This document shows, one piece after another, positions 1 through 64,000 of a DNA stretch of 64,000 nucleotides. Location: assembly GCA_048939995.1 (NCBI GenBank), contig JBHLOY010000001.1:1-64000 (forward strand), in the 5' to 3' direction. The position numbers and the translations under genes are program-made. The stretch's first letter is position 1. Each line of letters opens with the position of its first letter. The notes beneath the pieces are model-generated. The model saw only the letters and a list, made by a program, of their open reading frames with translations. It was not told where the DNA came from and made no database searches. This stretch comes from Promethearchaeota archaeon. Lineage in GTDB: Archaea; Asgardarchaeota; Lokiarchaeia; Sigyniarchaeales; SOKP01.

Positions 1-1649
1 GCTAATTCCAAGATAAGATCAAAAAAGATATGTTCATATTTCTTATCTTTAAAATCTAAACCAACAGCATCTATTCCCGATCTTAAGAGTTTCTGTGCTT
101 GAGACAAATTGCCAATATTTTTATAATATTTTGCTCGGAGAAGATAATAATTTAATTTAACTTTTATAGAATTTTTAGTTAATTGAAATGCTTTTCTAAG
201 GTTAACTTTTGATTGGGATAATTCGCTTTGACTTAGATTTATCAGACCGATATAAAGATATGCCATCCCTAGAACGTTTTCAATCTTAATTGAATGTTCT
301 TCCTCTTTTTCTAAGAATTTAACTATAATGTCAAAATGATTAATTGCTTTGATAAAATCTTGTTTATTATAATACCATTTCCCTAATTTATAATGTATCC
401 GTATAATGTATTCTATGGGTACTTCTCCTGATTTTGCAATTCCAAGAGCATTTTGGAGATAGTTGAGGGCAATTTGATCTTGATTTAGAAGTGAAGCTAT
501 TTTTCTTAGTTTAAGTAAAATTGAAACAACAATTTTCCGTTGTCGATTCTTATTAAATACTATTAAAGAATTATTAAGTAAATCTGTGGCTTCATTAAAT
601 TGATAATTTTTTATCAATTCTTCTGCTTGGGTATATGTATTTAGCGATTCGATAGTTTCAAAGTTGATGGGAGGAGAATTTAAAAGATCTGTATGAATAG
701 GGTATAATTCTGTTTTTGAGATTATACTTTCATAATGAAGTGGAGTAAATGGAAAATTATTTTGGTCCATTTCATAATCTGTAGAATCTAATTCCCTTTC
801 TGGTCTTAAGTTTATGAAGTCATTTTGAACAATTTCTCCTAAGGAGACTATTTCAATTACTGAATTTAAGAACATCCTAGAAAACTTTATCCAATTTTCA
901 ATAGCCTCATTAAATTTAAAATCAGATTTATCAAAGATATTAGTTATAATGTATGGTGTATAGCAATCAAAAGATGAGCGAATATAGAATTTATTATATT
1001 CTAAATCTTTAAAGTAAGTTAAAAATCCTTTTTCCAAAATAAAAAATTCATCAAATCTTTCATCATTAGAAAAAAAAAGTGTTTCAGAAGTTCTAAGTTT
1101 TGGAACTCCCCTTCCCAATTCCCAGGGCAATTTAAAAGTTGGTTCTAATCCAATAGTTCTTACTATTTCTACAATTTTTGAGATATAGGAACTATCAAAT
1201 ACATTAAATTTCTCTCTATTTGATAAAGATATGCGGATTCGATTTATCCAAGTGCTTTCATTTTCATTTTTTATGGGTTCAGGCATTATTATATTTAGCA
1301 AATCGATTAAGGCATTTTCTTTACCTTTTATTGGAAAGTTGTGCTCTATTGAGACTCGTAAAGCGAGATTTCTAAACATTTTCATAAAATAGAATATTGT
1401 GTTATTGGTACTCTGATTTAAATCCCAAAATTTTAAGGCAATAGAGACACGGAAACTGACTATTTCAAAAGGTATATTAATACGTAAAGGCAAAAAAATA
1501 GGAAGTTTTATTGTAAATAATAATAATTTTTCCTTTGAAACACTATATCTAAAATAATTTTGAGTATAACCATAAATTTGCCATCCATTTTTTTCTATCG
1601 CAGTTCTCAAATTCGCTAGTTCATTTTCAGAAAGTGGACGGATTGACAT
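1..1649 (-). CDS. TPR-repeat protein, 3' end truncated by the window edge (absent from ORF track)
   Basis: ATG at 1649 (MSIRPLSENELANLRTAIEKNGWQ...); the segments translated by hand near both ends are in one open frame with TPR-like helices (IHYKLGKWYYNKQDFIKAINHF; LGMAYLYIGLINLSQ). Confidence 0.8.
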   Translation of the reverse strand, partial: MSIRPLSENELANLRTAIEKNGWQIYGYTQNYFRYSVSKEKLLLFTIKLPIFLPLRINIPFEIVSFRVSIALKFWDLNQSTNNTIFYFMKMFRNLALRVSIEHNFPIKGKENALIDLLNIIMPEPIKNENESTWINRIRISLSNREKFNVFDSSYISKIVEIVRTIGLEPTFKLPWELGRGVPKLRTSETLFFSNDERFDEFFILEKGFLTYFKDLEYNKFYIRSSFDCYTPYIITNIFDKSDFKFNEAIENWIKFSRMFLNSVIEIVSLGEIVQNDFINLRPERELDSTDYEMDQNNFPFTPLHYESIISKTELYPIHTDLLNSPPINFETIESLNTYTQAEELIKNYQFNEATDLLNNSLIVFNKNRQRKIVVSILLKLRKIASLLNQDQIALNYLQNALGIAKSGEVPIEYIIRIHYKLGKWYYNKQDFIKAINHFDIIVKFLEKEEEHSIKIENVLGMAYLYIGLINLSQSELSQSKVNLRKAFQLTKNSIKVKLNYYLLRAKYYKNIGNLSQAQKLLRSGIDAVGLDFKDKKYEHIFFDLILEL

Positions 1650-1784
1650 AAAAACGATCGAATTGATTAACTTAATAATCTAATAAAGTTCAATAATTTT
1701 AATCTTTTCTTTAAATATTAACAATATAAATACTTGAATTCACTTGTTAAATTTGAAGGTTATAAATTAATTATTTATTATACA

Positions 1785-2408
1785 ATGGATATTGCTAAAT
1801 TTAATAAGGAACTAGGATATAAAGTTGCTAAGGCAACTGGACTTGAAAATAATAATAAAATTAAAGAAGCTATTGAAGAATGGGTTAGCATTTCGGAAAT
1901 GGTTATCAAAGCCTCTAAAACTCCAAATTTAGAATTTTCATACAAATCAATGTTAATTGATAAGACAAAACAGATAATTGATCATATAAAAGGTTTAAAG
2001 ATAAAACTCATAGAAGAAAAGAAGATAGATGCTATTAAAAGTTATTCTGAATCCCAAGAATATATTCACATTCAATCTAATGAAAGTGTTAATCAAATCG
2101 AATCGAAGGTAGAAAATCTCGAAGAAATTAATGATAAAAAACCTGTTGAATTCGTTGAAAAAAGCGAATTTAAAAACCTCCCTAAGGGTTTTAAAGAAAT
2201 TAAGGCAGAAAAAGATTTTGAAATTGTAACGCCTCATGATAAAGATTATATCAAAAAAATTATATCTAAAAACCACACAAATATGCATAATAGAGGAGAA
2301 AACCAAACTTCTCCAGATCAAAAAAAAATAATTTGTTTTGCATGTGGTGTAGAATTACCTTATGGTACAAAACTATGCCCTCAATGTGGTACACAACTCA
2401 AAAAATAG
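1785..2408 (+). CDS. MIT-like three-helix protein with C-terminal zinc ribbon
   Basis: Likely ATG start at 1785 within the 1734 ORF; N-terminal VAKATGLENNNKIKEAIEEW...KTKQIIDHIKGLK resembles MIT; C-terminal CFACG-x8-CPQCG. Confidence 0.65.
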   Translation: MDIAKFNKELGYKVAKATGLENNNKIKEAIEEWVSISEMVIKASKTPNLEFSYKSMLIDKTKQIIDHIKGLKIKLIEEKKIDAIKSYSESQEYIHIQSNESVNQIESKVENLEEINDKKPVEFVEKSEFKNLPKGFKEIKAEKDFEIVTPHDKDYIKKIISKNHTNMHNRGENQTSPDQKKIICFACGVELPYGTKLCPQCGTQLKK

Positions 2409-2423
2409 AGCTTTCTCATTTAT

Positions 2424-2969
2424 TTAATCTCTCTTCTCTCGTATCTTTTCATATTTTTTAATAGCTCTTTCTCTCCAAACCGTTTTCCATCTTTTAAATC
2501 CTGACTTTACATATCTTTCTCTTTTATAGAAATTATAACAAACCCAATTATATAAAATGAAGTATCTCTTTACCCCACTTTCTTTAGTTAGTTTTTTAGA
2601 TTTTATACCCAAATCATTCTTTAGGTGGGATATAAATTTACCTTCGATAGCATTCTGAAGCTTTCCTTCAATGATTGAATTTTCATAATTAATACCCTCT
2701 TCGTTGAAATAGTTTCTAAGTTCATCAAAAATATTTCCTCGACAAACTACTATTTTTTCTTTTTCTTTATTAAAGTTTAATTCCCTCAAACCTTCCTTAA
2801 CTAATTCTAACGTTCTTTTATAAGGTACTTTATTTTTCCAATTTTCATTTTGAAATAACTCTACTGGGAGTGTTTTGAAAATTAGCTCTCCAGTTTCTTT
2901 TCTTAATATGCCAATAAAAGCGTTGCCAACTATGTCTCCTGTTCCAGCATCATCAATTTCAATCGTCAT
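2424..2969 (-). CDS. Conserved archaeal protein with RNase H-like N-terminus
   Basis: MTIEIDDAGTGDIVG resembles the RNase HII motif GIDEAGRG; likely start ATG 2969. Confidence 0.55.
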   Translation of the reverse strand: MTIEIDDAGTGDIVGNAFIGILRKETGELIFKTLPVELFQNENWKNKVPYKRTLELVKEGLRELNFNKEKEKIVVCRGNIFDELRNYFNEEGINYENSIIEGKLQNAIEGKFISHLKNDLGIKSKKLTKESGVKRYFILYNWVCYNFYKRERYVKSGFKRWKTVWRERAIKKYEKIREKRD

Positions 2970-3147
2970 TTTATTTTTACAAAAATTTAGAATCAATAAA
3001 TATTATTCATTAAATGAGTTATTTGATTTGAAATTTATTATAAGACCTGGTACTGTATTGATGAAATCATCACTATCTAGAATGATAATAAAATTATTGT
3101 ATTGGGAATTATTTAAAAAATTATATTTAAAATCTTACTAATATCGA

Positions 3148-3945
3148 ATGATAATGGAGATTGAAATTTTAGTAATAGGAAATGAAATTTTAATTGGAAA
3201 AACTCAAGATACAAATTCTAACTGGATGGCAAAAAGGATAACTAAATTTGGTCATAAACTCAAAAGGATAACAACAATAGGAGACGAAATCGAGGTGATA
3301 TCAAATACGATCAAAGATATTTTAAAGCGTAAACCAGATATTATTATCACATCTGGAGGGTTGGGTCCAACATTTGACGATATAACACTAAATGGGGTCG
3401 CTAAAAGTTTAAATAGAACCCTAGAGTTAAATCAACATGCTTATAATTCAATAAAGAAAGCTTATGACCATGCTTATCACAGAGGTATATTAAAGCTAGA
3501 AGGAATGACTCAAGAACGAGAAAAAATGGCAATTCTTCCTAAAGACTCAATTCCATTGCCAAATACAGTTGGTACTGCTCCTGGGGTCAAATTAACTGAA
3601 GGAAATACTACCTTTTTTATACTACCTGGTGTACCTGCTGAAATGAAAGCGATTTTTAGAAATGTTATAATACCCCTCTTAAAAGAGCAAAAAGGTAAAT
3701 TTATAGAAAAGCATTTTCTTTTTTCTGGTATTGGAGAAAGCCAGATTGCTCCATATATCACTAGATTAGAAGAAAAGTACCCCCAACTTTGGATAAAAAC
3801 TCATCCCAAAATAGGATTATCGGTGGAAGTTGAGATTTCTATTACCTGTTTTAATGTAGATAATGGAGAAGAATTAGTCAATAAAGCTATAAGTGAAGCT
3901 AAAGAAATAGTAGTAAATTTAAATGGTAATTTAAAACAATACTAG
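3148..3945 (+). CDS. CinA-like molybdopterin-binding domain protein (nucleotide pyrophosphatase type)
   Basis: IGNEILIGKTQDTNS, SGGLGPTFDDIT, GTAPG and LPGVPAEM motifs. Confidence 0.9.
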   Translation: MIMEIEILVIGNEILIGKTQDTNSNWMAKRITKFGHKLKRITTIGDEIEVISNTIKDILKRKPDIIITSGGLGPTFDDITLNGVAKSLNRTLELNQHAYNSIKKAYDHAYHRGILKLEGMTQEREKMAILPKDSIPLPNTVGTAPGVKLTEGNTTFFILPGVPAEMKAIFRNVIIPLLKEQKGKFIEKHFLFSGIGESQIAPYITRLEEKYPQLWIKTHPKIGLSVEVEISITCFNVDNGEELVNKAISEAKEIVVNLNGNLKQY

Positions 3946-3948
3946 GTG

Positions 3949-3963
3949 CCACCTTGCGGGTGG
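3949..3963. terminator. GC-rich hairpin between convergent cinA-like and selD genes
   Basis: CCACC-TTGCG-GGTGG; on the minus strand CCACC-CGCAA-GGTGG directly 3' of the SECIS. Terminator or stabiliser role is inferred. Confidence 0.4.
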
Positions 3964-4016
3964 ATTTCTCAATAAACACTCACCATAAAGGTGTTTAAGT
4001 TTATATCATTGACATC
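3963..4016 (-). promoter_or_regulatory. Eukaryote-type (form II) SECIS element in selD 3' UTR
   Basis: Minus strand GAUGUC-A-AUGAU-AUAAACUU-AAA-CACC-UUUAU-GGUG-AGUGUUUAU-UGAG-AAAUC: AUGA/GA core, helix 2, apical AAA and extra mini-stem, starting right after the selD stop. Confidence 0.9.
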
Positions 4017-4017
4017 T

Positions 4018-5046
4018 TTATAAATTCTGAATTTCAATAATTTCTTTGTTTTCATCAACTCTAACAGTCCTAGGTTTTAAAGAGTCGATGGTTCCTATAA
4101 TCCAATTTTTTATACCATTACTATAAAGTGTATCTGAAAATTCTTCTGCTTTGACTGGGTCGACAGCCATCAGCATACCTCCAGCAGTCTCATGACAAGT
4201 ACAATCATTAAAGGCATAACCTAATTCACTTGAGAGCTCTTGTGATAACTTTATAGCAGGGATTTTTTCTAGAACTGCTGATAAATTAGAATTTTGCAGC
4301 ATTTCCTTTGTATGACCAGATAATCCAAATCCTGTAACATCCGACATTGCATGTATAAAAGAGAAATCACTGTAAGAGTGGATAGTCTTTACGACATCTT
4401 GGTTTGATGTAGTCATAATTTTGATAGCAAAGTTTATAGACTTTTTTAACTCATCTTTTGAATATTGCTCTAGCATTTCAGGAAAGTCTTTTAAAATTCT
4501 GTATGCTGCCATTATTGCTTGAATTCCTATCGGTTTTGTAAGGATTAATTTATCTCCATCTTTAACGCCTTGTTTTTTAATAATAAGATTTCTTTGGATA
4601 TAACCGGACGCTTCTCCACCTATTAATGGATCCTGAGTATATATAGTATGGCCACCGACTATTTTAGAATTAATCTTGTTCTCCATGAAGTTTTTAATAC
4701 CTATAAGTATTCTTTCAGCGACTTTCATTGGCATATTTGTATTTATACCTAGAAACACTAACATCCCGGAGATATGAGGAACATTCATGGCAAAGATGTC
4801 GTTCGTGACATTACATGCAGCAATTTCTCCTTGTATCTCTGGTTCATCAACAATCGGAGTAAAGATATCTAAACTCTTCACTAAGACTAAATCGCTGTTA
4901 GGTATCGACAATACAGCGGCATCTTCAATATCTCCCGCTATACCAGCATTCTGCAATAAATCTTCTAGATTATTTGGACCTAGTTTACATGATCATCCAT
5001 GAATCTTAACTTGAGTTGTGAGTCTATATTCTTTATTTTTTTCCAT
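4018..5046 (-). CDS. selD: Selenophosphate synthetase, selenocysteine-containing (UGA = Sec18)
   Basis: The ORF-track frame extends upstream through TGA at 4993-4995 to ATG 5046: MEKNKEYRLTTQVKIHG-U-SCKLGP; GAGGTG SD-like site upstream; SelD motifs EDAAV, DIFTPIVD, GGHT, SDVTGFGLSGH, ETAGGML. Confidence 0.95.
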
Positions 5047-5253
5047 CTTTCACCTCATCTTTTATTGAGATAATTTGGTATAACTCCTAGTTTGTAATAG
5101 ATTTTAAATTATCGTATTTCAAAATTAATTATCATTTATTAATTAATTTATTATTTCGATAAATTTATCCAACATTTCGATAAGTAATATTTTTAAAATA
5201 TTAATAGTTATACTTTTTTGTTAATTTTTTATTAATAATATTAAAGGTGAAAT

Positions 5254-5577
5254 TTGATGGTTATAATAATTGAGAGAGTAATTCAGAGGATTGCGAATGG
5301 CAAATGGGAGGAGTTAGAAAAACTTGATAAGCAATTTAATGAACTTGAAGCACATTTTGGATTTCCTAAAAAAAAAAGATTTCGTTATATGAGTGGAGCT
5401 TATGACACTCAAACATTAGTCATTGAAAGACAATGGCAAAGTATGGCGTTAATAGAAAAAGCTTATGTTAAAGCGTTTTTAGATTCTGATTATCAGAAAT
5501 TATCTGAAAAGATAGAACCTATTGTAGAATGGGAAAAAATTGAGTTACTTATCCCTCATCCACCTGTTCCAGAGTAA
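5254..5577 (+). CDS. Small alpha/beta protein (NIPSNAP / dimeric barrel-like)
   Basis: TLVIERQWQSMALIEKAY...YQKL pattern; AAGGTG SD-like site upstream. Confidence 0.5.
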   Translation: MMVIIIERVIQRIANGKWEELEKLDKQFNELEAHFGFPKKKRFRYMSGAYDTQTLVIERQWQSMALIEKAYVKAFLDSDYQKLSEKIEPIVEWEKIELLIPHPPVPE

Positions 5578-5634
5578 TTCGCTAAGATTAATGCTAATTT
5601 AAAAACGTATATAAATGCTTGACTAAAAAACTGG

Positions 5635-8568
5635 TCAAGGTAAGAGTAGATCAATTTTTTTAGTTGTTTTTCGTTGAAAATCAAATGGGTCTTTATAAAA
5701 TAAATTAAGATTTATCTCATCTACAGTCGGATCTGCTAAATTTTTTTCAATATTGCGATTAATCTTAAGGACATAATTGAACTTAAAAACACTCCCCGAC
5801 TTTAATTCATTTAGATATAAATAGCTTGGAAAACTTTCTTTCATAAGAAATGTAAGATAAGATGGGATTTTTAGTGAAATTTGAATTTCTCGAAAATCAA
5901 AATTTGTGGGATTATTTAATTTAAAATTTAAATACATTTTATTACCGATAGTTTTTATATTTTTAAAAAATAGAAGATCTTTTGCTTCTATAAAATCATC
6001 TTCACTTCGGGGTGAATAAAGATTATCATTTACTATTTTGGCATTTAATTTACGCTTATGAATGAAAGCAAGGATTAATTCTTTCAAAGATTTAATATCT
6101 AATTCTAGATATAATGCTAGATGTTCCAAATTTATTGGATTAATTACTTCTAAATAATATTTAATTTGATTTAAGTAAATCTTGTTGGAACTTTTTTCTG
6201 AAAAGTTTTTCAGCTTATTAATCAGTAATTCTTTCGCTGATACAAATTTTGTAATAAATGGTCGAATATATAAATTAAAGATATCATTTTTCTCCTCAGC
6301 AACTTTTCCAATAATATTATCAATTTGATCTTCATAATTTTCAATAAAATTTTGAATTTGCCTTGAATTCATTTCGATTAATTTCTTTGCATCCATAAAC
6401 TCGCTCTTTTGGATCAAAGTATTTAATTTTATACTTAATTTATCGAAACCTTCATTAAACTTCTTAAAACCTTCAATCCCCTGGGTTATTATTGATTGGA
6501 TATGTCCTTGAAATAATTGAAATCCTAACTCATTTTTAATGCCATTAACTTCTAATTGTTTCTTATCTCCTTTCGTTGTTTCGACAAAGTAATTAACTAT
6601 TTTATCTTTTATTTGTTTTATTTTCTTATCTAAGTCACTCAAATACTCTTGAATTTGGATTTTTGATTCGACCCATTTTTTTACCAAATCTTGAAAGATC
6701 TCATTGAATTCTACATTGTTTACCAAAATTTCTCTAATATCATCATCGAGTCTGAACAAATAATTTCTTAATTGAGTAATTTGAGTAAGTCGTTCTTCTA
6801 TATCTTTATCTTGTGGTTTAGACATTAGAATGTTATCTAAATCATCTGGAAACTTATAATTCTTAATAATTTCAAACTGAGCATTTAATACCGAGATTCT
6901 ATCTTCTAAAACTTTAATTTTAGATTTTAAAGTTGATGTAAATTCTGCTTTTTTCTCTTCAAATATTTCAGAAATAAAACCTTTGACGATACTTAATTCA
7001 TCAATAATGAGTAACTTTGTTTCTTGCCAATCTTCGATTAAATTAAAGGCTAATCTTTTATACTCAAATTTATTGATTTTTTTATTAAACTTCTTTATCT
7101 TTTTAATAATATCAGAATAGATTTTATTTAATTTGATTTCAGTTTCATGAAATTTGAATTCTTTTATATAAGAATTCATTTTTTCACGAAATTGAGCAGG
7201 TATCTTTTGAAAGTCTTTAATAGTCTTATGGAGAGTATCTAAATCTTCATTAACTCTCTGAATAATATCATCAATTTTGCTAAAATTTAATTTAATATTA
7301 TTTAAGGTAAATGATATTTCTTCTTGAACGTCAGGATCAGTTTCGATTTTTAATCTTTTTTCTAACTCAACATAAAGCCAAACTGCTATCTTCTTGTTTT
7401 CCAAAATGAAACATATATTTCTAAGGAGATTTATCGCTTTCTTTCTCTCTCTCCAATATTTAGACTCTAATCTATATAACATTTTAGTAATTTCATTTTC
7501 AATCTCAACTTGATATTCTTCAAACAATCGCTTGAAAACCAAAGCAACAGCGTCTCTCACATCTTCAGATGGATTCTCAAGTTCCTCAAAAACATAATTA
7601 AATATTTCTGTGATATTATTCTGACTTAAATGATAAAGAGCATTAATTATTATATTTTTAAAATCAATATCGCTAGTAGTATAGAGCTTATTAATCAAAT
7701 TAGACCAAATTTGATCAAAATTATTGTGGGAGATACTTACAAGAGCATCAATTACCTTAATTTGAATCCGATAATTATCTTCCTTAAGTAGATTTATTAG
7801 TTTTGGAATTATAGGGATTATCTCTGAGGATTTCTCTTTACCAATTTCTCCAAATAACCAAATTATTAGTTCTTTTACTCGAGGCTGTTCATTATATAAT
7901 AGGTTCAGGAGAATATACATTATTTTTTCTTTAGACAAAAAATAAATCCCAAGAATCTTGAGTAATTCTGCTGCTGATCTAGCTACATCATCATCTTCAT
8001 CTCTTAAATTTACAATAACAATTGATAATAAAGGTTCTAAATCACGTATTTTGGTATAATCTTGATTTAAAATTCTTTTAATCGTTTTAATTACTTCTAA
8101 TTTTACTTTCCAATCAGAATCCATTAATTTTTCTGTGAACTCTTCAATGATGGCGTATAATTCTTCACGATCAATGTGTAAAGATAAGATTAAATTCCCA
8201 ATTATTTTAACTGCTAATCTCCGAACAACAGATTCTTGATCATAAAAACGATTTCTAATTTTTTCTATTAGATCAATCAGTAAATTTGGGCGATATAATG
8301 AGATTTGATAAAGTATTTCTAAACAAACAAGCCGAATCCAAGAATTTTCATCGTTCATTATTAAATCTATGTTCTTTACTATCCGCTCAGAAATAGGAGG
8401 AGCTTTATCACAAATTAAATTTAATAAATTCAGACTTTTGTATATTAATTCCTTATCTGAACTAGCTTCTTCTTCTAAAATCAGAAAAATTTCATCAGCG
8501 GCTTTTTCATAGTTACCGCAAGCGATCAAGTCTTTTACTTTTTCTTCGTCTAAACTAATTGATGTCAA
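5635..8568 (-). CDS. HEAT-repeat solenoid + coiled coil + PCI winged helix + C-terminal beta-sandwich
   Basis: Repeated LxDxxxxVR-type HEAT motifs over about the first 420 aa; INLEHLALYLELDIKSLKELILAFIHKRKLNAKI (PCI-like); beta-rich C-terminus LNFKLNNPT...YLNELKSG...INLNLFYKDPFD. Confidence 0.75.
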   Translation of the reverse strand: MTSISLDEEKVKDLIACGNYEKAADEIFLILEEEASSDKELIYKSLNLLNLICDKAPPISERIVKNIDLIMNDENSWIRLVCLEILYQISLYRPNLLIDLIEKIRNRFYDQESVVRRLAVKIIGNLILSLHIDREELYAIIEEFTEKLMDSDWKVKLEVIKTIKRILNQDYTKIRDLEPLLSIVIVNLRDEDDDVARSAAELLKILGIYFLSKEKIMYILLNLLYNEQPRVKELIIWLFGEIGKEKSSEIIPIIPKLINLLKEDNYRIQIKVIDALVSISHNNFDQIWSNLINKLYTTSDIDFKNIIINALYHLSQNNITEIFNYVFEELENPSEDVRDAVALVFKRLFEEYQVEIENEITKMLYRLESKYWRERKKAINLLRNICFILENKKIAVWLYVELEKRLKIETDPDVQEEISFTLNNIKLNFSKIDDIIQRVNEDLDTLHKTIKDFQKIPAQFREKMNSYIKEFKFHETEIKLNKIYSDIIKKIKKFNKKINKFEYKRLAFNLIEDWQETKLLIIDELSIVKGFISEIFEEKKAEFTSTLKSKIKVLEDRISVLNAQFEIIKNYKFPDDLDNILMSKPQDKDIEERLTQITQLRNYLFRLDDDIREILVNNVEFNEIFQDLVKKWVESKIQIQEYLSDLDKKIKQIKDKIVNYFVETTKGDKKQLEVNGIKNELGFQLFQGHIQSIITQGIEGFKKFNEGFDKLSIKLNTLIQKSEFMDAKKLIEMNSRQIQNFIENYEDQIDNIIGKVAEEKNDIFNLYIRPFITKFVSAKELLINKLKNFSEKSSNKIYLNQIKYYLEVINPINLEHLALYLELDIKSLKELILAFIHKRKLNAKIVNDNLYSPRSEDDFIEAKDLLFFKNIKTIGNKMYLNFKLNNPTNFDFREIQISLKIPSYLTFLMKESFPSYLYLNELKSGSVFKFNYVLKINRNIEKNLADPTVDEINLNLFYKDPFDFQRKTTKKIDLLLP

Positions 8569-8746
8569 GCTAATACTTTTATCGTATTCTATTTATCCAA
8601 ATATTGCAATAAACTCTTTTGTCGTAAAACTATAAAAATGTTATTTCAAAAATAACATAAAAATTTGATATTTTAAAGTTAAGGAGAATTAAAATTAAAA
8701 AATAAGAACCTTTAGATTTTTTTATTATAATGATTTTTGATGGAGA

Positions 8747-9295
8747 TTATTCAAATAGTTCGATAATTGCTGTACCAGGTGTAGCTACCCTTTCTCTATA
8801 AGTTAAAATCCCTTCTGGGACTTCTTTTGTTTTAACTAATCCTCTTTCTATGTCTTTTTCAGTGATATATCCTCTTTCGCCAGCTTCAAACTGTTTGACA
8901 ATATTACTATGCTCATCTTTTATGTCAACATTTGTAATTGTTATCTGTTCTACTTCAAAATAAACTCGTTTTCCTTCGAATTTTGATACAGTTGCTTTAG
9001 TAGTTAAAAAATCTCCACATCTTATCATCGCTCTCATCTCCACTTCTATTTTAATAAGTTTTCCATATTTGCCATGTTCAAGAAAATCTTCAAATAATTT
9101 TGTTATAAAGCCAAAACTAAACAGACCATGAGCAATTATACCCTTAAGACCTGCCTTTATAGCTATTTCATCACTAGTATGTATTGGATTAGTATCTCCT
9201 GAAGCTTTTGCATATTCTCTTAATAATTCACGAGTAATTCCATCAAATTCATTCTTGATAACTTGTCCTATTTTAAGATCAGATATTTTTACCAT
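8747..9295 (-). CDS. MaoC-family (R)-specific enoyl-CoA hydratase/dehydratase, catalytic subunit
   Basis: YAKASGDTNPIH and GIIAHG hydratase motifs. Confidence 0.9.
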   Translation of the reverse strand: MVKISDLKIGQVIKNEFDGITRELLREYAKASGDTNPIHTSDEIAIKAGLKGIIAHGLFSFGFITKLFEDFLEHGKYGKLIKIEVEMRAMIRCGDFLTTKATVSKFEGKRVYFEVEQITITNVDIKDEHSNIVKQFEAGERGYITEKDIERGLVKTKEVPEGILTYRERVATPGTAIIELFE

Positions 9296-9315
9296 TTTTA
9301 TTACCTCCTATTAAA

Positions 9316-9816
9316 TTAATACCCTCCAGGTCTAATTCCAGCTGTTACAATTGGTTTTACGACCAATTCACCATTTTGATTTTTAACGGTAACTAGAAAT
9401 TCGGCTAAAAGCATCATATTTTTTTCAATTAACCACACTTTACCCCATTTAGCAGTAATCATGAGTTTATCTCCAGCTTTAATATCTACACAGCCATCCC
9501 AATCATAAGTTTGACCCATATGCAATAATTTTCCGGGATTTTTAACAAAAGGACGCTCTTGCCCATCCTGTATGATTTTCATACCAAGTAGCATTTTATA
9601 AAGGGCTTTAATAGTAAAATTATTAGCAAAAGCATGACAAGCAATCACCCCTTCCTCTTCCGATCCTACATATTTAGGATCAGTAATTCCATATACTTTA
9701 GCAAAATCAACTACAGTCTTATATCTAACGTTGAATTTTACTGAACCAGGAACTTCTTTGCCGCTTAAATTATTTACTAAAAATTCGGCATTTTTCTTGA
9801 TTTGTTCATCATTCAT
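9316..9816 (-). CDS. MaoC-like hot-dog dehydratase partner (HadA/FAS1_DH_N-like)
   Basis: DFAKVYGITDPKY and LLHMGQTYDW; tandem with the MaoC gene. Confidence 0.75.
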   Translation of the reverse strand: MNDEQIKKNAEFLVNNLSGKEVPGSVKFNVRYKTVVDFAKVYGITDPKYVGSEEEGVIACHAFANNFTIKALYKMLLGMKIIQDGQERPFVKNPGKLLHMGQTYDWDGCVDIKAGDKLMITAKWGKVWLIEKNMMLLAEFLVTVKNQNGELVVKPIVTAGIRPGGY

Positions 9817-9907
9817 TGTAAAATCTCATAAAATTTTGATTTTAAAAATTTATTAATTATATTATTAAATTAGGTTCAATTCAATTAAAACTTTAAAAAA
9901 CCTTGAC

Positions 9908-10636
9908 TTAACTAGGGAGAATTTTAGTGTAGGTTTTATTATCATTTTTTTTGTATCTAAAGAAATTAAAAATCATCAAATCTTGACTAGCTCCATTTAG
10001 AATTATACAAGGAATTTTATAGGTGTCTATTAATTTTGCTATATAAGGATCAATTGGTTTTGAATCAATTTTTAAATCTTGTTCGGAAAAGTGGAAATTT
10101 AATAACCCTCTTTCTTCTCTTAATTTAATTAATTCTGTAGTGGAAATTTCTTTTATAATCAACTGATTAATGTCGATAATCCCATCTATATCCTTTATCA
10201 AAAAACATTTATCTAAGCTGAACTCATGTGCTAAAAATAATGTGATTGAATCTGAAGTTACATCCCAACTATGAGGCAGTTTATCTTTCATTTTCAGATA
10301 TTTATAAGGTAGAAATATTGTAATTATATTATTCTCGTTTATAATATCTTCAAAGTCATCAAGCATCTCCAAATGAGGGAATTTTTTATTTATTTCAATT
10401 CCATTAAAATTCATAGAATAAATGGCAAACCAATGAGCTAGTTCCTCATCAAATTCAAATTCAAATTGTAATTTTCTCACAAAATTAGCTAAGGATCCTC
10501 CACCAGGAATTAAAATTATTTTTTGAATAACATTATCTTCATACAGCTGAGTCAATTGAGCCATACAATTAATCAGATATTTACTGTTATCTAAAATTTT
10601 ACCCCCAATTTTAAAGATCGCTGCTCTGATTACCAT
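9908..10636 (-). CDS. mfnE: Amino-acid-kinase family, MfnE-like (methanofuran biosynthesis)
   Basis: KIGG, IPGGGSLANFVR, LPHSWDVTSDSI, KDIDG; overlaps the mfnF-like gene. Confidence 0.75.
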   Translation of the reverse strand: MVIRAAIFKIGGKILDNSKYLINCMAQLTQLYEDNVIQKIILIPGGGSLANFVRKLQFEFEFDEELAHWFAIYSMNFNGIEINKKFPHLEMLDDFEDIINENNIITIFLPYKYLKMKDKLPHSWDVTSDSITLFLAHEFSLDKCFLIKDIDGIIDINQLIIKEISTTELIKLREERGLLNFHFSEQDLKIDSKPIDPYIAKLIDTYKIPCIILNGASQDLMIFNFFRYKKNDNKTYTKILPS

Positions 10637-11729
10637 GATTTATTTCATTTTTTAATTTATAGAATAGAGCTCCAGCCACAGCTAATGCAGAGGAACTTAT
10701 TTTGTCAGAAGTATTAGTTACAGTTTCAAAATATTGTATATTATCAAAACCTAATTTTATTAAGGTTTTTTTTATTAAAAAGTCTGCTGCTAAACCAGTT
10801 ATTATAAGTAAAGGATTTATTTTAAATTGTGGCAATCTTGAAATAAGCAATTCCATAAAGATCGAAATCTCTGATTCTATAATATCTAATTGCTTCTGGT
10901 AAATGAAATATGCAATTTTTTTTAATTCTTCTTTAGTTACAGTTTCAATATCCATACATATTATGCGTGCTAATCGGGCATAACAATTATCAATAGATTT
11001 TGAGCGATTGTCAGCAGTATCATTAATATATTCCTCTTCAGAGATATTATTCAGAATTCTATGAATATCAGAGATTAAAGCAAACTTTTCAAAAGAAATT
11101 CTCACCACTTCATTTTTATATGGAACAGAATGAGTAATTGAAGGGATAGTCGCTCTTAATCCCCCACTATATATTAATTCATGATTGATTAATCTTTCTA
11201 TATCTGTTTTTCCTAGAGAAACTGGTTTGGAATTGGTAATAGGGATTAAATCAATTGTTGTAGAACCCGCATCAATTAATATACAATGCTCTACAAAGTT
11301 TCCTAGAAAGAGAGCCGTTGAAGCCCAATTAGACCCCGCTATTGTTAAATAATTTTCTTTTGCATTTTCAATATTAACGAATTCAGCATCAGAGTTAATA
11401 AAAAGCATTTTTTCTTTTTTAAATACCTTAGATAAATTTTCTATAATGATTTCAATTCCTTCTCTTTTAGTTTGAAAGGCATCAGAAAGTTCTGCTGTGA
11501 TAGTAATGGATATGAAATCAACTTCTTCAAGCTTGAAATTATTTTGAATTATTAATTTTTTAATGATTCTTTCAAGCATTTGAGGAATATCTTCTAATTT
11601 TTTTTCCCAAATTGGAAAATATTCCATATAGGAAATTGATTTTTTTATTTTAAATTTATCACATAAAATTAAGGCAGCTTTAGTATTCGCTCCTCCAATA
11701 TCCAATCCTAATATTTTTAAATTATTCAT
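10611..11729 (-). CDS. mfnF: Hydantoinase A-like MfnF (methanofuran biosynthesis)
   Basis: GLDIGGANTK, TAELSDAFQTKREG, NWASTA, DAGSTTIDLIP, TADNRSK...ARLARIIC. Confidence 0.8.
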   Translation of the reverse strand: MNNLKILGLDIGGANTKAALILCDKFKIKKSISYMEYFPIWEKKLEDIPQMLERIIKKLIIQNNFKLEEVDFISITITAELSDAFQTKREGIEIIIENLSKVFKKEKMLFINSDAEFVNIENAKENYLTIAGSNWASTALFLGNFVEHCILIDAGSTTIDLIPITNSKPVSLGKTDIERLINHELIYSGGLRATIPSITHSVPYKNEVVRISFEKFALISDIHRILNNISEEEYINDTADNRSKSIDNCYARLARIICMDIETVTKEELKKIAYFIYQKQLDIIESEISIFMELLISRLPQFKINPLLIITGLAADFLIKKTLIKLGFDNIQYFETVTNTSDKISSSALAVAGALFYKLKNEINHGNQSSDL

Positions 11730-11747
11730 AGATTTGTAAAAAAGAGG

Positions 11748-12788
11748 TTATTTATCTCCTGAATATTTATCTTTTAAATCAGAAATTAACTTATCTAGGT
11801 TCTCACCTGTTTTTGCATTCGTCAATAAATACTCTTCATTTTTTAATCCCATTTTTTGTATTAAATAATTGATTTCTGATTTTGAAGCTAAATCCATTTT
11901 ATTAAAGATTATCATTATTTGGATTTTCCCATTTTGAGTAAAATTCTTTTTAATTTCATAGAATAATTCTAGTTGTGAATCTATTGAGTATCCGCAAGCG
12001 GGAGTAGGATCAAAGATAAAAATAATCAAATCTGATATCAATCTCAAAGCTAATATTGCTTGTAGTTCAATATTATTTCTCTTTGCCATTGGTCGGTCTA
12101 AAATACCTGGTGTATCTAAGCATTGAATTTTAATTCTATCAAATTTTCTTGCAATATCTAAATGGCCCATAATTAATTGCTTTGTAGTAAATGGGTATTC
12201 TTGGACTTCGATTTTCTTATTAGTCGATATATTTTTTACTAAACTACTTTTTCCCACATTTGGATAACCAGCGACAACAACACATGGTAAGGTGTAATCA
12301 ATTGAAGGTATAGATCTTAATTTCCCTCTAATTGTATTCAAATATTCGAGATTCTCATTCTGCTTATTTAAAATAGAAGATATCCTCCCAAAAGCAGCAC
12401 GTCTTATTTTGTCTGCCTCATTCGGTGCATTAATATAGCTAAGTTGTTTTGAATACTGACGTTCAATTTGATTTAGTATAGGTAAAATTCCATTTAATTT
12501 CCCTAAGGTTAATTTTAATTTATCAATATCAACAAGGATAGAAGCTAATTCCTTATAGAATTCAGGTAATTCATCTATAATTGGCACACTTTTTATTATC
12601 TTAAGAATTCGTTCTATTATCTCCTGAATTGCTACCTTTATGCGTTTAAATTCCTTTTTTTTTGCCTTTATTAAGATAGGAGCATTTTTAGAAACTTGCG
12701 TTGAACTTTTCATAGCTCTGCTGAAAGCAATATCCAATAAATTTTTAGAGTTAGGAACATGATAAAATTCTAGAAAAGGATTTTTCAT
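11748..12788 (-). CDS. nog1: NOG1-family GTPase (large ribosomal subunit biogenesis)
   Basis: GYPNVGKSS, YPFTTK, DTPGILDRP, NKMD motifs with N-terminal helical domain. Confidence 0.92.
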   Translation of the reverse strand: MKNPFLEFYHVPNSKNLLDIAFSRAMKSSTQVSKNAPILIKAKKKEFKRIKVAIQEIIERILKIIKSVPIIDELPEFYKELASILVDIDKLKLTLGKLNGILPILNQIERQYSKQLSYINAPNEADKIRRAAFGRISSILNKQNENLEYLNTIRGKLRSIPSIDYTLPCVVVAGYPNVGKSSLVKNISTNKKIEVQEYPFTTKQLIMGHLDIARKFDRIKIQCLDTPGILDRPMAKRNNIELQAILALRLISDLIIFIFDPTPACGYSIDSQLELFYEIKKNFTQNGKIQIMIIFNKMDLASKSEINYLIQKMGLKNEEYLLTNAKTGENLDKLISDLKDKYSGDK

Positions 12789-12803
12789 AATAGGATAGAG
12801 AAA

Positions 12804-14138
12804 TTATAATTTAGTTTTTAATTCTGAAATTTTTTCTTTAATATGTGAAATCTCATCTGATACATTGAGAATATCACTTGGGATTGATAGATATAAATCT
12901 AAGATATATTTATAACGATCTAATACTCTTGAAAAATTATTTAAAGATTCTTCCTTAGCTGCTTTTTCTTTTATTAATTCGATCTTTTCTAATTTTGCTT
13001 TTAACTCGGGAGGTAATGCTCTCATTCCATCCAAGATTGTCTCCTGATATTTCTTTTGTTCACTAGACATAGTTTTTAATTTCTTTTCAAAATCACTTTT
13101 TATTTTCTGTTTTGCTATTATTTCTAATTCAAGTGTTTTCTCATACTCTTTTTTATAACGATCGATATTCAATAATTCTTGTTTTAATACTTTTACTTGA
13201 TTTAACCACCCCAAATTAGTAAATATCTCAATTGCTTTTTCAAAGTATAATTTAGCTTGCTCATATTGTCTTTTTTCAATGAGGCTCTTAGCGATATCCA
13301 AATTTTCTTCGGCATTCTTAAGCAATGACTCTTCTTTTAATTTTTGCTCTTTTAGTTGTTTTAACTTCTCTGTACGTTTCTTAATAATTTGAGTTCTTTC
13401 TTCTTTTCGTTTTTGTAAAAATTCTATTTCTGCTTTTTTTTGCTCTTTTTCTAAACGTTCTTTTTCACTTATTTGCTCAAATAATTTATAAGATTTAGAT
13501 TCTTTTAGAGCTACTCCTCTAGGTTTTGTTTTCTTTTCTATTTGTAATTGCATTTTAGGTTTTTTTCTTTCATATAATTCTTCTTGTATCCGTGATCTTC
13601 TCCTTTCAGCAGCAGCTAATGCCAATATATCCTTTACAGGGACTTTTAATTTTGTAGATTTTTGAGTTTTAGTCCATTTTTGAAATTTTTTTATCTCATT
13701 TATTTGCCACAATATTTGTTTTGTTTCAAAATTACAGTTAATCCTCTTAAAGATATCATAGGCTTCATTGTACAATTCCAATGCTTTATCAAGTTCCTCA
13801 TTCAAGGTAAGTTTTCTTGCTTCTTCTAATAAGCTATTCCCTCTGTTTTCTAAGTTTTCTTTATCATTCACTTCCATTTTAATGTACTTTTCAATTGGTG
13901 CTATTTTATCAACTACTTTGGATTCTTCTTTTACTTCTTCTTTTCTAAGACTCTTTATTCTAACAATTTCTTTCAGTATTATCCCAACCTGCCCTGTTAA
14001 TCCTAATTTAGTATATAGATCTCTGGCTTCTAACAACAAGGAAATAGCTTTATCGTATCTATTGTTCTGAATCTCAATTTTAGCATGTTTTTCCAATTCT
14101 TCAGCTTGTTTTAATTGGTCATCTTCGGTATTTTGCAT
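12804..14138 (-). CDS. Helical protein with four MIT/TPR-like three-helix units and charged coiled-coil linkers
   Basis: Repeats such as AKIEIQNNRYDKAISLLLEARDLY, ARKLTLNEELDKALELYNEAYDIF, AKSLIEKRQYEQAKLYFEKAIEIF, AAKEESLNNFSRVLDRYKYILDLY. Confidence 0.6.
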   Translation of the reverse strand: MQNTEDDQLKQAEELEKHAKIEIQNNRYDKAISLLLEARDLYTKLGLTGQVGIILKEIVRIKSLRKEEVKEESKVVDKIAPIEKYIKMEVNDKENLENRGNSLLEEARKLTLNEELDKALELYNEAYDIFKRINCNFETKQILWQINEIKKFQKWTKTQKSTKLKVPVKDILALAAAERRRSRIQEELYERKKPKMQLQIEKKTKPRGVALKESKSYKLFEQISEKERLEKEQKKAEIEFLQKRKEERTQIIKKRTEKLKQLKEQKLKEESLLKNAEENLDIAKSLIEKRQYEQAKLYFEKAIEIFTNLGWLNQVKVLKQELLNIDRYKKEYEKTLELEIIAKQKIKSDFEKKLKTMSSEQKKYQETILDGMRALPPELKAKLEKIELIKEKAAKEESLNNFSRVLDRYKYILDLYLSIPSDILNVSDEISHIKEKISELKTKL

Positions 14139-14253
14139 CTATCTCACTACGTTTTTTTAAGATTAATCTATAATAAATCTAAAACCAAATTTTTTTATAA
14201 AATTATTTAATTAAATAAATTAAAAATTTCAAACTTAGAATGAGACAAAACTC

Positions 14254-15342
14254 ATGGAAAAATTGAAAGTAGGAATTTTAGGAGCTACTGGAATAGTTGG
14301 ACAAAATTACATCAAGCTATTACAAAATCATCCTTGGTTTCAGGTGGTAGATGTTGCAGCTTCCCCAAGATCGGCCGGCAAATCATATGAAGAGGCAGTG
14401 CATCAAAAGTGGCAAATGTCGATAGAAATACCTAATGATTTAAGGGATTTAACAGTTAGAGATGTACAAGATTTCGATTCTATTACTCCTAACTTAAGTT
14501 TTGTATTTTCTGCTATGGATTTGCCTAATAAAGAGGAAACACGTAAGATCGAATTTAAGTATGCTGATAAAGGATTTCCTCTAATAAGTAATAGCTCTGC
14601 CAATCGATGGACATTGGATGTTCCAATGATAATACCAGAAGTAAATCATGAGCATATAAATATAATTCCTATTCAGCAAAAGAATCGAAATCTATCTAAA
14701 GGTTTTGTAGTTGTCAAACCAAATTGTTCAATTCAAAGCTTTGTAACTCCAATATATGCTTTAGAAAGAGCCGAATATAAAGTAGATAAATTAATTATTA
14801 CAACCCTTCAAGCAGTTTCTGGGGCAGGTTACCCTGGGGTTCCCTCACTCGATATAATAGATAATATAATTCCGTTCATCAATGGTGAGGAAGAAAAAAC
14901 TGAGAATGAATCAGCAAAGATTTTGGGATCTATTGGAAACAAGGGGATTGACAATAATGAATCAATTCAAATCAGTACAAATTGTACCAGAGTTCCAGTA
15001 ACTGATGGTCATATTGCATGTACACATATGAAGTTTAAGAATGAAGCACCAAGTAAGGATGAAATTATAAAAATTTGGAGAAGTTTTAGATCTGTTCCTC
15101 AAGATTTGGATTTACCATTTGCACCAAAAAGACCAATTATTTATTTTGAAGAAAATGATAGACCCCAGCCAAAAAAAGATAGAGACAATGATAAGGGTAT
15201 GGCCGTCAGCATTGGGAGATTAAGGGAAGATAATATTTTTAATTTCAAATTTATAGGTTTAAGTCACAATACAATAAGAGGTGCTGCTGGAGGAGCTATA
15301 TTAATCGCAGAATTACTAAAAGTGAAAGGATACATAAATTAA
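14254..15342 (+). CDS. asd: Aspartate-semialdehyde dehydrogenase
   Basis: GATGIVGQ, PNCS catalytic Cys, QAVSGAG, RVPVTDGH, HNTIRGAAGG. Confidence 0.96.
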   Translation: MEKLKVGILGATGIVGQNYIKLLQNHPWFQVVDVAASPRSAGKSYEEAVHQKWQMSIEIPNDLRDLTVRDVQDFDSITPNLSFVFSAMDLPNKEETRKIEFKYADKGFPLISNSSANRWTLDVPMIIPEVNHEHINIIPIQQKNRNLSKGFVVVKPNCSIQSFVTPIYALERAEYKVDKLIITTLQAVSGAGYPGVPSLDIIDNIIPFINGEEEKTENESAKILGSIGNKGIDNNESIQISTNCTRVPVTDGHIACTHMKFKNEAPSKDEIIKIWRSFRSVPQDLDLPFAPKRPIIYFEENDRPQPKKDRDNDKGMAVSIGRLREDNIFNFKFIGLSHNTIRGAAGGAILIAELLKVKGYIN

Positions 15343-15355
15343 TTCATAGAAGATA

Positions 15356-16876
15356 CTAAAATTCGTGTTTGTCAATTGTTAGAGAGAGTAGTTGCTTTAG
15401 GAGAGAAAAAGCTCCTCTTTTCTTTAAGAGCAGATAGGGAGGCAATTCAGGAGTAATTTGAAAAAATTCTTCTTTCTTTATCATTTTGAGTATACTTAGC
15501 AGAGAAAACGGTTTAAGTTTATAATAATTGAAGAAGAAACATTGCATAATTTTTTGAATTATAGCCTTATCAATTTTTATAATAATTGGGATGTATCCGT
15601 ATTTTTCTAAAAATTTATATTTAAATAGTTCAATAGATTCAATTATATTTATATTAAATTCTGAATTATTGATTGAAGTTACTTTATTTAAAGAACCATT
15701 TTTGATTTCTAACATTAGAGAAGATTTAGTAATGATTTTATTATCATCTGTTAATATTATTAATATATTCGAATTCAAGCCGAAATAAGTATCAATAATA
15801 TTAAAGATAAAATCTGGAATTGCCCAGTGAGAAAGCTTTTTTAAATTAAGATTTAATCCAATTAATCGTAACAGAAATCTTAGTAAGGTATTATAAACCT
15901 TTGGACGAGGTGAAACGCTCCAATGAGTTTCAAATGCTCGTATTCCAAAAAGAATTTTTTGAAGGATTAATTTAAGACTTTCTTTTTCTATTGGAAATCG
16001 TAAATCAACCAAATCAAGAATTAATGATAATAAATGATCTTGTCTAAAAATAAATACAGATTCAGTATCGCATTTCTGATGGATTGATTGTAATTCTTCT
16101 TTTGATAAGTAATCGGTTAAATGCTTAGTTGTCTTCAACTTAATAGACAAATTTGGTTTCAAATGTGATTTATTTATAACTGAAAGAAAGGTTAATTCTT
16201 TGGATTGAAAGATTAGTGTCGTTGATAAATCTGGAGTAAGTTTGTCGATTAATTGAAAAAATTTTGAAAATTTTAAATTGCTAGATATTTTAGATAATCC
16301 TTTTAGAAATTGGAGGATATTTGGTTCGGGGAGAAAAAATAATAATTCATCTTGAATTAATTTTTGAAATAGATCTAGAAAGTTCGATATAAAATCGAAA
16401 TCAGAGGACTTTTCTAGATGATTACAATAGGTATTTATCAAATCTATTCCTCTTTTCTTAAATATTCTAACCGAGGCAATTTTAACAGCTTTCTTTTTAA
16501 GAATTTGAGATTGAATCTTGTTAAATAAATTCTCTAAATCTTCAAGATCTGTTTGATTTATTTTCAATAGGTCTTCTGGTATACTCTCAGCAGATTCATG
16601 TATTCCCGCATTTTTAGTGATATATAAATATCCTGCTAACATTTTATTCTCAATTTCATAGTCAGAAAGTATTAGATCCATAACATTTTGTTGATCATTT
16701 ATAAATATAGGATAAAGAACCTTAAAGAGATAGTATAATAAGGATCCCTCGATTATAATAGGAGTGAGGGGAATTCTTACTTCTTCTGATAAATCTTCTG
16801 GTTTTTCTACTAAATTGATCTTTGAATTATAGTTTAGAATTTTTGTCCAATTATTTTTAAAGTATTCGTTTAACAT
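15356..16876 (-). CDS. Hypothetical protein (506 aa), abutting the DUF362 gene
   Basis: Long ORF whose ATG directly follows the upstream stop codon; no recognised motif. Confidence 0.6.
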   Translation of the reverse strand: MLNEYFKNNWTKILNYNSKINLVEKPEDLSEEVRIPLTPIIIEGSLLYYLFKVLYPIFINDQQNVMDLILSDYEIENKMLAGYLYITKNAGIHESAESIPEDLLKINQTDLEDLENLFNKIQSQILKKKAVKIASVRIFKKRGIDLINTYCNHLEKSSDFDFISNFLDLFQKLIQDELLFFLPEPNILQFLKGLSKISSNLKFSKFFQLIDKLTPDLSTTLIFQSKELTFLSVINKSHLKPNLSIKLKTTKHLTDYLSKEELQSIHQKCDTESVFIFRQDHLLSLILDLVDLRFPIEKESLKLILQKILFGIRAFETHWSVSPRPKVYNTLLRFLLRLIGLNLNLKKLSHWAIPDFIFNIIDTYFGLNSNILIILTDDNKIITKSSLMLEIKNGSLNKVTSINNSEFNINIIESIELFKYKFLEKYGYIPIIIKIDKAIIQKIMQCFFFNYYKLKPFSLLSILKMIKKEEFFQITPELPPYLLLKKRGAFSLLKQLLSLTIDKHEF

Positions 16877-18301
16877 TTAAGATTTTCTTCCCTCTTTTTC
16901 CAAAGCTTCAACTTTTTTGAGATTAGTATATGAATCTATTAGATTATAATATAAATTTAATCCAGGAACTTCATCTTGACCGTAAAATTTAATTATAGAA
17001 TAAATCGATTTTAGAATATCAGGTGGACAACCCGATAATTCAAGAATCCTTCTATTTGGAACCATTTTAGTCTTTTGTTTAGTTTCTGCTTTTTCTTTCC
17101 TTTTTATTTTATTCTTAGCAAGTTTAATTATACTTTTACTTTTTTGGGTGATCAATATTCTAAAACTACGGTTTTTTGTACTATTAATTGCACAGTCTCC
17201 AAATATTAAGATGTTCTCTGGAGATTCTGGTTCCTCAGGTTTTTCTCCTATTAAAAATGATTGATTAATTATATATTTCAAATCTTTAGTCATATTTGAC
17301 TTCATTAAATTTAATAAATGATAAGCCCGATTGAAACAACCCGTACAAAATTTGCCTTTTTTTATATCAGTATTTACCAATTCAATATCTTCTAATCTTT
17401 GAACACATAACTTAAACTCTAATTTATGATTGTCTAAACTTTCACCAATAATTTTAATCTTAGATGGATTTGTGATACCTATTTTTCTATTTCGAGCTTC
17501 TAATAAAAGTGGGTGATTTTCATAATCTATCTTCAACAATTTTAACGTTGTAATATCAACCGCAACAGTATCTGCCCCAATAACTACAAAACCAGTCTCT
17601 TTCAAATTCGAATCTTTATAAATAAAAGGTCCAGCGCTTTCTAATAAATAAAAAAGATCGTTTATTATTAAATGCGGTTTTTTTATAGTAAAAACATCTA
17701 AAATGTTGGAAATCAACTCCTTTTTATACAGATCAAGATTTAGATAATTCTTCTCTCCCGTATTTTTAACCTCTTGAAATTTAGTGTCTAGAATTGAATA
17801 AGAATTAATTAACCCCAAAGTACAAGTAAAAATAGGATCTACGTTGACTTGATTAATAGAAATCATCTTATCAGATTCCAAAATTTCTGATGGTACTCTA
17901 AATTCTTTTTTATTCACTTCTATTATCCTTTGAGAGTATTCACCCATATTATCTAATAATAATAAATTTGCTCCATACTTTTCAAAAAGTTTATCAAGAC
18001 CCAAAATCTCAGTAAAAGCTTTAGCTTCAATATATTTAACTGGAAAACTACCGAGGGTTATTTCTTGAGCTCCAGCACTTTCACAAAGAGAAATAACTGC
18101 AATAATAACATCTAAATTAGTATTAGTAGGAAATCCATCTAGTGATTTTAGGTTAATCTTAATAAATACGCGATCTCCCTCATTAATAAACTTAGAAATT
18201 CCACCCAATTTGGAAATTCCTTCTAAAACAGCTTCTTTTGGAGTATTGCCTTTAATTAATGCTACAGATGGAAACTCTGATGTAGATGAGATATCATTCA
18301 T
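16877..18301 (-). CDS. DUF362-family Fe-S protein
   Basis: GGISKFINEGDRVFIKIN, GADTVAVD, CTGC, GDCA, GCPP. Confidence 0.75.
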   Translation of the reverse strand: MNDISSTSEFPSVALIKGNTPKEAVLEGISKLGGISKFINEGDRVFIKINLKSLDGFPTNTNLDVIIAVISLCESAGAQEITLGSFPVKYIEAKAFTEILGLDKLFEKYGANLLLLDNMGEYSQRIIEVNKKEFRVPSEILESDKMISINQVNVDPIFTCTLGLINSYSILDTKFQEVKNTGEKNYLNLDLYKKELISNILDVFTIKKPHLIINDLFYLLESAGPFIYKDSNLKETGFVVIGADTVAVDITTLKLLKIDYENHPLLLEARNRKIGITNPSKIKIIGESLDNHKLEFKLCVQRLEDIELVNTDIKKGKFCTGCFNRAYHLLNLMKSNMTKDLKYIINQSFLIGEKPEEPESPENILIFGDCAINSTKNRSFRILITQKSKSIIKLAKNKIKRKEKAETKQKTKMVPNRRILELSGCPPDILKSIYSIIKFYGQDEVPGLNLYYNLIDSYTNLKKVEALEKEGRKS

Positions 18302-18384
18302 TATAGATTTTTATGGAAAATTCATTAATACAATAAATTGTTAAAATTATATAGTTAATTAAACTTTTATTAAATTCTCTTTAG

Positions 18385-19278
18385 GTGAGCATTATTTTTA
18401 AACAAATTAATATCAATACAATTCTATCTCCCTTAGATAAAAATAATCTTGCTAAGAAGATTGGAATTGACGTTGGTCAAAGTCTTACTAAGATTGCATT
18501 TTTAGAAAAAGAATCATTGATTTTATCAATTGGTGCAACAAAAAATAATTTCCATCAAATTATGAAACTTATTGAAACATTCAAATTGAATCTTAATCAA
18601 ATTAATTTCACTGGAGGGAAAGCTTTTGATCTTTTCAAGAAATATGAAAATAGTTATCATTGCAACTTAATTGATGAATTTGAAGCCAATGTAAAGGGAT
18701 TAGATATTACATTCAGATATAAGAGAAATAAACCCCTTCCTCCTTCTCTTATAATTACAATAGGTACAGGTACATCATTTGTTCTAAAAAATAAGACTAT
18801 TAAACATATAGGAGGTACCGCACTTGGAGGAGGCTTTTTTATGGGAATTATTAAGATTTTATTCAATATTGATGATTATCAAAAAGCAATCACACTTTCT
18901 AAAAAAGGAAATCGATATAATCTCGACTTAAGAGTTAAGGATATTTATAATGCTCAAGATGATAGAGTAGATATTTGGTTTAGAGAATTTACAGCTTCTT
19001 CTTTGGGAAAAATAGATCAAGATACTAATTTATCCTCGCTAAAAAGGGAGGATGTATTGAATTCATTAGTTTGTTTAATAGGTGAAAATATCGGTTCTTT
19101 AGCTTCCATATACGCTAAAAATTATAATATTGGAACTCTTATCTATTGTGGGGGATTTTTAATTAATAATAATCCTTTAGCAACTATTCTTAAAATGATT
19201 TGTAAAATAAATAGACAAAGACTATTAATCGTAGAAAATTCTGAATTTAATGGAGCAATAGGAGCTTTACTTTTTTAA
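18385..19278 (+). CDS. coaW: Type II pantothenate kinase (CoaW/Fumble-like)
   Basis: GIDVGQSLTK, FTGGKA, EFEANVKG, IGTGTS, GGTALGGG, DLRVKDIY, TASSLGK, GAIGAL. Confidence 0.85.
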   Translation: MSIIFKQININTILSPLDKNNLAKKIGIDVGQSLTKIAFLEKESLILSIGATKNNFHQIMKLIETFKLNLNQINFTGGKAFDLFKKYENSYHCNLIDEFEANVKGLDITFRYKRNKPLPPSLIITIGTGTSFVLKNKTIKHIGGTALGGGFFMGIIKILFNIDDYQKAITLSKKGNRYNLDLRVKDIYNAQDDRVDIWFREFTASSLGKIDQDTNLSSLKREDVLNSLVCLIGENIGSLASIYAKNYNIGTLIYCGGFLINNNPLATILKMICKINRQRLLIVENSEFNGAIGALLF

Positions 19279-19307
19279 CTTTTTTTTTTGTTTTTAGTAC
19301 AATAAGA

Positions 19308-19388
19308 TTTTGTGTGCCCATTTGGAGATCTCTATTCATCGAAATTATTATTTAAAATAATACTCTTAAAGACACTATAAATGGGCAC
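19308..19388 (-). ncRNA. Box H/ACA pseudouridylation guide RNA, predicted target 23S rRNA helix 69 (E. coli U1911 equivalent)
   Basis: 10-bp lower stem GUGCCCAUUU/AAAUGGGCAC, pocket AUAGU/CUCC, 7-bp upper stem GUCUUUA/UAGAGAU, K-turn-like GA...GAUGA, ACA 14 nt below the upper stem; pocket complements GGAG-U-N-ACUAU. Confidence 0.75.
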
Positions 19389-19482
19389 TATTAAATTGAA
19401 GAAGTTGATAAACTTAAATCTTTCTTAATGTAAATTAAAGAAGAAAAGAATCAGTTTAGAATAAAACTAAAAAGTTTTTATC

Positions 19483-20130
19483 TTATATAGTTTCTGAATG
19501 TTTTTTAAGTAAATCTTCATTAGTTTTTCCCATTTTAATCGCTAGTTCTGCTATAATTGAATCCAAATATACAAAAGCTGCGATCTCGAAATTAGTACCT
19601 TCTGGTGTAAGTAGAGCCGTATCATCGTGACGATCAACTTTATCACGTTTAGTTCTGCCTTTTAATTTAATTGTAACGTCTGATATTCTTCCCACAATTG
19701 ACTCAGGATGTGAAGTAATAGAAATAATACCATGAGGTTTCACATTATTCACATAATTCTTTAATAAGGACACAACAATCTCGGTAGTCCCTGAACCTGA
19801 TAAAATTATCAATAAATCATTCTTTGTAAGTGCTGGAATTGATGCTAAGTTTGTTACCATATAAACATCTGCTCCTAAATGTACAAGACGTGTTGCAAAG
19901 CATTGTAATATAAATGCGGATCGTCCACTAGCTAATAAAAATAATTTTCGCTTGTTAACAAGAGCGTCATATAAGTAATCTATGAATTTCTGGGTATGCA
20001 TAAAGTATTTGTTTCTTTTTAGATGGATCATGTTATCTTCAAGATTTTTCATCATTAATTCCATAGCACGGAAAAGGATTTCTTTTACTTTCCCATTCAC
20101 TTCAATTTGATTATTAGCTTTATCAGCCAT
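19483..20130 (-). CDS. hxlB: 6-phospho-3-hexuloisomerase (SIS domain)
   Basis: ASGRS, RLVHLG, SGSGTT, PEGTNFE, C-terminal KKH. Confidence 0.85.
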   Translation of the reverse strand: MADKANNQIEVNGKVKEILFRAMELMMKNLEDNMIHLKRNKYFMHTQKFIDYLYDALVNKRKLFLLASGRSAFILQCFATRLVHLGADVYMVTNLASIPALTKNDLLIILSGSGTTEIVVSLLKNYVNNVKPHGIISITSHPESIVGRISDVTIKLKGRTKRDKVDRHDDTALLTPEGTNFEIAAFVYLDSIIAELAIKMGKTNEDLLKKHSETI

Positions 20131-20327
20131 CCTTATTCACTTTTTTTAATTTGAAGATACAATAATCATAAGTTTTGATTTTAAAAATAGATTTGGGTTA
20201 TTATAATTTTTAATTTAACACTTTTAAAATCCAATTATCAAAGGATTAATTTTTATATGATGATTTTCTTAGAATCCCATAAGAATCCAAATAAATTTTT
20301 GAATATTTTATAAAAACAGTAATCAAG

Positions 20328-20786
20328 ATGAGGCCTTTAGATCTTTTCGGAATGATAGCAACTATAATAGGGATTAACTTTATTATAGCAGCTATTCTCT
20401 TTATGATAACTATTCCTCCACCTGTTTATCCTTATACCTCCATTTTGAAACCTATAAGAATTTTTATAGCTATAATTTTTATAATTGGTGCTTTAGCATT
20501 CATAGTTGGAATAATATCTCGAACAATAGATTATATTACAAAAGATAGAGTATCTAATCGAGAACTTCTAGTTGAAATAGTAGATAAGATTGTTAATTAC
20601 TTAAAGATTAATAAAGGAAAGGCCTTTTCAATAAACGCCTTATTGAAAAGAATACGTAAAGAAAATCAGATTGAAATTAATCAAGATATCTTAGAAGTGT
20701 TTATGCGTGATTTAGTTATGAGAAATGTGATAACATCCCAATTCAAAGATGGACAAGAATTTTTTATCTATACAAAAGATACTTAA
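20328..20786 (+). CDS. Two-TM membrane protein with C-terminal winged-helix-like domain
   Basis: Two hydrophobic segments, then IVNYLKINKGKAFSINALLKRI...LEVFMRDLVMRNVI...DGQEFFIY. Confidence 0.55.
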   Translation: MRPLDLFGMIATIIGINFIIAAILFMITIPPPVYPYTSILKPIRIFIAIIFIIGALAFIVGIISRTIDYITKDRVSNRELLVEIVDKIVNYLKINKGKAFSINALLKRIRKENQIEINQDILEVFMRDLVMRNVITSQFKDGQEFFIYTKDT

Positions 20787-20822
20787 TTGCGAATCTTAAG
20801 TGAGTAAAAGATAAATAAAAAT

Positions 20823-21782
20823 TTGACACTATTAAACAAAACACAAAAAATTTTTCGATTAATTTTGAATGAAATCCTATTAGAATTGTTAAAAAAGAAT
20901 TTTGATGAGAGTGAACTTAATCATCTTCCAGAGAAATTTGGAGGTGGAAAAATCTTCTCTCAACCTTTAGTTGGTGTTGCTCGCGGTGATGATTCAATCT
21001 TCTTTAAATTTAAAGAAATGGTAGGTCCTGAGCATCTTACACCATTAGAAATGTGGTTAGCAAGTGGTCAAAAACAGATACCAATATCAAATCTTAATAT
21101 AATATCTATAATACTTCCATTTGACGATAACATCCGAAGTTTGGGTAACAATCCAATCTCATTGCCAAAAATCACATTGCCTGCTGAAATATATTCAGTA
21201 GCAAGGAATTTTGGTAAAAGCTTTAGAAACTATATAATGGATCAAACTCTTGATTTTTTCCGAAATCAAGGTTTTAATGCCATTTCTGGAAAACTTAGTG
21301 ATGCCTATACTTTAATAGCTAAAAAGAATTTTTATTCAACCTGGTCAGAAAACCATATAGCATTTGCCACAGGATTAGGTACTTTTGGACTGCATGAGGG
21401 AATTATTACTGAGTCTGGTTGTAATGTTCGATTAACTTCAGTGATTACAAATGCCCCACTTCAAGTTACTCCAAGAAAAAGCGATGAACCATACGGTAAT
21501 TGTCTTTATTATGCTAAAGCAACTTGTAGAGAATGTGCTAAAAAATGTTCAGCTAACGCAATTACAGAAAAAGGTTATGATGCAACAAAATGCAATAAGT
21601 ACCGAAATAGAGTCGCAAGAGAAATGGTGCCACGTCTCAAGCCAATCCTTAAATCATATGATAGAAGGGTTAATTGGAAATATAAAGCGCATAATTTTCC
21701 AGTTGGTTGTGAGTTATGTCAATTCGGAGTTCAATGTACAGACAAAAATCCAATGGCAAGTCGCTATATCGATTGGTATTAA
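20823..21782 (+). CDS. QueG / reductive dehalogenase-like Fe-S protein
   Basis: WSENHIAFATGLGTFG, G-x-NVRLTSVIT, CRECAKKCSANAI, CELCQFGVQC. Confidence 0.8.
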   Translation: MTLLNKTQKIFRLILNEILLELLKKNFDESELNHLPEKFGGGKIFSQPLVGVARGDDSIFFKFKEMVGPEHLTPLEMWLASGQKQIPISNLNIISIILPFDDNIRSLGNNPISLPKITLPAEIYSVARNFGKSFRNYIMDQTLDFFRNQGFNAISGKLSDAYTLIAKKNFYSTWSENHIAFATGLGTFGLHEGIITESGCNVRLTSVITNAPLQVTPRKSDEPYGNCLYYAKATCRECAKKCSANAITEKGYDATKCNKYRNRVAREMVPRLKPILKSYDRRVNWKYKAHNFPVGCELCQFGVQCTDKNPMASRYIDWY

Positions 21783-21899
21783 AAAAGCACCTAGTACTCA
21801 ATCTCTCTTCAACTTTAATCATCCGTTTTACAAATAATTAAGGATAACACGAGTATTCAATAAATAAAAAAAATTAATAAAAAATATTAGGTTTTATTT

Positions 21900-22289
21900 C
21901 TATTGTTTTTGCTGCTGAATATAAAAATATAAGACCAGTACAAAGAATACCATCTGTATTGCGAAAAACAACCATCCAGCCCATCCTGTACCATCAAGAA
22001 AAATACCGAGAAGCTGAATAATTCCTCCTGTAATGCAAATTATTACATCAAGGATAATAAATAATTCAATTCTCTCCCAATCTTTCTCTCTATATGCTAT
22101 AAATGTGATAAATGCAAAACTTAGAAATATCACACCGATGTATCTTCCAGCTGTTGGGTCTGTAACAGGCCAGTCGATCCAATCTGCAAAAGTATGAATG
22201 AAAAATGTAAAAAACACACCAAATACAACCCATACTGCCAATTCCAAAAGAAGTATAATCTTTAAACCTTTTAAAATTTGTGTAGGCAT
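21900..22289 (-). CDS. Four-TM membrane protein
   Basis: Four hydrophobic helices; WPVTDP motif. Confidence 0.65.
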   Translation of the reverse strand: MPTQILKGLKIILLLELAVWVVFGVFFTFFIHTFADWIDWPVTDPTAGRYIGVIFLSFAFITFIAYREKDWERIELFIILDVIICITGGIIQLLGIFLDGTGWAGWLFFAIQMVFFVLVLYFYIQQQKQ

Positions 22290-22515
22290 TTGAATTTTCC
22301 CTTTTATTTTGTTAAATGTGTGACAAAAAGTTATGTAAGCTTTGATATAAATCTTTTTAATAATTGTGTTCAGTCTTAACTTACATTATACTCTTTGTAT
22401 TAGAAGAAATATTTTTGTTGAGAAACAATAAAGATCGGTCTATAATAATTTAATATATATTTGCGTCTAAATTCCCAGTATAAAGAATTTTATGAAAAAA
22501 TTAAAGTGACATTTT

Positions 22516-24498
22516 ATGAAATTTAATCAAAAAAATCTTTTGATATTAATAACTTTCATATTAACTCCCCCTTTTCTAATAGGAGCTATAATCTCTTTTA
22601 ATGAAAATAAAGTAACTGGATTAACAGAGCGAAACAACATACAATATAATCTATTCACTTCAAATTACAACCAGTTTTCCGAAGGTAATTTTACTGGTTA
22701 TGAATTCTCTTATTACAATCTTTCTGTTTACTTAAATGAAGGAACATCAACAGTAGCTGGAAATTTGACTGTAAATTATTATAATGCTGATCCGGTAAAC
22801 TTTTCTCGGATTCCTTTCCATATATATCCTTCTGGAATGCGATATGATACAAGACCTGGTTATATTGAAATAATAAATGTAACCACCTTAGAAGATCCTA
22901 AAGAAGAATTATATTTTGATTTTTATAATAGTACTCAATTGATGTGGGTAAATTTCACTACCGATTTAGAACCCGGAAATCGCACTTCCTTTATTATATC
23001 TTTCAATACTACACTTCCAGATGGAGGAATTGATAGAGCAAATGAATATGGCTGGGATCATAACCAAACTCGTATTTTTAAATTCTCCCATTGTTATCCT
23101 CAGCCTTGTGTATATGATCAATTTGATGGGTGGAATACTGATCCTTACCTCTTAACAGGTGATCCTTTCTATTTTGATATGGGTTATTATGATTTGATTA
23201 TAAACGTGCCAAAAAACATGATTGTAGCTGCAACAGGAGCATTAATAGAAAACTATACAATAGGAGATAGATCAATCCATCATTATAATCCTCATTTACC
23301 AGTACGCGAAGTTACATTTTCAGCATCTCGTTATTTTTTAGTAGAGTCTGTTGAACTTAAAGCAGGTACAACAAATGTTACGGTTTCAACCTATTTTCTT
23401 CCAAAATCTCATTGGTTATGGCACGATTTTGCTATGGACTGCATCAGTGCTGGAGGTTTATTTAATCTTACATTTGGAGATTACCCATATCCTTCATTAA
23501 ATGTGGTTCAAGAATATACTCATTATGGAGGGATGGAATATCCATGCCAAGTCTATGCCTCTGAAGCAGCAGACTATGCATCTAATCCTTGGGTATACCT
23601 TGAGACGGTTATTGTCCATGAAGTTGGTCATCAATGGTTTTATAATTTAGTAGGGGTTGATGAAGTTGATTGGGGTTTTTTAGATGAAGGCATTGTATGT
23701 TGGATTACAGATTGGGCTAAAGATTTTTTTCATCCTTCTTGGAACATTTTTGAACCTTATTGGTTAATGGATTATGTCTGGTATTATTCATTAAATATGG
23801 GTTTACCAAATAAAATTAATCAATCTGTATATGACTGTTTGGCTAGTGGTACTGATTATTGGTATGTAGCTTATAGAAAAGTTCCAGTGATTTTCGAAAA
23901 TTTGCGACGCATCATAGGGACTGATAAATTTCTCGAAGGATTGACCCTTTTTACGCATGAATATTACTTTGAAATTGCTACATTTGATGATTTTGTAAAT
24001 TCAATTGAAACTGCAGTAGGAGAATCTCTTGATTGGTACTTTTTTCCATGGTTTGATAATCCTTATCTTCCAAAATACAACTTTACTAGCGTGGTATATG
24101 ATGCTCAAAGTAAGTTGATAAACATTACCATAGAAGATGTTAATGAAGGATTGAATCCATATAGCTATTCGCAACCAATTCCAATCGAAATTTATAGTAA
24201 TAGTTCAATTTTAGAATTCAGTGGTTCTAAATGGGTTAATAGCACTAGTTCCATAATAATTCCAATTGAAACAACACCAGATAGGGTTGTATTGAATTAT
24301 TATGCGGAGAATATACCTGTACAATTATCTGAATATGGAATAACATACTTAGAAACCACAGATATCACAGTTATACCTCTTCCCGTTCAAGAAATTCCGG
24401 GATATGATATTACGGTTATTTTACTTTCTCTCTCTGCTCCGGGATTAATAATATTATTGTTAGCAAAAAAGAAGGTTGTTAGAGCTCATTCAAAATAA
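22516..24498 (+). CDS. Surface M1-family zinc aminopeptidase with Loki-CTERM-like anchor
   Basis: N-terminal signal, GGMEYP, HEVGHQWF followed by LDEG, many N-x-S/T sequons, C-terminal IPGYD + TM + KKK. Confidence 0.9.
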   Translation: MKFNQKNLLILITFILTPPFLIGAIISFNENKVTGLTERNNIQYNLFTSNYNQFSEGNFTGYEFSYYNLSVYLNEGTSTVAGNLTVNYYNADPVNFSRIPFHIYPSGMRYDTRPGYIEIINVTTLEDPKEELYFDFYNSTQLMWVNFTTDLEPGNRTSFIISFNTTLPDGGIDRANEYGWDHNQTRIFKFSHCYPQPCVYDQFDGWNTDPYLLTGDPFYFDMGYYDLIINVPKNMIVAATGALIENYTIGDRSIHHYNPHLPVREVTFSASRYFLVESVELKAGTTNVTVSTYFLPKSHWLWHDFAMDCISAGGLFNLTFGDYPYPSLNVVQEYTHYGGMEYPCQVYASEAADYASNPWVYLETVIVHEVGHQWFYNLVGVDEVDWGFLDEGIVCWITDWAKDFFHPSWNIFEPYWLMDYVWYYSLNMGLPNKINQSVYDCLASGTDYWYVAYRKVPVIFENLRRIIGTDKFLEGLTLFTHEYYFEIATFDDFVNSIETAVGESLDWYFFPWFDNPYLPKYNFTSVVYDAQSKLINITIEDVNEGLNPYSYSQPIPIEIYSNSSILEFSGSKWVNSTSSIIIPIETTPDRVVLNYYAENIPVQLSEYGITYLETTDITVIPLPVQEIPGYDITVILLSLSAPGLIILLLAKKKVVRAHSK

Positions 24499-24622
24499 AT
24501 CTAATTTTTTTTTATTTGAATTAATTATTCAGTGAATGATCTAATTGATTTTAAAGTTGCATTAAAAAAAAAGAAAAAAATGAATATTTTATCGGTTTAA
24601 AACCCAAATTTTTGATTTGTGT

Positions 24623-24841
24623 TTATTTGTATTTAATCGCTAGGAGTAAGTCATTCTTTGTAATTTTCTTTCTATTTGCATGCATTGTGAATTGTCTTGC
24701 TTTATCGGTCAAAGCAGTTGCACTTTTTTCAAGATGATCAATTAATAAATCAACTGCGTTTCGAGCTACTATACTTGCACCCTGTTGCTTCATTAATCGT
24801 CTGATTGGGCTCCATGCGAAAGAATGTTTCTTTTTTGCCAT
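24623..24841 (-). CDS. Archaeal histone (HMf family)
   Basis: SPIRRLMKQQGASIVARNAV...HANRKKITKNDLLLA histone fold; GGAGG SD upstream. Confidence 0.93.
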   Translation of the reverse strand: MAKKKHSFAWSPIRRLMKQQGASIVARNAVDLLIDHLEKSATALTDKARQFTMHANRKKITKNDLLLAIKYK

Positions 24842-25784
24842 AATTTTATTCCTCCACTTTTTTATGAAATTTTTTTATCTTTTTAATTTTTAATTTTTTT
24901 TGAGGTTATATTTAGAGTATCTTAGATAATAATATATCCGAAGGATTATTTAAATGTTATGTAGTAATGTGAAGAGGGTGGGAAATTAAGGGCATAAAAA
25001 ATCACGACAAAAAATTTTTGTTTTGAATTAACCATCACCATCTATGATATATCATAAGGTGATCATACTTCGGAGTTGAATTAAATTTGTTAGTATCACC
25101 ATTATTCAAATAATAAAACCGAACATTATGTCATTTATATTGATTTCAATATCATTCAATGGAAAATTAAAAAATCTACAGTTAAAAAAAATTATCCATG
25201 ATAAGTTTCATGTCATTTGATATCTGATCACTTGATGGGTAACTAATCGAAACAGATGAACTGATTTTATTAGACTAAAAACATTTCGATTATACATTTT
25301 GAAAAATTCTTGGTATATTTTAAATTTATTACGATAGACTGGAGATTAAAGAAATTTTGAATTAAAAAGTCACATTCCCACCTTAAGGTACCCCATAAAA
25401 TTTTTGATCATGATTATTAAGTTATGATCGAGATAAGAAAGATACATTTATTCTAACTTAGAGATCACCTAAGTAATTATAGAAGGAATGACAATTGGGT
25501 TTTATGGGGGATAAAATTATTTTATTTTTTGAGATATCAAGTGAAATATTACAATCAAATTTTACCTAATTCAAAAGGTAGAAAACCTAATCCAAGTTAG
25601 ATTTACTTCATCTAATAGAACAACAAAATTTTAAAAACTAAAATATAGAGGTTCAAAAAGTTTGCGCTCATTTTTTTCAAAAATTTGAAATTTTAATTTG
25701 TAAACAAAAATTTTAATTAATTCTTATTATTTATATTATCAAAATAATTCGATTATTGAAATATTACATCCGAGGAGCAAAAAT

Positions 25785-26405
25785 TTGAGCGAACAAACCA
25801 TAATGGTCCCTGGAGCGGCCTCGATAGCCGTAAAATGCAAGGATGGAGTAGTTCTAGGTAGCGATCGTCGTGCTACGTGGGGTTATACGGTTATCAATAA
25901 GTCAACACAAAAAGTCTTCAAAATCACAGATCATATTGGATTATGTGCTTATGGTCTTATTGGTGATTTTCAAATTTTAGTAAAAATCCTTCGAGCACAA
26001 GCAAACCTTTATGAACTCGATGCTAGTGAACGTATAAACACCCAGAGTTTAGCTAAATTGGTATCTAACTTTTTATATTCTCGAAAGATGATGCCTTTAT
26101 ATACAAATTTAGTAGTAGCTGGTATGGACAAGGACGGTCCGAAGTTATACACCCTTGATGCGATCGGGAGTTTAATACCTGATGATTATGGAGCTGCTGG
26201 AACAGGTATGCTTTTTTCCTACGGTATCCTCGAAGCAGAATATAAAAAAGATATGACTGTTATGGAAGGGGAAAAGCTCGTAGAGAAAACGATAAGAAAT
26301 GCAATAAAAAGAGATGCAATGAGTGGGAATGGGATTGATTTACTAATCATTACGAAGGATGGAACCAAGGAAAAATTTATTGAGATTAAGGAATTAGGAG
26401 AATAA
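25785..26405 (+). CDS. psmB: 20S proteasome beta subunit lacking catalytic Thr1
   Basis: KCKDGVVLGSDRRAT, KVFKITDHIG, LDAIGS, RDAMSGNGID; GAAS replaces GTTT; GAGGAG SD before TTG. Confidence 0.92.
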   Translation: MSEQTIMVPGAASIAVKCKDGVVLGSDRRATWGYTVINKSTQKVFKITDHIGLCAYGLIGDFQILVKILRAQANLYELDASERINTQSLAKLVSNFLYSRKMMPLYTNLVVAGMDKDGPKLYTLDAIGSLIPDDYGAAGTGMLFSYGILEAEYKKDMTVMEGEKLVEKTIRNAIKRDAMSGNGIDLLIITKDGTKEKFIEIKELGE

Positions 26406-26515
26406 AATTTCCATTCTATTTCTAAAAAAACCTTTTTAAAAAAAAGGAACAAAAGAAACTATATATTCTCAGTTCACTTTATATTTATTTACAATTACTA
26501 TATATTCAACTCTGA

Positions 26516-26589
26516 GGGGGGGTGGTCTAGACTGGTATGATACTGGGTTCGGAACCCAGTGGTCGCGGGTTCAAATCCCGTCCCTCCCA
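26516..26589 (+). tRNA. tRNA-Pro (anticodon CGG), intronless, CCA not encoded
   Basis: Acceptor GGGGGGG/CCCTCCC + A73, D arm, anticodon arm CTGGG-TTCGGAA-CCCAG, T arm GCGGG-TTCAAAT-CCCGT. Confidence 0.95.
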
Positions 26590-26708
26590 TTTTAAAATTT
26601 TTAATTTAGAGATACTAATATTTTGACAAATTCTGTGAATTTGCTAAAAAATTTATTGAATGCTAATTTTTTTACTAGTGAGCTTGATTTATAAGTTGGT
26701 GGATTTCA

Positions 26709-28745
26709 TTGTATCTATTTGGCAATGTATTCAAAGATATCAGCAAGATAAAAGGATATAATAAGGAAGAAATTCTGGAAATTAAGAATAAGATTGTAAA
26801 ATTAAATTCTGATAAGGAAGAATTAGATGAACTTATAAAAAAGGAATTCCAACTAGAACTCTTAAACTATTTTAATCAGTACATTGAAGACATTAAACAA
26901 TTTATAGAACAGTATTTAATCTCAGATATAGAAAGTTCTTATTACCTTGATTTAAAAAACGAAATCCAGAAGGAATTAAAATTAATTTCTAATAACTTAG
27001 CATTTTTGAGCGCTAATGGGAGGAATATAAAGAGATTTCTAAAGGAGAATCAACGATTAAATGACTTTCTGGTCAAAATGAAGGTTCTAATTGATGAAAC
27101 AGATGTTATTGCTTCAATTCTAAGGAGGTATATGAAAGAAATTGAAAAGGAATACAATAACGATACATATTTATGGATAGAATCAAATAAAGTCAAAAAT
27201 ATTAATTTTAAGTTAAATGAACTACCTAAAAGCTTGACTAAATGGAATGAAATTCAAGATATAACCACTTTTATTAATAGTTTAGTCGAAGCAAAAACTA
27301 AAAAAAAAATTAGATCAAAAAAAGATACTACATTGACTTTCCATTTTGATGAACTTTACCAATATTTCTTAGCAAAACAAGATAAAAAATTAGGTGCTTA
27401 TATAGATTTAATATTTTTACTATACCGAAAAAAGATTATTGAGGAATATAAAGGAGACGAATTTATTAATGTTATCGAGCGGAAAGACATTGTTAGTAAT
27501 TTAAAAACAAATTTGCGTCCCATCTTAAAATCTTTAATTGACGATAAATTGAAAGGAATTCTAAATGAAATATCTGAATTGGATAAAGATTATAATTTAG
27601 ATGGGCAGAAAGGAGAAATAGATATAAAAAAACTAATGAAACAAAAGGTTAAAGTCTTTTTACCTCAATTAGTAGATTTATATTTTATTGGATTAGATAA
27701 AAAGTTTCAATCCTTAATAAATAAAGCAGATGAGAAAAATTTTGATGATTTTGTTAAAATTGTAAATGCTTACTATGAAAAAACTGATAATCTGTTATCT
27801 AAAATAGATGAAATTGACACTTGGCTTTTAAAATACGAACAATTTTTGCATCCTTACGCAAATTTAACGAGTTCTTTAAAGAAAACAATTGCTAATTTAA
27901 CCTCTGATATTTACCGAAGAAAAGAAGAATATATGGTATACTTGAATAGTGTTAAAGATGAGGGGTTAAGAGTTGATATTAGAGCATACATTAACGAAAA
28001 AGCTGATGAAGTCAATAAATTGATCAGTGATTATGAAGATAAAACATCAAGGATAATTCGGGAAGAATTACCGCAATTAAAGCAAATACGAGAATTATTA
28101 AGCGATTATAAGTCAAAAATAGATGAAATCAAAGATGAGGTATATAAGAAATTAGATAAATTTAAAGAAAGTAATATTGATATATATCAGGTCATAAAAC
28201 AGTGGGAAAATAATTTTATAAGAAAGAAACAACAATTAACTTTTCTTTTAACCTTACTGATCAATAAGATTTTTAAAAGTTTTAAGGATTTAATAGATGA
28301 AGAATCTATCTTATTCGCTGAAATAACAGAAATTACGAAACAGACAGAAAATTTCGAAGGATTACCTTTAAATTTTGCACTTTCTGCATTTCTGGCTGAG
28401 AGACTCTCTGAGGAAGAATTAAGGGAGCGAATTTCAGAAATAAATGCTAAAATTAACCAATTAACTACCAGTATGGGATTATATCAGGTGGAGCTCTCAA
28501 AATTAGAAGAAATTCTTTCCAAAAAAGTAAAAGTAAGGCAAGGTGTTGCGGTTTCAAAAATTCAATGCACCGTATGCCATAAAAATATCAATTTTGCTCA
28601 GGATAAATTGATAACATGCCCTTTTTGTGGCAGTACATATCATTATTTATGTGTAGCTGATTGGCTTTCAAAGCAGAATTCTTGTCCTATGTGTATGAAT
28701 CATTTTCTTGAACCTTATTCTGGTTTATTCGAAACTGATGACTAA
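26709..28745 (+). CDS. Long helical/coiled-coil protein with C-terminal C4HC3 RING-variant finger (candidate E3 ligase)
   Basis: CTVC...CPFCGSTYHYLCVADWL...CPMC at the C-terminus. Confidence 0.75.
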   Translation: MYLFGNVFKDISKIKGYNKEEILEIKNKIVKLNSDKEELDELIKKEFQLELLNYFNQYIEDIKQFIEQYLISDIESSYYLDLKNEIQKELKLISNNLAFLSANGRNIKRFLKENQRLNDFLVKMKVLIDETDVIASILRRYMKEIEKEYNNDTYLWIESNKVKNINFKLNELPKSLTKWNEIQDITTFINSLVEAKTKKKIRSKKDTTLTFHFDELYQYFLAKQDKKLGAYIDLIFLLYRKKIIEEYKGDEFINVIERKDIVSNLKTNLRPILKSLIDDKLKGILNEISELDKDYNLDGQKGEIDIKKLMKQKVKVFLPQLVDLYFIGLDKKFQSLINKADEKNFDDFVKIVNAYYEKTDNLLSKIDEIDTWLLKYEQFLHPYANLTSSLKKTIANLTSDIYRRKEEYMVYLNSVKDEGLRVDIRAYINEKADEVNKLISDYEDKTSRIIREELPQLKQIRELLSDYKSKIDEIKDEVYKKLDKFKESNIDIYQVIKQWENNFIRKKQQLTFLLTLLINKIFKSFKDLIDEESILFAEITEITKQTENFEGLPLNFALSAFLAERLSEEELRERISEINAKINQLTTSMGLYQVELSKLEEILSKKVKVRQGVAVSKIQCTVCHKNINFAQDKLITCPFCGSTYHYLCVADWLSKQNSCPMCMNHFLEPYSGLFETDD

Positions 28746-28999
28746 AACTCATCTACTATTACTTCATATGCTCGAGCTGAAAAATGGGAATCTAGGTAGA
28801 GTCTTAAAGAATGAGTTGGATAATCATTGTAAGCGTGAGTATGTACATAATTTAGGGGCCATTGATCTACATTAATGTTTGTTAAGTTTAAAATTTTAAT
28901 ATCTTTTCCATAAATAGGCATTTTACATACAGGACAGATTGTAATGAGCTTTTTCATTAAAGAAGAAGGATATTTAGATTTAATTTCAGTCATGTTCAA
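28742..28999 (-). CDS. Small Cys/His metal-binding protein
   Basis: CPVC...WPLNYVHTH...HSLRLYLD. Confidence 0.6.
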   Translation of the reverse strand: MNMTEIKSKYPSSLMKKLITICPVCKMPIYGKDIKILNLTNINVDQWPLNYVHTHAYNDYPTHSLRLYLDSHFSARAYEVIVDEF

Positions 29000-29104
29000 G
29001 ATACTAGTTTCAACTTTAAATTGAAATTTAAAATAGGATAAATAAAGAACACTAAAAATTACCTATGTCACTAAGATGTTATCAAAGTAAAGCTTTTGAA
29101 GGTA

Positions 29105-29983
29105 TTAAGCAAAAGTTCCTTCAAAAACACCCTCTAAATAATCTCTTATTCGACTCTTTGCTTTTGGCTCATTATTAAACTTTGCATAAAGATAGCTACC
29201 AAGGAAGGTTTTAACTTCCATTTTTAGATCCTTAAAATCAATGAAATCATAACCATCATCTAATTTTTCTTTGGTAATTAAAGGGGTAATATGTTTATTA
29301 ATAAGATATAAAATAAATCTAACCAAAATGGTACTTATTTGCTCTTCCTCTTCTTTAGTTAAATCATATTCACCATGCACAATTGCATCCTTAATGTTAT
29401 TTAATAGCAATAAATCCTGTTCAACATCTTTAGATACCTTTAATTTTTTGATTTTATTAGGTAGATCTCTCACATTCTTTAAATCGAGGACATTATCACA
29501 ATAATTCTCTAAACTAGCAAAAAAGCGAACAAGAAATTTAAAATTATCATTGATATTATACAAATTTTCCCAAACTTCCATATTTAAGTCATGCATTGTT
29601 ATTTCTATTTCTTGCTCGACTTTTTTTGAAACTTCTTTTAAAAAGTGGGTATAATCTCCGAAAGGAAAGCCGAAGTAGTAGCTATTATATTTATTCTGAA
29701 TATCTTTTGAGGAGATTGAATTATCTTGAATTTTTTCTTTTTTCACTAGTTCTTTCACAAAATTTAGTACATAATTACAATTTGGGCAATAGGTTTTCCA
29801 TGTACTAATAATTGCTTCTGGTGGTTTAATTCCATTACTTAAGTATCCATTAAAACCAGATAACTTTTTCCCATCAGAAGTTGAGAAGATTGCATCCTCA
29901 GGGTAAAACGTCCTTGGAATAAATTTATTTTCACAAACAGGACATTTAATCATCTGTTTTTCGCTCATATTCATCCTCTTCAT
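29105..29983 (-). CDS. Zinc-ribbon plus helical domain protein
   Basis: CPVC...CPNC at the N-terminus; helical C-terminal half. Confidence 0.6.
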   Translation of the reverse strand: MKRMNMSEKQMIKCPVCENKFIPRTFYPEDAIFSTSDGKKLSGFNGYLSNGIKPPEAIISTWKTYCPNCNYVLNFVKELVKKEKIQDNSISSKDIQNKYNSYYFGFPFGDYTHFLKEVSKKVEQEIEITMHDLNMEVWENLYNINDNFKFLVRFFASLENYCDNVLDLKNVRDLPNKIKKLKVSKDVEQDLLLLNNIKDAIVHGEYDLTKEEEEQISTILVRFILYLINKHITPLITKEKLDDGYDFIDFKDLKMEVKTFLGSYLYAKFNNEPKAKSRIRDYLEGVFEGTFA

Positions 29984-30194
29984 TCAAAATATATTCTTAT
30001 ACCTTTTTTTCGAGAGACCTCAAATCATTCAAAATTCTAAATTTTCAAACCAAAAAAAATCAAAAGGTATTATTATTTAACAAATTTCGAAATTTATTCT
30101 ACTATTTTAAATGAATTTCTAATGGATTATTATTTATTTATAATACTAGGATATTTCATTTCTTTAATAGACCAAAAATATTTGAAGACAAATA

Positions 30195-30854
30195 TTAAAT
30201 TACGGGAGGAAATATAACAATACTTATCGATAAATATACACCAAATACGATCATGAATACACCACATGTTATAAGTGCATACTTATAAATTTTATAATTT
30301 AAAACCCTACCTCCTAAATAAATAAATGCTGAAATAGGTACATACCATATCAGATCACCTAATTCATGACCCATGAAAAAGAGTAGGATTCCTAAAGGGT
30401 TTGCAAAAGATATTTGAAAATTAATCATGAATCCAAGGCCAATTACAGCCCACCAAAGCTCCCAGTAAGGACTAGAAATTGAAATAATCATTCCTCCCAA
30501 AAAGCTATTTCCTTTGAAGCCTTTGAACTTTTCTTCTATGGCATTGATATTTGAATTAGTTTTGGCCTTTAAAGCATCATTTATTACGAAAATTCCAAAA
30601 ATTACTAAAAAAATTCCACCAATTATACCCATAATCATTAGAAAAACAATGTTCTGAAAAAAGAGAGATGCTCCTGCAAGAAGTGCCATAATTAATAGAA
30701 ATTCAATCGTGGCATGGCCCAATACAATATAAATTCCTGCAAGATAACCCCGTTTTTGTTTTAAAGATTTATATATAGTAAATGTTAATAATGGTCCTGG
30801 AGAAAGTGCTCCCGTCAATGCTACCAAAAAAGAAAATAATAAAATATTCCACAT
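30195..30854 (-). CDS. LysE-family translocator
   Basis: GALSPGPL, GHATIE, SSPYWELWW; multiple TM helices. Confidence 0.9.
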   Translation of the reverse strand: MWNILLFSFLVALTGALSPGPLLTFTIYKSLKQKRGYLAGIYIVLGHATIEFLLIMALLAGASLFFQNIVFLMIMGIIGGIFLVIFGIFVINDALKAKTNSNINAIEEKFKGFKGNSFLGGMIISISSPYWELWWAVIGLGFMINFQISFANPLGILLFFMGHELGDLIWYVPISAFIYLGGRVLNYKIYKYALITCGVFMIVFGVYLSISIVIFPPVI

Positions 30855-30888
30855 ATATTAGAATAAACTTTATGTAAAGATTAAATTT

Positions 30889-31515
30889 TCAAAAGTTCCC
30901 GAATAACCAATTTATTAATGCCACAATCACGAACAAAACAATTAATATAGGAATCATAAAGACTAAAAATAGATATGATCCTTTAATAAGCTCTTTTCTC
31001 CAAGATTTCAAAGTTTTATCCCATTTCTTCTGAGTGGTATCTTGCCAATTTTTTATATCTGCCTGTATTTTTTTTGTGCTTGCTTCTAACTGTGCTTTCG
31101 TCTCAATTTGTTTAGTTTTTAACTCATTTACCCATTCCTGATATTTAGAATTCCATTCTTCTTCAGTTTTTTCAATGAACGTATCAACTATTTCTTTATT
31201 TTTTTCCCATAACTTTTTATTTTTTGTGCGTATTTTTTCAATTTCAGAAGCCCAATCCTTCATTGTGTTTTCAATACTGATTCTTGTGTTATCAAAGAAA
31301 TTGTTAATCTTTTCTTTATTCTCATTCCATAATTCTTCATTCTTTTTTGATTGATTTTCTATTGATTCTTGAAACTTATTAAATCTATCCTTAATATTTC
31401 TAACAAATTCATTCCATCCCTTAGTTATGATAGTTTCAATTTTTTCTTTATACTCTATTTTATCAATTTCATTGTCAGTTAGAGATGGTTCTTCAGAATT
31501 GTTATTATTGCTCAT
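30889..31515 (-). CDS. Tail-anchored amphipathic-helix protein
   Basis: Trp-periodic helical repeats followed by one C-terminal TM. Confidence 0.65.
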   Translation of the reverse strand: MSNNNNSEEPSLTDNEIDKIEYKEKIETIITKGWNEFVRNIKDRFNKFQESIENQSKKNEELWNENKEKINNFFDNTRISIENTMKDWASEIEKIRTKNKKLWEKNKEIVDTFIEKTEEEWNSKYQEWVNELKTKQIETKAQLEASTKKIQADIKNWQDTTQKKWDKTLKSWRKELIKGSYLFLVFMIPILIVLFVIVALINWLFGNF

Positions 31516-31598
31516 AGAGTTTTAATAAGTTAACGATACTTAAATATTTATTTTATCAACTACTTTAAATCAAAAATAATCTCGAGTGAAAAATAAAG

Positions 31599-32984
31599 AT
31601 GGATTTTGAGATTTTAAAAAGGACTCCTTTGTATAAGATGCTTTCTGAAAGGGGAAAGCGAATTTTTCTTCCCGAAGGCATTTTTTATTGGGCAGGTAGG
31701 GCAAAAAAAGAAGCAGAATATATTGGAACTATTGGAGAAGCTTATGCTTACAAGAAAGATTTTCTGAACGATAAGTCTAATACTTGGGTTCCTTGTTATT
31801 TGAAATATGTAGATGAATATTTAAGTAAACTTGATATCAATGATTTGGTCCCTTATGCATCAATTCCAGGATTAGACGAACTCCGCAAAGTGTGGAAGCA
31901 ATGGATTATCAAAAAATCGCTGCATGATATAGATTCAGAAGCAGAAAAATTGATTAGGGTTGAAAAGTATATTACTATGCCATTGATTACTTCAGGGGTG
32001 ACAAACGGAATTTTTATGGTTTCTGCGATGTTTTTAAATCCAAATGAAACAATAATTTGCCCAAATAAACGATGGGAGAATTATGATAATATTTTTAACA
32101 CCTTTTTAGGAGCCAATATCCAATCTTTTAAATTTTTTGCGGACGATAAATTAAACATTAATGCATTAAGTGAAGCGATTTATAAGGTTTCAGAAAAACA
32201 AGATAAAATTATTATAATTCTAGGATTTCCAAACAATCCAACTGGGTTTATCCCTTCAAAAGAGGAGAGTGCTGAATTAATAGAAGTTTTAAAAAATATT
32301 CAAATAGAACTTAAAAAGCCAATTTTAGTTCTTAATGATGATGCTTATGAACCCTATATTTTTAGCGAGAATGTAATTAATCGTTCTTTATTTTACGATC
32401 TTCATCAACTCAATGAGAATATAGTTCCTATTAAATTGGACGGTATAACAAAAGAACTTTTATTGTATGGTGGTCGAATAGGTTTTGTCACTATAGGCTT
32501 AAAGCCAGAATGGGTGAATAATGATATTGAGTTAGAGATGCTTAAAAAGCAAATTGACAATAAACTTTCTGGTTTTAATAGAACTACGATTTCAAATTGT
32601 AATCATTTTTATCAAGCAGTAACTTCAAGAATCTTCAAGGAACATGGAATGGATGATATTTTAAAAACTAGAGGCTTTATTGAGAACATTCTTAGACGTA
32701 GATTTGAAAAAATAAATGAAGAATTAAAGAAGATTGAAACTCATGATATATCTATTGATCCCCATGGCGGAGGTTTTTTTGTATTTTTAAATTTAAACCC
32801 TAACAAAATTAGAGCAACTGAATTTGCGGATCATCTACTGAAAAACTATAAAGTAGGAATAATCCCAATTGAAAATAGAGGGGAAAATATCAATGGTATC
32901 AGAATTGCTTTTTGTTCAATTGACATTAATCAAATTCCAGAAATTATAAATCGAATAAATCTGGCGTTAGGAGATTTTAAATAA
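31599..32984 (+). CDS. PLP-dependent aminotransferase class I/II
   Basis: FPNNPTG, DDAYE, KLDGITKE...GGRIGF. Confidence 0.9.
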   Translation: MDFEILKRTPLYKMLSERGKRIFLPEGIFYWAGRAKKEAEYIGTIGEAYAYKKDFLNDKSNTWVPCYLKYVDEYLSKLDINDLVPYASIPGLDELRKVWKQWIIKKSLHDIDSEAEKLIRVEKYITMPLITSGVTNGIFMVSAMFLNPNETIICPNKRWENYDNIFNTFLGANIQSFKFFADDKLNINALSEAIYKVSEKQDKIIIILGFPNNPTGFIPSKEESAELIEVLKNIQIELKKPILVLNDDAYEPYIFSENVINRSLFYDLHQLNENIVPIKLDGITKELLLYGGRIGFVTIGLKPEWVNNDIELEMLKKQIDNKLSGFNRTTISNCNHFYQAVTSRIFKEHGMDDILKTRGFIENILRRRFEKINEELKKIETHDISIDPHGGGFFVFLNLNPNKIRATEFADHLLKNYKVGIIPIENRGENINGIRIAFCSIDINQIPEIINRINLALGDFK

Positions 32985-33107
32985 TCGTTAATGTTTTTTC
33001 CATATTACTATAATATATATCAAATTGATTTAATGCGTGATTTTATATATTCTAACTTTTATAACATATATAAATTATTTAAGAATAAATTGAAGTGAAA
33101 TATCAAA

Positions 33108-34115
33108 ATGAAACTATATTTGGTCAATAAGGGGGAACTTAACGAGATTAATAATCCCGTTCTATCAAAAGGAGATGTTTACCTTCTTGATGACCAGAAA
33201 ACAATCTACGTTTGGATCGGGAGTAAGTGTTCAGTTGACGAGAAAACAAGTGGTGCTGCTCAAGCAAGAAAGTTGGATCAAGAAAGAGGAGGGGCTGCTA
33301 AGATAATTACTGTTGATGAGGGACTAGAATCAAATGATTTTCTTAAAGCTATCAGTTCTATGGGAACAATAAAAATAGTTGAAAAAAATATTGCCAAAAC
33401 GCTGTTAAAAGACGTGGCTACTGGTGATTGGGCTGGATTTACCGAACATGTTAATGTTTTATATAGGGTATCTTCAGAGGAATTTGAAGGTATAAACGCT
33501 ATGAAAATGGTTCAAGTACCGTTTTCTAAAAGTTCTTTAGACACAGAAGATTGTTTTCTAGCTGATCTGGGTACTAAAGTCTATATATGGCAAGGTTCAC
33601 AATGTAATGTCAAAGAAAAAGTAAAATCAGGTCAATGGGCGCGTCAAATTGACGCTGATCGTCCAGGCCTTCAAAATGAAACGATATTTGAAGAAGGAGA
33701 TGATACTGAATTTCTAGCTTCTTTAGAGCGAGGTGAACATTATAAAGAATCGGATGCTGTCCAATTGAGGGCAGAATCTGAGTTAGAACCCGAAATTGAA
33801 GCAGATAAAGTAGAAATTAAACCTGAAACAAAAGCAGTAATTAGAGAAGTAACACCTGAAGAAATTAAAGCAGATATTGCCGAATTAAAAGCAGCAAGTC
33901 CTTCTGGTGCAGCACCGGGAATTCCTGGTTCTTCTGATGATCTACTAACTATTGAGAAAATTGAAGGAAGAAGACGTTGTCCTAAATGTGGAAATGAAGA
34001 TAAAATGTTGATTCATGAGAGTGTTGATAAAGGAAATATAATTCTAGATTATCCAAGAATGTATGGTAAGAAATACCGCTGCGGGCAGTGTGGGATAGAA
34101 TGGCGTGAAAAGTAA
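33108..34115 (+). CDS. Two-domain gelsolin (Asgard 2DGel type) with acidic linker and C-terminal Zn ribbon
   Basis: LSKGDVYLLDD-x-KTIYVWIGSKCSVDEK and LDTEDCFLADLGTKVYIWQGSQCNVKEK gelsolin repeats; CPKC...CGQC. Confidence 0.9.
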   Translation: MKLYLVNKGELNEINNPVLSKGDVYLLDDQKTIYVWIGSKCSVDEKTSGAAQARKLDQERGGAAKIITVDEGLESNDFLKAISSMGTIKIVEKNIAKTLLKDVATGDWAGFTEHVNVLYRVSSEEFEGINAMKMVQVPFSKSSLDTEDCFLADLGTKVYIWQGSQCNVKEKVKSGQWARQIDADRPGLQNETIFEEGDDTEFLASLERGEHYKESDAVQLRAESELEPEIEADKVEIKPETKAVIREVTPEEIKADIAELKAASPSGAAPGIPGSSDDLLTIEKIEGRRRCPKCGNEDKMLIHESVDKGNIILDYPRMYGKKYRCGQCGIEWREK

Positions 34116-34214
34116 ATAAATATAATTTTATTTTAATCTTTTTTAAAGCTCTCTTTGGCAAGAGCCCTTAAGCTAAAGTGTTAAAAGTAAAATACTGGTT
34201 TAATTAAAGAAATT

Positions 34215-35489
34215 TTAAGGTTTTTGTAAATCCCTACGCATTAGTTTGATCTTTTTCTTTAGTTCAATTATTTCTATATCTTTTTTCTCAATTTCAGATT
34301 GAAGTTTTAATCTTGAATCCTTTATATTCTGCATTTCTCCTAAAATCCTGTCTTCAATTTGTTCAGCTTCATATAGTTTATTTTTCAAGGTAGCTTCTTG
34401 TTTTTTTAGATCTTTTATTTCATTAGTTTGTTCTTCAATAATATTACGTAAGCTTGCAATTTCTAATTCAACTTTTCCAATGATATTGCCAGATTTTTCT
34501 TGGGATTCTTCTAATTGCTTTTCTATTCGATTTATGTACTCTTCCCGTGTTTTATCCTTTTGAGTAAACTTCTCAATCTCTAAAACTAATTCTTTTATTC
34601 TTTCTTCTTTTTTCTCAAGATCTTTCTTTACTAAACTAAATGTTTCAACTTGCTGTTGTAGTTCTTTTAGTTTTTTATTCGCCGTTTCTAGGTTGTTTTC
34701 AGTTGAGAAAATAGTTTTTTCCTTTTCGGTTATTACTTCATCTTTTTTCTCTAAAAGAAGTTGAAGCTTATCAAATTTAGATTTTTGTACAGTATCTTTT
34801 TCGAGATATTGTACTTGTTCTAAGAGTTCTTTAAGTTTATTGTCTTTTTCATTTAATTTTTCAACTAGATCTTTATTTACCGATTGTTCAGAATTTAATT
34901 GCTCTAATTCTTTTGTTAATGTTTGATTTTCTTTGATTTGTTCTTGGATTTTATCATTTAATTTGTCTATTTTATTTGTATGGTCTTGCATTAGTTGGTT
35001 TTTCTCCTTTATCGATGAATTTAATTTTTCAATTTCTTGTCGAAATGATTCTAATTGTTCATTTAACTGGTTAATCTCTTGATTTTTACTCTCTACTATT
35101 TTATTCAATTCTACTTCGCTTTGAGTAGGCTCAGAAGTTACATCTATTTTCATTTCTAATTCCTTTATGAAGTCATCTTTCTTTACAATTGTCTGAAGTA
35201 AATTTTCTATGGTGGTATTATTTTGGTCCGCGAGTTGTTGAAGTTTATCATTTTCCTGTAAGAGGAATTCATAGTCGTTACCTCTTTTTTCCAATTCTTC
35301 TGATAATCTTACAATTTGTTCATTTAGTTTTCTATTTTGATCAATTAAATTATCTAATTGTTCTTGAAGATTTTCTTCCTCTGTTATAGGTTTTTCAGTT
35401 TCCTCCTTTTCCTCTACCCAACCAAGAGACGATAGTGCTTCCGAAATCGATTCATCTTCATCTTTTTGATTGTTAAGTTTATCTGGCAT
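34215..35489 (-). CDS. Long coiled-coil protein
   Basis: About 380 aa of near-continuous heptads after a short ALSSLGW head. Confidence 0.75.
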   Translation of the reverse strand: MPDKLNNQKDEDESISEALSSLGWVEEKEETEKPITEEENLQEQLDNLIDQNRKLNEQIVRLSEELEKRGNDYEFLLQENDKLQQLADQNNTTIENLLQTIVKKDDFIKELEMKIDVTSEPTQSEVELNKIVESKNQEINQLNEQLESFRQEIEKLNSSIKEKNQLMQDHTNKIDKLNDKIQEQIKENQTLTKELEQLNSEQSVNKDLVEKLNEKDNKLKELLEQVQYLEKDTVQKSKFDKLQLLLEKKDEVITEKEKTIFSTENNLETANKKLKELQQQVETFSLVKKDLEKKEERIKELVLEIEKFTQKDKTREEYINRIEKQLEESQEKSGNIIGKVELEIASLRNIIEEQTNEIKDLKKQEATLKNKLYEAEQIEDRILGEMQNIKDSRLKLQSEIEKKDIEIIELKKKIKLMRRDLQKP

Positions 35490-35603
35490 AATATAAAAAA
35501 CAATTTTTGATCTATTAAATTTTTCTACTCTTAATAAATATTATATATTTTGCTATAAAATACCTAAAAATATTACAAAAGTAATCAGAAAATGCAGGAT
35601 ATA

Positions 35604-36086
35604 CTATTGTGAGTAATCTTGAGTGAATACGTATTTTCTATCAAGGAAAAATTTAGTAAGATAACCAATAGAAAGTGCTATAATAAAGCTTATTTCTAGT
35701 GGAGTATGTAAAAGATTAGTGAGAAGAAATTGTATTCCGATATTCTCTATAGTTGTTAATATAGCGAATAAAAAATACTTAAGGAATTCCTTGGAAGTTT
35801 CTTTTAATTTAGTTCCACTTTTTTTAAAAACAATATATTTATCTAAAAAGAATTTAATAATGTAGGTTATTCCGACAGCTAGAATTGAGCCGATTAACTC
35901 AGGCATGTTATAGGGAGTTTTTGAACAATATAACGAATAAATAATGGGGTTATGCCCAAAATTAATGCATATTAGCGGTTCGATTAAAATTTGATTAGTT
36001 TTCTGAATAAAATAATTTAAAAGAATCATACATGCCGCAAAAACAAAGTACAATATCATTTGATTTTTTATATTATTTTTACTCAT
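35604..36086 (-). CDS. GtrA-like membrane protein
   Basis: Duplicated KFFLDKYIVF / KFFLDRKYVF; EFLKYFLFA. Confidence 0.75.
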   Translation of the reverse strand: MSKNNIKNQMILYFVFAACMILLNYFIQKTNQILIEPLICINFGHNPIIYSLYCSKTPYNMPELIGSILAVGITYIIKFFLDKYIVFKKSGTKLKETSKEFLKYFLFAILTTIENIGIQFLLTNLLHTPLEISFIIALSIGYLTKFFLDRKYVFTQDYSQ

Positions 36087-36101
36087 GATATTTATGACCA
36101 G

Positions 36102-36425
36102 TTAAGTTTTAATTTTTTTTCCGCAGTGAGGACAGAATCTTAAGTTTTGTTCTAAAATTATTTTATTACAAAATACACATCTTTTTTCATCACTTTTTGT
36201 CATTTTTACTAAATTTTCTTGTTCATCTTCGTGGTTCTCCATATCTCCTGAATAATTAGAGGTTACGTCTCTTGTTTCTTCAACTCTTCTTCTAATCCCA
36301 CAAGAAAGAGGTAAAAAAAAGAAAAAGGGAAAAAAGATGAAAAATTCTCCCAAAATTAAGCTCAAGACTAAAAAGATTATTGAAAAAATTACTAAACCAA
36401 CAAATAATACTTTATAATACTTCAT
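36102..36425 (-). CDS. Membrane-anchored zinc-ribbon protein
   Basis: Hydrophobic N-terminus; CVFC...FCPHCG. Confidence 0.7.
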   Translation of the reverse strand: MKYYKVLFVGLVIFSIIFLVLSLILGEFFIFFPFFFFLPLSCGIRRRVEETRDVTSNYSGDMENHEDEQENLVKMTKSDEKRCVFCNKIILEQNLRFCPHCGKKIKT

Positions 36426-36465
36426 ACCTATATAGATTACAAATTAACTATTTTGGGATATTTAT

Positions 36466-37086
36466 CTATTCCTTTTTAATTCTATCTTTCCAAGAGTCCA
36501 ACTTTTCAGTTTTTTTTTCTTGTTCAGAATTCTGAAAGGATGATTGCAATGGTCTAGTTAGTTGAAAACCTGATCCAGTTTCCTCTGATCTTGGAGATAA
36601 TACATCCATTACTTCTTTTGAAATTCTAGCTTTAGGATCTGTTTTACCAGTTATCTTTCGATATAATCTTTTTATTCCATATGCTAATAGCGAAAAGCTG
36701 AGAGAAAAAAGGAAATACAAAGCGACCCAACCATCTCCAAGAAGGGGTATAAAGAAAGGTAATAGCCCAGATGCATAATTAGCATAAAATATTCCAATTA
36801 TGGCGAAAATTCCTAGAAATACTATGCATCTAAGACAAGTAGGTATCAACTGTTTTTTCATCATTTGTTTCATTAAAGAAGTAGATTCTTGCTGTAATTT
36901 GAGGAGTGCTTGAACGTCACCAGTTATTTGAGCTGTTCTCATACGTTCTTGAAGATTCAGCGCTTTTTCTCTCATTTCTTTCGCGGTGTTAAGATTTATA
37001 CCTAGAAGTCTATTAAGTAGTAAACTCAAAGCTACCATTCCCATACTGATAAGCATTATTTGAAGGATAATATCTACATTTGTCAA
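36466..37086 (-). CDS. DUF106 / EMC3-TMCO1-Get1 (Oxa1 superfamily) membrane insertase-like protein
   Basis: TM1, Met/Gln-rich cytosolic coiled coil (LQQESTSLMKQMMKKQLIP), TM2, LPFFIP, GWVALYFLFS TM3. Confidence 0.75.
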   Translation of the reverse strand: MTNVDIILQIMLISMGMVALSLLLNRLLGINLNTAKEMREKALNLQERMRTAQITGDVQALLKLQQESTSLMKQMMKKQLIPTCLRCIVFLGIFAIIGIFYANYASGLLPFFIPLLGDGWVALYFLFSLSFSLLAYGIKRLYRKITGKTDPKARISKEVMDVLSPRSEETGSGFQLTRPLQSSFQNSEQEKKTEKLDSWKDRIKKE

Positions 37087-37168
37087 ACTTTAATCACTAT
37101 AATTAGGAAGATTCAATTTCAATTAAATTTTTTTAAAAATCTTTAGCTGGATTTTGTATAAAATGAAT

Positions 37169-38266
37169 TCACTTTAAATTACCTTTAAAGTAACCTTGTA
37201 TGTATTTTGAAAAAAGAGCTCCCAAACTATTAGGTAAACTAGATACGAGAGCACATCCAAAATAACACCCATTACAAAATTGGAAATCATCTCGCCTACG
37301 TATTAATTCTTTTACCTCTTTTACATTGTAAATGAATGGTAACGGATACTTTAAAGCATCAATACTTAATAAAGGATGGATTTTGCATGGAAAAGCAATA
37401 TAACCATCCCATCTTACAAAAATATAGGTCTCCGACACATGGCAGCGCAAATACTTTTGTAGATACTTGGGAAAGCCTCCAAAGCCGCCACTTTCTACAA
37501 CTTTTATACTAAAGGGGTCAGTTAATACGTTTTTAAACTTTTTTCTTAAACTTCGAATCGTCTTCCCCCAGAATGATATATCTGGAATCACTTCTTGGAT
37601 GTTTTCAATAAAGTATTTCTCATTATAAAATTCTCTGATTATATCCTCACAGGGATATAATTCAATTGCGACATTAAGTTTCTCAGCTAGAGCACAGATT
37701 TTCTCAAGTGAATTGATGTTATCCTTCATAACAACAGTATTTATTATTACATTAATATCATTTTTATTCGCGATGTTTATGGTTTCAAGAGCTTTATCAT
37801 ATACTTTAATCCCTCGTTTTTTATCATGCAATTCTGCATTTGGATAATCAATTGAAAGTAATATGTAATCCAATCCCTTCAAACCTCCATTTTTTTTTAA
37901 TAATTTTGGCATTAAGTATCCATTTGTGGCGATTCCAATTGTGAGATCGTGTTTGATCCCAGTATAACGAATAAGTTCTGGTAAATCGTTCCTTAATGTG
38001 GGTTCACCACCAGTAAAAGAGATAACATTAACTCCCATTTCTGCTATTTGATCAATCAAATATTTTATTTGCATAGTATCCATTTCATTTTTTATTAAAA
38101 ATTCTGGTAATCGCGGGATTGAACAAAAAGAACAAGTTGCATTGCATCGTAAAGTGATTTCTATTTGCGCAGAGTATGGTATTTTGATGCTTGTAAATTT
38201 ATTCAAACTAAAATTTCTTATATATTTAAATACGTTTTTGGCTCTCGCTATAGTTATAGAATTCAA
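37169..38266 (-). CDS. Radical SAM protein with SPASM/twitch-like C-terminus
   Basis: CNATCSFC, TGGEPTLR, TNG, C-terminal C...PC...CNGCYFGC. Confidence 0.9.
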   Translation of the reverse strand: MNSITIARAKNVFKYIRNFSLNKFTSIKIPYSAQIEITLRCNATCSFCSIPRLPEFLIKNEMDTMQIKYLIDQIAEMGVNVISFTGGEPTLRNDLPELIRYTGIKHDLTIGIATNGYLMPKLLKKNGGLKGLDYILLSIDYPNAELHDKKRGIKVYDKALETINIANKNDINVIINTVVMKDNINSLEKICALAEKLNVAIELYPCEDIIREFYNEKYFIENIQEVIPDISFWGKTIRSLRKKFKNVLTDPFSIKVVESGGFGGFPKYLQKYLRCHVSETYIFVRWDGYIAFPCKIHPLLSIDALKYPLPFIYNVKEVKELIRRRDDFQFCNGCYFGCALVSSLPNSLGALFSKYIQGYFKGNLK

Positions 38267-38446
38267 CTTTGAAAGGTATATAAATAAGGGAATTAAAAAT
38301 TTAATCTATAATATATTATAGATTAACACTCTTAAGAATTTTTAAAGAGAGGATATTAAATTATTATCAAGATTTTATGACCCCACTGAAGGAGTTATTA
38401 AAATGGTGTATTTTTCAATAAAAAATTGAAAAGCATAAATTGAAAT

Positions 38447-38776
38447 TTACAATTCCTTACCACAGCGTTTACATATGTATTTTTTAGCGTAGATCTTAAT
38501 TCCACCCATTTGGTGTAATACCTGGTTTTTGTCTTCTTCGGTTCTAAAATCAGTACCTCCACAATCGGGACAGACTCTCCTACCCTCAACAGGTGGATGT
38601 TCCAATGCTTTTTCCTCCTCTTCTTGTTTTTCAACTACTGCAGATGGCTTAACAGCCCCCTCATTAACAATTTCATCGATTTTGGAATTTTGGGAATTAG
38701 AAGGATTCAGAAGTTGATCTAACTTACTATTAATTTGTTCTAGTAATGATATTACTTTTTCTTCAAATGATGACAT
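38447..38776 (-). CDS. Small coiled-coil + Zn-ribbon protein (ribbon homologous to gelsolin C-terminus)
   Basis: LLEQINSKLDQL N-terminus; EGRRVCPDCG...YAKKYICKRCG. Confidence 0.8.
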   Translation of the reverse strand: MSSFEEKVISLLEQINSKLDQLLNPSNSQNSKIDEIVNEGAVKPSAVVEKQEEEEKALEHPPVEGRRVCPDCGGTDFRTEEDKNQVLHQMGGIKIYAKKYICKRCGKEL

Positions 38777-38860
38777 CTTAATTTCTCTGGGCTAAATTCA
38801 TTTTAAATAACAGATCTAAAAATATTCTTAAAAATGTTTGTAAAAGAATAAATTTACTTC

Positions 38861-39316
38861 TTATATTTCTCGTCTTTTTCCTTCTATAGATTCAAAGTAA
38901 TCTAAAATAGATTGTTTAATTTCTCTTGCGGGATATACCAACCTAGATTGATTTACATAACTTAAAGCGTCCTTCCATGACCAGTTAGGGTGTACTTTCA
39001 TTAACCAAGCCACAACTATTCCTCCAGATCTACTTATTCCCATAGAGCAGTGAACAAAAACTTTTCCTTCTCGAATATTTATATCAATAAATTCTAAAAT
39101 CTCCTTGATAAACCTATGTGGAGGATACCAATCATCAGGAAATCCTTTATGTAAGTAAGTAAAACCTTGAGAGGTCGGGTTATATAGATTTTCTTCCATT
39201 AAATTAACTATGGCAGTGATACCTAGTTCTTTAAATTTCTCGAAATTTAATCTTGGCCAATAAGCTCCTATATATAGATTATCATCTATTCTATAAATTT
39301 GATCTAATTCTGCCAT
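38861..39316 (-). CDS. Dual-specificity protein phosphatase
   Basis: NLYIG, VHCSMGISRSG (HCx5R), P-D general-acid loop. Confidence 0.92.
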   Translation of the reverse strand: MAELDQIYRIDDNLYIGAYWPRLNFEKFKELGITAIVNLMEENLYNPTSQGFTYLHKGFPDDWYPPHRFIKEILEFIDINIREGKVFVHCSMGISRSGGIVVAWLMKVHPNWSWKDALSYVNQSRLVYPAREIKQSILDYFESIEGKRREI

Positions 39317-39386
39317 AGATAAGTAGGTTCCTAACTCTTTATTTAAGAAGAAGTTTTGTATTCAAAAAATTTTTTGTTTTTAGAAA

Positions 39387-40034
39387 CTAACAACCTTCAG
39401 AAACTTTCTTTATTTTAACAAAAAATCTACCGGTTTTTTTCATATAGTTAGCATAATCTTCTCCAAAATACTCTAAAAGGATTTTTTCTTCATCTATTGC
39501 TTGAAAATATAATCCTACTGCACCTAATAGGTATAATATTAATAAAAGCCAGTCTAATAAAATCATATTAAATCCTATACAAAATATGTTAAAAGAAAGA
39601 TATACTGGGTGCCTGATTTTTCCGTATATCCCTGTTCTTACAAAGTCTTTCTTTTTTTTCATACCATTAATAGGGTAAGACCAATATATACCCAATTTTC
39701 TGTAGGCTAACAATAAAGTGATATTACCTCCAATAACTAGAGTGAAACCAATAATCTGTACAATTTCACTAATTGAAAATAGATTAATTTTTGGAAATAT
39801 AAGAATCCAGTAATTATATATGAATATATTAAGACAACATAAAAATATGAATGTGTTTATAATATGGATGCTGATTCTCGCAAATAATCTGGCCTCTTTT
39901 AAACGATTGTTAATCCCATTATTAACATTTTCTTTTTTATGTCTTCTTTTAAAAAGAATAATATACGTAATATTATATCCAAAGATAAAGAAACTGATAA
40001 TGAGAAATAAACGTATAACAATTGAATTTAACAT
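39387..40034 (-). CDS. Isoprenylcysteine carboxyl methyltransferase (ICMT/PEMT) family
   Basis: GIYGKIRHPVY; EEKILLEYFGEDYANYMKKTGRF. Confidence 0.85.
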   Translation of the reverse strand: MLNSIVIRLFLIISFFIFGYNITYIILFKRRHKKENVNNGINNRLKEARLFARISIHIINTFIFLCCLNIFIYNYWILIFPKINLFSISEIVQIIGFTLVIGGNITLLLAYRKLGIYWSYPINGMKKKKDFVRTGIYGKIRHPVYLSFNIFCIGFNMILLDWLLLILYLLGAVGLYFQAIDEEKILLEYFGEDYANYMKKTGRFFVKIKKVSEGC

Positions 40035-40132
40035 TATAGATCCAATTTTTGTATTATAAAAATATGAATTGAATAACTTTTAAAAAATATTTTGAAATAA
40101 AACAAATAAGTAAAAAGGATAATATAGTAAAT

Positions 40133-40522
40133 CTATTCTACTCTAATTAAGTCCCTACTTGCTATTACATTGGCTTCTAATCCAAGTACATTTTCAATTA
40201 GAATATCCCCCATTTTTATTGGGGCTTCTACTTTCAATATTGCTATTTCTCTTAGAACATCTTTTAATTTATCTTTAAGAATAGCTTTATCGGTTCTTAC
40301 GGGAATTATGGGTAAAAAACCATGCTCTATCCTTATTGTTGTAGTAAGAATTCTCTTAGGTTCATAGAATTCCTGTTGAGAATATTCCAAACCACGATCA
40401 CATGTATATCCTTCGAATGTTACTTTTTCATTAGAATCCTTCTTAACTTTTATTTCACAACCCGTTGGGCATACAATACATCGGATTATTCTTATTGTAC
40501 TTAATTCTGAAATTTTTTTCAC
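40133..40522 (-). CDS. DUF1667 Cys-rich subunit of the glycerol-3-phosphate dehydrogenase operon
   Basis: CIVCPTGC...GYTCDRG...PKRILTTTI. Confidence 0.85.
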   Translation of the reverse strand: MKKISELSTIRIIRCIVCPTGCEIKVKKDSNEKVTFEGYTCDRGLEYSQQEFYEPKRILTTTIRIEHGFLPIIPVRTDKAILKDKLKDVLREIAILKVEAPIKMGDILIENVLGLEANVIASRDLIRVE

Positions 40523-40528
40523 CTCATT

Positions 40529-41827
40529 TTAATCCTCTTCTATTAATACCTCTGGACGAGGAATTACTTCCACTGTAACCGTCTGACAGTTAGGACATAT
40601 TCCTTCTTTCTTTAGATTTATACTTAATTCTACCATTTCACTTGGAATCACATAAACTTTTTTACGCTTATATATAACGCTATTTTCTTCATCTTTAAAT
40701 TGTATGAGTACTCTTCTATCAGGATAACTAACTCTGAAAGTGAAAATTAAATCTTCTGATAGATCACTCTTATTTATTACATCAGGTTTAACGTAGTTCA
40801 CATTTTCTCCTGGGTTAAGTTTAATGATTTCACGAGTCTTGATTTCTTTCCCATATCTTTTTACAATATATTGAACAGCATTGAATCCAGTTCGTTTCGC
40901 TTCAGCTGAAACCAAATCAACCAAATCATGCACTTGTAATACGTTTCCACATGCAAAAATCCCTTCAATAGTAGTTTCTAAGTTATTATCAACAATAGGT
41001 CCACCATTTTTAGAAAGTTCCGCTCCTACTGATAATGTTAATTCATTTTCTGGAATTAGTCCGACTGATAAAAGTAAAGTATCACATTCGATGAACTTCT
41101 CAGACCCCACGATCCGATCAAAATTTCTATCGACTTTAGATATAGTAACTCCTTTAACTCTATCTCTTCCATGAATCTTGGTAACAGTATAACTGGTGAT
41201 CAAAGGGATTTCATAATCCTCCAAACATTGCACTTGATTTCTTAATAAACCACTAACATATGGTTGTATTTCAACTACAGCTTTTACTTTACACCCTTCC
41301 CATGTTAATCTACGTGCCATTATCATCCCAATATCTCCGCTCCCCAAGATCACAAAAGTAGTACCTGGTAGATAACCCTCAATATTTACAAATCGTTGAG
41401 CTTGCCCCGCTGTGTATATTCCTGAAGGCCTGAATCCAGGTATATTTATAGCACCCCTTGTTCTTTCTCTGCAACCCATAGCTAATATGATGGATTTTGC
41501 TCCAATTTCTATAAGACCTTCTTCTTTATTAACAGCGAATACTTTTTTATCCTTAGTTATCTCAATAACCATTGTATCTAATAAGTATGGGATTTTCAAA
41601 TCTTTTACTTGATTAATAAATCTCTGAATATATTCTGGTCCAGTTAATTCTTCTTTGAACTCTTTTAAACCAAATCCATTATGGATACATTGTAAAGTGA
41701 TTCCACCTAATTCTCGATCTCTTTCGACGATCAATACACTTAAATCTGCGTTCTTTACTTCAATAGCAGAGGCTAAACCTGCTGCTCCTGAACCTATAAT
41801 AACTACATCCGTATTATACTTTTTCAT
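40529..41827 (-). CDS. FAD/NAD(P) pyridine nucleotide-disulfide oxidoreductase subunit
   Basis: GSGAAG, QCIHNGFG, GCRERTRG, GSGDIG, GIFACGNV. Confidence 0.9.
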   Translation of the reverse strand: MKKYNTDVVIIGSGAAGLASAIEVKNADLSVLIVERDRELGGITLQCIHNGFGLKEFKEELTGPEYIQRFINQVKDLKIPYLLDTMVIEITKDKKVFAVNKEEGLIEIGAKSIILAMGCRERTRGAINIPGFRPSGIYTAGQAQRFVNIEGYLPGTTFVILGSGDIGMIMARRLTWEGCKVKAVVEIQPYVSGLLRNQVQCLEDYEIPLITSYTVTKIHGRDRVKGVTISKVDRNFDRIVGSEKFIECDTLLLSVGLIPENELTLSVGAELSKNGGPIVDNNLETTIEGIFACGNVLQVHDLVDLVSAEAKRTGFNAVQYIVKRYGKEIKTREIIKLNPGENVNYVKPDVINKSDLSEDLIFTFRVSYPDRRVLIQFKDEENSVIYKRKKVYVIPSEMVELSINLKKEGICPNCQTVTVEVIPRPEVLIEED

Positions 41828-43293
41828 TCATTTACACCTTCCTTTAGTTTTTCAAGTTGAAGATCCTTGGTTTTACCAATTAAGAAGTACGTATCTTCTC
41901 CTCTTTTTGTAACTTCCTCACAAGTTATTCCTAATTCTTTTGATAAGATTTCGATTACACGTGGACGGCAGAAACCACCTCCGCATCTTCCCATACCTGG
42001 ACGACAGCGAAATTTTACGCCATCAACAGTTGTAGCACCCACTTTCATGTGAATTGCATCAATAATTTCTTTTTCTGGGATCATTTCACACCGACAAATA
42101 ATTCTTGCCCAACGGGGATTTTCTTTTATCTTCGCATCTAATTCTGCTTTTGAAAAATCTTTAAATCTTTCTGGCTTAGGGCGTATTGGATTATAATCCT
42201 CTTTATCTTTAAGCTCAACTCCCAATAACTCAAGAAATTCTATGACTCTCTCGGCGATTGCATAACAAGAAGTAAGTCCTGGAGACAGAATCCCAGCAAC
42301 ATTTATAAAGCCGTAAATGTCCGTATTATCCACAATGAAATCATAAGTATCTGGTACTGCCCTTAAACCTGCAAAATTTCTTATTGATGCCCTTAGTGGT
42401 AAATTAGGTACTAAACTTCGCCCTCCTTCTATGATTTCTTTTAAGCCAGCCTCAGTCGTAGAGATATCCTTTTTATCGGTAATATTTTGAGCATTAGGTC
42501 CCACAAATGTATTCCCATGAATCGTTGGGCATACTAAAATCCCTTTGGATACTTTAGTAGGTATAGGAAATAAAATTTTATTCAAATGCATTGCATTACG
42601 ATCGAATAAAATGTACTCACCTTTTCGTGGCATTATCTCGAAATAATCTAGACCAACCATCTTTGAAACTTTAGCAGCATATAAACCTGCAGCATTAATC
42701 AAATTCCGAGTTTGGAATTCATCAGATTTTGTTTTTATTTTAAAAATGTAATCTTGATGCTTAATCTTTATAACTTTTTGGTTTCGGAAGAATTTTACCC
42801 CATTCGTTGCAGCATTTTCAGCAAGAGCAAAAGTCATTTCATAAGGGCTTACAATACCAGCGGTCGGGGCATGTAAAACTCCAATTACATCTTCAGTAAG
42901 GTTAGGTTCCATATATTTAATTTTTTCTTTATCTAGTATTAGTTCTAAACCCGGAATGCCATCTTCTATTCCACGCTTACGCTCTTCTTCAAGCACTTTT
43001 ATTTGATTATCTTCTAAAGCTACTACAAATGATCCAATTCTCTGAAATGGAAATTTCAATTCTTCTGCTGCTTGAGTATAAAGCTTATTTCCTCTTATAC
43101 AGAAATTTCGCCTTATATGCTCTCTTGGTGCACCATAACCTGCATGAACAACTCCTGAATTTGCCTTTGTTGTACCACAAGCAAGATCTGCCTCTTTTTC
43201 TAGTAAACAAATCTTTAAGTCGTACTTAGATAAAGTACGTGCAATGCAACATCCAGTTACTCCACCACCAATTATAATAACATCATATATCAA
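41824..43293 (-). CDS. glpA: FAD-dependent glycerol-3-phosphate dehydrogenase-like (GlpA/LhgO family) with BFD-like [2Fe-2S] domain
   Basis: GGGVTG, TKANSGVVHAG, RKGEY, SPGLT, ICRCE, GMGRCGGGFC; three-gene operon with oxidoreductase and DUF1667. Confidence 0.8.
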   Translation of the reverse strand: MIYDVIIIGGGVTGCCIARTLSKYDLKICLLEKEADLACGTTKANSGVVHAGYGAPREHIRRNFCIRGNKLYTQAAEELKFPFQRIGSFVVALEDNQIKVLEEERKRGIEDGIPGLELILDKEKIKYMEPNLTEDVIGVLHAPTAGIVSPYEMTFALAENAATNGVKFFRNQKVIKIKHQDYIFKIKTKSDEFQTRNLINAAGLYAAKVSKMVGLDYFEIMPRKGEYILFDRNAMHLNKILFPIPTKVSKGILVCPTIHGNTFVGPNAQNITDKKDISTTEAGLKEIIEGGRSLVPNLPLRASIRNFAGLRAVPDTYDFIVDNTDIYGFINVAGILSPGLTSCYAIAERVIEFLELLGVELKDKEDYNPIRPKPERFKDFSKAELDAKIKENPRWARIICRCEMIPEKEIIDAIHMKVGATTVDGVKFRCRPGMGRCGGGFCRPRVIEILSKELGITCEEVTKRGEDTYFLIGKTKDLQLEKLKEGVNE

Positions 43294-43400
43294 TTTATAT
43301 TCCCTAACTAATATGTTAAATCAAGAACGCGATTTATGTTATAAATTGTATGATTTCTTTAAAATTTATTTAGAAAGAAGAAATTCTAAATAATTAAGAT

Positions 43401-43754
43401 TTAAAATAAGATAGTAAATAACCAAAATAAGTTAAAAATCAATGCAATTACTATTAAGGTAATTGTGATTGGATTAAACACCACGCCTCTCAAGGATTTT
43501 GAAAATTTTAATTGAATATCACCTTTTAGTAAATTTTCAATTGGTTTAAATTTAGGATTGATTGCTTCTTTGAGATGATAAGATCCTAGAAAGCTTGGTG
43601 TGGAAAGCCTTTTAATTACATTGTTGAAACCATTAGCAGTAAATGGATTTAATCCAGTTTTAGACTTAATGTTGAATTCTTCTTCATAATTGTGAATAAT
43701 CTTTGCTTCACTTAAAGATTCGTCATCATTCTTATAGGTTTTAGGTTTTGTCAT
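43401..43754 (-). CDS. Tail-anchored membrane protein
   Basis: Single C-terminal TM (PITITLIVIALIFNLFWLFTILF). Confidence 0.6.
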   Translation of the reverse strand: MTKPKTYKNDDESLSEAKIIHNYEEEFNIKSKTGLNPFTANGFNNVIKRLSTPSFLGSYHLKEAINPKFKPIENLLKGDIQLKFSKSLRGVVFNPITITLIVIALIFNLFWLFTILF

Positions 43755-43855
43755 AAATAACTCTTATAAAGTTTTAATTCATGAAATAAAAATATAAACA
43801 TTCTTAAAATTTTTACGTTTATATAGAATAAAGTTCTTTAAAATTACTATTTTTC

Positions 43856-44275
43856 TTACGACCAAAAAGCTTCCTTTAATTTATCTACAGGTTTTTCTAA
43901 AGAATTCTCAATAAATTGCCCAAAATTAGCAAAAATAGATACATCACCATCCCATTTAAGTAAATCTTCAGAAGAGTAGATATCAAAAAATTTATCACTT
44001 ATTACTTTTAATTCATCCACCACTTTTTTTTCCTTAGTCTTGTTTAAAGCAGTACCTACAAAAAGAAAGTCCCTACGTCTTACAATTGTAAATCTTATGT
44101 TGCTCATTTCAAAATTAGAGATACCTCCATTAGAGAGTTTTTCTGCAAAAGTATTTAAAGCAGACATTAGCGCGCCAAATAATTGAGGATTAATTTTTTC
44201 ATGATCTGCAACTCTAGAAAACAGAGTAACTCCAGTAGATGTAAGAATCCATAAGTCTTTAACTATTTTTGCCAC
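43856..44275 (-). CDS. Longin-domain protein (Asgard type)
   Basis: LWILTSTGVTLFSR...QLFGALMSALNTFAEKL...FLFVG...FFDIY...WDGDVSIF longin pattern. Confidence 0.8.
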   Translation of the reverse strand: MAKIVKDLWILTSTGVTLFSRVADHEKINPQLFGALMSALNTFAEKLSNGGISNFEMSNIRFTIVRRRDFLFVGTALNKTKEKKVVDELKVISDKFFDIYSSEDLLKWDGDVSIFANFGQFIENSLEKPVDKLKEAFWS

Positions 44276-44440
44276 AATTATCCCTATATCTTTGAATCAA
44301 TGTCAAAAATCTTGGTAAAAATATAAAAAATTTTTATGCTTATCTCTTTAAGAAGATATATCTATTTATTATAATATAAATTATTACCTCTTTAAAATTG
44401 CATTTTTTTTCAATTTAGTCAAAGTAAGGGATTTACACTT

Positions 44441-45325
44441 ATGGAATGGAGAACCAAATTAACTCAAATGACGGGCATAGAATTTCCCATAATAATGGGT
44501 GCTTTTGCTGGTGTAGGTAGAGCAAAGTTTGCAGCTGCTTTTTCGAATGCTGGTGGTTTAGGTATTATCACCGCATTAAATTTTGATACAGTTGACCAGT
44601 TTTTAAATGAATTAAATCTTATAAATACCTTAACAAACAAGCCATTTGGAATCAATTTTTCCATAATGCCCCCTCAGATGGCAAAAAAAGTTCCAAAGCC
44701 AAGATCAGAAGATTTTTACATAGCTTTTCTAGATATGGCTTTAGATCATGGAGTTAAAATTTTTACAACCTCAGCATATCAGGCTCCTCATATTGGAAAA
44801 AAAATACAAGATAATGGAGGATTATGGTTTCATAAATGCACGACTTTGAAACATGCTCTATCTGCTGAGAAGTTAGGAGCTGATGCAGTGACCTTAGTCG
44901 GATTGGAAGGGACAGGTTTTAAGAATCCTTTGCAGAATACTACTCTTGTAAATATTACAATGGCTAAGAAACTTTTAAAAATACCGGTTATTGCAGCCGG
45001 AGGGATCGGTAACGCACGTGGTTTTCTAGCAGCTCTTGCGATGGGAGCTGAAGCAGTGTGTTTCGGTACAGCTATTTTAGCAACCAAAGAATGTACTATA
45101 CCATCTAGTTATAAAATGAAACTTATTAACCAAGATATTTTTGATGAAAAATTTTACAAGCAGATTTATCATTTTCAATTAAAAGATAAAAGCATCTGGA
45201 GTCCAGCAGCCGGACATATTGAGAAGGTTGTTCCCGTGAAAACTTTTATTGAAAATATTATTTCTGAAGCTGAGACAATTTTAAAATCATGGGGTTATCG
45301 TGGAAATGAATTTAACACAATCTAG
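44441..45325 (+). CDS. Nitronate monooxygenase / FabK-like FMN oxidoreductase
   Basis: PIIMG, SNAGGLG, GADAV...GLEG, PVIAAGGI, ALAMGAEAVCFGT. Confidence 0.85.
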   Translation: MEWRTKLTQMTGIEFPIIMGAFAGVGRAKFAAAFSNAGGLGIITALNFDTVDQFLNELNLINTLTNKPFGINFSIMPPQMAKKVPKPRSEDFYIAFLDMALDHGVKIFTTSAYQAPHIGKKIQDNGGLWFHKCTTLKHALSAEKLGADAVTLVGLEGTGFKNPLQNTTLVNITMAKKLLKIPVIAAGGIGNARGFLAALAMGAEAVCFGTAILATKECTIPSSYKMKLINQDIFDEKFYKQIYHFQLKDKSIWSPAAGHIEKVVPVKTFIENIISEAETILKSWGYRGNEFNTI

Positions 45326-45333
45326 TAGAGAAG

Positions 45334-46626
45334 GTGAATCAAATACAATTTGATTATGGTACAAAAGGATTAGAAATTCATTTACACCTAGATTGGAACA
45401 CAACTATAATTAGAGCAAAGAAACAGGAAATATTTAAAAATCCTTTAGAACTCATCAAAGACTGGATTAACAACCCTATTGGTACAATGCCTTTGCGAGA
45501 GATCCTCAAGCAGAAGAAAAAAATAAAACAAGTTTGTATTGTGGTTTCAGATGCTACACGACCAGTTCCTTCCCAGATTATTCTTAAGGCTATTATAGCT
45601 GAACTAAATGAATATGGAATTACAGACGATAAAATTTTAATATTAATTGCTACAGGACTTCATCGAACTTCTTATGAAAATGAAATAGATAGGATTTTGG
45701 GAGACAATCTAAAAAAAAGAGTAAGATATGTAGATCATAACGCAAAAGATAAGAAAATTCTTATTTTTTTGGGTCAAACTAAAGATGATACACCAATTTT
45801 TATCAATAAACGATATCTTGATAGTGACTTAAAAATTTTAACAGGCTATGTTGAACCACATTTCTTTTTTGGATTTTCTGGTGGCAAAAAATCGATAGTA
45901 CCTGGGATTGCGGGTATAGAAACAATTCAAGCGAATCATTCACCGAATAATATTGATTCTCAGTATGCTAGATTTGGGATTTATAAGGACAATCCAATGG
46001 CTAAAAATTCAACTGAAATTGCTCATTTAGCAGGTGTAGACTTTATGGTGAATGTTTGTATTAATGAGAATCATGAGATCACTCAAGTGGCCGCGGGAGA
46101 TTTGGAAGAAGTCCATAAAAGATTAGTAAATTATCAATTAAACTATATTTTTGAAGAATTGGATAATCCATTTGATATTGTAATTTGCGGTAATGGTGGT
46201 TATCCATTAGACCTCAACTTATATCAAGCCGTAAAAAGTATGGCAATAGGAGAAATAGCTGTTAAAGAAGGAGGTACTATTATTTCTGTAAATGAATGCA
46301 TAGATGGAATTGGAAAGGGACACGAGAAATTCAAAGAGTTACTTTTCTCTAATAAAGAACCAAGTGAACTTTATAATGAAATATTGAATAGTGACATAGA
46401 AATCCTTGATCAATGGGAAATTCAAATATTAGCGCGAATCATGATGAAAGCTGAAATCTATGTTGTATCTACCTTAAAAGAAACAGAATTAGGAAATATT
46501 GGCTTGAAATATGCAAAATCTGTTGAGAGTGCTATAAAATCCTCTTTGTTAAAACATGGGAAAAATGCTAAAATATTAATCTTACCTAATGGACCCCAAA
46601 TTATTCCCAAATTAAAAAATTCATGA
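45334..46626 (+). CDS. larA: LarA-family nickel-pincer racemase/epimerase
   Basis: SDATRP, ATGLHR, EPHFFFGFSGGKKS, GGYPLDLNLYQAVK. Confidence 0.88.
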   Translation: MNQIQFDYGTKGLEIHLHLDWNTTIIRAKKQEIFKNPLELIKDWINNPIGTMPLREILKQKKKIKQVCIVVSDATRPVPSQIILKAIIAELNEYGITDDKILILIATGLHRTSYENEIDRILGDNLKKRVRYVDHNAKDKKILIFLGQTKDDTPIFINKRYLDSDLKILTGYVEPHFFFGFSGGKKSIVPGIAGIETIQANHSPNNIDSQYARFGIYKDNPMAKNSTEIAHLAGVDFMVNVCINENHEITQVAAGDLEEVHKRLVNYQLNYIFEELDNPFDIVICGNGGYPLDLNLYQAVKSMAIGEIAVKEGGTIISVNECIDGIGKGHEKFKELLFSNKEPSELYNEILNSDIEILDQWEIQILARIMMKAEIYVVSTLKETELGNIGLKYAKSVESAIKSSLLKHGKNAKILILPNGPQIIPKLKNS

Positions 46627-46904
46627 TTTAACGACGAAAACAGCTTCTTTACTAGGGTTTTAAAATTATTAATTAGATTTTTTCCACCTTTTTTCGATCT
46701 ATCATGTAAAATGGGTTTGTTGCCCCACAGAATACTATGATGATGGATAAAATTTTTAAATATTAGAGTTACTTACTACATCATTGGATAGATTTAAATT
46801 ATATGATTTCAATGGGAGATATTATCATTTATATTTTAAAAGGATTAAATTTTATTATCCTTATTTTGATATTATCATTGAATTAATACAAAAAAGTGAA
46901 AAAC

Positions 46905-47837
46905 ATGAGTTACAAAGATAGACTCCGGAACTATTCGGGACGATCTACCAGTTCAGATGAGGCTAGTTGCAGTGATGGATGTTGCGACAATCCATGTATT
47001 GAATCAAGAGATGGAGATATTGTTTGTTTAAATTGCGGTATGATTCAAAGCCGAAATCTAGTTGGTAATGAAAGAAGGGCATATACTGTAGAAGAAGTTA
47101 ATAAAAGGAGAAGGACTGAACCACGATGGAGGGAATTTGGTCCTAGGACTATGCTTCCCAACACCAAGATCGATTCAAAAGGACGGTTGATTAATGCGAA
47201 AGGAAAGACACTATTTTCAAGGTTATCCAAGATCCAGAATTCATTGATTTCAAGTATTGAACGGAACTTTTGGGAAGCAAAACCAAAATTAAAAATGCTT
47301 ACTTCCAAAATGAATATCCCCGAATATATCAAAGAAACTGCATGGAAAATTTATTCGGTTGTGGCTAAAAAGAAGCTAACAATGGGTCGATCAATTGACG
47401 GTTTTATCGCTGCTTCACTATATGCAGCAATAAGAGTTCATGAATTTCCAAGATTATTAGAAGAAGTTTGTGATGCTTCCATGACTCCAAGAAGAACTGT
47501 CCATCGAAGTTTAGGGATGGTAGTAAAAGAAGTATTACCAGAGCTTAATTTGAGGTATAAGCCGATTACCGCTGAACAATTAGTGTTTCGATTTGGTAAC
47601 GACTTAGGTTTGCCTATGGAGGTACAGAAGAAAGCAATTAATATGCTTACTCAAGCTTCTAAAAACGGGTTATTGCGTACAGGAAAAGATCCAAAAGGTT
47701 TAGCTGCAAGTGTTATTTATATGGCTGCAAAACAAAGCAACTGCCGAAAAACTCAAGCTGAAGTTTCAGAGATAGCAAAGGTCACCGAAGTCACACTAAG
47801 GAGTAGATCAAAACAGATAAAAAGCAAACTTGGTTAA
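46905..47837 (+). CDS. tfb: Transcription initiation factor IIB
   Basis: Zn ribbon (VCLNCG), two cyclin folds (GRSIDGFIAASLY; GKDPKGLAASVIY; TQAEVSEIAKVTEVTLR); ATG 46905 or GTG 46896. Confidence 0.93.
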   Translation: MSYKDRLRNYSGRSTSSDEASCSDGCCDNPCIESRDGDIVCLNCGMIQSRNLVGNERRAYTVEEVNKRRRTEPRWREFGPRTMLPNTKIDSKGRLINAKGKTLFSRLSKIQNSLISSIERNFWEAKPKLKMLTSKMNIPEYIKETAWKIYSVVAKKKLTMGRSIDGFIAASLYAAIRVHEFPRLLEEVCDASMTPRRTVHRSLGMVVKEVLPELNLRYKPITAEQLVFRFGNDLGLPMEVQKKAINMLTQASKNGLLRTGKDPKGLAASVIYMAAKQSNCRKTQAEVSEIAKVTEVTLRSRSKQIKSKLG

Positions 47838-48022
47838 TCCTAGTAAGATAAATCAAATTTGAGTTAATTGGAGAGTATTTTATTTTTCTTTTTTTTAATA
47901 TTTTTCCTTATTCTAAATACCATTTTTAGTAAATCCTATTAATTCAAAAAAGAAATGCATAAATATATGTCTAAAACACATTTATAAACGATAGAATATT
48001 ATCATAAATCGGTGAGAACTCG

Positions 48023-49240
48023 TTGGATGCTTTTATTCTATTAATGAGTATCATTAGCGTATTTATTGGTTACATAATTGGAACTATTAATCCAGGGTAC
48101 TTTTTTGGACGCCTTAAAAAGATTGATATTCGGGAAGTAGGTACTCGAAATGCTGGCACTTCAAATGTGTATAAGATATTAGGTATTGCTTACGCGGTTC
48201 CGACCGCTATTTATGATACTCTTAAGGGATTGTTATCTATGTTTATCGCATATCTTCTTGGAGCAGATTATGTATTCATACAAATTAGTGGACTTGTGGC
48301 TATATTAGGGCATATTTTTCCCTTCTATCTACGTTTTCGAGGAGGTCAGGGAATGGCAACTTCTACCGGGATTTTATTGTATTACCTTGTTAATTATTTT
48401 ACTTATAGTATAGAAATTCTCTTTATCTTGTTATTCTTGTTAATAATTGTTGCGATATTTGGGTATGTTACTAAAGTTGGAGAAATTATTGGTATTATGG
48501 TCATTCCAGTACTTGCTTACGCGCTTTTTATTTATTACCCAGAAGTCCCCTATACAATCTACCTCACGATAATACTAGCTTATATTGTCTTCATAGGTCT
48601 TTACAATACAATCACTAAAAAAAAGATGGTTATTGAAGATGAAACTTTTAAGCTTCATTGGTGGAGAACTGCAACTAGACCATTTGCAGTGTTATTTATT
48701 TTATTTTATGTTTTTCTTTCCAAAGGAATAGCAATTACAATAATAGGTATTGTTGGATTATGTTTTATTATTTTAGATATTACCAGATTTATACATAAAC
48801 AAACAAATTTGTTAATAACAACTAAAGTAAAAGCCTTCTTTAGGAAAGGTGAAGAAAAGAAGTTTTCTTCAATGACGTTATTTCTTGTCGCAGCTTTTAT
48901 TACCATGCTTCTTTTTGATGAATCGATAGCAATAACAGCATTAATTTTTTTGATTTTTGGTGATATTTTCTCTAAAATTTTTGGGCTAGCATTTGGAAGA
49001 CATACTATTTTTGAAAAAACACTTGAGGGAACTCTTGCTTATTATGGAGCGGTATTAATCACTGGATTCTTCCTATTTACAACATTACATATTCACCCTG
49101 CAATTTTAATAATTGGAGGTATTTCAGCACCTTTAGTAGAATTATTCTCATTTCAACTAAATGATAATTTTACGGTTTCCCTTATTTGCGGTACAATTAT
49201 GACAGTAGGAACTTTTTTTGGGGTACCAAAAACCCTCTAA
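48023..49240 (+). CDS. plsY: PlsY-like acyltransferase fused to a CTP-dependent lipid kinase (DGK1/phytol/dolichol kinase family)
   Basis: DIREVGTRNAGTSNV, DTLKG, GHIFPFYLRFRGGQG; C-terminal GDIFSKIFG, KTLEG, DNFTV. Confidence 0.8.
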   Translation: MDAFILLMSIISVFIGYIIGTINPGYFFGRLKKIDIREVGTRNAGTSNVYKILGIAYAVPTAIYDTLKGLLSMFIAYLLGADYVFIQISGLVAILGHIFPFYLRFRGGQGMATSTGILLYYLVNYFTYSIEILFILLFLLIIVAIFGYVTKVGEIIGIMVIPVLAYALFIYYPEVPYTIYLTIILAYIVFIGLYNTITKKKMVIEDETFKLHWWRTATRPFAVLFILFYVFLSKGIAITIIGIVGLCFIILDITRFIHKQTNLLITTKVKAFFRKGEEKKFSSMTLFLVAAFITMLLFDESIAITALIFLIFGDIFSKIFGLAFGRHTIFEKTLEGTLAYYGAVLITGFFLFTTLHIHPAILIIGGISAPLVELFSFQLNDNFTVSLICGTIMTVGTFFGVPKTL

Positions 49241-49307
49241 GAGATAATTATAGGGTCTTTAATTAAAAGGATAACATTTTAAATTCTTACTTTGTCTTCT
49301 TTTTAAC

Positions 49308-50048
49308 ATGGCTTATATTGAGAAAAAATATAAAAGGAAGATTGCAGAGATCTTTGAGGGTCTAATTGAATTAGATAATGAAGTACTTAGCCAGTTCAAT
49401 AAAAAATCAATTACCTGTGTAGACGATATAGCGAAATTATGTGCTCAATGTAATAGAAAGATTAACAAGATTTTAAAACAATATTATCCCGAAATAAAGA
49501 ATCTTGAAGATAAGTTAAAGATTAAAGCTTCATTAAAGTTTTATTTTGAATTAATTAATAAATTGACTGATTTTGTTAAGAATGTAGAACAATTTCTGAA
49601 AATGGATGATAAATATTATGATAGTTTAATCAAATTTATGGAAGAAAAGGAAAATTTGATATCGGGAAAGTTTGCATATATTTCAGCACAAGAATTGACT
49701 GCTTTTTACGATAAGAAAACAAGAGATAATTTGGAAAAAATATTAGCTGAAAAACTTGAAAGAAAAGAAAGAGAATATTTTGTAATCGGTCCATTAGAGC
49801 AAGAAATAAGAAAAATAGGTAAAACATCGGGTGCAAAATTAATCTCCATTACTCGACCTGAAAGAAGTCATAAAATTATTTTAAACAATGTAGAATCAGT
49901 TATTAATTATTCAGAAGGCCTGCTAGACGAGCAAATAGAAAAAATAGGAAATGCTATCAAAAATTATTTAGAATCAAAAAAGTTCGATGTGCTTATTCAA
50001 AAGGGCTCAATTTTAACAAATGCCAGACTATTACCAGATAATAATTAA
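49308..50048 (+). CDS. Hypothetical protein
   Basis: 246-aa ORF with ATG start between plsY-like and proS. Confidence 0.6.
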   Translation: MAYIEKKYKRKIAEIFEGLIELDNEVLSQFNKKSITCVDDIAKLCAQCNRKINKILKQYYPEIKNLEDKLKIKASLKFYFELINKLTDFVKNVEQFLKMDDKYYDSLIKFMEEKENLISGKFAYISAQELTAFYDKKTRDNLEKILAEKLERKEREYFVIGPLEQEIRKIGKTSGAKLISITRPERSHKIILNNVESVINYSEGLLDEQIEKIGNAIKNYLESKKFDVLIQKGSILTNARLLPDNN

Positions 50049-50101
50049 TCTCATTTTTACTCATAAAATATTTAAAATTTCATGAATTTTTTAAATAGAT
50101 T

Positions 50102-51577
50102 ATGGCAAAAAAGAAAAATGAAGCTCCTTTAACTGGGATAACTGTATCTAAAGATAAAGATTTTTCTGCTTGGTATACTGAGTTAATCAATAAAGCAGAA
50201 TTAGCAGATATTAGATACAATATTAAAGGTTTTGTTGTTTATAGAGAATGGGCAACAATCACTATCAGAAAAATGTATAAAAAAACAGAGGATTTGCTAG
50301 ATAAAAAGGGTCATCTTCCCTTGACTATGCCTTCCCTTATTCCCGAATCTAATTTCCTATTAGAAATGCAACATGTGGAAGGTTTTTCTCCCGAAGTATT
50401 TTGGGTTACTGAAGCAGGAAGTTCAGGTAAACTATCAGAACGTTTGGCACTACGACCTACAAGTGAGACTGCACTTTACAAAATGTACGCTTTATGGATA
50501 AGGAGTTATAAAGATTTACCGTTTAAGAGATATTTATCATGCCAAGTTTGGAGATATGAGGGCAAAATGACAAGACCATTCTTTAGAGGTAGAGAATTCC
50601 ATTGGATTGAATCGCATAATGTTTTTGCTACTATGGAAGATGCAATGAAACAGGTTAAAGAAGATATGGAAACAACCTATGAAATACTCCAGGATGAATG
50701 CTGTATCCCTATTATCTTTTTTCAGAGACCAGAATGGGATAAATTTCCAGGAGCAGTTCATACCTACGCCGCCGATGCATTAATGGGTTCTGGAAAAGTT
50801 TTACAACTGCCTTCGACACATTTATTGGGACAGAATTTTGCTAAACCCTTTGAAGTAAAATTTGTAGATAAGGATGGAGAAGAAAAATACGCTTATCAGA
50901 CTTGTTACGGACCCGCTCAAAGCAGGAATTATGGAGCAATGATTGCATATTTAGGTGATGATAAAGGCTTAATATTACCATTTGATTTGGCACCAGTTCA
51001 AATTATTATAATTCCCATTATTTATAAAGGAAAAGAGGAAATTGTCAAAAAGAAAGCTTATGAAATATATACTAAATTAAAAGATTATTATGGGGTTAAG
51101 ATCGACGACTCAGATGAATCTGTCGGAAATAAATATTATTTCTGGGAACTTAAGGGTGTCCCTCTCAGAATAGAAATTGGTCCAAAAGATATTGAAAAAA
51201 AGCAGATAGAAATTGTTAAACGTCATGACAATAAGAGATTTACTATAAAGGAAAGCGATTTACAATCTAAGATAAAGGAACTGACTGAAAGTTATACAAA
51301 AGAAATCAAGAAGAAGTCTTTGATTGATTTTGAGTCTCAAGTTGAGTGTGTTTACGAAAAAGACGCAGCAATTGAAGCAATTAATAATGGTAAAATTGTG
51401 TGTTGTGGATTTTGCTCAATTGATATGGATGGATATAAATGTGCTGAAGTAGTTGAAAAGGATATTCAAGGATTTGTTCGTGGTAAAAGGGTTGATGAAG
51501 AAAAACATGAATTTGCTACATGTTTAATATGTGGAAAGCCAGCTGGATGCACTGTTTATATAGCCAAAAGTTATTAA
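50102..51577 (+). CDS. proS: Proline--tRNA ligase (archaeal/eukaryotic type)
   Basis: HVEGFSPE, LALRPTSET, RPFFRGREFHW, HLLGQNF, GVPLRIEIGP, IAKSY C-terminus. Confidence 0.97.
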   Translation: MAKKKNEAPLTGITVSKDKDFSAWYTELINKAELADIRYNIKGFVVYREWATITIRKMYKKTEDLLDKKGHLPLTMPSLIPESNFLLEMQHVEGFSPEVFWVTEAGSSGKLSERLALRPTSETALYKMYALWIRSYKDLPFKRYLSCQVWRYEGKMTRPFFRGREFHWIESHNVFATMEDAMKQVKEDMETTYEILQDECCIPIIFFQRPEWDKFPGAVHTYAADALMGSGKVLQLPSTHLLGQNFAKPFEVKFVDKDGEEKYAYQTCYGPAQSRNYGAMIAYLGDDKGLILPFDLAPVQIIIIPIIYKGKEEIVKKKAYEIYTKLKDYYGVKIDDSDESVGNKYYFWELKGVPLRIEIGPKDIEKKQIEIVKRHDNKRFTIKESDLQSKIKELTESYTKEIKKKSLIDFESQVECVYEKDAAIEAINNGKIVCCGFCSIDMDGYKCAEVVEKDIQGFVRGKRVDEEKHEFATCLICGKPAGCTVYIAKSY

Positions 51578-51627
51578 GTAATTGGAATTTAAATAATCAT
51601 AAAGCATTATTTTTAAAATGATTAAAT

Positions 51628-51804
51628 ATGTCAGAAAAGGAAAGAGTTATCGAAATATTTAAAAATTCTGGAAAACCATTACGTCCAGGTGATATTGCAT
51701 CGGAATTAGGAATAGACTCTAAGGAAGTTTCTAAAATAATTAAGGAATTAAAAGATGAAGGAAAAGTACATTCCCCTAAGCGTTGTTATTATGCTTTAAA
51801 ATAA
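51628..51804 (+). CDS. 58-aa stand-alone winged-helix protein (below ORF-track cutoff)
   Basis: MSEKERVIEIFKNSGKPLRPGDIASELGIDSKEVSKIIKELKDEGKVHSPKRCYYALK. Confidence 0.85.
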   Translation: MSEKERVIEIFKNSGKPLRPGDIASELGIDSKEVSKIIKELKDEGKVHSPKRCYYALK

Positions 51805-52023
51805 ATAATCACTACTTTTCTTTATTTTTACAAAATCTTTTTCCGAAAGTTAATAAACTATTTAAATTAAAGTCAGTTTTTCTATATATTTAAATATAAA
51901 AAAGATTATTTATCCCATAACTGTTTATTTCTTTTAGAATGCTAAATAGATTAAATATACATAAACATTTTCTTAATTTATAAATTTAATTTTTGCTATA
52001 ATAAATGAATAGAGGTAAGGTTT

Positions 52024-52494
52024 ATGAACTCTCAAAAAATTGAATGGAAAAATAGTTTAATAAAAAGTATAATTTATAGAGGAATAACATTAGTATTAGG
52101 TACATTAACTGCTTATCTACTTACTGGGAGCATAGCTATTGCCACTGGTACAGCCCTTTTAACAGAAGCTGTACAAGCAGTAAACTATTTTATTTATGAA
52201 TTAATCTGGAGCAACATTGCCAGAAGAAAGTTGGAGAAAAAGATTCTTCAACAAATAAAAAATAAAGAAATTAATTTAAAAATTGACTATACCTCAATTC
52301 TCGATTTAGCATATCATATTTCTCAAATAGACACATTTGTTCCTAAACTTTATCTTTCGGGTTTAAATATTTTTAAAAGCATGTTGGAGAATCAAGATTT
52401 AGAAGAAGTGCATGATGAGATTGAAAAATATAAGAATCATTATGTGAAAGTCCATACAGGAAGAAAAATGTTCTTCTTAAGTGAAGAGCAATGA
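52024..52494 (+). CDS. DUF2061-like membrane protein
   Basis: SLIKSIIYR...YFIYELIW; GAGGT SD upstream. Confidence 0.7.
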   Translation: MNSQKIEWKNSLIKSIIYRGITLVLGTLTAYLLTGSIAIATGTALLTEAVQAVNYFIYELIWSNIARRKLEKKILQQIKNKEINLKIDYTSILDLAYHISQIDTFVPKLYLSGLNIFKSMLENQDLEEVHDEIEKYKNHYVKVHTGRKMFFLSEEQ

Positions 52495-52549
52495 TTTTTT
52501 GTTCTAAATAATTAGGAAAAAATAATAAAATTATAAAAAACCCTACTTT

Positions 52550-52705
52550 CTAAGAGATGGCAAGAATTTGAGACTTCTCTTTTTGTATGAATTTTTGTTC
52601 TGAATCTTCATACTCACAATCTAAACATTGAACAATTACGGGAGGAAAATACTTGATAATTCGGGGTTTTTTCATGCTAGAACAATTTGGACAATTATAG
52701 TACAT
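52550..52705 (-). CDS. Small zinc-ribbon protein
   Basis: From ATG 52705: MYYNCPNC...VQCLDCEY. Confidence 0.6.
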   Translation of the reverse strand: MYYNCPNCSSMKKPRIIKYFPPVIVQCLDCEYEDSEQKFIQKEKSQILAIS

Positions 52706-52863
52706 TTTTGTCTCCAAAATTACAGTAAGTCCAACTGTGATATTTTTAGAGAATAATAAAAAGTTCAATATTTTTTAAAAATATGTCATTAATTCTTAAA
52801 GTAGGTAAGATTTAAGATTTGTAAAGTGTTTTTCTTATCAAACAATTTTAAGTTATATTTAAT

Positions 52864-53766
52864 ATGCAAGACTTTTTTAATGTGATTTCAGAAGATTTTC
52901 CTGAAATTTATTTTGTAGAGGGAGCAAGAAAGGGTAAATATCCTTATTCACATTCTTTGCTTGTTCAAGATTACTTATTTGATACAGGAATATCATCCAG
53001 ATTGTTAAGAAAGTTAAAAAGAGAGTTTAAAATCAATTTTGTGTTATTATCTCATTGGCATGAGGACCATATATCAGGAAATAGAATTTTAACTGATTGT
53101 AAATTTTTTATACATCCAAAAGATAAAAAGTTCGTTGAAAATGTTGATAAATTTAATGATTATTATGGATTGACAGATTCTCCAGCCGTAGAATTATTTA
53201 GTTGGCTAGAAGATGCTTTAAAACTAAAAAATACTGAAATTGAAAAAGTTATTCAGGATAATGAACTCATAAAATTGAATAATAAATATACTATAAAAGT
53301 GATTCATACCCCAGGACATACTGCTGGTCATTGTTCCTTCTATGAATTAAATTCTAATATCGCATTTTTAGCCGATATAGATTTAACTAATTTTGTATTT
53401 TATGCTGGTATTGATTCCAATTTACTTGAATTTGAAGATTCAATTAAAAAACTTGAGAATCTAGATATTGATATAGCTGTGACAGGCCACCGAGGTATCA
53501 TTGAAGGTAAAAAAGAGATAAGGGAAGGACTGAAAAATTATCAATCAATTATTTACAAGCGAGATGAACGAATTCTTTCAAAATTTTCAGAATCTAACCC
53601 CATTAGGGTGGAGGATTTTAAAAAAAAAAACTATATCTATAAATATTATAGTGAGTTTAAAGAATATGAGATCATAGCTGAATTGATAATGATTCAAAAG
53701 CATTTTGATAAATTTTTAACACAAAAACTTATTTCTCCAAAAAATAATGGGTTTATACTAATTTGA
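52864..53766 (+). CDS. Metallo-beta-lactamase fold hydrolase
   Basis: SHWHEDH, TPGHTAGH, TGH. Confidence 0.9.
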   Translation: MQDFFNVISEDFPEIYFVEGARKGKYPYSHSLLVQDYLFDTGISSRLLRKLKREFKINFVLLSHWHEDHISGNRILTDCKFFIHPKDKKFVENVDKFNDYYGLTDSPAVELFSWLEDALKLKNTEIEKVIQDNELIKLNNKYTIKVIHTPGHTAGHCSFYELNSNIAFLADIDLTNFVFYAGIDSNLLEFEDSIKKLENLDIDIAVTGHRGIIEGKKEIREGLKNYQSIIYKRDERILSKFSESNPIRVEDFKKKNYIYKYYSEFKEYEIIAELIMIQKHFDKFLTQKLISPKNNGFILI

Positions 53767-53924
53767 AAATTTAAAAAAAGAGTGAATTTAATCTTTTTCT
53801 TTAGCTAATTTATCAACTTTACTTGGAATTCGCAAAATGCAAGTTATCTGAACAAGAACAATCAGAAATAAAGGAACAGTTAGATAAAGTAATTACTTTA
53901 GAAGAGGCTTAGACTTTTTAAAAG

Positions 53925-55448
53925 TCAATTTTCGATTGTACATATATTCCTTATTATCTCTAATAAAACTTCATATATAATGCCAACATCATCAATTTTT
54001 AACATTTCATTAGGAGTGTGTTCTCCAATAACCGTGGGCCCAATTGAAATTAATTCTAACTCGGGTAACTTTTGACTAATCATACCTGTCTCTAAGCCCC
54101 CATGTACTAAATTTGTTTTGACAGGTTTTTGATATACTAATTCATATTGTTTCCTTGCATAATGCAAAAATTTGGACTTGGGTTTTGGTATCCATTCTGG
54201 TAAAATGGATCTTAAATCCATTTGCCACCCTCCAAGCTCACCTAGCTGAACCATAGAACGCCTAAATGAATTTAGTTCAGATCTCACTATACTTCGAGGA
54301 TAAAGACGCATTATAATGCGATCTTCTTTTGTCCATACAATAGCAAAATTATTAGAAGATTCAGGAAAATCTTCATAAAAAGGTGAATATCTTAAGACTC
54401 CTTGAGGAAAAAGGCTCGTTGTATATAAAATAGTCCGTGTATCCTTAATCGATAAAAATCTATCAGGTTTTGACTTTTTCCAGGTGATATTTATATCAGG
54501 TTCTATTATCAAATGCCCTTCTTTGGAAGACTTATAATAATCATAGATAAATGATATCTCATCCTTAAGTTGTTTTTCAAAATTTTCTTCATCCTTTGAG
54601 TTAATAGCAAACTTAACTTCTGCATTTCTAGTTATTACATTTGACACTGTTCCCCCATTCCAGTAACATAAATAGATATTGAAATTTTGGAAAATGTTTG
54701 ATAAAATTTTACTAATCAACTTATTTGCATTTGCTCGAGGTAAATGAATATCAGCTCCAGAATGGCCTCCTAAAAGACCATTGATATTTAACTCAAAAAA
54801 TGAGAGATCTTTAATTGAATCAGCTTTTAGCCATTCAAATTCTTTTATAAATATAGTTCTTCCTCCACAAACTGATCCAATTGTGATTTCTCCGATAGGT
54901 CCACTGTCTAAATTTATCATATATTTACTTTGAATATCAAATTCCTTTGGATCTAGATTTGTAGCTCCATCAAAGCCATCTTCTTCATTAACAGTAAAGA
55001 GTACTTCAATAGGTCCATGAGAGTTCAATCTTTTATTGTCAACTAATAAAGCTAATGCGAATGCTAGACCAATTCCATCATCTGCGCCTAACGTAGTTCC
55101 ATCAGCATCAATCCATTCGTTATTTTCTTGTATTCTAATAGGAATTCCTTCCTCATCAAAATTGAATCCATCAAGTCTGCTAGTTTCACAAACCATATCT
55201 AAGTGAGCTTGAAGTAACAATGTTGGGCAATGTTCCATTCCAAGTGTAGCAGCTTTTTTAATCATTATACTTCCAGTAGTATCCTCTGATATTTTAATTT
55301 TCAAATCTTTTAATTCTGCTTGTTCTTTTAACCAAGTTTTAATTTTAGAACGGATTTTTTCTTCATGTTTAGATTTTCGAGGAGTTTTCGTAATAATATC
55401 CTCAAAAATTTTCCATACAATTTGTGGTTCTAATTTTTCCAACACCAT
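53925..55448 (-). CDS. pepD: M20C aminoacyl-histidine dipeptidase (PepD-like)
   Basis: QAHLDMV, TTLGADDG, NEEDG, GGHSG, HGGLE, HTPNE. Confidence 0.9.
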   Translation of the reverse strand: MVLEKLEPQIVWKIFEDIITKTPRKSKHEEKIRSKIKTWLKEQAELKDLKIKISEDTTGSIMIKKAATLGMEHCPTLLLQAHLDMVCETSRLDGFNFDEEGIPIRIQENNEWIDADGTTLGADDGIGLAFALALLVDNKRLNSHGPIEVLFTVNEEDGFDGATNLDPKEFDIQSKYMINLDSGPIGEITIGSVCGGRTIFIKEFEWLKADSIKDLSFFELNINGLLGGHSGADIHLPRANANKLISKILSNIFQNFNIYLCYWNGGTVSNVITRNAEVKFAINSKDEENFEKQLKDEISFIYDYYKSSKEGHLIIEPDINITWKKSKPDRFLSIKDTRTILYTTSLFPQGVLRYSPFYEDFPESSNNFAIVWTKEDRIIMRLYPRSIVRSELNSFRRSMVQLGELGGWQMDLRSILPEWIPKPKSKFLHYARKQYELVYQKPVKTNLVHGGLETGMISQKLPELELISIGPTVIGEHTPNEMLKIDDVGIIYEVLLEIIRNICTIEN

Positions 55449-55523
55449 AATTATTACCTAAATTCAATAATATTTTAATATTAATCAAAATTAAGAAAAT
55501 TTCAATTTTAATAGGTTTAAGAC

Positions 55524-56288
55524 ATGAATGAAATTGTGTTATATGAAAAAGAAGGAGATATTGGAAAAATAACTCTAAATAAACCAGAACAACGAAATGC
55601 AATAGATTTAGCAACACTTAATAAATTGATTGAATGTTTTAGGACAAGTGCTAAAAATAATGATGTTTGTTTAATATACGGGGCTAATGGAAAGAATTTT
55701 ACTGTGGGTGCTGATTTAAAATATGGATTTGATTTATTGAGTTCGAGCCAAAGACTAGCAGAAGCAATTGAGTTCTTAGAGTCGTGGCAAGTATTAACTA
55801 GAGCAATGTTAGCACATCCTGGAATAATAATAGCAGGACTTCATGGATGGGTTATTGGTGGTGGATTTGAGCATACACTAATATGTGATTTAAGAATAGC
55901 TGCAACAGATACCCGAATCATGCTTCCTGAAGTTGGTATTGGACTTTTCTTTTCAAATGCATCTACTAAGCTTTTACCTAGTATCATAGGGCAAGCTCGA
56001 GCGAAAGAGTTAATGTTATTAGGCAATGAAATCTCAGCTGAAGAAGCCTTTAAAATAGGCTTAGTAAATCAGATATGTCCTGAGGCTAGTTTGGACAGAA
56101 TCTTGAAGAAAACGGCAAACATAATTGTATCTAAAGATCATCTTGCTTTAAGATATACTAAATCATTTATTAATGAAAACCATGATTTAAATATTGAAGC
56201 TGTTTTGGCTCGCGAATCAATTGCAATGATTACTACAGGTCAATCGGATGAACTTAAGAAAAGACTTCAAAAATTTGTGAGAAAATAG
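55524..56288 (+). CDS. Enoyl-CoA hydratase/isomerase (crotonase)
   Basis: FTVGADL, GWVIGGGFE, CDLRIA, PEVGIG. Confidence 0.9.
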   Translation: MNEIVLYEKEGDIGKITLNKPEQRNAIDLATLNKLIECFRTSAKNNDVCLIYGANGKNFTVGADLKYGFDLLSSSQRLAEAIEFLESWQVLTRAMLAHPGIIIAGLHGWVIGGGFEHTLICDLRIAATDTRIMLPEVGIGLFFSNASTKLLPSIIGQARAKELMLLGNEISAEEAFKIGLVNQICPEASLDRILKKTANIIVSKDHLALRYTKSFINENHDLNIEAVLARESIAMITTGQSDELKKRLQKFVRK

Positions 56289-56350
56289 AAATTTTTTCCA
56301 AATAATTAACTAAATAATTTTTTAAATAGAACAAAATAGAAGGAATTAAT

Positions 56351-57505
56351 ATGAAAGCTATAAAATCACCTCCTGATAAAACCGAATTAGATAATAGGTT
56401 AGAAAAAGTTAAAGAATTAATGGAAAAAGAAAAATTAGACTATTATATCTCTTGTGATCCTGTGAATATCTATTATTTAACTAATTTTACATTTTATATC
56501 CACGAGCGCCCTTTTATTTTAATTATTCCTATAAATGAAACACCAATAATGTTACTCCCTTTATTGGAAAAAGGACATTTTGAAGAAAGAACAATTATTA
56601 AACCTCAAATAATCACTTATTATGAATTCCCCGCTCTTAAAGGCAAAAATTGGTTTGATTGTTACAAAAACTTAATTCCCGAGAATGTTAATGTCGGCAT
56701 AGAATCTTCTATGCCAGTAGGCATAGTAGAGAAAACAGCCGGTGAAAAATTCATTATCGACATAATCGAAGAAGTTAGAATCATTAAAACAGAGTATGAA
56801 ATTGGTAGGATTATTCATGCTTGCAAAATAGTGAATAAAGGTCATAAAGTATTACTTAAGAAATGTCGACCAAAAGTTTTGGAATTTGCGCTCTATAAAG
56901 AAGTGACAGATGCCATAACATCCAAGATTGTACAAGATATTCCCAAGGCTAATTTTAAAGCTACACAAGCTACTGCTGTAGTTTGGCCACCTTCAATTTC
57001 TCATGATCCCCATCTAGTTCCACATATCTTTGCCGAAATGAAACAAGGAGGACCTCATATATCGATGGTTCAAGTCCAAGTAGATGGTTATGGTGTTGAG
57101 TTAGAACGAACGTTTTTCTTAGGATATGTACCAGAAAAAGCAAAACAACCCTTTAACACTATGATTAAAGCTAGAGATTTAGCATTTAGCCTTTTAAAAC
57201 CCGGAACGCTTATGAGCGATATAGATAAAAAAGTGCGAGAATTTATAGCTGAGAAAGGATATAGTGATAATATTATCCATCGTACTGGACATGGTTTTGG
57301 AATAACAGGTCATGAAGCTCCTTATATTGCTGAAGGATATGATAGACAACTTGAAGCAAATATGGTAATTAGCATCGAACCGGGAATATACATTCCAGAT
57401 TTAGGAGGATTCCGCCATTCGGATACAGTATTAATAAATGATAAGGGGTATCAGAAATTAACAGAAGCCCCAGAAACACTTGAAGATCTGACACTATCAA
57501 TATAA
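56351..57505 (+). CDS. M24 Xaa-Pro peptidase / creatinase family
   Basis: HRTGHGFG, HEAP, SIEPGIY, GFRHSDT. Confidence 0.88.
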   Translation: MKAIKSPPDKTELDNRLEKVKELMEKEKLDYYISCDPVNIYYLTNFTFYIHERPFILIIPINETPIMLLPLLEKGHFEERTIIKPQIITYYEFPALKGKNWFDCYKNLIPENVNVGIESSMPVGIVEKTAGEKFIIDIIEEVRIIKTEYEIGRIIHACKIVNKGHKVLLKKCRPKVLEFALYKEVTDAITSKIVQDIPKANFKATQATAVVWPPSISHDPHLVPHIFAEMKQGGPHISMVQVQVDGYGVELERTFFLGYVPEKAKQPFNTMIKARDLAFSLLKPGTLMSDIDKKVREFIAEKGYSDNIIHRTGHGFGITGHEAPYIAEGYDRQLEANMVISIEPGIYIPDLGGFRHSDTVLINDKGYQKLTEAPETLEDLTLSI

Positions 57506-57516
57506 AAATGTTAATT

Positions 57517-58029
57517 TTATATTTCCTTAGTGATTTTTTCTAATATTTTTCTATTCGTAGGTTCTGGAATTTCCCCTTCAAAATAGCCCATTGGTAACAA
57601 GGTGAGAACATAATCATTTTTTCCAAGTTCAAGGATTTGTTTCGCCTTATCACGGTCCATTGAGCCAATCCAGCATGTACCTATCCCTAAAGCCCAAGCC
57701 ATAAGCATCATATTCATTGAAACTAACGAAGTGTCTTGAATGTACCATTTTGGACTTTGGTTTACTTTACCGATAATAGCGACTAATATCGGAGCTGTTG
57801 CTGTAAATTTACCATAAGTAGCTGTTTTTGTTAATGCTGCTTTTTTAGATTTACTCTTAACAACTATAAATTCCCACGGTTGCCTATTTGATGCACTTGG
57901 AGCCCATCTACCTGCTTCTAAAATCATTTCTAATTGTTTATCAGGTATTTCCTTTTCTTGGAAATTTCTAATACTACGTCTACTTTTCAAAAATTCTAAA
58001 AAATCTTCTGAGTTAATCATTTTTATCAA
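57517..58029 (-). CDS. Nitroreductase family protein
   Basis: RRSIRNF, APSASNRQPWEF, GIGTCWIG. Confidence 0.92.
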   Translation of the reverse strand: MIKMINSEDFLEFLKSRRSIRNFQEKEIPDKQLEMILEAGRWAPSASNRQPWEFIVVKSKSKKAALTKTATYGKFTATAPILVAIIGKVNQSPKWYIQDTSLVSMNMMLMAWALGIGTCWIGSMDRDKAKQILELGKNDYVLTLLPMGYFEGEIPEPTNRKILEKITKEI

Positions 58030-58172
58030 TAAAAAAGACTCAAACTTAATTTTATAATTATTATTAACCTTTAAATGTATTTCTAATGCTGCTTTAGGAG
58101 ATTTTTAGATTCAAAATACATAAACTATATTTTAATTCTTGCTTTGCTCATAAACGATTGGTTAATAAGTAT

Positions 58173-59432
58173 TTAATCTGATTTATTGTTATTAAAATAC
58201 TCTGATTCCAAATTAGGGTATATTTTTTTCTTTCTACCATCCTTTCTAAAATTAATCAGTCCGAGTTCTTTTAGTTTATTTACATGATATTGAATAGTTT
58301 TATGATCCACTTTCAGACGTTTAGTAATTAAGTTATTCCAGAGACCAGGTTCTTTTTCTATCATCTCTAAGACTTCTAACGTTAATTTGCTCTTACTTAG
58401 TTCTACATCTAAATTCGAAATTGGATTTTTTTGATAATATGGAAAATATGTTATAAACTTGCCTATTCTTTTTTTTCCTATGACCTTATACGTTTCTAAT
58501 ATATCTAAATGCCAAACAAGGTTCCCAGCAGCAATTCCCATTTCTCTTAAAAGTTCATTAAAATGAATACCAGGGTTTTTAAGAATTAGATCTATAATAG
58601 CATTTCTATTTTCATTTTCTAAAACTTCCTCTAAACTTAATCGATGTGCACCTTTTTGTATTGGGGTCTGTCTTGTCCTAAGGTAATGAAAGTAGTCCTT
58701 TTTTGATATTAATATCACTATAGAGCCAAAAGCAGCTGCTAAAATTATGATTAGAACTACCCAAAACCATCCATCAAAAATCTCAGTGATTTCAAAAAAT
58801 GTAACAAAGTATTCAGTGTTTGCTTCAATACTCGAAATAGAACTTTCTAAATAACTCTCAGAGCTAGTCTCGTTCAATATTTCATTAGTATCAATTAATT
58901 GCCATGATTCTTGAGTAGGATTATAAAATCCCATTGTATATTGAATACCCGGATTTAATCCATAAAAAGCATTTTTTATACTGCGAAAAACAAGATTTTC
59001 AATAGTTACATTGGATCTAATTCGATAAATACAGTTATATCGATATTGATATTGATTATTTCCTCTTCCTGGGTTTTCAGGTTGTCTAGTTAAGTTAAAT
59101 TCACCTATATCTACTCTAATTGTGACATTCAAGTATATGGGAATGCTATTATTAACAATTATGAAAATTTGACGATTTGAAATTCTATTTTCGTAATTAA
59201 TGTCAATATCTATAATTGTATCTGTAGAAATTCCAAAAATTATGTCATTTGGAAATCTATAGATCACCGTTTCATTTGGATGAATTCTATCTTGATGAGA
59301 AAAAGTGGGAATATCTTCACTTCTTGCTGACACTTGATACATAAAAAAAGTAAATTGAAGGATTACCATAATTGTTATTAATATACTAAATTTCTGTTGA
59401 TTTTTTCTAAAGAAAATGTGAATAAGCCTCAA
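58173..59432 (-). CDS. Membrane-tethered transcription regulator: signal + beta-rich ectodomain + TM + two winged-helix domains
   Basis: Signal-like N-terminus, TM WFWVVLIIILAAAFGSIVILI, then ENENRNAIIDLILKNPGIHFNEL...WHLDILE and PGLWNNLITKRL...TIQYHVNKLKELGLI. Confidence 0.85.
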   Translation of the reverse strand: MRLIHIFFRKNQQKFSILITIMVILQFTFFMYQVSARSEDIPTFSHQDRIHPNETVIYRFPNDIIFGISTDTIIDIDINYENRISNRQIFIIVNNSIPIYLNVTIRVDIGEFNLTRQPENPGRGNNQYQYRYNCIYRIRSNVTIENLVFRSIKNAFYGLNPGIQYTMGFYNPTQESWQLIDTNEILNETSSESYLESSISSIEANTEYFVTFFEITEIFDGWFWVVLIIILAAAFGSIVILISKKDYFHYLRTRQTPIQKGAHRLSLEEVLENENRNAIIDLILKNPGIHFNELLREMGIAAGNLVWHLDILETYKVIGKKRIGKFITYFPYYQKNPISNLDVELSKSKLTLEVLEMIEKEPGLWNNLITKRLKVDHKTIQYHVNKLKELGLINFRKDGRKKKIYPNLESEYFNNNKSD

Positions 59433-59501
59433 TTTTTTGTTATTCTATAATTATATAAAAATTTAAAAAAAAATAATATTTTCAATTAGATTTCTAAACG
59501 A

Positions 59502-60188
59502 TTATTTCCTTCTTTTAAGATATACAATTCCTATTACTATGACTGCCGCTACAATAGCTATACTAACGCCAATAATGATATATAAAGTAGTATTCTCTGG
59601 AATTAATATTGTCCAATATGAAAAATGAGTAATAGTGGCTGTTAGATATTCATCCTCAATAGTCGTTGGAACTGAAACCCATTCACTTGTAGCTTCATCG
59701 TAATAAGCCCAAGTCCCTACTCTGTTTTGATTGGTTGCTTGGATCCTTATTCTTGCTTGTGTGAAAGTTCCATTACATTCAATATAACAACAAAAACCTT
59801 CTTGATATTGATACGTATTTCTATTTCTTATCCTGTATGTATTACCCATTTGTAATCCTAGTTGCTCTTCTTCACGTGTACAAGTCATATTCATTTGTAA
59901 ATCATGAACTCCATCAATTTCGACTACAAAATCTTTAACACCAATCTGTAATGCTTCACAGTCCATGTTTAAATCTAAATTAACATTAGCTTGAAATGTT
60001 AATTGAGTCCTATCTCGAAAGCGAAACATCGTTCTAATATTTGCTTCTACCGTTTGTTGTCTTGTATCAACTGAAACGTTAACCGTGTCATCAGGGGGAT
60101 CCATAGCCACAACATTTAATGACGCAAACGTAGAAAAAAGCATCATCAAAAGAAATGTACTTAAAAGAATTTTACTTAATTTTCTCAT
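59502..60188 (-). CDS. Surface protein with paralogous ectodomain ending in THFS (GAIN/ZU5-type autoproteolysis motif) and C-terminal TM anchor
   Basis: Signal peptide, WAYYDEATSEWVSVPT...YLTATITHFSYWTIL, then TM and KRRK. Confidence 0.75.
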   Translation of the reverse strand: MRKLSKILLSTFLLMMLFSTFASLNVVAMDPPDDTVNVSVDTRQQTVEANIRTMFRFRDRTQLTFQANVNLDLNMDCEALQIGVKDFVVEIDGVHDLQMNMTCTREEEQLGLQMGNTYRIRNRNTYQYQEGFCCYIECNGTFTQARIRIQATNQNRVGTWAYYDEATSEWVSVPTTIEDEYLTATITHFSYWTILIPENTTLYIIIGVSIAIVAAVIVIGIVYLKRRK

Positions 60189-60287
60189 TTTTTATCTCTC
60201 AATTATTTTTAAGAAATACAAATCAAATCTATATAAAAAGGATTGAGGAATGATTCTTCCCAATTGAATTAAGTTCATTTTGGAATA

Positions 60288-61259
60288 TTAATCTAATAAT
60301 ATAGTATCAATCTTTTGTACTAAGTCAGAGGATAAAGGCCCTAATTCCAATGTTCTAGCATTTTCTTCAATTTGTGCAATTGTTTTAGCCCCCGGGATCG
60401 GGATTATAGTATCACTAATAGTCATGAGGTAACAAAGTTGGGCTTGAATTATTGTTATTCCTTCTTGATCTATCATATTTTTTAATTCTTGAAGCATTTT
60501 GTTAATTTTTTTGTATCGTTCTTGAGAAAAGTTAACTCCAGCAAGCATATGATCAGCTTCAATCTTAGATTGCTCATTGTATTTACCGGTTAGAATACCA
60601 GAAGCTAAAGGACTTCTTATTAATCCAATTAAATTGAATTTTTCGCAAAGTTGTATCATTTGTTCGTTTTTTAAAGTTAGGTTCATTGCGAATTGTACTG
60701 AATTGCAATTTTTACTTTTTGCGAATATCTGCATTCGATTTGGGTCGTCTGTACTCCATCCATAGCCGCCTATAATTCCCTCTTCTACTAAATCTTCTAA
60801 GATTAATTGTACTTCTTTAGCGTCATTAGGGTCATGCTGACTGGAATGGAATTGGTAAATATCAATATAATCGGTTTGAAGCCGCTCCATACTGGCTTCA
60901 ATAGCACTACGAATATACTCAGGACTAGTATTTTTCTTATCTGGAGTTAAAAGATTACCTTCCTCAAAAATACTTCCGAATTTTGTAGCGACTACAAGAT
61001 CATCTCTATATTCTTTTATGGCTTCTCCGAGAACTTTTTCACTTCTCCCTACTCCATATATATCTGCTGTATCAAAAAGATTAATTCCAAGCTCTATAGC
61101 CCTATGAATAGTTTTGATTGATTCTTGATCATTTACTTTTCCATACGCCAGATAAGTTCCATCAGAGCGCTTGAACGGTCCACCAAGAGCAAAGCATCCC
61201 ATTCCAAGAGCATTTATAGTTTTTTTACTTCCTTTAAGTTTTCTTTTTAACATAATCAC
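60288..61259 (-). CDS. Aldo/keto reductase
   Basis: GMGC, FDTADIYG, ATKFG, LQTDYIDIYQFH, SPLASG, PIPGAK. Confidence 0.93.
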   Translation of the reverse strand: MIMLKRKLKGSKKTINALGMGCFALGGPFKRSDGTYLAYGKVNDQESIKTIHRAIELGINLFDTADIYGVGRSEKVLGEAIKEYRDDLVVATKFGSIFEEGNLLTPDKKNTSPEYIRSAIEASMERLQTDYIDIYQFHSSQHDPNDAKEVQLILEDLVEEGIIGGYGWSTDDPNRMQIFAKSKNCNSVQFAMNLTLKNEQMIQLCEKFNLIGLIRSPLASGILTGKYNEQSKIEADHMLAGVNFSQERYKKINKMLQELKNMIDQEGITIIQAQLCYLMTISDTIIPIPGAKTIAQIEENARTLELGPLSSDLVQKIDTILLD

Positions 61260-61354
61260 TAATTTTTAAAAAATAAGTGTAACTTAATATAGCACTAATT
61301 ACTAACACTGTTTTACGTTCTATTAAAGAAATCTGCTGATATATAGTTTGAAAT

Positions 61355-61378
61355 ATTGAACTTCACTTGAAGTTTAAT
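61355..61378. promoter_or_regulatory. Imperfect 24-bp palindrome between divergent akr and TrmB-like genes
   Basis: ATTGAACTTCA-CT-TGAAGTTTAAT (10 of 11 arm positions pair). Confidence 0.35.
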
Positions 61379-61588
61379 CTTAATAAAGTTTTATGATATT
61401 TCCCTTCTTGTTTATTTTGAATGATTTGGATACTGAAAATAAAGAAATCCTTAAAATTAAAAATAATAAATATTATATTTTAGCATATAATTTGAAAATA
61501 TTATTATAGACTTTAAAATATAATAAAATTATTGAAAAGGAATTAATTTATAATAATATAACAGAATTTAAAAATTGGAGAAATACTT

Positions 61589-63844
61589 ATGACACTAAAA
61601 GAAATTACTAAGGAAATTTTCACGAGATATGGATTTACTGAGGAGCAAATCCTTATTTATCTAGTATATTTGAGAGTACCAAGAGCTACAGCTTCCGAAG
61701 TTTATCTAACATTAATGGATGGTCATGAAGAACTCACTTATGATAGTGTTTTAGAAATCACAGAATGGTTAGTTGATAAGGGATTTCTTAAAAAAATTAC
61801 TGGAATCGTGGATAGATTTATTCCACTTGAACCTTATTTTGAACTATACATTGGAGAGTCAGAGGGTTTTAGAGATGAAATTGCAAAAATTAAAGATCAT
61901 ATACTAGCTGATCAAGCTAAAAGGTTTGAAAAGCTAGAAGCAATTCAAGATAAAAGTATCAATGAAGTCGAAACTGCTGTTGATAACCAAATCAAAGCTT
62001 TCTTTTCGGATTCTGATACAAAAAATAATGATAAAAGGGAAAAGATTAATAACGCTCGAAATAGATTTACAGATACTTCCAAAACATTGGAAGAAAATCT
62101 CCATAACATTTTAGATACATTAAATATAGATTTAAAGGAAATTTCCGATTCTAAAATCAAGGAAAATGAGGATGGTGTTAATAAAACTAAAGATAATTTA
62201 ACTAATCTTATCTCTGATTTATTAAGTGATTTTTCAAAACGCGTTAATGATCTAGAAAAAGAACTAAAAAATGATTTAGATAATCATGTAGAGAGACACA
62301 AAACTATAGCTAGCGATTTAAAACCAAGAATGGAACAAATACTAGAAAAGTATTTAGAAAGAATGGATAAAATTGTTACCGATTTAAAAGAAAGAATTTC
62401 TCGTCTCTTAAAAGAACATCTTAATCATTTAAAGAACACCACCGATACACTTTCTACTAATTTGAAAGCAACTGTAGATGATAGACACCGAATCTTAACT
62501 GAACAAACAAATGAATTTAAAAGCATGACATTAACACTTATAGACAATCTTTTAGAGCATGCCAATCGATTTACTGATTTTTCAGCAGATATGGCTAAAA
62601 AAGGATTCTTCTGGATGGGTAAAAAGAAAAAGTATAAAGCGCGCCATGAAACCACAATCCAAAATATTTTAATATATACGGAGCCAATGAAAGATGGATT
62701 CATAGACGTAAGTGAGAATTATATCAAAGATACAAGGGATACAAACGAGACTCTAAAAGGTGAAATTACTGATATAATGATTAAGGAAAATGATAATGTA
62801 GTAACTGAAACTACAGATCTTGACCAGAAGGCTCAAGAAACCATTAACGTTCAACTAGAAACCTTAGCCACCGATATGGCTGGTGAAATCAATAATACCC
62901 TTACAAGTGGTGTAAAAGACTGTTCAGACACTACAATAAAGTTGAAGGATGGTTTAGAAAATGCACTCAAACAACACCACCGCCAATATGATGATGCAAT
63001 TAATAAACATAAGGATCTTTCATTAAAGCATTACACAGACTTTGATAGTGAAGTAAAACAAACAAAAGCGAATTGGATTAGAGAAGTGGATGATAAATTC
63101 ATTGCTGGAAAAGCAGATACATCCGAAAAAATTACGAATGAGATTAGTTTATGGGGGGATGAGTCAGCAGATTTAGATAGAAATTTAAGTCAAATGCTCA
63201 CAGATCATAAATCTAAATATGAACAAAACGCTAAGTCTCTTGAAAGTAGCTTATCTAACACGACGCAAGATACAACTCAAAATGTTAAAGATGTAATAGC
63301 TGATTTCACTCTTCAGTTTATGAATTCTATTGATGATGCAACTGAACTAGCAGAAAAGAATGAAGCTAAATTAAAGGATATATATAACGCTTCAGCAGCA
63401 ATCCCAGAGTTAGCTGAAGTAACAACTTGGCCAATAGTAGGAAAGGAAGCTATGATCGCTGCTATTAAGGATGCTGTCTTTAGAACTAAATCCTCGATAA
63501 TTGTTGTCATGCCATCTGTTATTCCTGAAGTTCTACAAGTTGTAAGTGAATATGCTTACCAGAAAAAAGCGGCGAGGTTTCTACTCACTAGTCATTGGGA
63601 TATGAGTCAATACGGTGATATTATAAGAAAAATGATGGCTCTTGGAAATATTCAGTTTAGACAACTTAGTAGCACAGGAGAATTTTTTGCTGTAACCCGT
63701 GATGCCGAGGAGGTAATTATAGGGCCTGCAACTGATAAAGAAAGTGAGATGATATCAATTGTATCAAACCAAATGCAGTATAGTATTTTGTATTCACAGT
63801 TCATCGGTCCTATTTTCCAGGCGAATAGCCGCCCTATTAAATAG
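61589..63844 (+). CDS. TrmB-like regulator with ~520-aa helical insertion
   Basis: N-terminal GFTEEQILIYLVYL...LVDKGFL...RFIPLEP wHTH; C-terminal WPIVGKEAMIAAIKDAVFRTKSSIIVVMP...TRDAEEVII TrmB effector/PLD-like domain. Confidence 0.75.
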   Translation: MTLKEITKEIFTRYGFTEEQILIYLVYLRVPRATASEVYLTLMDGHEELTYDSVLEITEWLVDKGFLKKITGIVDRFIPLEPYFELYIGESEGFRDEIAKIKDHILADQAKRFEKLEAIQDKSINEVETAVDNQIKAFFSDSDTKNNDKREKINNARNRFTDTSKTLEENLHNILDTLNIDLKEISDSKIKENEDGVNKTKDNLTNLISDLLSDFSKRVNDLEKELKNDLDNHVERHKTIASDLKPRMEQILEKYLERMDKIVTDLKERISRLLKEHLNHLKNTTDTLSTNLKATVDDRHRILTEQTNEFKSMTLTLIDNLLEHANRFTDFSADMAKKGFFWMGKKKKYKARHETTIQNILIYTEPMKDGFIDVSENYIKDTRDTNETLKGEITDIMIKENDNVVTETTDLDQKAQETINVQLETLATDMAGEINNTLTSGVKDCSDTTIKLKDGLENALKQHHRQYDDAINKHKDLSLKHYTDFDSEVKQTKANWIREVDDKFIAGKADTSEKITNEISLWGDESADLDRNLSQMLTDHKSKYEQNAKSLESSLSNTTQDTTQNVKDVIADFTLQFMNSIDDATELAEKNEAKLKDIYNASAAIPELAEVTTWPIVGKEAMIAAIKDAVFRTKSSIIVVMPSVIPEVLQVVSEYAYQKKAARFLLTSHWDMSQYGDIIRKMMALGNIQFRQLSSTGEFFAVTRDAEEVIIGPATDKESEMISIVSNQMQYSILYSQFIGPIFQANSRPIK

Positions 63845-64000
63845 AATTGGGAACTAATGATCTACGAGAATTAAAAACTGGAGCAATATGAGAAAACTAA
63901 GATAATCTATTGCTAAAAATTTATTTTTTCTTCTTATTTTTTATTATTATGAATTAATTTATTTATCAATCAATAAAATTTTGATATTTCTCCTTTAATA

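Follow-up and report, generated by a model that had tools for sequence, protein, structure and literature searches.

A conserved HEAT-repeat protein with a helical rod, a winged helix and an ear-like Ig sandwich in one order of the Lokiarchaeia

The stretch of Promethearchaeota DNA analysed here (64,000 nucleotides, referred to as the window) contains a real and conserved gene for a large soluble scaffold protein, consisting of a HEAT-repeat trunk, a helical rod, a winged helix and an ear-like beta-sandwich of the immunoglobulin (Ig) type (Table 1). The preferred reading, with about an even chance of being correct, is that this scaffold is specific to one order of the Lokiarchaeia, that it arose by domain shuffling from parts that this lineage reuses, and that it forms an adaptor-like arm. 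Sequence profiles and a predicted structure show the four modules, homologues of the rod and of the C-terminal cassette (winged helix plus Ig domain) in other proteins, and a paralogue that lacks the rod.

Architecture, distribution and genomic context

The open reading frame of 977 amino acids was intact, started with TTG and contained no internal stop codons. An AlphaFold2 model of the protein, built from 54 sequences, had a mean pLDDT of 82.5, and the last 188 residues, when modelled separately, reached a pLDDT of 88. The model consisted of about 22 helices arranged in hairpins (residues 8-428), followed by long helices (432-808), a winged helix (approximately 809-851), a short linker of low confidence (855-862) and eight strands (866-973).

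Table 1 Features of the gene for the 977-aa protein and of the longin gene in the window
Feature	Coordinates	Strand	Description
Whole gene	5635..8568	-	977 aa; soluble; hydropathy over 19 residues peaks at 1.41, without a clear transmembrane helix
HEAT alpha-solenoid	7279..8568	-	Residues 1-430; about 11 helical hairpins; Pfam HEAT and model
Helical rod	6145..7278	-	Residues 431-808; three internal W-x3-K repeats
PCI/UFL1-DDRGK-type winged helix	6010..6144	-	Residues ~809-853; the last rod helix leads into it
C-terminal Ig sandwich	5638..5973	-	Residues 866-977; GAE/adaptin-ear/TRAP-beta type
Stand-alone longin	43856..44275	-	Mon1/Fuz type; Fuz_longin_1 E 2e-6

A search with a profile of residues 335-660 retrieved the gene from 135 of 145 further genomes of its order within the Lokiarchaeia, namely from 119 of 128, 13 of 14 and 3 of 3 genomes of three families. 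The same profile found it in none of the eight genomes from other Lokiarchaeia orders and in none of the other Asgard classes searched. There was one copy per genome, and both length and layout were constant down to 25% identity. The closest homologues counted about 970 amino acids and were labelled mostly as Promethearchaeota or Lokiarchaeota; a PDS5 label on one of them was discarded as a generic HEAT match. The orthologue of the cultured Ca. Lokiarchaeum ossiferum (NEF87_003957, UYP47672.1) is annotated only as a hypothetical or HEAT repeat protein. In addition, a short paralogue (588-610 amino acids) was recognized, which comprised the trunk, the winged helix and the Ig domain without the rod, and whose N-terminal half aligned with that of the 977-aa family with a probability of 99.7. 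Its occurrence was patchy, no copy being found in the present genome, and it faced a LuxC-LuxE-FIST-gelsolin-like cluster in convergent orientation.

SelD was a recurrent neighbour of the gene, at 14 of 21 loci, as were a CinA-like gene, a MaoC pair and NOG1. Furthermore, eIF2-gamma adjoined the gene in the sister family and HerA adjoined the Sigynarchaeota orthologues. The conserved neighbours were housekeeping genes, not genes for ESCRT or trafficking functions.

Winged helix and Ig sandwich

The preliminary description had assigned a PCI domain to the C-terminal part of the protein, of which only the winged-helix half is present. Pfam PCI scored below its cut-off in the 977-aa protein itself (15.5 bits versus 22) and was found in 27 of 30 family members in one set and in 35 of 50 in another (best E 2e-6), in which no other Pfam family matched the C-terminus as often. 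Similarly, Paf67/eIF3L matched the 977-aa protein (E 6.5e-5), and weak PDB sequence matches of the C-terminus comprised eIF3e, CSN1 and DDRGK1; VPS28 gave no match in the Pfam scans of the protein and the family members. These matches are consistent with an archaeal subunit of a PCI ring, similar to those of the proteasome lid, CSN or eIF3, that would serve protein turnover or translation and use its HEAT and Ig domains as substrate-binding extras. The genome encodes other PCI proteins and six JAB/MPN matches, which would fit such a role, as would the recurrence of SelD, eIF2-gamma and NOG1 as neighbours. However, PCI rings use bihelical repeats and a C-terminal bundle helix. In the present model, the winged helix was preceded by one 40-residue helix (769-808), which is part of the third rod repeat, the bihelical repeat bundle was absent, and the linker and the Ig domain followed where a PCI domain has its bundle helix. 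Moreover, structural comparison of the winged helix ended in a tie, PCI chains (Z 9.2-9.7; CSN 9.7, eIF3 9.5, TREX-2 9.4) scoring no higher than UFL1/DDRGK1 (10.2) or NiaR (10.4), and the winged helix also resembled Z-alpha domains. The neighbours mentioned belong to a generally conserved block and are different in the Sigynarchaeota orthologues and the short paralogue. A PCI-ring subunit is hence an unlikely identity for this protein. By sequence and fold, its winged helix is of the same subtype as those of PCI subunits (proteasome lid, COP9 signalosome, eIF3, TREX-2) and of UFL1/DDRGK1, from which the protein differs in that no bihelical bundle immediately precedes the winged helix and that an Ig domain follows it in place of a C-terminal bundle helix.

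The beta-sandwich described earlier was recovered with all three of its motifs (NFKLNNPT, LNELKSG and LFYKDP) and adopted a GAE/TRAP-beta-type Ig fold in the model (Z 10-11.7). Its best fold matches were the GAE domain of BBS9 (Z 11.7, rmsd 2.2 over 100 residues) and TRAP-beta (11.3), both at 11-15% identity, followed by the alpha-adaptin ear (10.8, rmsd 2.3 over 101 residues) and the GAE domain of GGA2 (10.2). For BBS9 and TRAP-beta, this likeness is confined to a single domain, the rest of their architecture being unrelated. Non-ear Ig domains came out nearly level, such as a pilin (Z 10.1) and alpha-2-macroglobulin (9.7). The domain is net basic (17 K+R versus 11 D+E) and, unlike alpha, beta and COP ears, carries no platform subdomain, as the last Ig strand coincided with the end of the protein in all aligned homologues. 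Ig-only ears are carried by gamma-adaptin and GGA as well. Within the genome, the best relatives of the Ig domain were two proteins whose ear has a platform-like continuation.

The C-terminus did not match DUF11/CARDB-type folds exclusively. Indeed, Alpha_adaptinC2 was found in 5 of 50 members (best E 3.4e-4), DUF11 gave no match at this gene, and DUF11/CARDB was absent among the 25 families listed for the members. Yet, two domains of P0158, a DUF11/CARDB/NPCBM repeat protein chosen because it matches the profile, aligned with the Ig profile (probabilities of 79 and 94), and fitted it as well as or better than single sequences of ear-bearing paralogues did. Because such repeat domains align equally, the Ig domain alone is no proof of an ear function. 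An ESM Atlas feature search with the C-terminus gave a single, uninformative match (0.76).

The winged helix and the Ig domain were also compared together. This cassette aligned with G000:C28:163407-165794 over 161 collinear columns (hhalign probability of 97.1, E 5.5e-11), and the Ig domain alone did so with a probability of 92-94.5. Pfam matches of G000:C28:163407-165794 were PCI (E 1.8e-26), DDRGK, E3_UFM1_ligase and VPS28. Its residues 450-685 resembled adaptin/COP appendages with feature scores of 0.81-0.86, which serve as a lead only, and a PDB sequence search with the profile of this appendage gave no match. As judged from these alignments, the cassette is homologous to that of an Asgard PCI/UFL1-ear-Vps28C protein.

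HEAT trunk and helical rod

The HEAT trunk proposed in the preliminary description was borne out by Pfam HEAT (E 8e-18) and by the hairpin solenoid of the model (residues 8-428). It is net acidic (74 D+E versus 57 K+R). An affinity to adaptins was apparent at first sight, Adaptin_N scoring 43.4 bits over residues 2-430 and the trunk family profile placing AP-1 beta (70.2 bits), AP-2 beta (68.6) and AP-3 delta (67.5) near the top of its matches, together with PP2A-A (67.9), transportin (65.9) and CAND1 (63). As a control, an equal-sized profile of another, unrelated HEAT family of the same genome was used, a membrane protein without an ear. This control matched adaptins equally (AP-1 beta 72.2 bits, AP-2 beta 71.2), besides PP2A-A (77.3) and INTS4 (69.8). 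Furthermore, Adaptin_N matched three HEAT proteins of the genome in total, including two besides the present one, and also gave matches in Methanosarcina. Since the control family and other HEAT proteins score equally, the adaptin likeness of the trunk is generic, and among HEAT families the trunk shows no special proximity to adaptins. The controls also imply that Adaptin_N matches in Asgard genomes are weak evidence.

In structural comparisons, the trunk matched INTS4 best (Z 20.0), followed by designed armadillo proteins (19.9), importin-alpha (18.6) and CAND1 (18.0), and then by the coat subunits AP-3 delta (17.8), beta-COP (16.8) and gamma-COP (15.0). Foldseek searches with the full model gave chains of INTS4 and INTS7 as the best full-length matches, which were weak (TM ~0.25), and the Integrator chain 8rbx_g aligned across model residues 19-975. 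An Atlas fold search with the full model returned generic HEAT proteins and nothing else. A nucleic-acid-associated scaffold like INTS4/INTS7, whose winged helix and basic Ig domain would touch DNA or RNA, could explain these matches and the resemblance of the winged helix to NiaR and Z-alpha domains; INTS4 and INTS7 likewise combine a HEAT solenoid with a terminal beta-sandwich. Nevertheless, this explanation is quite unlikely, given the low TM-scores, with rod and winged helix unmatched, the likeness being generic to HEAT proteins as the control family also matched INTS4 at 70 bits, and the nearest sequence relatives of the cassette being ear- and Vps28C-bearing proteins.

In AP1-5 and COPI, the large subunits (alpha, beta, gamma and delta adaptins, beta- and gamma-COP) also possess an N-terminal HEAT solenoid and a C-terminal ear-type Ig domain, at a similar length. 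Accordingly, the protein could be conceived as a true proto-adaptin in which trunk and ear are fused. Its partners in coating membranes would be a longin and an Arf-like GTPase, and its hinge would have received the rod and the winged helix by later insertion. The rank of AP-1 beta, AP-2 beta and AP-3 delta in the HEAT profile search would speak for this, as would AP-4 beta as the only natural single-sequence match (E 1e-3), the structural alignment of AP-3 delta over residues 1-432 (rmsd 12.5), the existence of Ig-only ears in gamma-adaptin and GGA, and the short paralogue, which is nearer to the adaptin layout. The collinear alignment of AP-3 delta with the trunk profile (9-319 versus 69-387) is the sole adaptin clue that remains in the trunk, as a residual hint. 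Against it stand the equal scores of the control family, PP2A-A, transportin and CAND1 within 2-7 bits, INTS4 and armadillo proteins structurally ahead of adaptins, the Adaptin_N matches elsewhere, and the restriction of the family to one order. Adaptins were absent among the best 50 Foldseek matches of the full model, which is an absence from that list and not an exclusion. The protein further differs from AP/COPI subunits in its 430-aa trunk, in a folded 380-aa rod and a winged helix in place of an unstructured hinge, and in the lack of a platform, a trait shared with gamma ears only.

The longin that the preliminary description had noted in the same window does exist; however, it was of the Fuz/Mon1 type (Mon1 E 3e-6 versus AP-1 mu E 0.22) and is probably a chance neighbour. 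Its presence is expected by chance because the genome contains about 38 longin-like ORFs, of which about nine stand alone (expected numbers per 64 kb of ~0.65 and 0.15, respectively), and because it lies 35 kb from the gene of the 977-aa protein. A search of the DNA around 34 homologous loci (394 kb in total) with a longin profile gave no match. The Clat_adaptor_s search gave no match anywhere, its controls being likewise blank. An Adap_comp_sub match considered as a mu subunit was rejected, as it was marginal (33 bits) and overlapped DUF11 in a protein with several Ig domains. A proto-adaptin is improbable, and it is just as doubtful that the family, and its rod-less paralogue of about 600 amino acids in particular, is a genuine archaeal AP/COPI large-subunit homologue that unites trunk and ear in a single chain and assembles a coat via the PCI-type winged helix.

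The middle part of the protein had been described as helical or coiled coil. Long helices were indeed predicted (432-808), but they were organized as three internal repeats (repeat-versus-repeat hhalign E 2.6e-5, 3.5e-4 and 1.8e-3) and not as a plain coiled coil, and the part in the position of the AP/COPI linker is predicted to be a folded rod of 380 amino acids instead of a hinge. The W-x3-K motif occurred at W514/K518, W632/K636 and F775/K779, with tryptophan at the three sites in 41, 46 and 35 of 46 homologues, respectively. According to the model, in which the helices and the winged helix (432-853) are predicted to be folded, the rod is a conserved, folded element and not an unstructured hinge. 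The rod aligned with G000:C22:3914-8323 with a probability of 96.9 over 324 columns, reversed and block-shuffled controls reaching 9 at most; this homology was clear with the family profile only, a single-sequence comparison not rising above shuffled controls. G000:C22:3914-8323 is a 1470-aa protein that combines a prenyltransferase-type toroid with a PCI match and ends in a hydrophobic tail; it is also conserved in the same Lokiarchaeia order. Kinship of the rod with a helical RING protein of the window (26709-28745) obtained no support. Its homology to a membrane-anchored PCI protein marks the rod as a module that is reused within the Lokiarchaeal lineage and not as a hinge of the adaptin kind.

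Possible role and relation to known systems

A soluble, order-specific scaffold assembled from reused parts may function as follows. The HEAT solenoid would hold a client protein, and the rigid three-repeat rod would space the C-terminal cassette away from the trunk. By analogy with PCI rings and ESCRT-II, the winged helix may dock on other PCI/UFL1-type winged-helix proteins, and the ear-like Ig domain may bind accessory proteins by short peptide motifs; the latter is an analogy because the Ig domain also aligns with DUF11/CARDB-type domains. The protein would then be an adaptor arm, not an adaptin orthologue, in a membrane-proximal, ESCRT-linked network for sorting or quality control. The other members of this network would be proteins of the PCI/UFL1 type and proteins with ears, some of which carry Vps28C or a membrane anchor. 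The housekeeping nature of the neighbours, the alignment of the Ig domain with DUF11/CARDB-type domains and the similarity of the winged helix to that of the DNA-binding NiaR run counter to this role.

Proteins that fuse Vps28 with UFL1 and with C-terminal domains of adaptin/COPI have been described in Asgard archaea (10.1101/2020.10.19.343400, Fig. 5a), most such multidomain proteins being patchy in occurrence (10.1101/2020.10.19.343400), as have combinations of Vps28-C, appendage, Ig and HTH/PCI domains (10.1101/2024.02.06.579148, Fig. 6B). Adaptin_N-like and appendage domains have been reported in Asgard archaea too, not fused to each other (PMC10307638, main text and supplement). Compared with the Asgard proteins that combine PCI/UFL1, appendage and Vps28-C, the 977-aa protein has a homologous and collinear cassette of winged helix and Ig domain; unlike these proteins, in which Zn ribbons, more than one winged helix, a platform-like subdomain and Vps28-C occur, it possesses a HEAT trunk, a rod and a single winged helix, and its last domain is the Ig sandwich. 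Fusions of a winged helix/PCI with an adaptin ear are thus already known in Asgard archaea, and the 977-aa architecture is apparently undescribed and made of known Asgard parts; no published description of it was found in an incomplete coverage of the literature.

The combination of vesicle-coat and PCI modules initially proposed holds insofar as a PCI/UFL1-type winged helix, an ear-like Ig domain and a HEAT solenoid occur in one chain. A specific vesicle-coat identity is not supported, as the trunk scored 70 bits with adaptins versus 72 for the control and the Ig matches ended in a tie. Neither an origin from a coat adaptor nor a role as one is supported for the 977-aa protein, which looks assembled from reused parts and does not look like the ancestor of a eukaryotic adaptor. 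Judged by the controls, which match the adaptin scores, the likeness is more probably due to convergent shuffling than to common descent. If it were a proto-adaptin after all, it would represent a fusion of trunk and ear that was not detected in Asgard archaea before (PMC10307638). In this family, an ear-type Ig domain and a HEAT solenoid share one chain, and the gene is single-copy and near-universal in an order with cultured members, in contrast to the patchy occurrence described for most such Asgard multidomain proteins. The family therefore offers a testable case for the origin of the trunk-plus-ear architecture.

PCI-type winged helices and Ig domains elsewhere in the genome

The 788-aa protein, a relative of the winged-helix and Ig cassette of the 977-aa protein, was strongly conserved across the Lokiarchaeia order in which the 977-aa gene was found, and the 1470-aa protein, a relative of the rod, was present in 34 of 41 genomes of this order. 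In addition, a single protein combined a TIR domain, a PCI winged helix, and nucleoside deoxyribosyltransferase-like repeats. Concerning Ig domains, a 329-aa protein consisted of an Ig domain, a platform-like part, and a Zn ribbon; a JAB/MPN gene was located approximately 0.9 kb from its gene. A multi-Ig protein contained an acidic insert, and its match with Adap_comp_sub (mu homology) was marginal and overlapped with DUF11.

Coordinates of the features in the source genome (G000; C, contig; L, locus) and in the window
Feature	Coordinates	Strand	Composition
788-aa protein	G000:C28:163407-165794 (L090:5408-7771)	-	Zn ribbons, several PCI/UFL1 winged helices, appendage-like region, Vps28-C-like end
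1470-aa protein	G000:C22:3914-8323 (L136)	-	prenyltransferase-type toroid, W-x3-K helical repeats, PCI-type winged helices, hydrophobic C-terminal tail
TIR/PCI protein	G000:C13:216904-218544 (L091)
329-aa protein	within G000:C25:2406-4591 (L089)
Multi-Ig protein	G000:C38:70530-72746 (L135)	-
190-aa protein	window 2424-2996	-
SelD	window about 4018-5046	-
Proteasome beta-subunit-like	window 25785-26405
RING-H2 protein	window 26709-28745	+	678 aa, helical; RING-H2 finger at C-terminus
Gelsolin-like protein	window 33108-34115	+	predicted from the sequence: gelsolin-like, two domains, C-terminal Zn ribbon
751-aa protein	window 61589-63844	+	predicted from the sequence: winged-helix-like N-terminus, long coiled coil, TrmB/PLD-like C-terminus

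Gene context of the rod-less paralogue

A LuxC-like gene was convergent to the gene of the rod-less paralogue (about 600 aa; HEAT, winged helix, and Ig) in all seven loci (L093-L099); in most cases, genes for LuxE, FIST, and a gelsolin-like protein came next.

Other genes in the window

The proteasome beta-subunit-like gene directly precedes that of the RING-H2 protein. Among the neighbours of the 977-aa gene, the conserved 190-aa protein has an RNase H-like N-terminal start (IEIDDAG) and matched PRP8 domain IV weakly (E 0.0035). For SelD, an in-frame TGA was found within the motif HG-U-SCK, 5' of the listed ORF; this protein is likely a selenoprotein, of which the listed ORF is too short.

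Follow-up and report, generated by a model that had tools for sequence, protein, structure and literature searches.

The window analysed here is a stretch of 64,000 nucleotides from a Promethearchaeota archaeon, and the element under study lies on its minus strand, downstream of an HxlB-like gene and facing a convergent pantothenate kinase-like gene. The earlier note had described at 19308-19388 a hairpin with a 10-bp basal stem, an internal pocket, a 7-bp upper stem, K-turn elements and an ACA placed 14 nt below the upper stem, and direct reading of the sequence gives precisely this layout. The extent has to be trimmed, since hairpin and ACA box occupy 19388-19311 (minus strand, 78 nt, AT-rich with 27% GC) and starting at 19308 adds three A. 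The parts of the locus, with H69 standing for helix 69 of the 23S rRNA, are the following:

19311-19388, minus strand: putative H/ACA guide RNA of 78 nt, comprising hairpin and ACA box; ends predicted, relatives conserving just that stretch
19379-19388, minus strand: lower stem, 5' strand; its uppermost one or two U would also pair with the target
19374-19378, minus strand: 5' guide strand AUAGU (UUAUAGU with two stem U); predicted partner H69 ACUAUAA, 1913-1919; identical in 69 of 71 homologues
19367-19373, minus strand: upper stem, 5' strand, 7 bp; two-sided changes in 5 of 7 pairs
19364-19366, minus strand: non-bulged strand of the K-turn, A-G-A; final A invariant, about one homologue in five having A, U or C in place of the G
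19341-19363, minus strand: apical stem-loop; invariant G-C closing pair, sequence and length freely variable
19335-19340, minus strand: bulged strand of the K-turn, GAU bulge, then GA and A; U, G and A the same in all 72 copies
19328-19334, minus strand: upper stem, 3' strand; part of the covariation analysis
19324-19327, minus strand: 3' guide strand CUCC; predicted partner H69 GGAG, 1907-1910; identical in 67 of 71 homologues
19314-19323, minus strand: lower stem, 3' strand; two-sided changes in 10 of 10 pairs
19311-19313, minus strand: ACA box, 14 nt below the upper stem
19413-19423, minus strand: BRE/TATA-like putative promoter motif, at a fixed position upstream in relatives
19483-20130, minus strand: upstream neighbour, SIS-domain protein, HxlB-like, with a score below the NCBIfam cut-off
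18385-19278, plus strand: convergent neighbour, type II pantothenate kinase-like protein, forming the context of the RNA locus

The element had been considered unannotated, and an Rfam search gives it no family, with nothing at gathering score and chance miRNA-type matches alone by E-value. The sole Rfam match within the window is a tRNA gene at 26516-26589 (plus strand), and a 72-aa ORF at 24623-24841 (minus strand) looks archaeal histone-like by eye.

The hairpin has a folding energy of -22.7 kcal/mol (z -3.87), a value equalled in 1 of 200 shuffles, the ten basal pairs having pairing probabilities of 0.93-1.0 and the 7-bp upper stem containing two G.U pairs. The lower stem, of 10 bp in the free RNA, would keep 8-9 bp once the target is bound, within the 7-9 bp of the class, and the GA stem is built of 10 stacked layers (7+1+2) across all the families found, as the class rule demands. 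The K-turn is present at the level of sequence motif, and none of the 72 copies departs from the A.G pair, the G-C pair or the bulge U; its second G, a position tolerant of change, varies in about 20%. The class rule places an ANA box 14-16 nt below the upper stem, and an ACA is found at 14 nt both here and in Baldrarchaeum. Among 71 homologues, the box is ACA in 48, ANA in 55 and not ANA in 16, and it stands at 14 nt in 49, at 13 in 16, at 15 in 4 and at 12 in 2; in family f2 it is often lost. Since the ACA is dispensable in vivo for a typical single hairpin (PMC7075261), these 16 boxes count less against a guide.

Published rules for productive guides comprise a 10-bp GA stem, 14-15 nt to the ANA and 10/5/9 or 10/6/9 folds (PMC4652768). 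The fold of this RNA is 10/5/9 when one stem pair is opened and 10/6/8 when two are opened, the GC-rich Baldrarchaeum copy being an exact 10/5/9. The pocket of the free RNA is partly closed by A13-U63 and G14-C62 (probability around 0.86), and pocket self-pairing is used as a negative criterion for candidates (PMC4652768). In duplexfold, the 5' duplex amounts to -3.7 including initiation and to about -7.8 with 4.1 removed, to be read bearing in mind that the published rule (below -6 kcal/mol; PMC4652768) is based on RNAsnoop.

Shape alone is no proof of a guide, because a strict H/ACA descriptor run on the 3.75-Mb genome has this element as its sole match and the reversed control also gives one. 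What takes the element beyond chance is its conservation, its covariation and its fit to a target. As far as sequence can tell, it is confirmed as a single-hairpin archaeal box H/ACA RNA, the class to which it had been assigned from its letters, and it carries all the features of archaeal single-hairpin H/ACA guides that are testable in this way. Descriptor searches revealed no further convincing H/ACA hairpin in the host genome; a second descriptor match (G000:C28:405074-405165, minus strand) has a 7-bp basal stem and an AGA box, and its fit to 23S rRNA needs an atypical gap.

Upstream of the RNA, AAAGA (19423-19419) and TTTAAG (19418-19413) form the TATA-like element which had been noticed before, and its position is conserved in relatives: in 63 de-duplicated upstream regions, an AA-N-TTWWW motif starts at -34 to -32 in 46 cases, no other position having more than 5. 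The spacer from the upstream stop codon to the RNA ranges from 22 to about 155 nt, and the fixed distance of the motif despite this variable spacer supports 19423-19413 as a putative promoter of the RNA itself. About 58 of the 72 homologues have an hxlB-like gene ahead of the RNA in the same orientation, and in four of them the RNA comes 22-23 nt past the stop codon, an arrangement that could suit a cis element of this mRNA (a terminator, a stability hairpin or an L7Ae-bound K-turn in its 3'UTR) or a barrier between convergent genes. Such a role is extremely improbable, given that Baldrarchaeum, G310 and others have different genes beside the RNA, that the RNA has a promoter-like motif of its own, that no terminator-like site was found at the locus, and that a cis element would not retain rRNA-complementary loops covarying with rRNA.

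The distribution of the element was then considered as that of a guide RNA. In DNA searches of relatives, the hairpin and the ACA were matched and the flanks hardly at all, save in two close genomes. Of the 126 family genomes searched with a covariance model, 107 have the guide, almost always as a single copy, as in the host genome. Refined models also reach the sister families f2, f4 and f7 and, beyond the class, two further Asgard genomes, G159 (Ca. Baldrarchaeum yapensis) and G310. The lower stems of f2, f4 and f7 have unrelated sequences, with pocket and K-turn unchanged. Covariation across Asgard genomes, one of the checks proposed in the earlier note, was found: in 45 sequences, two-sided changes occur in 16 of 19 pairs and 94.7% of cells are paired, with slid controls at 34-53% and 0 of 500 shuffles reaching the observed level, figures which are not probabilities, as the sequences are kin and the alignment was fitted to the model. 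By alignment column, the pocket has an identity of 0.99, against 0.83-0.84 for the stems, 0.59 for the apical loop and 0.57 for the flanks, and an unpaired pocket more conserved than the stems is as expected for a guide. Two of the carriers, G044 and G055, are apparently the cultured Lokiarchaeia Promethearchaeum syntrophicum MK-D1 and Ca. Lokiarchaeum ossiferum, which would make the target prediction testable now.

A strict pattern run on 185,579 species genomes, too stringent to exclude other archaea, returned the Baldrarchaeum copy and six bacterial matches, the latter taken as chance. In lineages with a changed H69, model R3 found no orthologue in f31 (GGGAC; 22 genomes) or f13 (GGAGC; 10 genomes), a result reflecting either absence or low sensitivity, since this model favours CUC pockets and scores 112 candidates per genome; pattern matches in f31 were rejected, being near control level and having the upper stem unpaired in all those inspected. 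Two cases of additional copies were observed. In G089, a degenerate second copy (L090:5-83; G089:C152, minus strand) sits some 1.1 kb downstream from the intact copy, has altered pocket and K-turn letters and is probably a decaying local duplication; G034 has two similar copies (L097, L098) on two contigs, each after an hxlB-like gene, which are either duplicates or come from mixed strains within the bin.

The 23S and 16S rRNA genes of the host are not in its assembly, and the pairing of pocket and 23S rRNA, also proposed as a check, was run on congeners. Guide and target are both present in seven of them (G036, G025, G017, G020, G008, G026 and G009), and in these seven same-genus 23S genes H69 reads GGGAG-U-A-ACUAUAAC (in full, GGGAGUAACUAUAAC / GGGAGUAACUAUAACUCUC), including the GGAG that had been predicted from the pocket. 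CUCC with GGAG and UUAUAGU with ACUAUAA make 4+7 Watson-Crick pairs and leave U-A free, this being the bipartite complementarity around an unpaired U-N typical of the class. The 5' pairing had been proposed for AUAGU, which does pair, but it reaches 7 bp when the uppermost pairs of the lower stem open; in copies with a shorter lower stem, the 3' arm is often CUCCC and thereby pairs with GGGAG over five positions. Aligning H69 with the E. coli helix, we take the unpaired U to be the equivalent of E. coli U1911, the site originally suggested. When every U of the congener 23S and 16S rRNAs was scored, this one was the unique best, with 11 Watson-Crick pairs against 6-7.5 for the runner-up, and 3 of 300 resampled rRNAs reached 11 pairs.

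Site and GGAG stand, but the target had been likened to the eukaryotic type, with G at 1918, and this lineage has A there. A G is found at 1918 in G159 and G310, and in both the guide partner has changed from U to C (CAUAGU, UCAUAGU). As read in these genomes, the change is a covariation between separate genes, where a G.U at 1918 would have been tolerated; the two cases may represent one evolutionary event.

H69 varies across the phylum. Stem variants with compensating changes occur in f13 and f31 (GGAGC...GCUUC, GGGAC...GUCUC and GGGAA...UUCUC), and loop variants (ACUCUG and ACUGUG) in f20, f24 and f33. The H69 matches of L032 (G015), G091, G121 and one of G225, unlike those of their kin and in one case of E. 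coli type, are probable bin contamination and were set aside. In the 23S gene of G310, an insert of about 800 nt directly after helix 69 (L157:2113-2937), likely an intron, concealed H69 from the pattern search.

Predicted guide targets have often proved wrong (PMC2377435), and a true H/ACA guide could have another product: H69 1915 or 1917 via the sort of atypical pairing known in Haloferax sR-h45 (PMC7075261), or a uridine in a tRNA, an mRNA or another RNA, as the target scoring covered 23S and 16S rRNA. Searches of the host genome (G000) with Rfam HgcG or descriptors yielded neither an HgcG-type nor an alternative 1915/1917 guide, which may be diverged, unassembled or absent; a weak HgcG match overlaps a tRNA-like stretch and was discarded. 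Nevertheless, a product other than 1911 is very improbable, taking into account that the arms fit 1911 exactly and every other rRNA U scores at most 7.5, that the guide covaries with rRNA 1918, and that Baldrarchaeum has a separate HgcG-like RNA with a pocket fitting the 1915/1917 region. HgcG-like multi-hairpin H/ACA RNAs were observed, below the Rfam cut-off, at L153:1501-1769 (G159) and in L154 (G310), the arms of one hairpin fitting the 1915/1917 region of H69; that of Baldrarchaeum lies on a separate contig from its copy of the Asgard guide.

The reading we favour, with a probability of about 0.88, is that the RNA would be independently transcribed, bind L7Ae and Cbf5-Nop10-Gar1, and guide pseudouridine formation at the 1911 equivalent. 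It builds on the structure, the conservation, the complementarity, the guide-target covariation and the presence in the host genome of all four proteins, Cbf5 (with the TruB-type motif GHGGTLDP), Nop10, Gar1 and L7Ae; transcription, protein binding, catalysis and timing we infer as follows. Once transcribed from its own promoter, the hairpin RNA would have its K-turn bound by L7Ae and its lower stem and ACA bound by Cbf5, together with Nop10 and Gar1. The two pocket strands would then base-pair with the pre-23S rRNA, one on each side of the U-A with which the helix 69 loop begins, and Cbf5 would convert the unpaired 1911-equivalent U to pseudouridine, the next A also remaining unpaired. Because the guide pairs with both H69 strands, it must act before helix 69 closes, or open it.

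Pairing with both stem strands would equally suit an H/ACA-type RNP acting chiefly as a folding chaperone, which keeps H69 from closing while the large subunit is assembled and pseudouridylates little or not at all, a role that has long been a matter of speculation (PMC7991803). Members of family f2 (L124, L126-L128, L130, L137-L139, L142 and L143) have a lengthened 5' arm with up to 12 nt complementary to H69, a 3' arm with 3-4 nt and an ACA box lost or shifted, and in G044, of the same family, the 3' guide has just 3 bp and the spacing is 13 nt. The lengthening of the 5' arm to 8-12 nt in f2, the reduction of the other to 3 nt and the decay of the ACA could point to a chaperone, as could the archaeal maps, from which pseudouridine 1911 is missing: the H69 pseudouridines are 1915 and 1917 in Haloarcula, 1917 in Pyrococcus abyssi (PMC2377435), and 1917 and the yeast-2266 equivalent in Sulfolobus islandicus (PMC11077068), 1911 not being listed in any of them. 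However, the ruler distances for catalysis (an unpaired U-N, a GA stem of 10 layers and a spacing of 13-14 nt) persist throughout the phylum sample, and a chiefly chaperone function is quite improbable. For the pseudouridylation guide, the natural loss of the ACA in f2 and the shift of pairing between its arms offer a test of the published rules for guide function. The prediction of pseudouridine at the 1911 equivalent is a precise one and concerns a key bridge of the ribosome.

As a mechanism this is textbook, the new part being the family and its specific target prediction. Literature searches gave no description of Asgard H/ACA guide RNAs, and the element defines, with good support, a new, uncatalogued Asgard small RNA family of a well-known guide kind. 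Pyrococcus Pab91, Pab160 and Pab21 (10/5/9; PMC4652768, PMC2377435) share with it the lower stem, the pocket, the 10-layer GA stem and K-turn, the ANA at 14 nt and an rRNA target, whereas their target is different and the Asgard RNA is AT-rich and without Rfam sequence match. HgcG, Pab40 motif 3 and Afu4.3 (RF00064), as well as SL2 of Haloferax sR-h45, are likewise H/ACA guides for helix 69, but these RNAs are multi-hairpin and target the 1915/1917 equivalents, in contrast to a single hairpin predicted to target 1911. Identity of the locus with HgcG/Pab40 (three hairpins, 1917, Rfam score 77 bits) was rejected, as there is a single hairpin and no match here.

The consensus arms of Pyrobaculum sR204 (PyrR204, RF02802), GAGU and UCCCCGGC, would fit an H69 reading GCCGGGGG-U-A-ACUC, and sR204 may aim at the same uridine. 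Unlike the Asgard guide, with its strong lower stem, sR204 is devoid of a lower stem (PMC4652768), and membership in its family (score 71 bits) was rejected, the best copy, that of Baldrarchaeum, reaching 12.3 bits (E 8.4), far below gathering score, and having a lower stem; the host genome (G000) gave no match to PyrR204. Since sR204 may share the site, the RNA cannot be claimed as the first archaeal 1911 guide.

In bacteria, RluD makes pseudouridine 1911 in E. coli, plus 1915 and 1917, so that the 1911 product site is the same, although this enzyme is protein-only and uses no guide RNA. The E. coli H69 pseudouridines are located at 1911, 1915 and 1917, and 1911 is also modified in human (PMC2875026). 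In eukaryotes, SNORA23 probably has the same site as the Asgard guide. The numbering of the snoRNA database is presumably 10 higher than that of the pseudouridine map, its 3737 then being 3727, the 1911 equivalent. Human SNORA23 (ACA23) is listed for 28S-3737 (PMC6466398), and the human H69 pseudouridines are 3727, 3731, 3733, 3737 and 3739 in one numbering (PMC2875026). Unlike the Asgard guide, SNORA23 has two hairpins and no K-turn, is intron-encoded and binds Nhp2. It is rather unlikely that the Asgard guide is ancient and shares descent with the eukaryotic guide of the site (SNORA23 type); were it so, one guide-target pair could be traced across eukaryogenesis, and Asgard ribosomes would bear an H69 pseudouridine lacking in the mapped euryarchaeal and Sulfolobales ribosomes.
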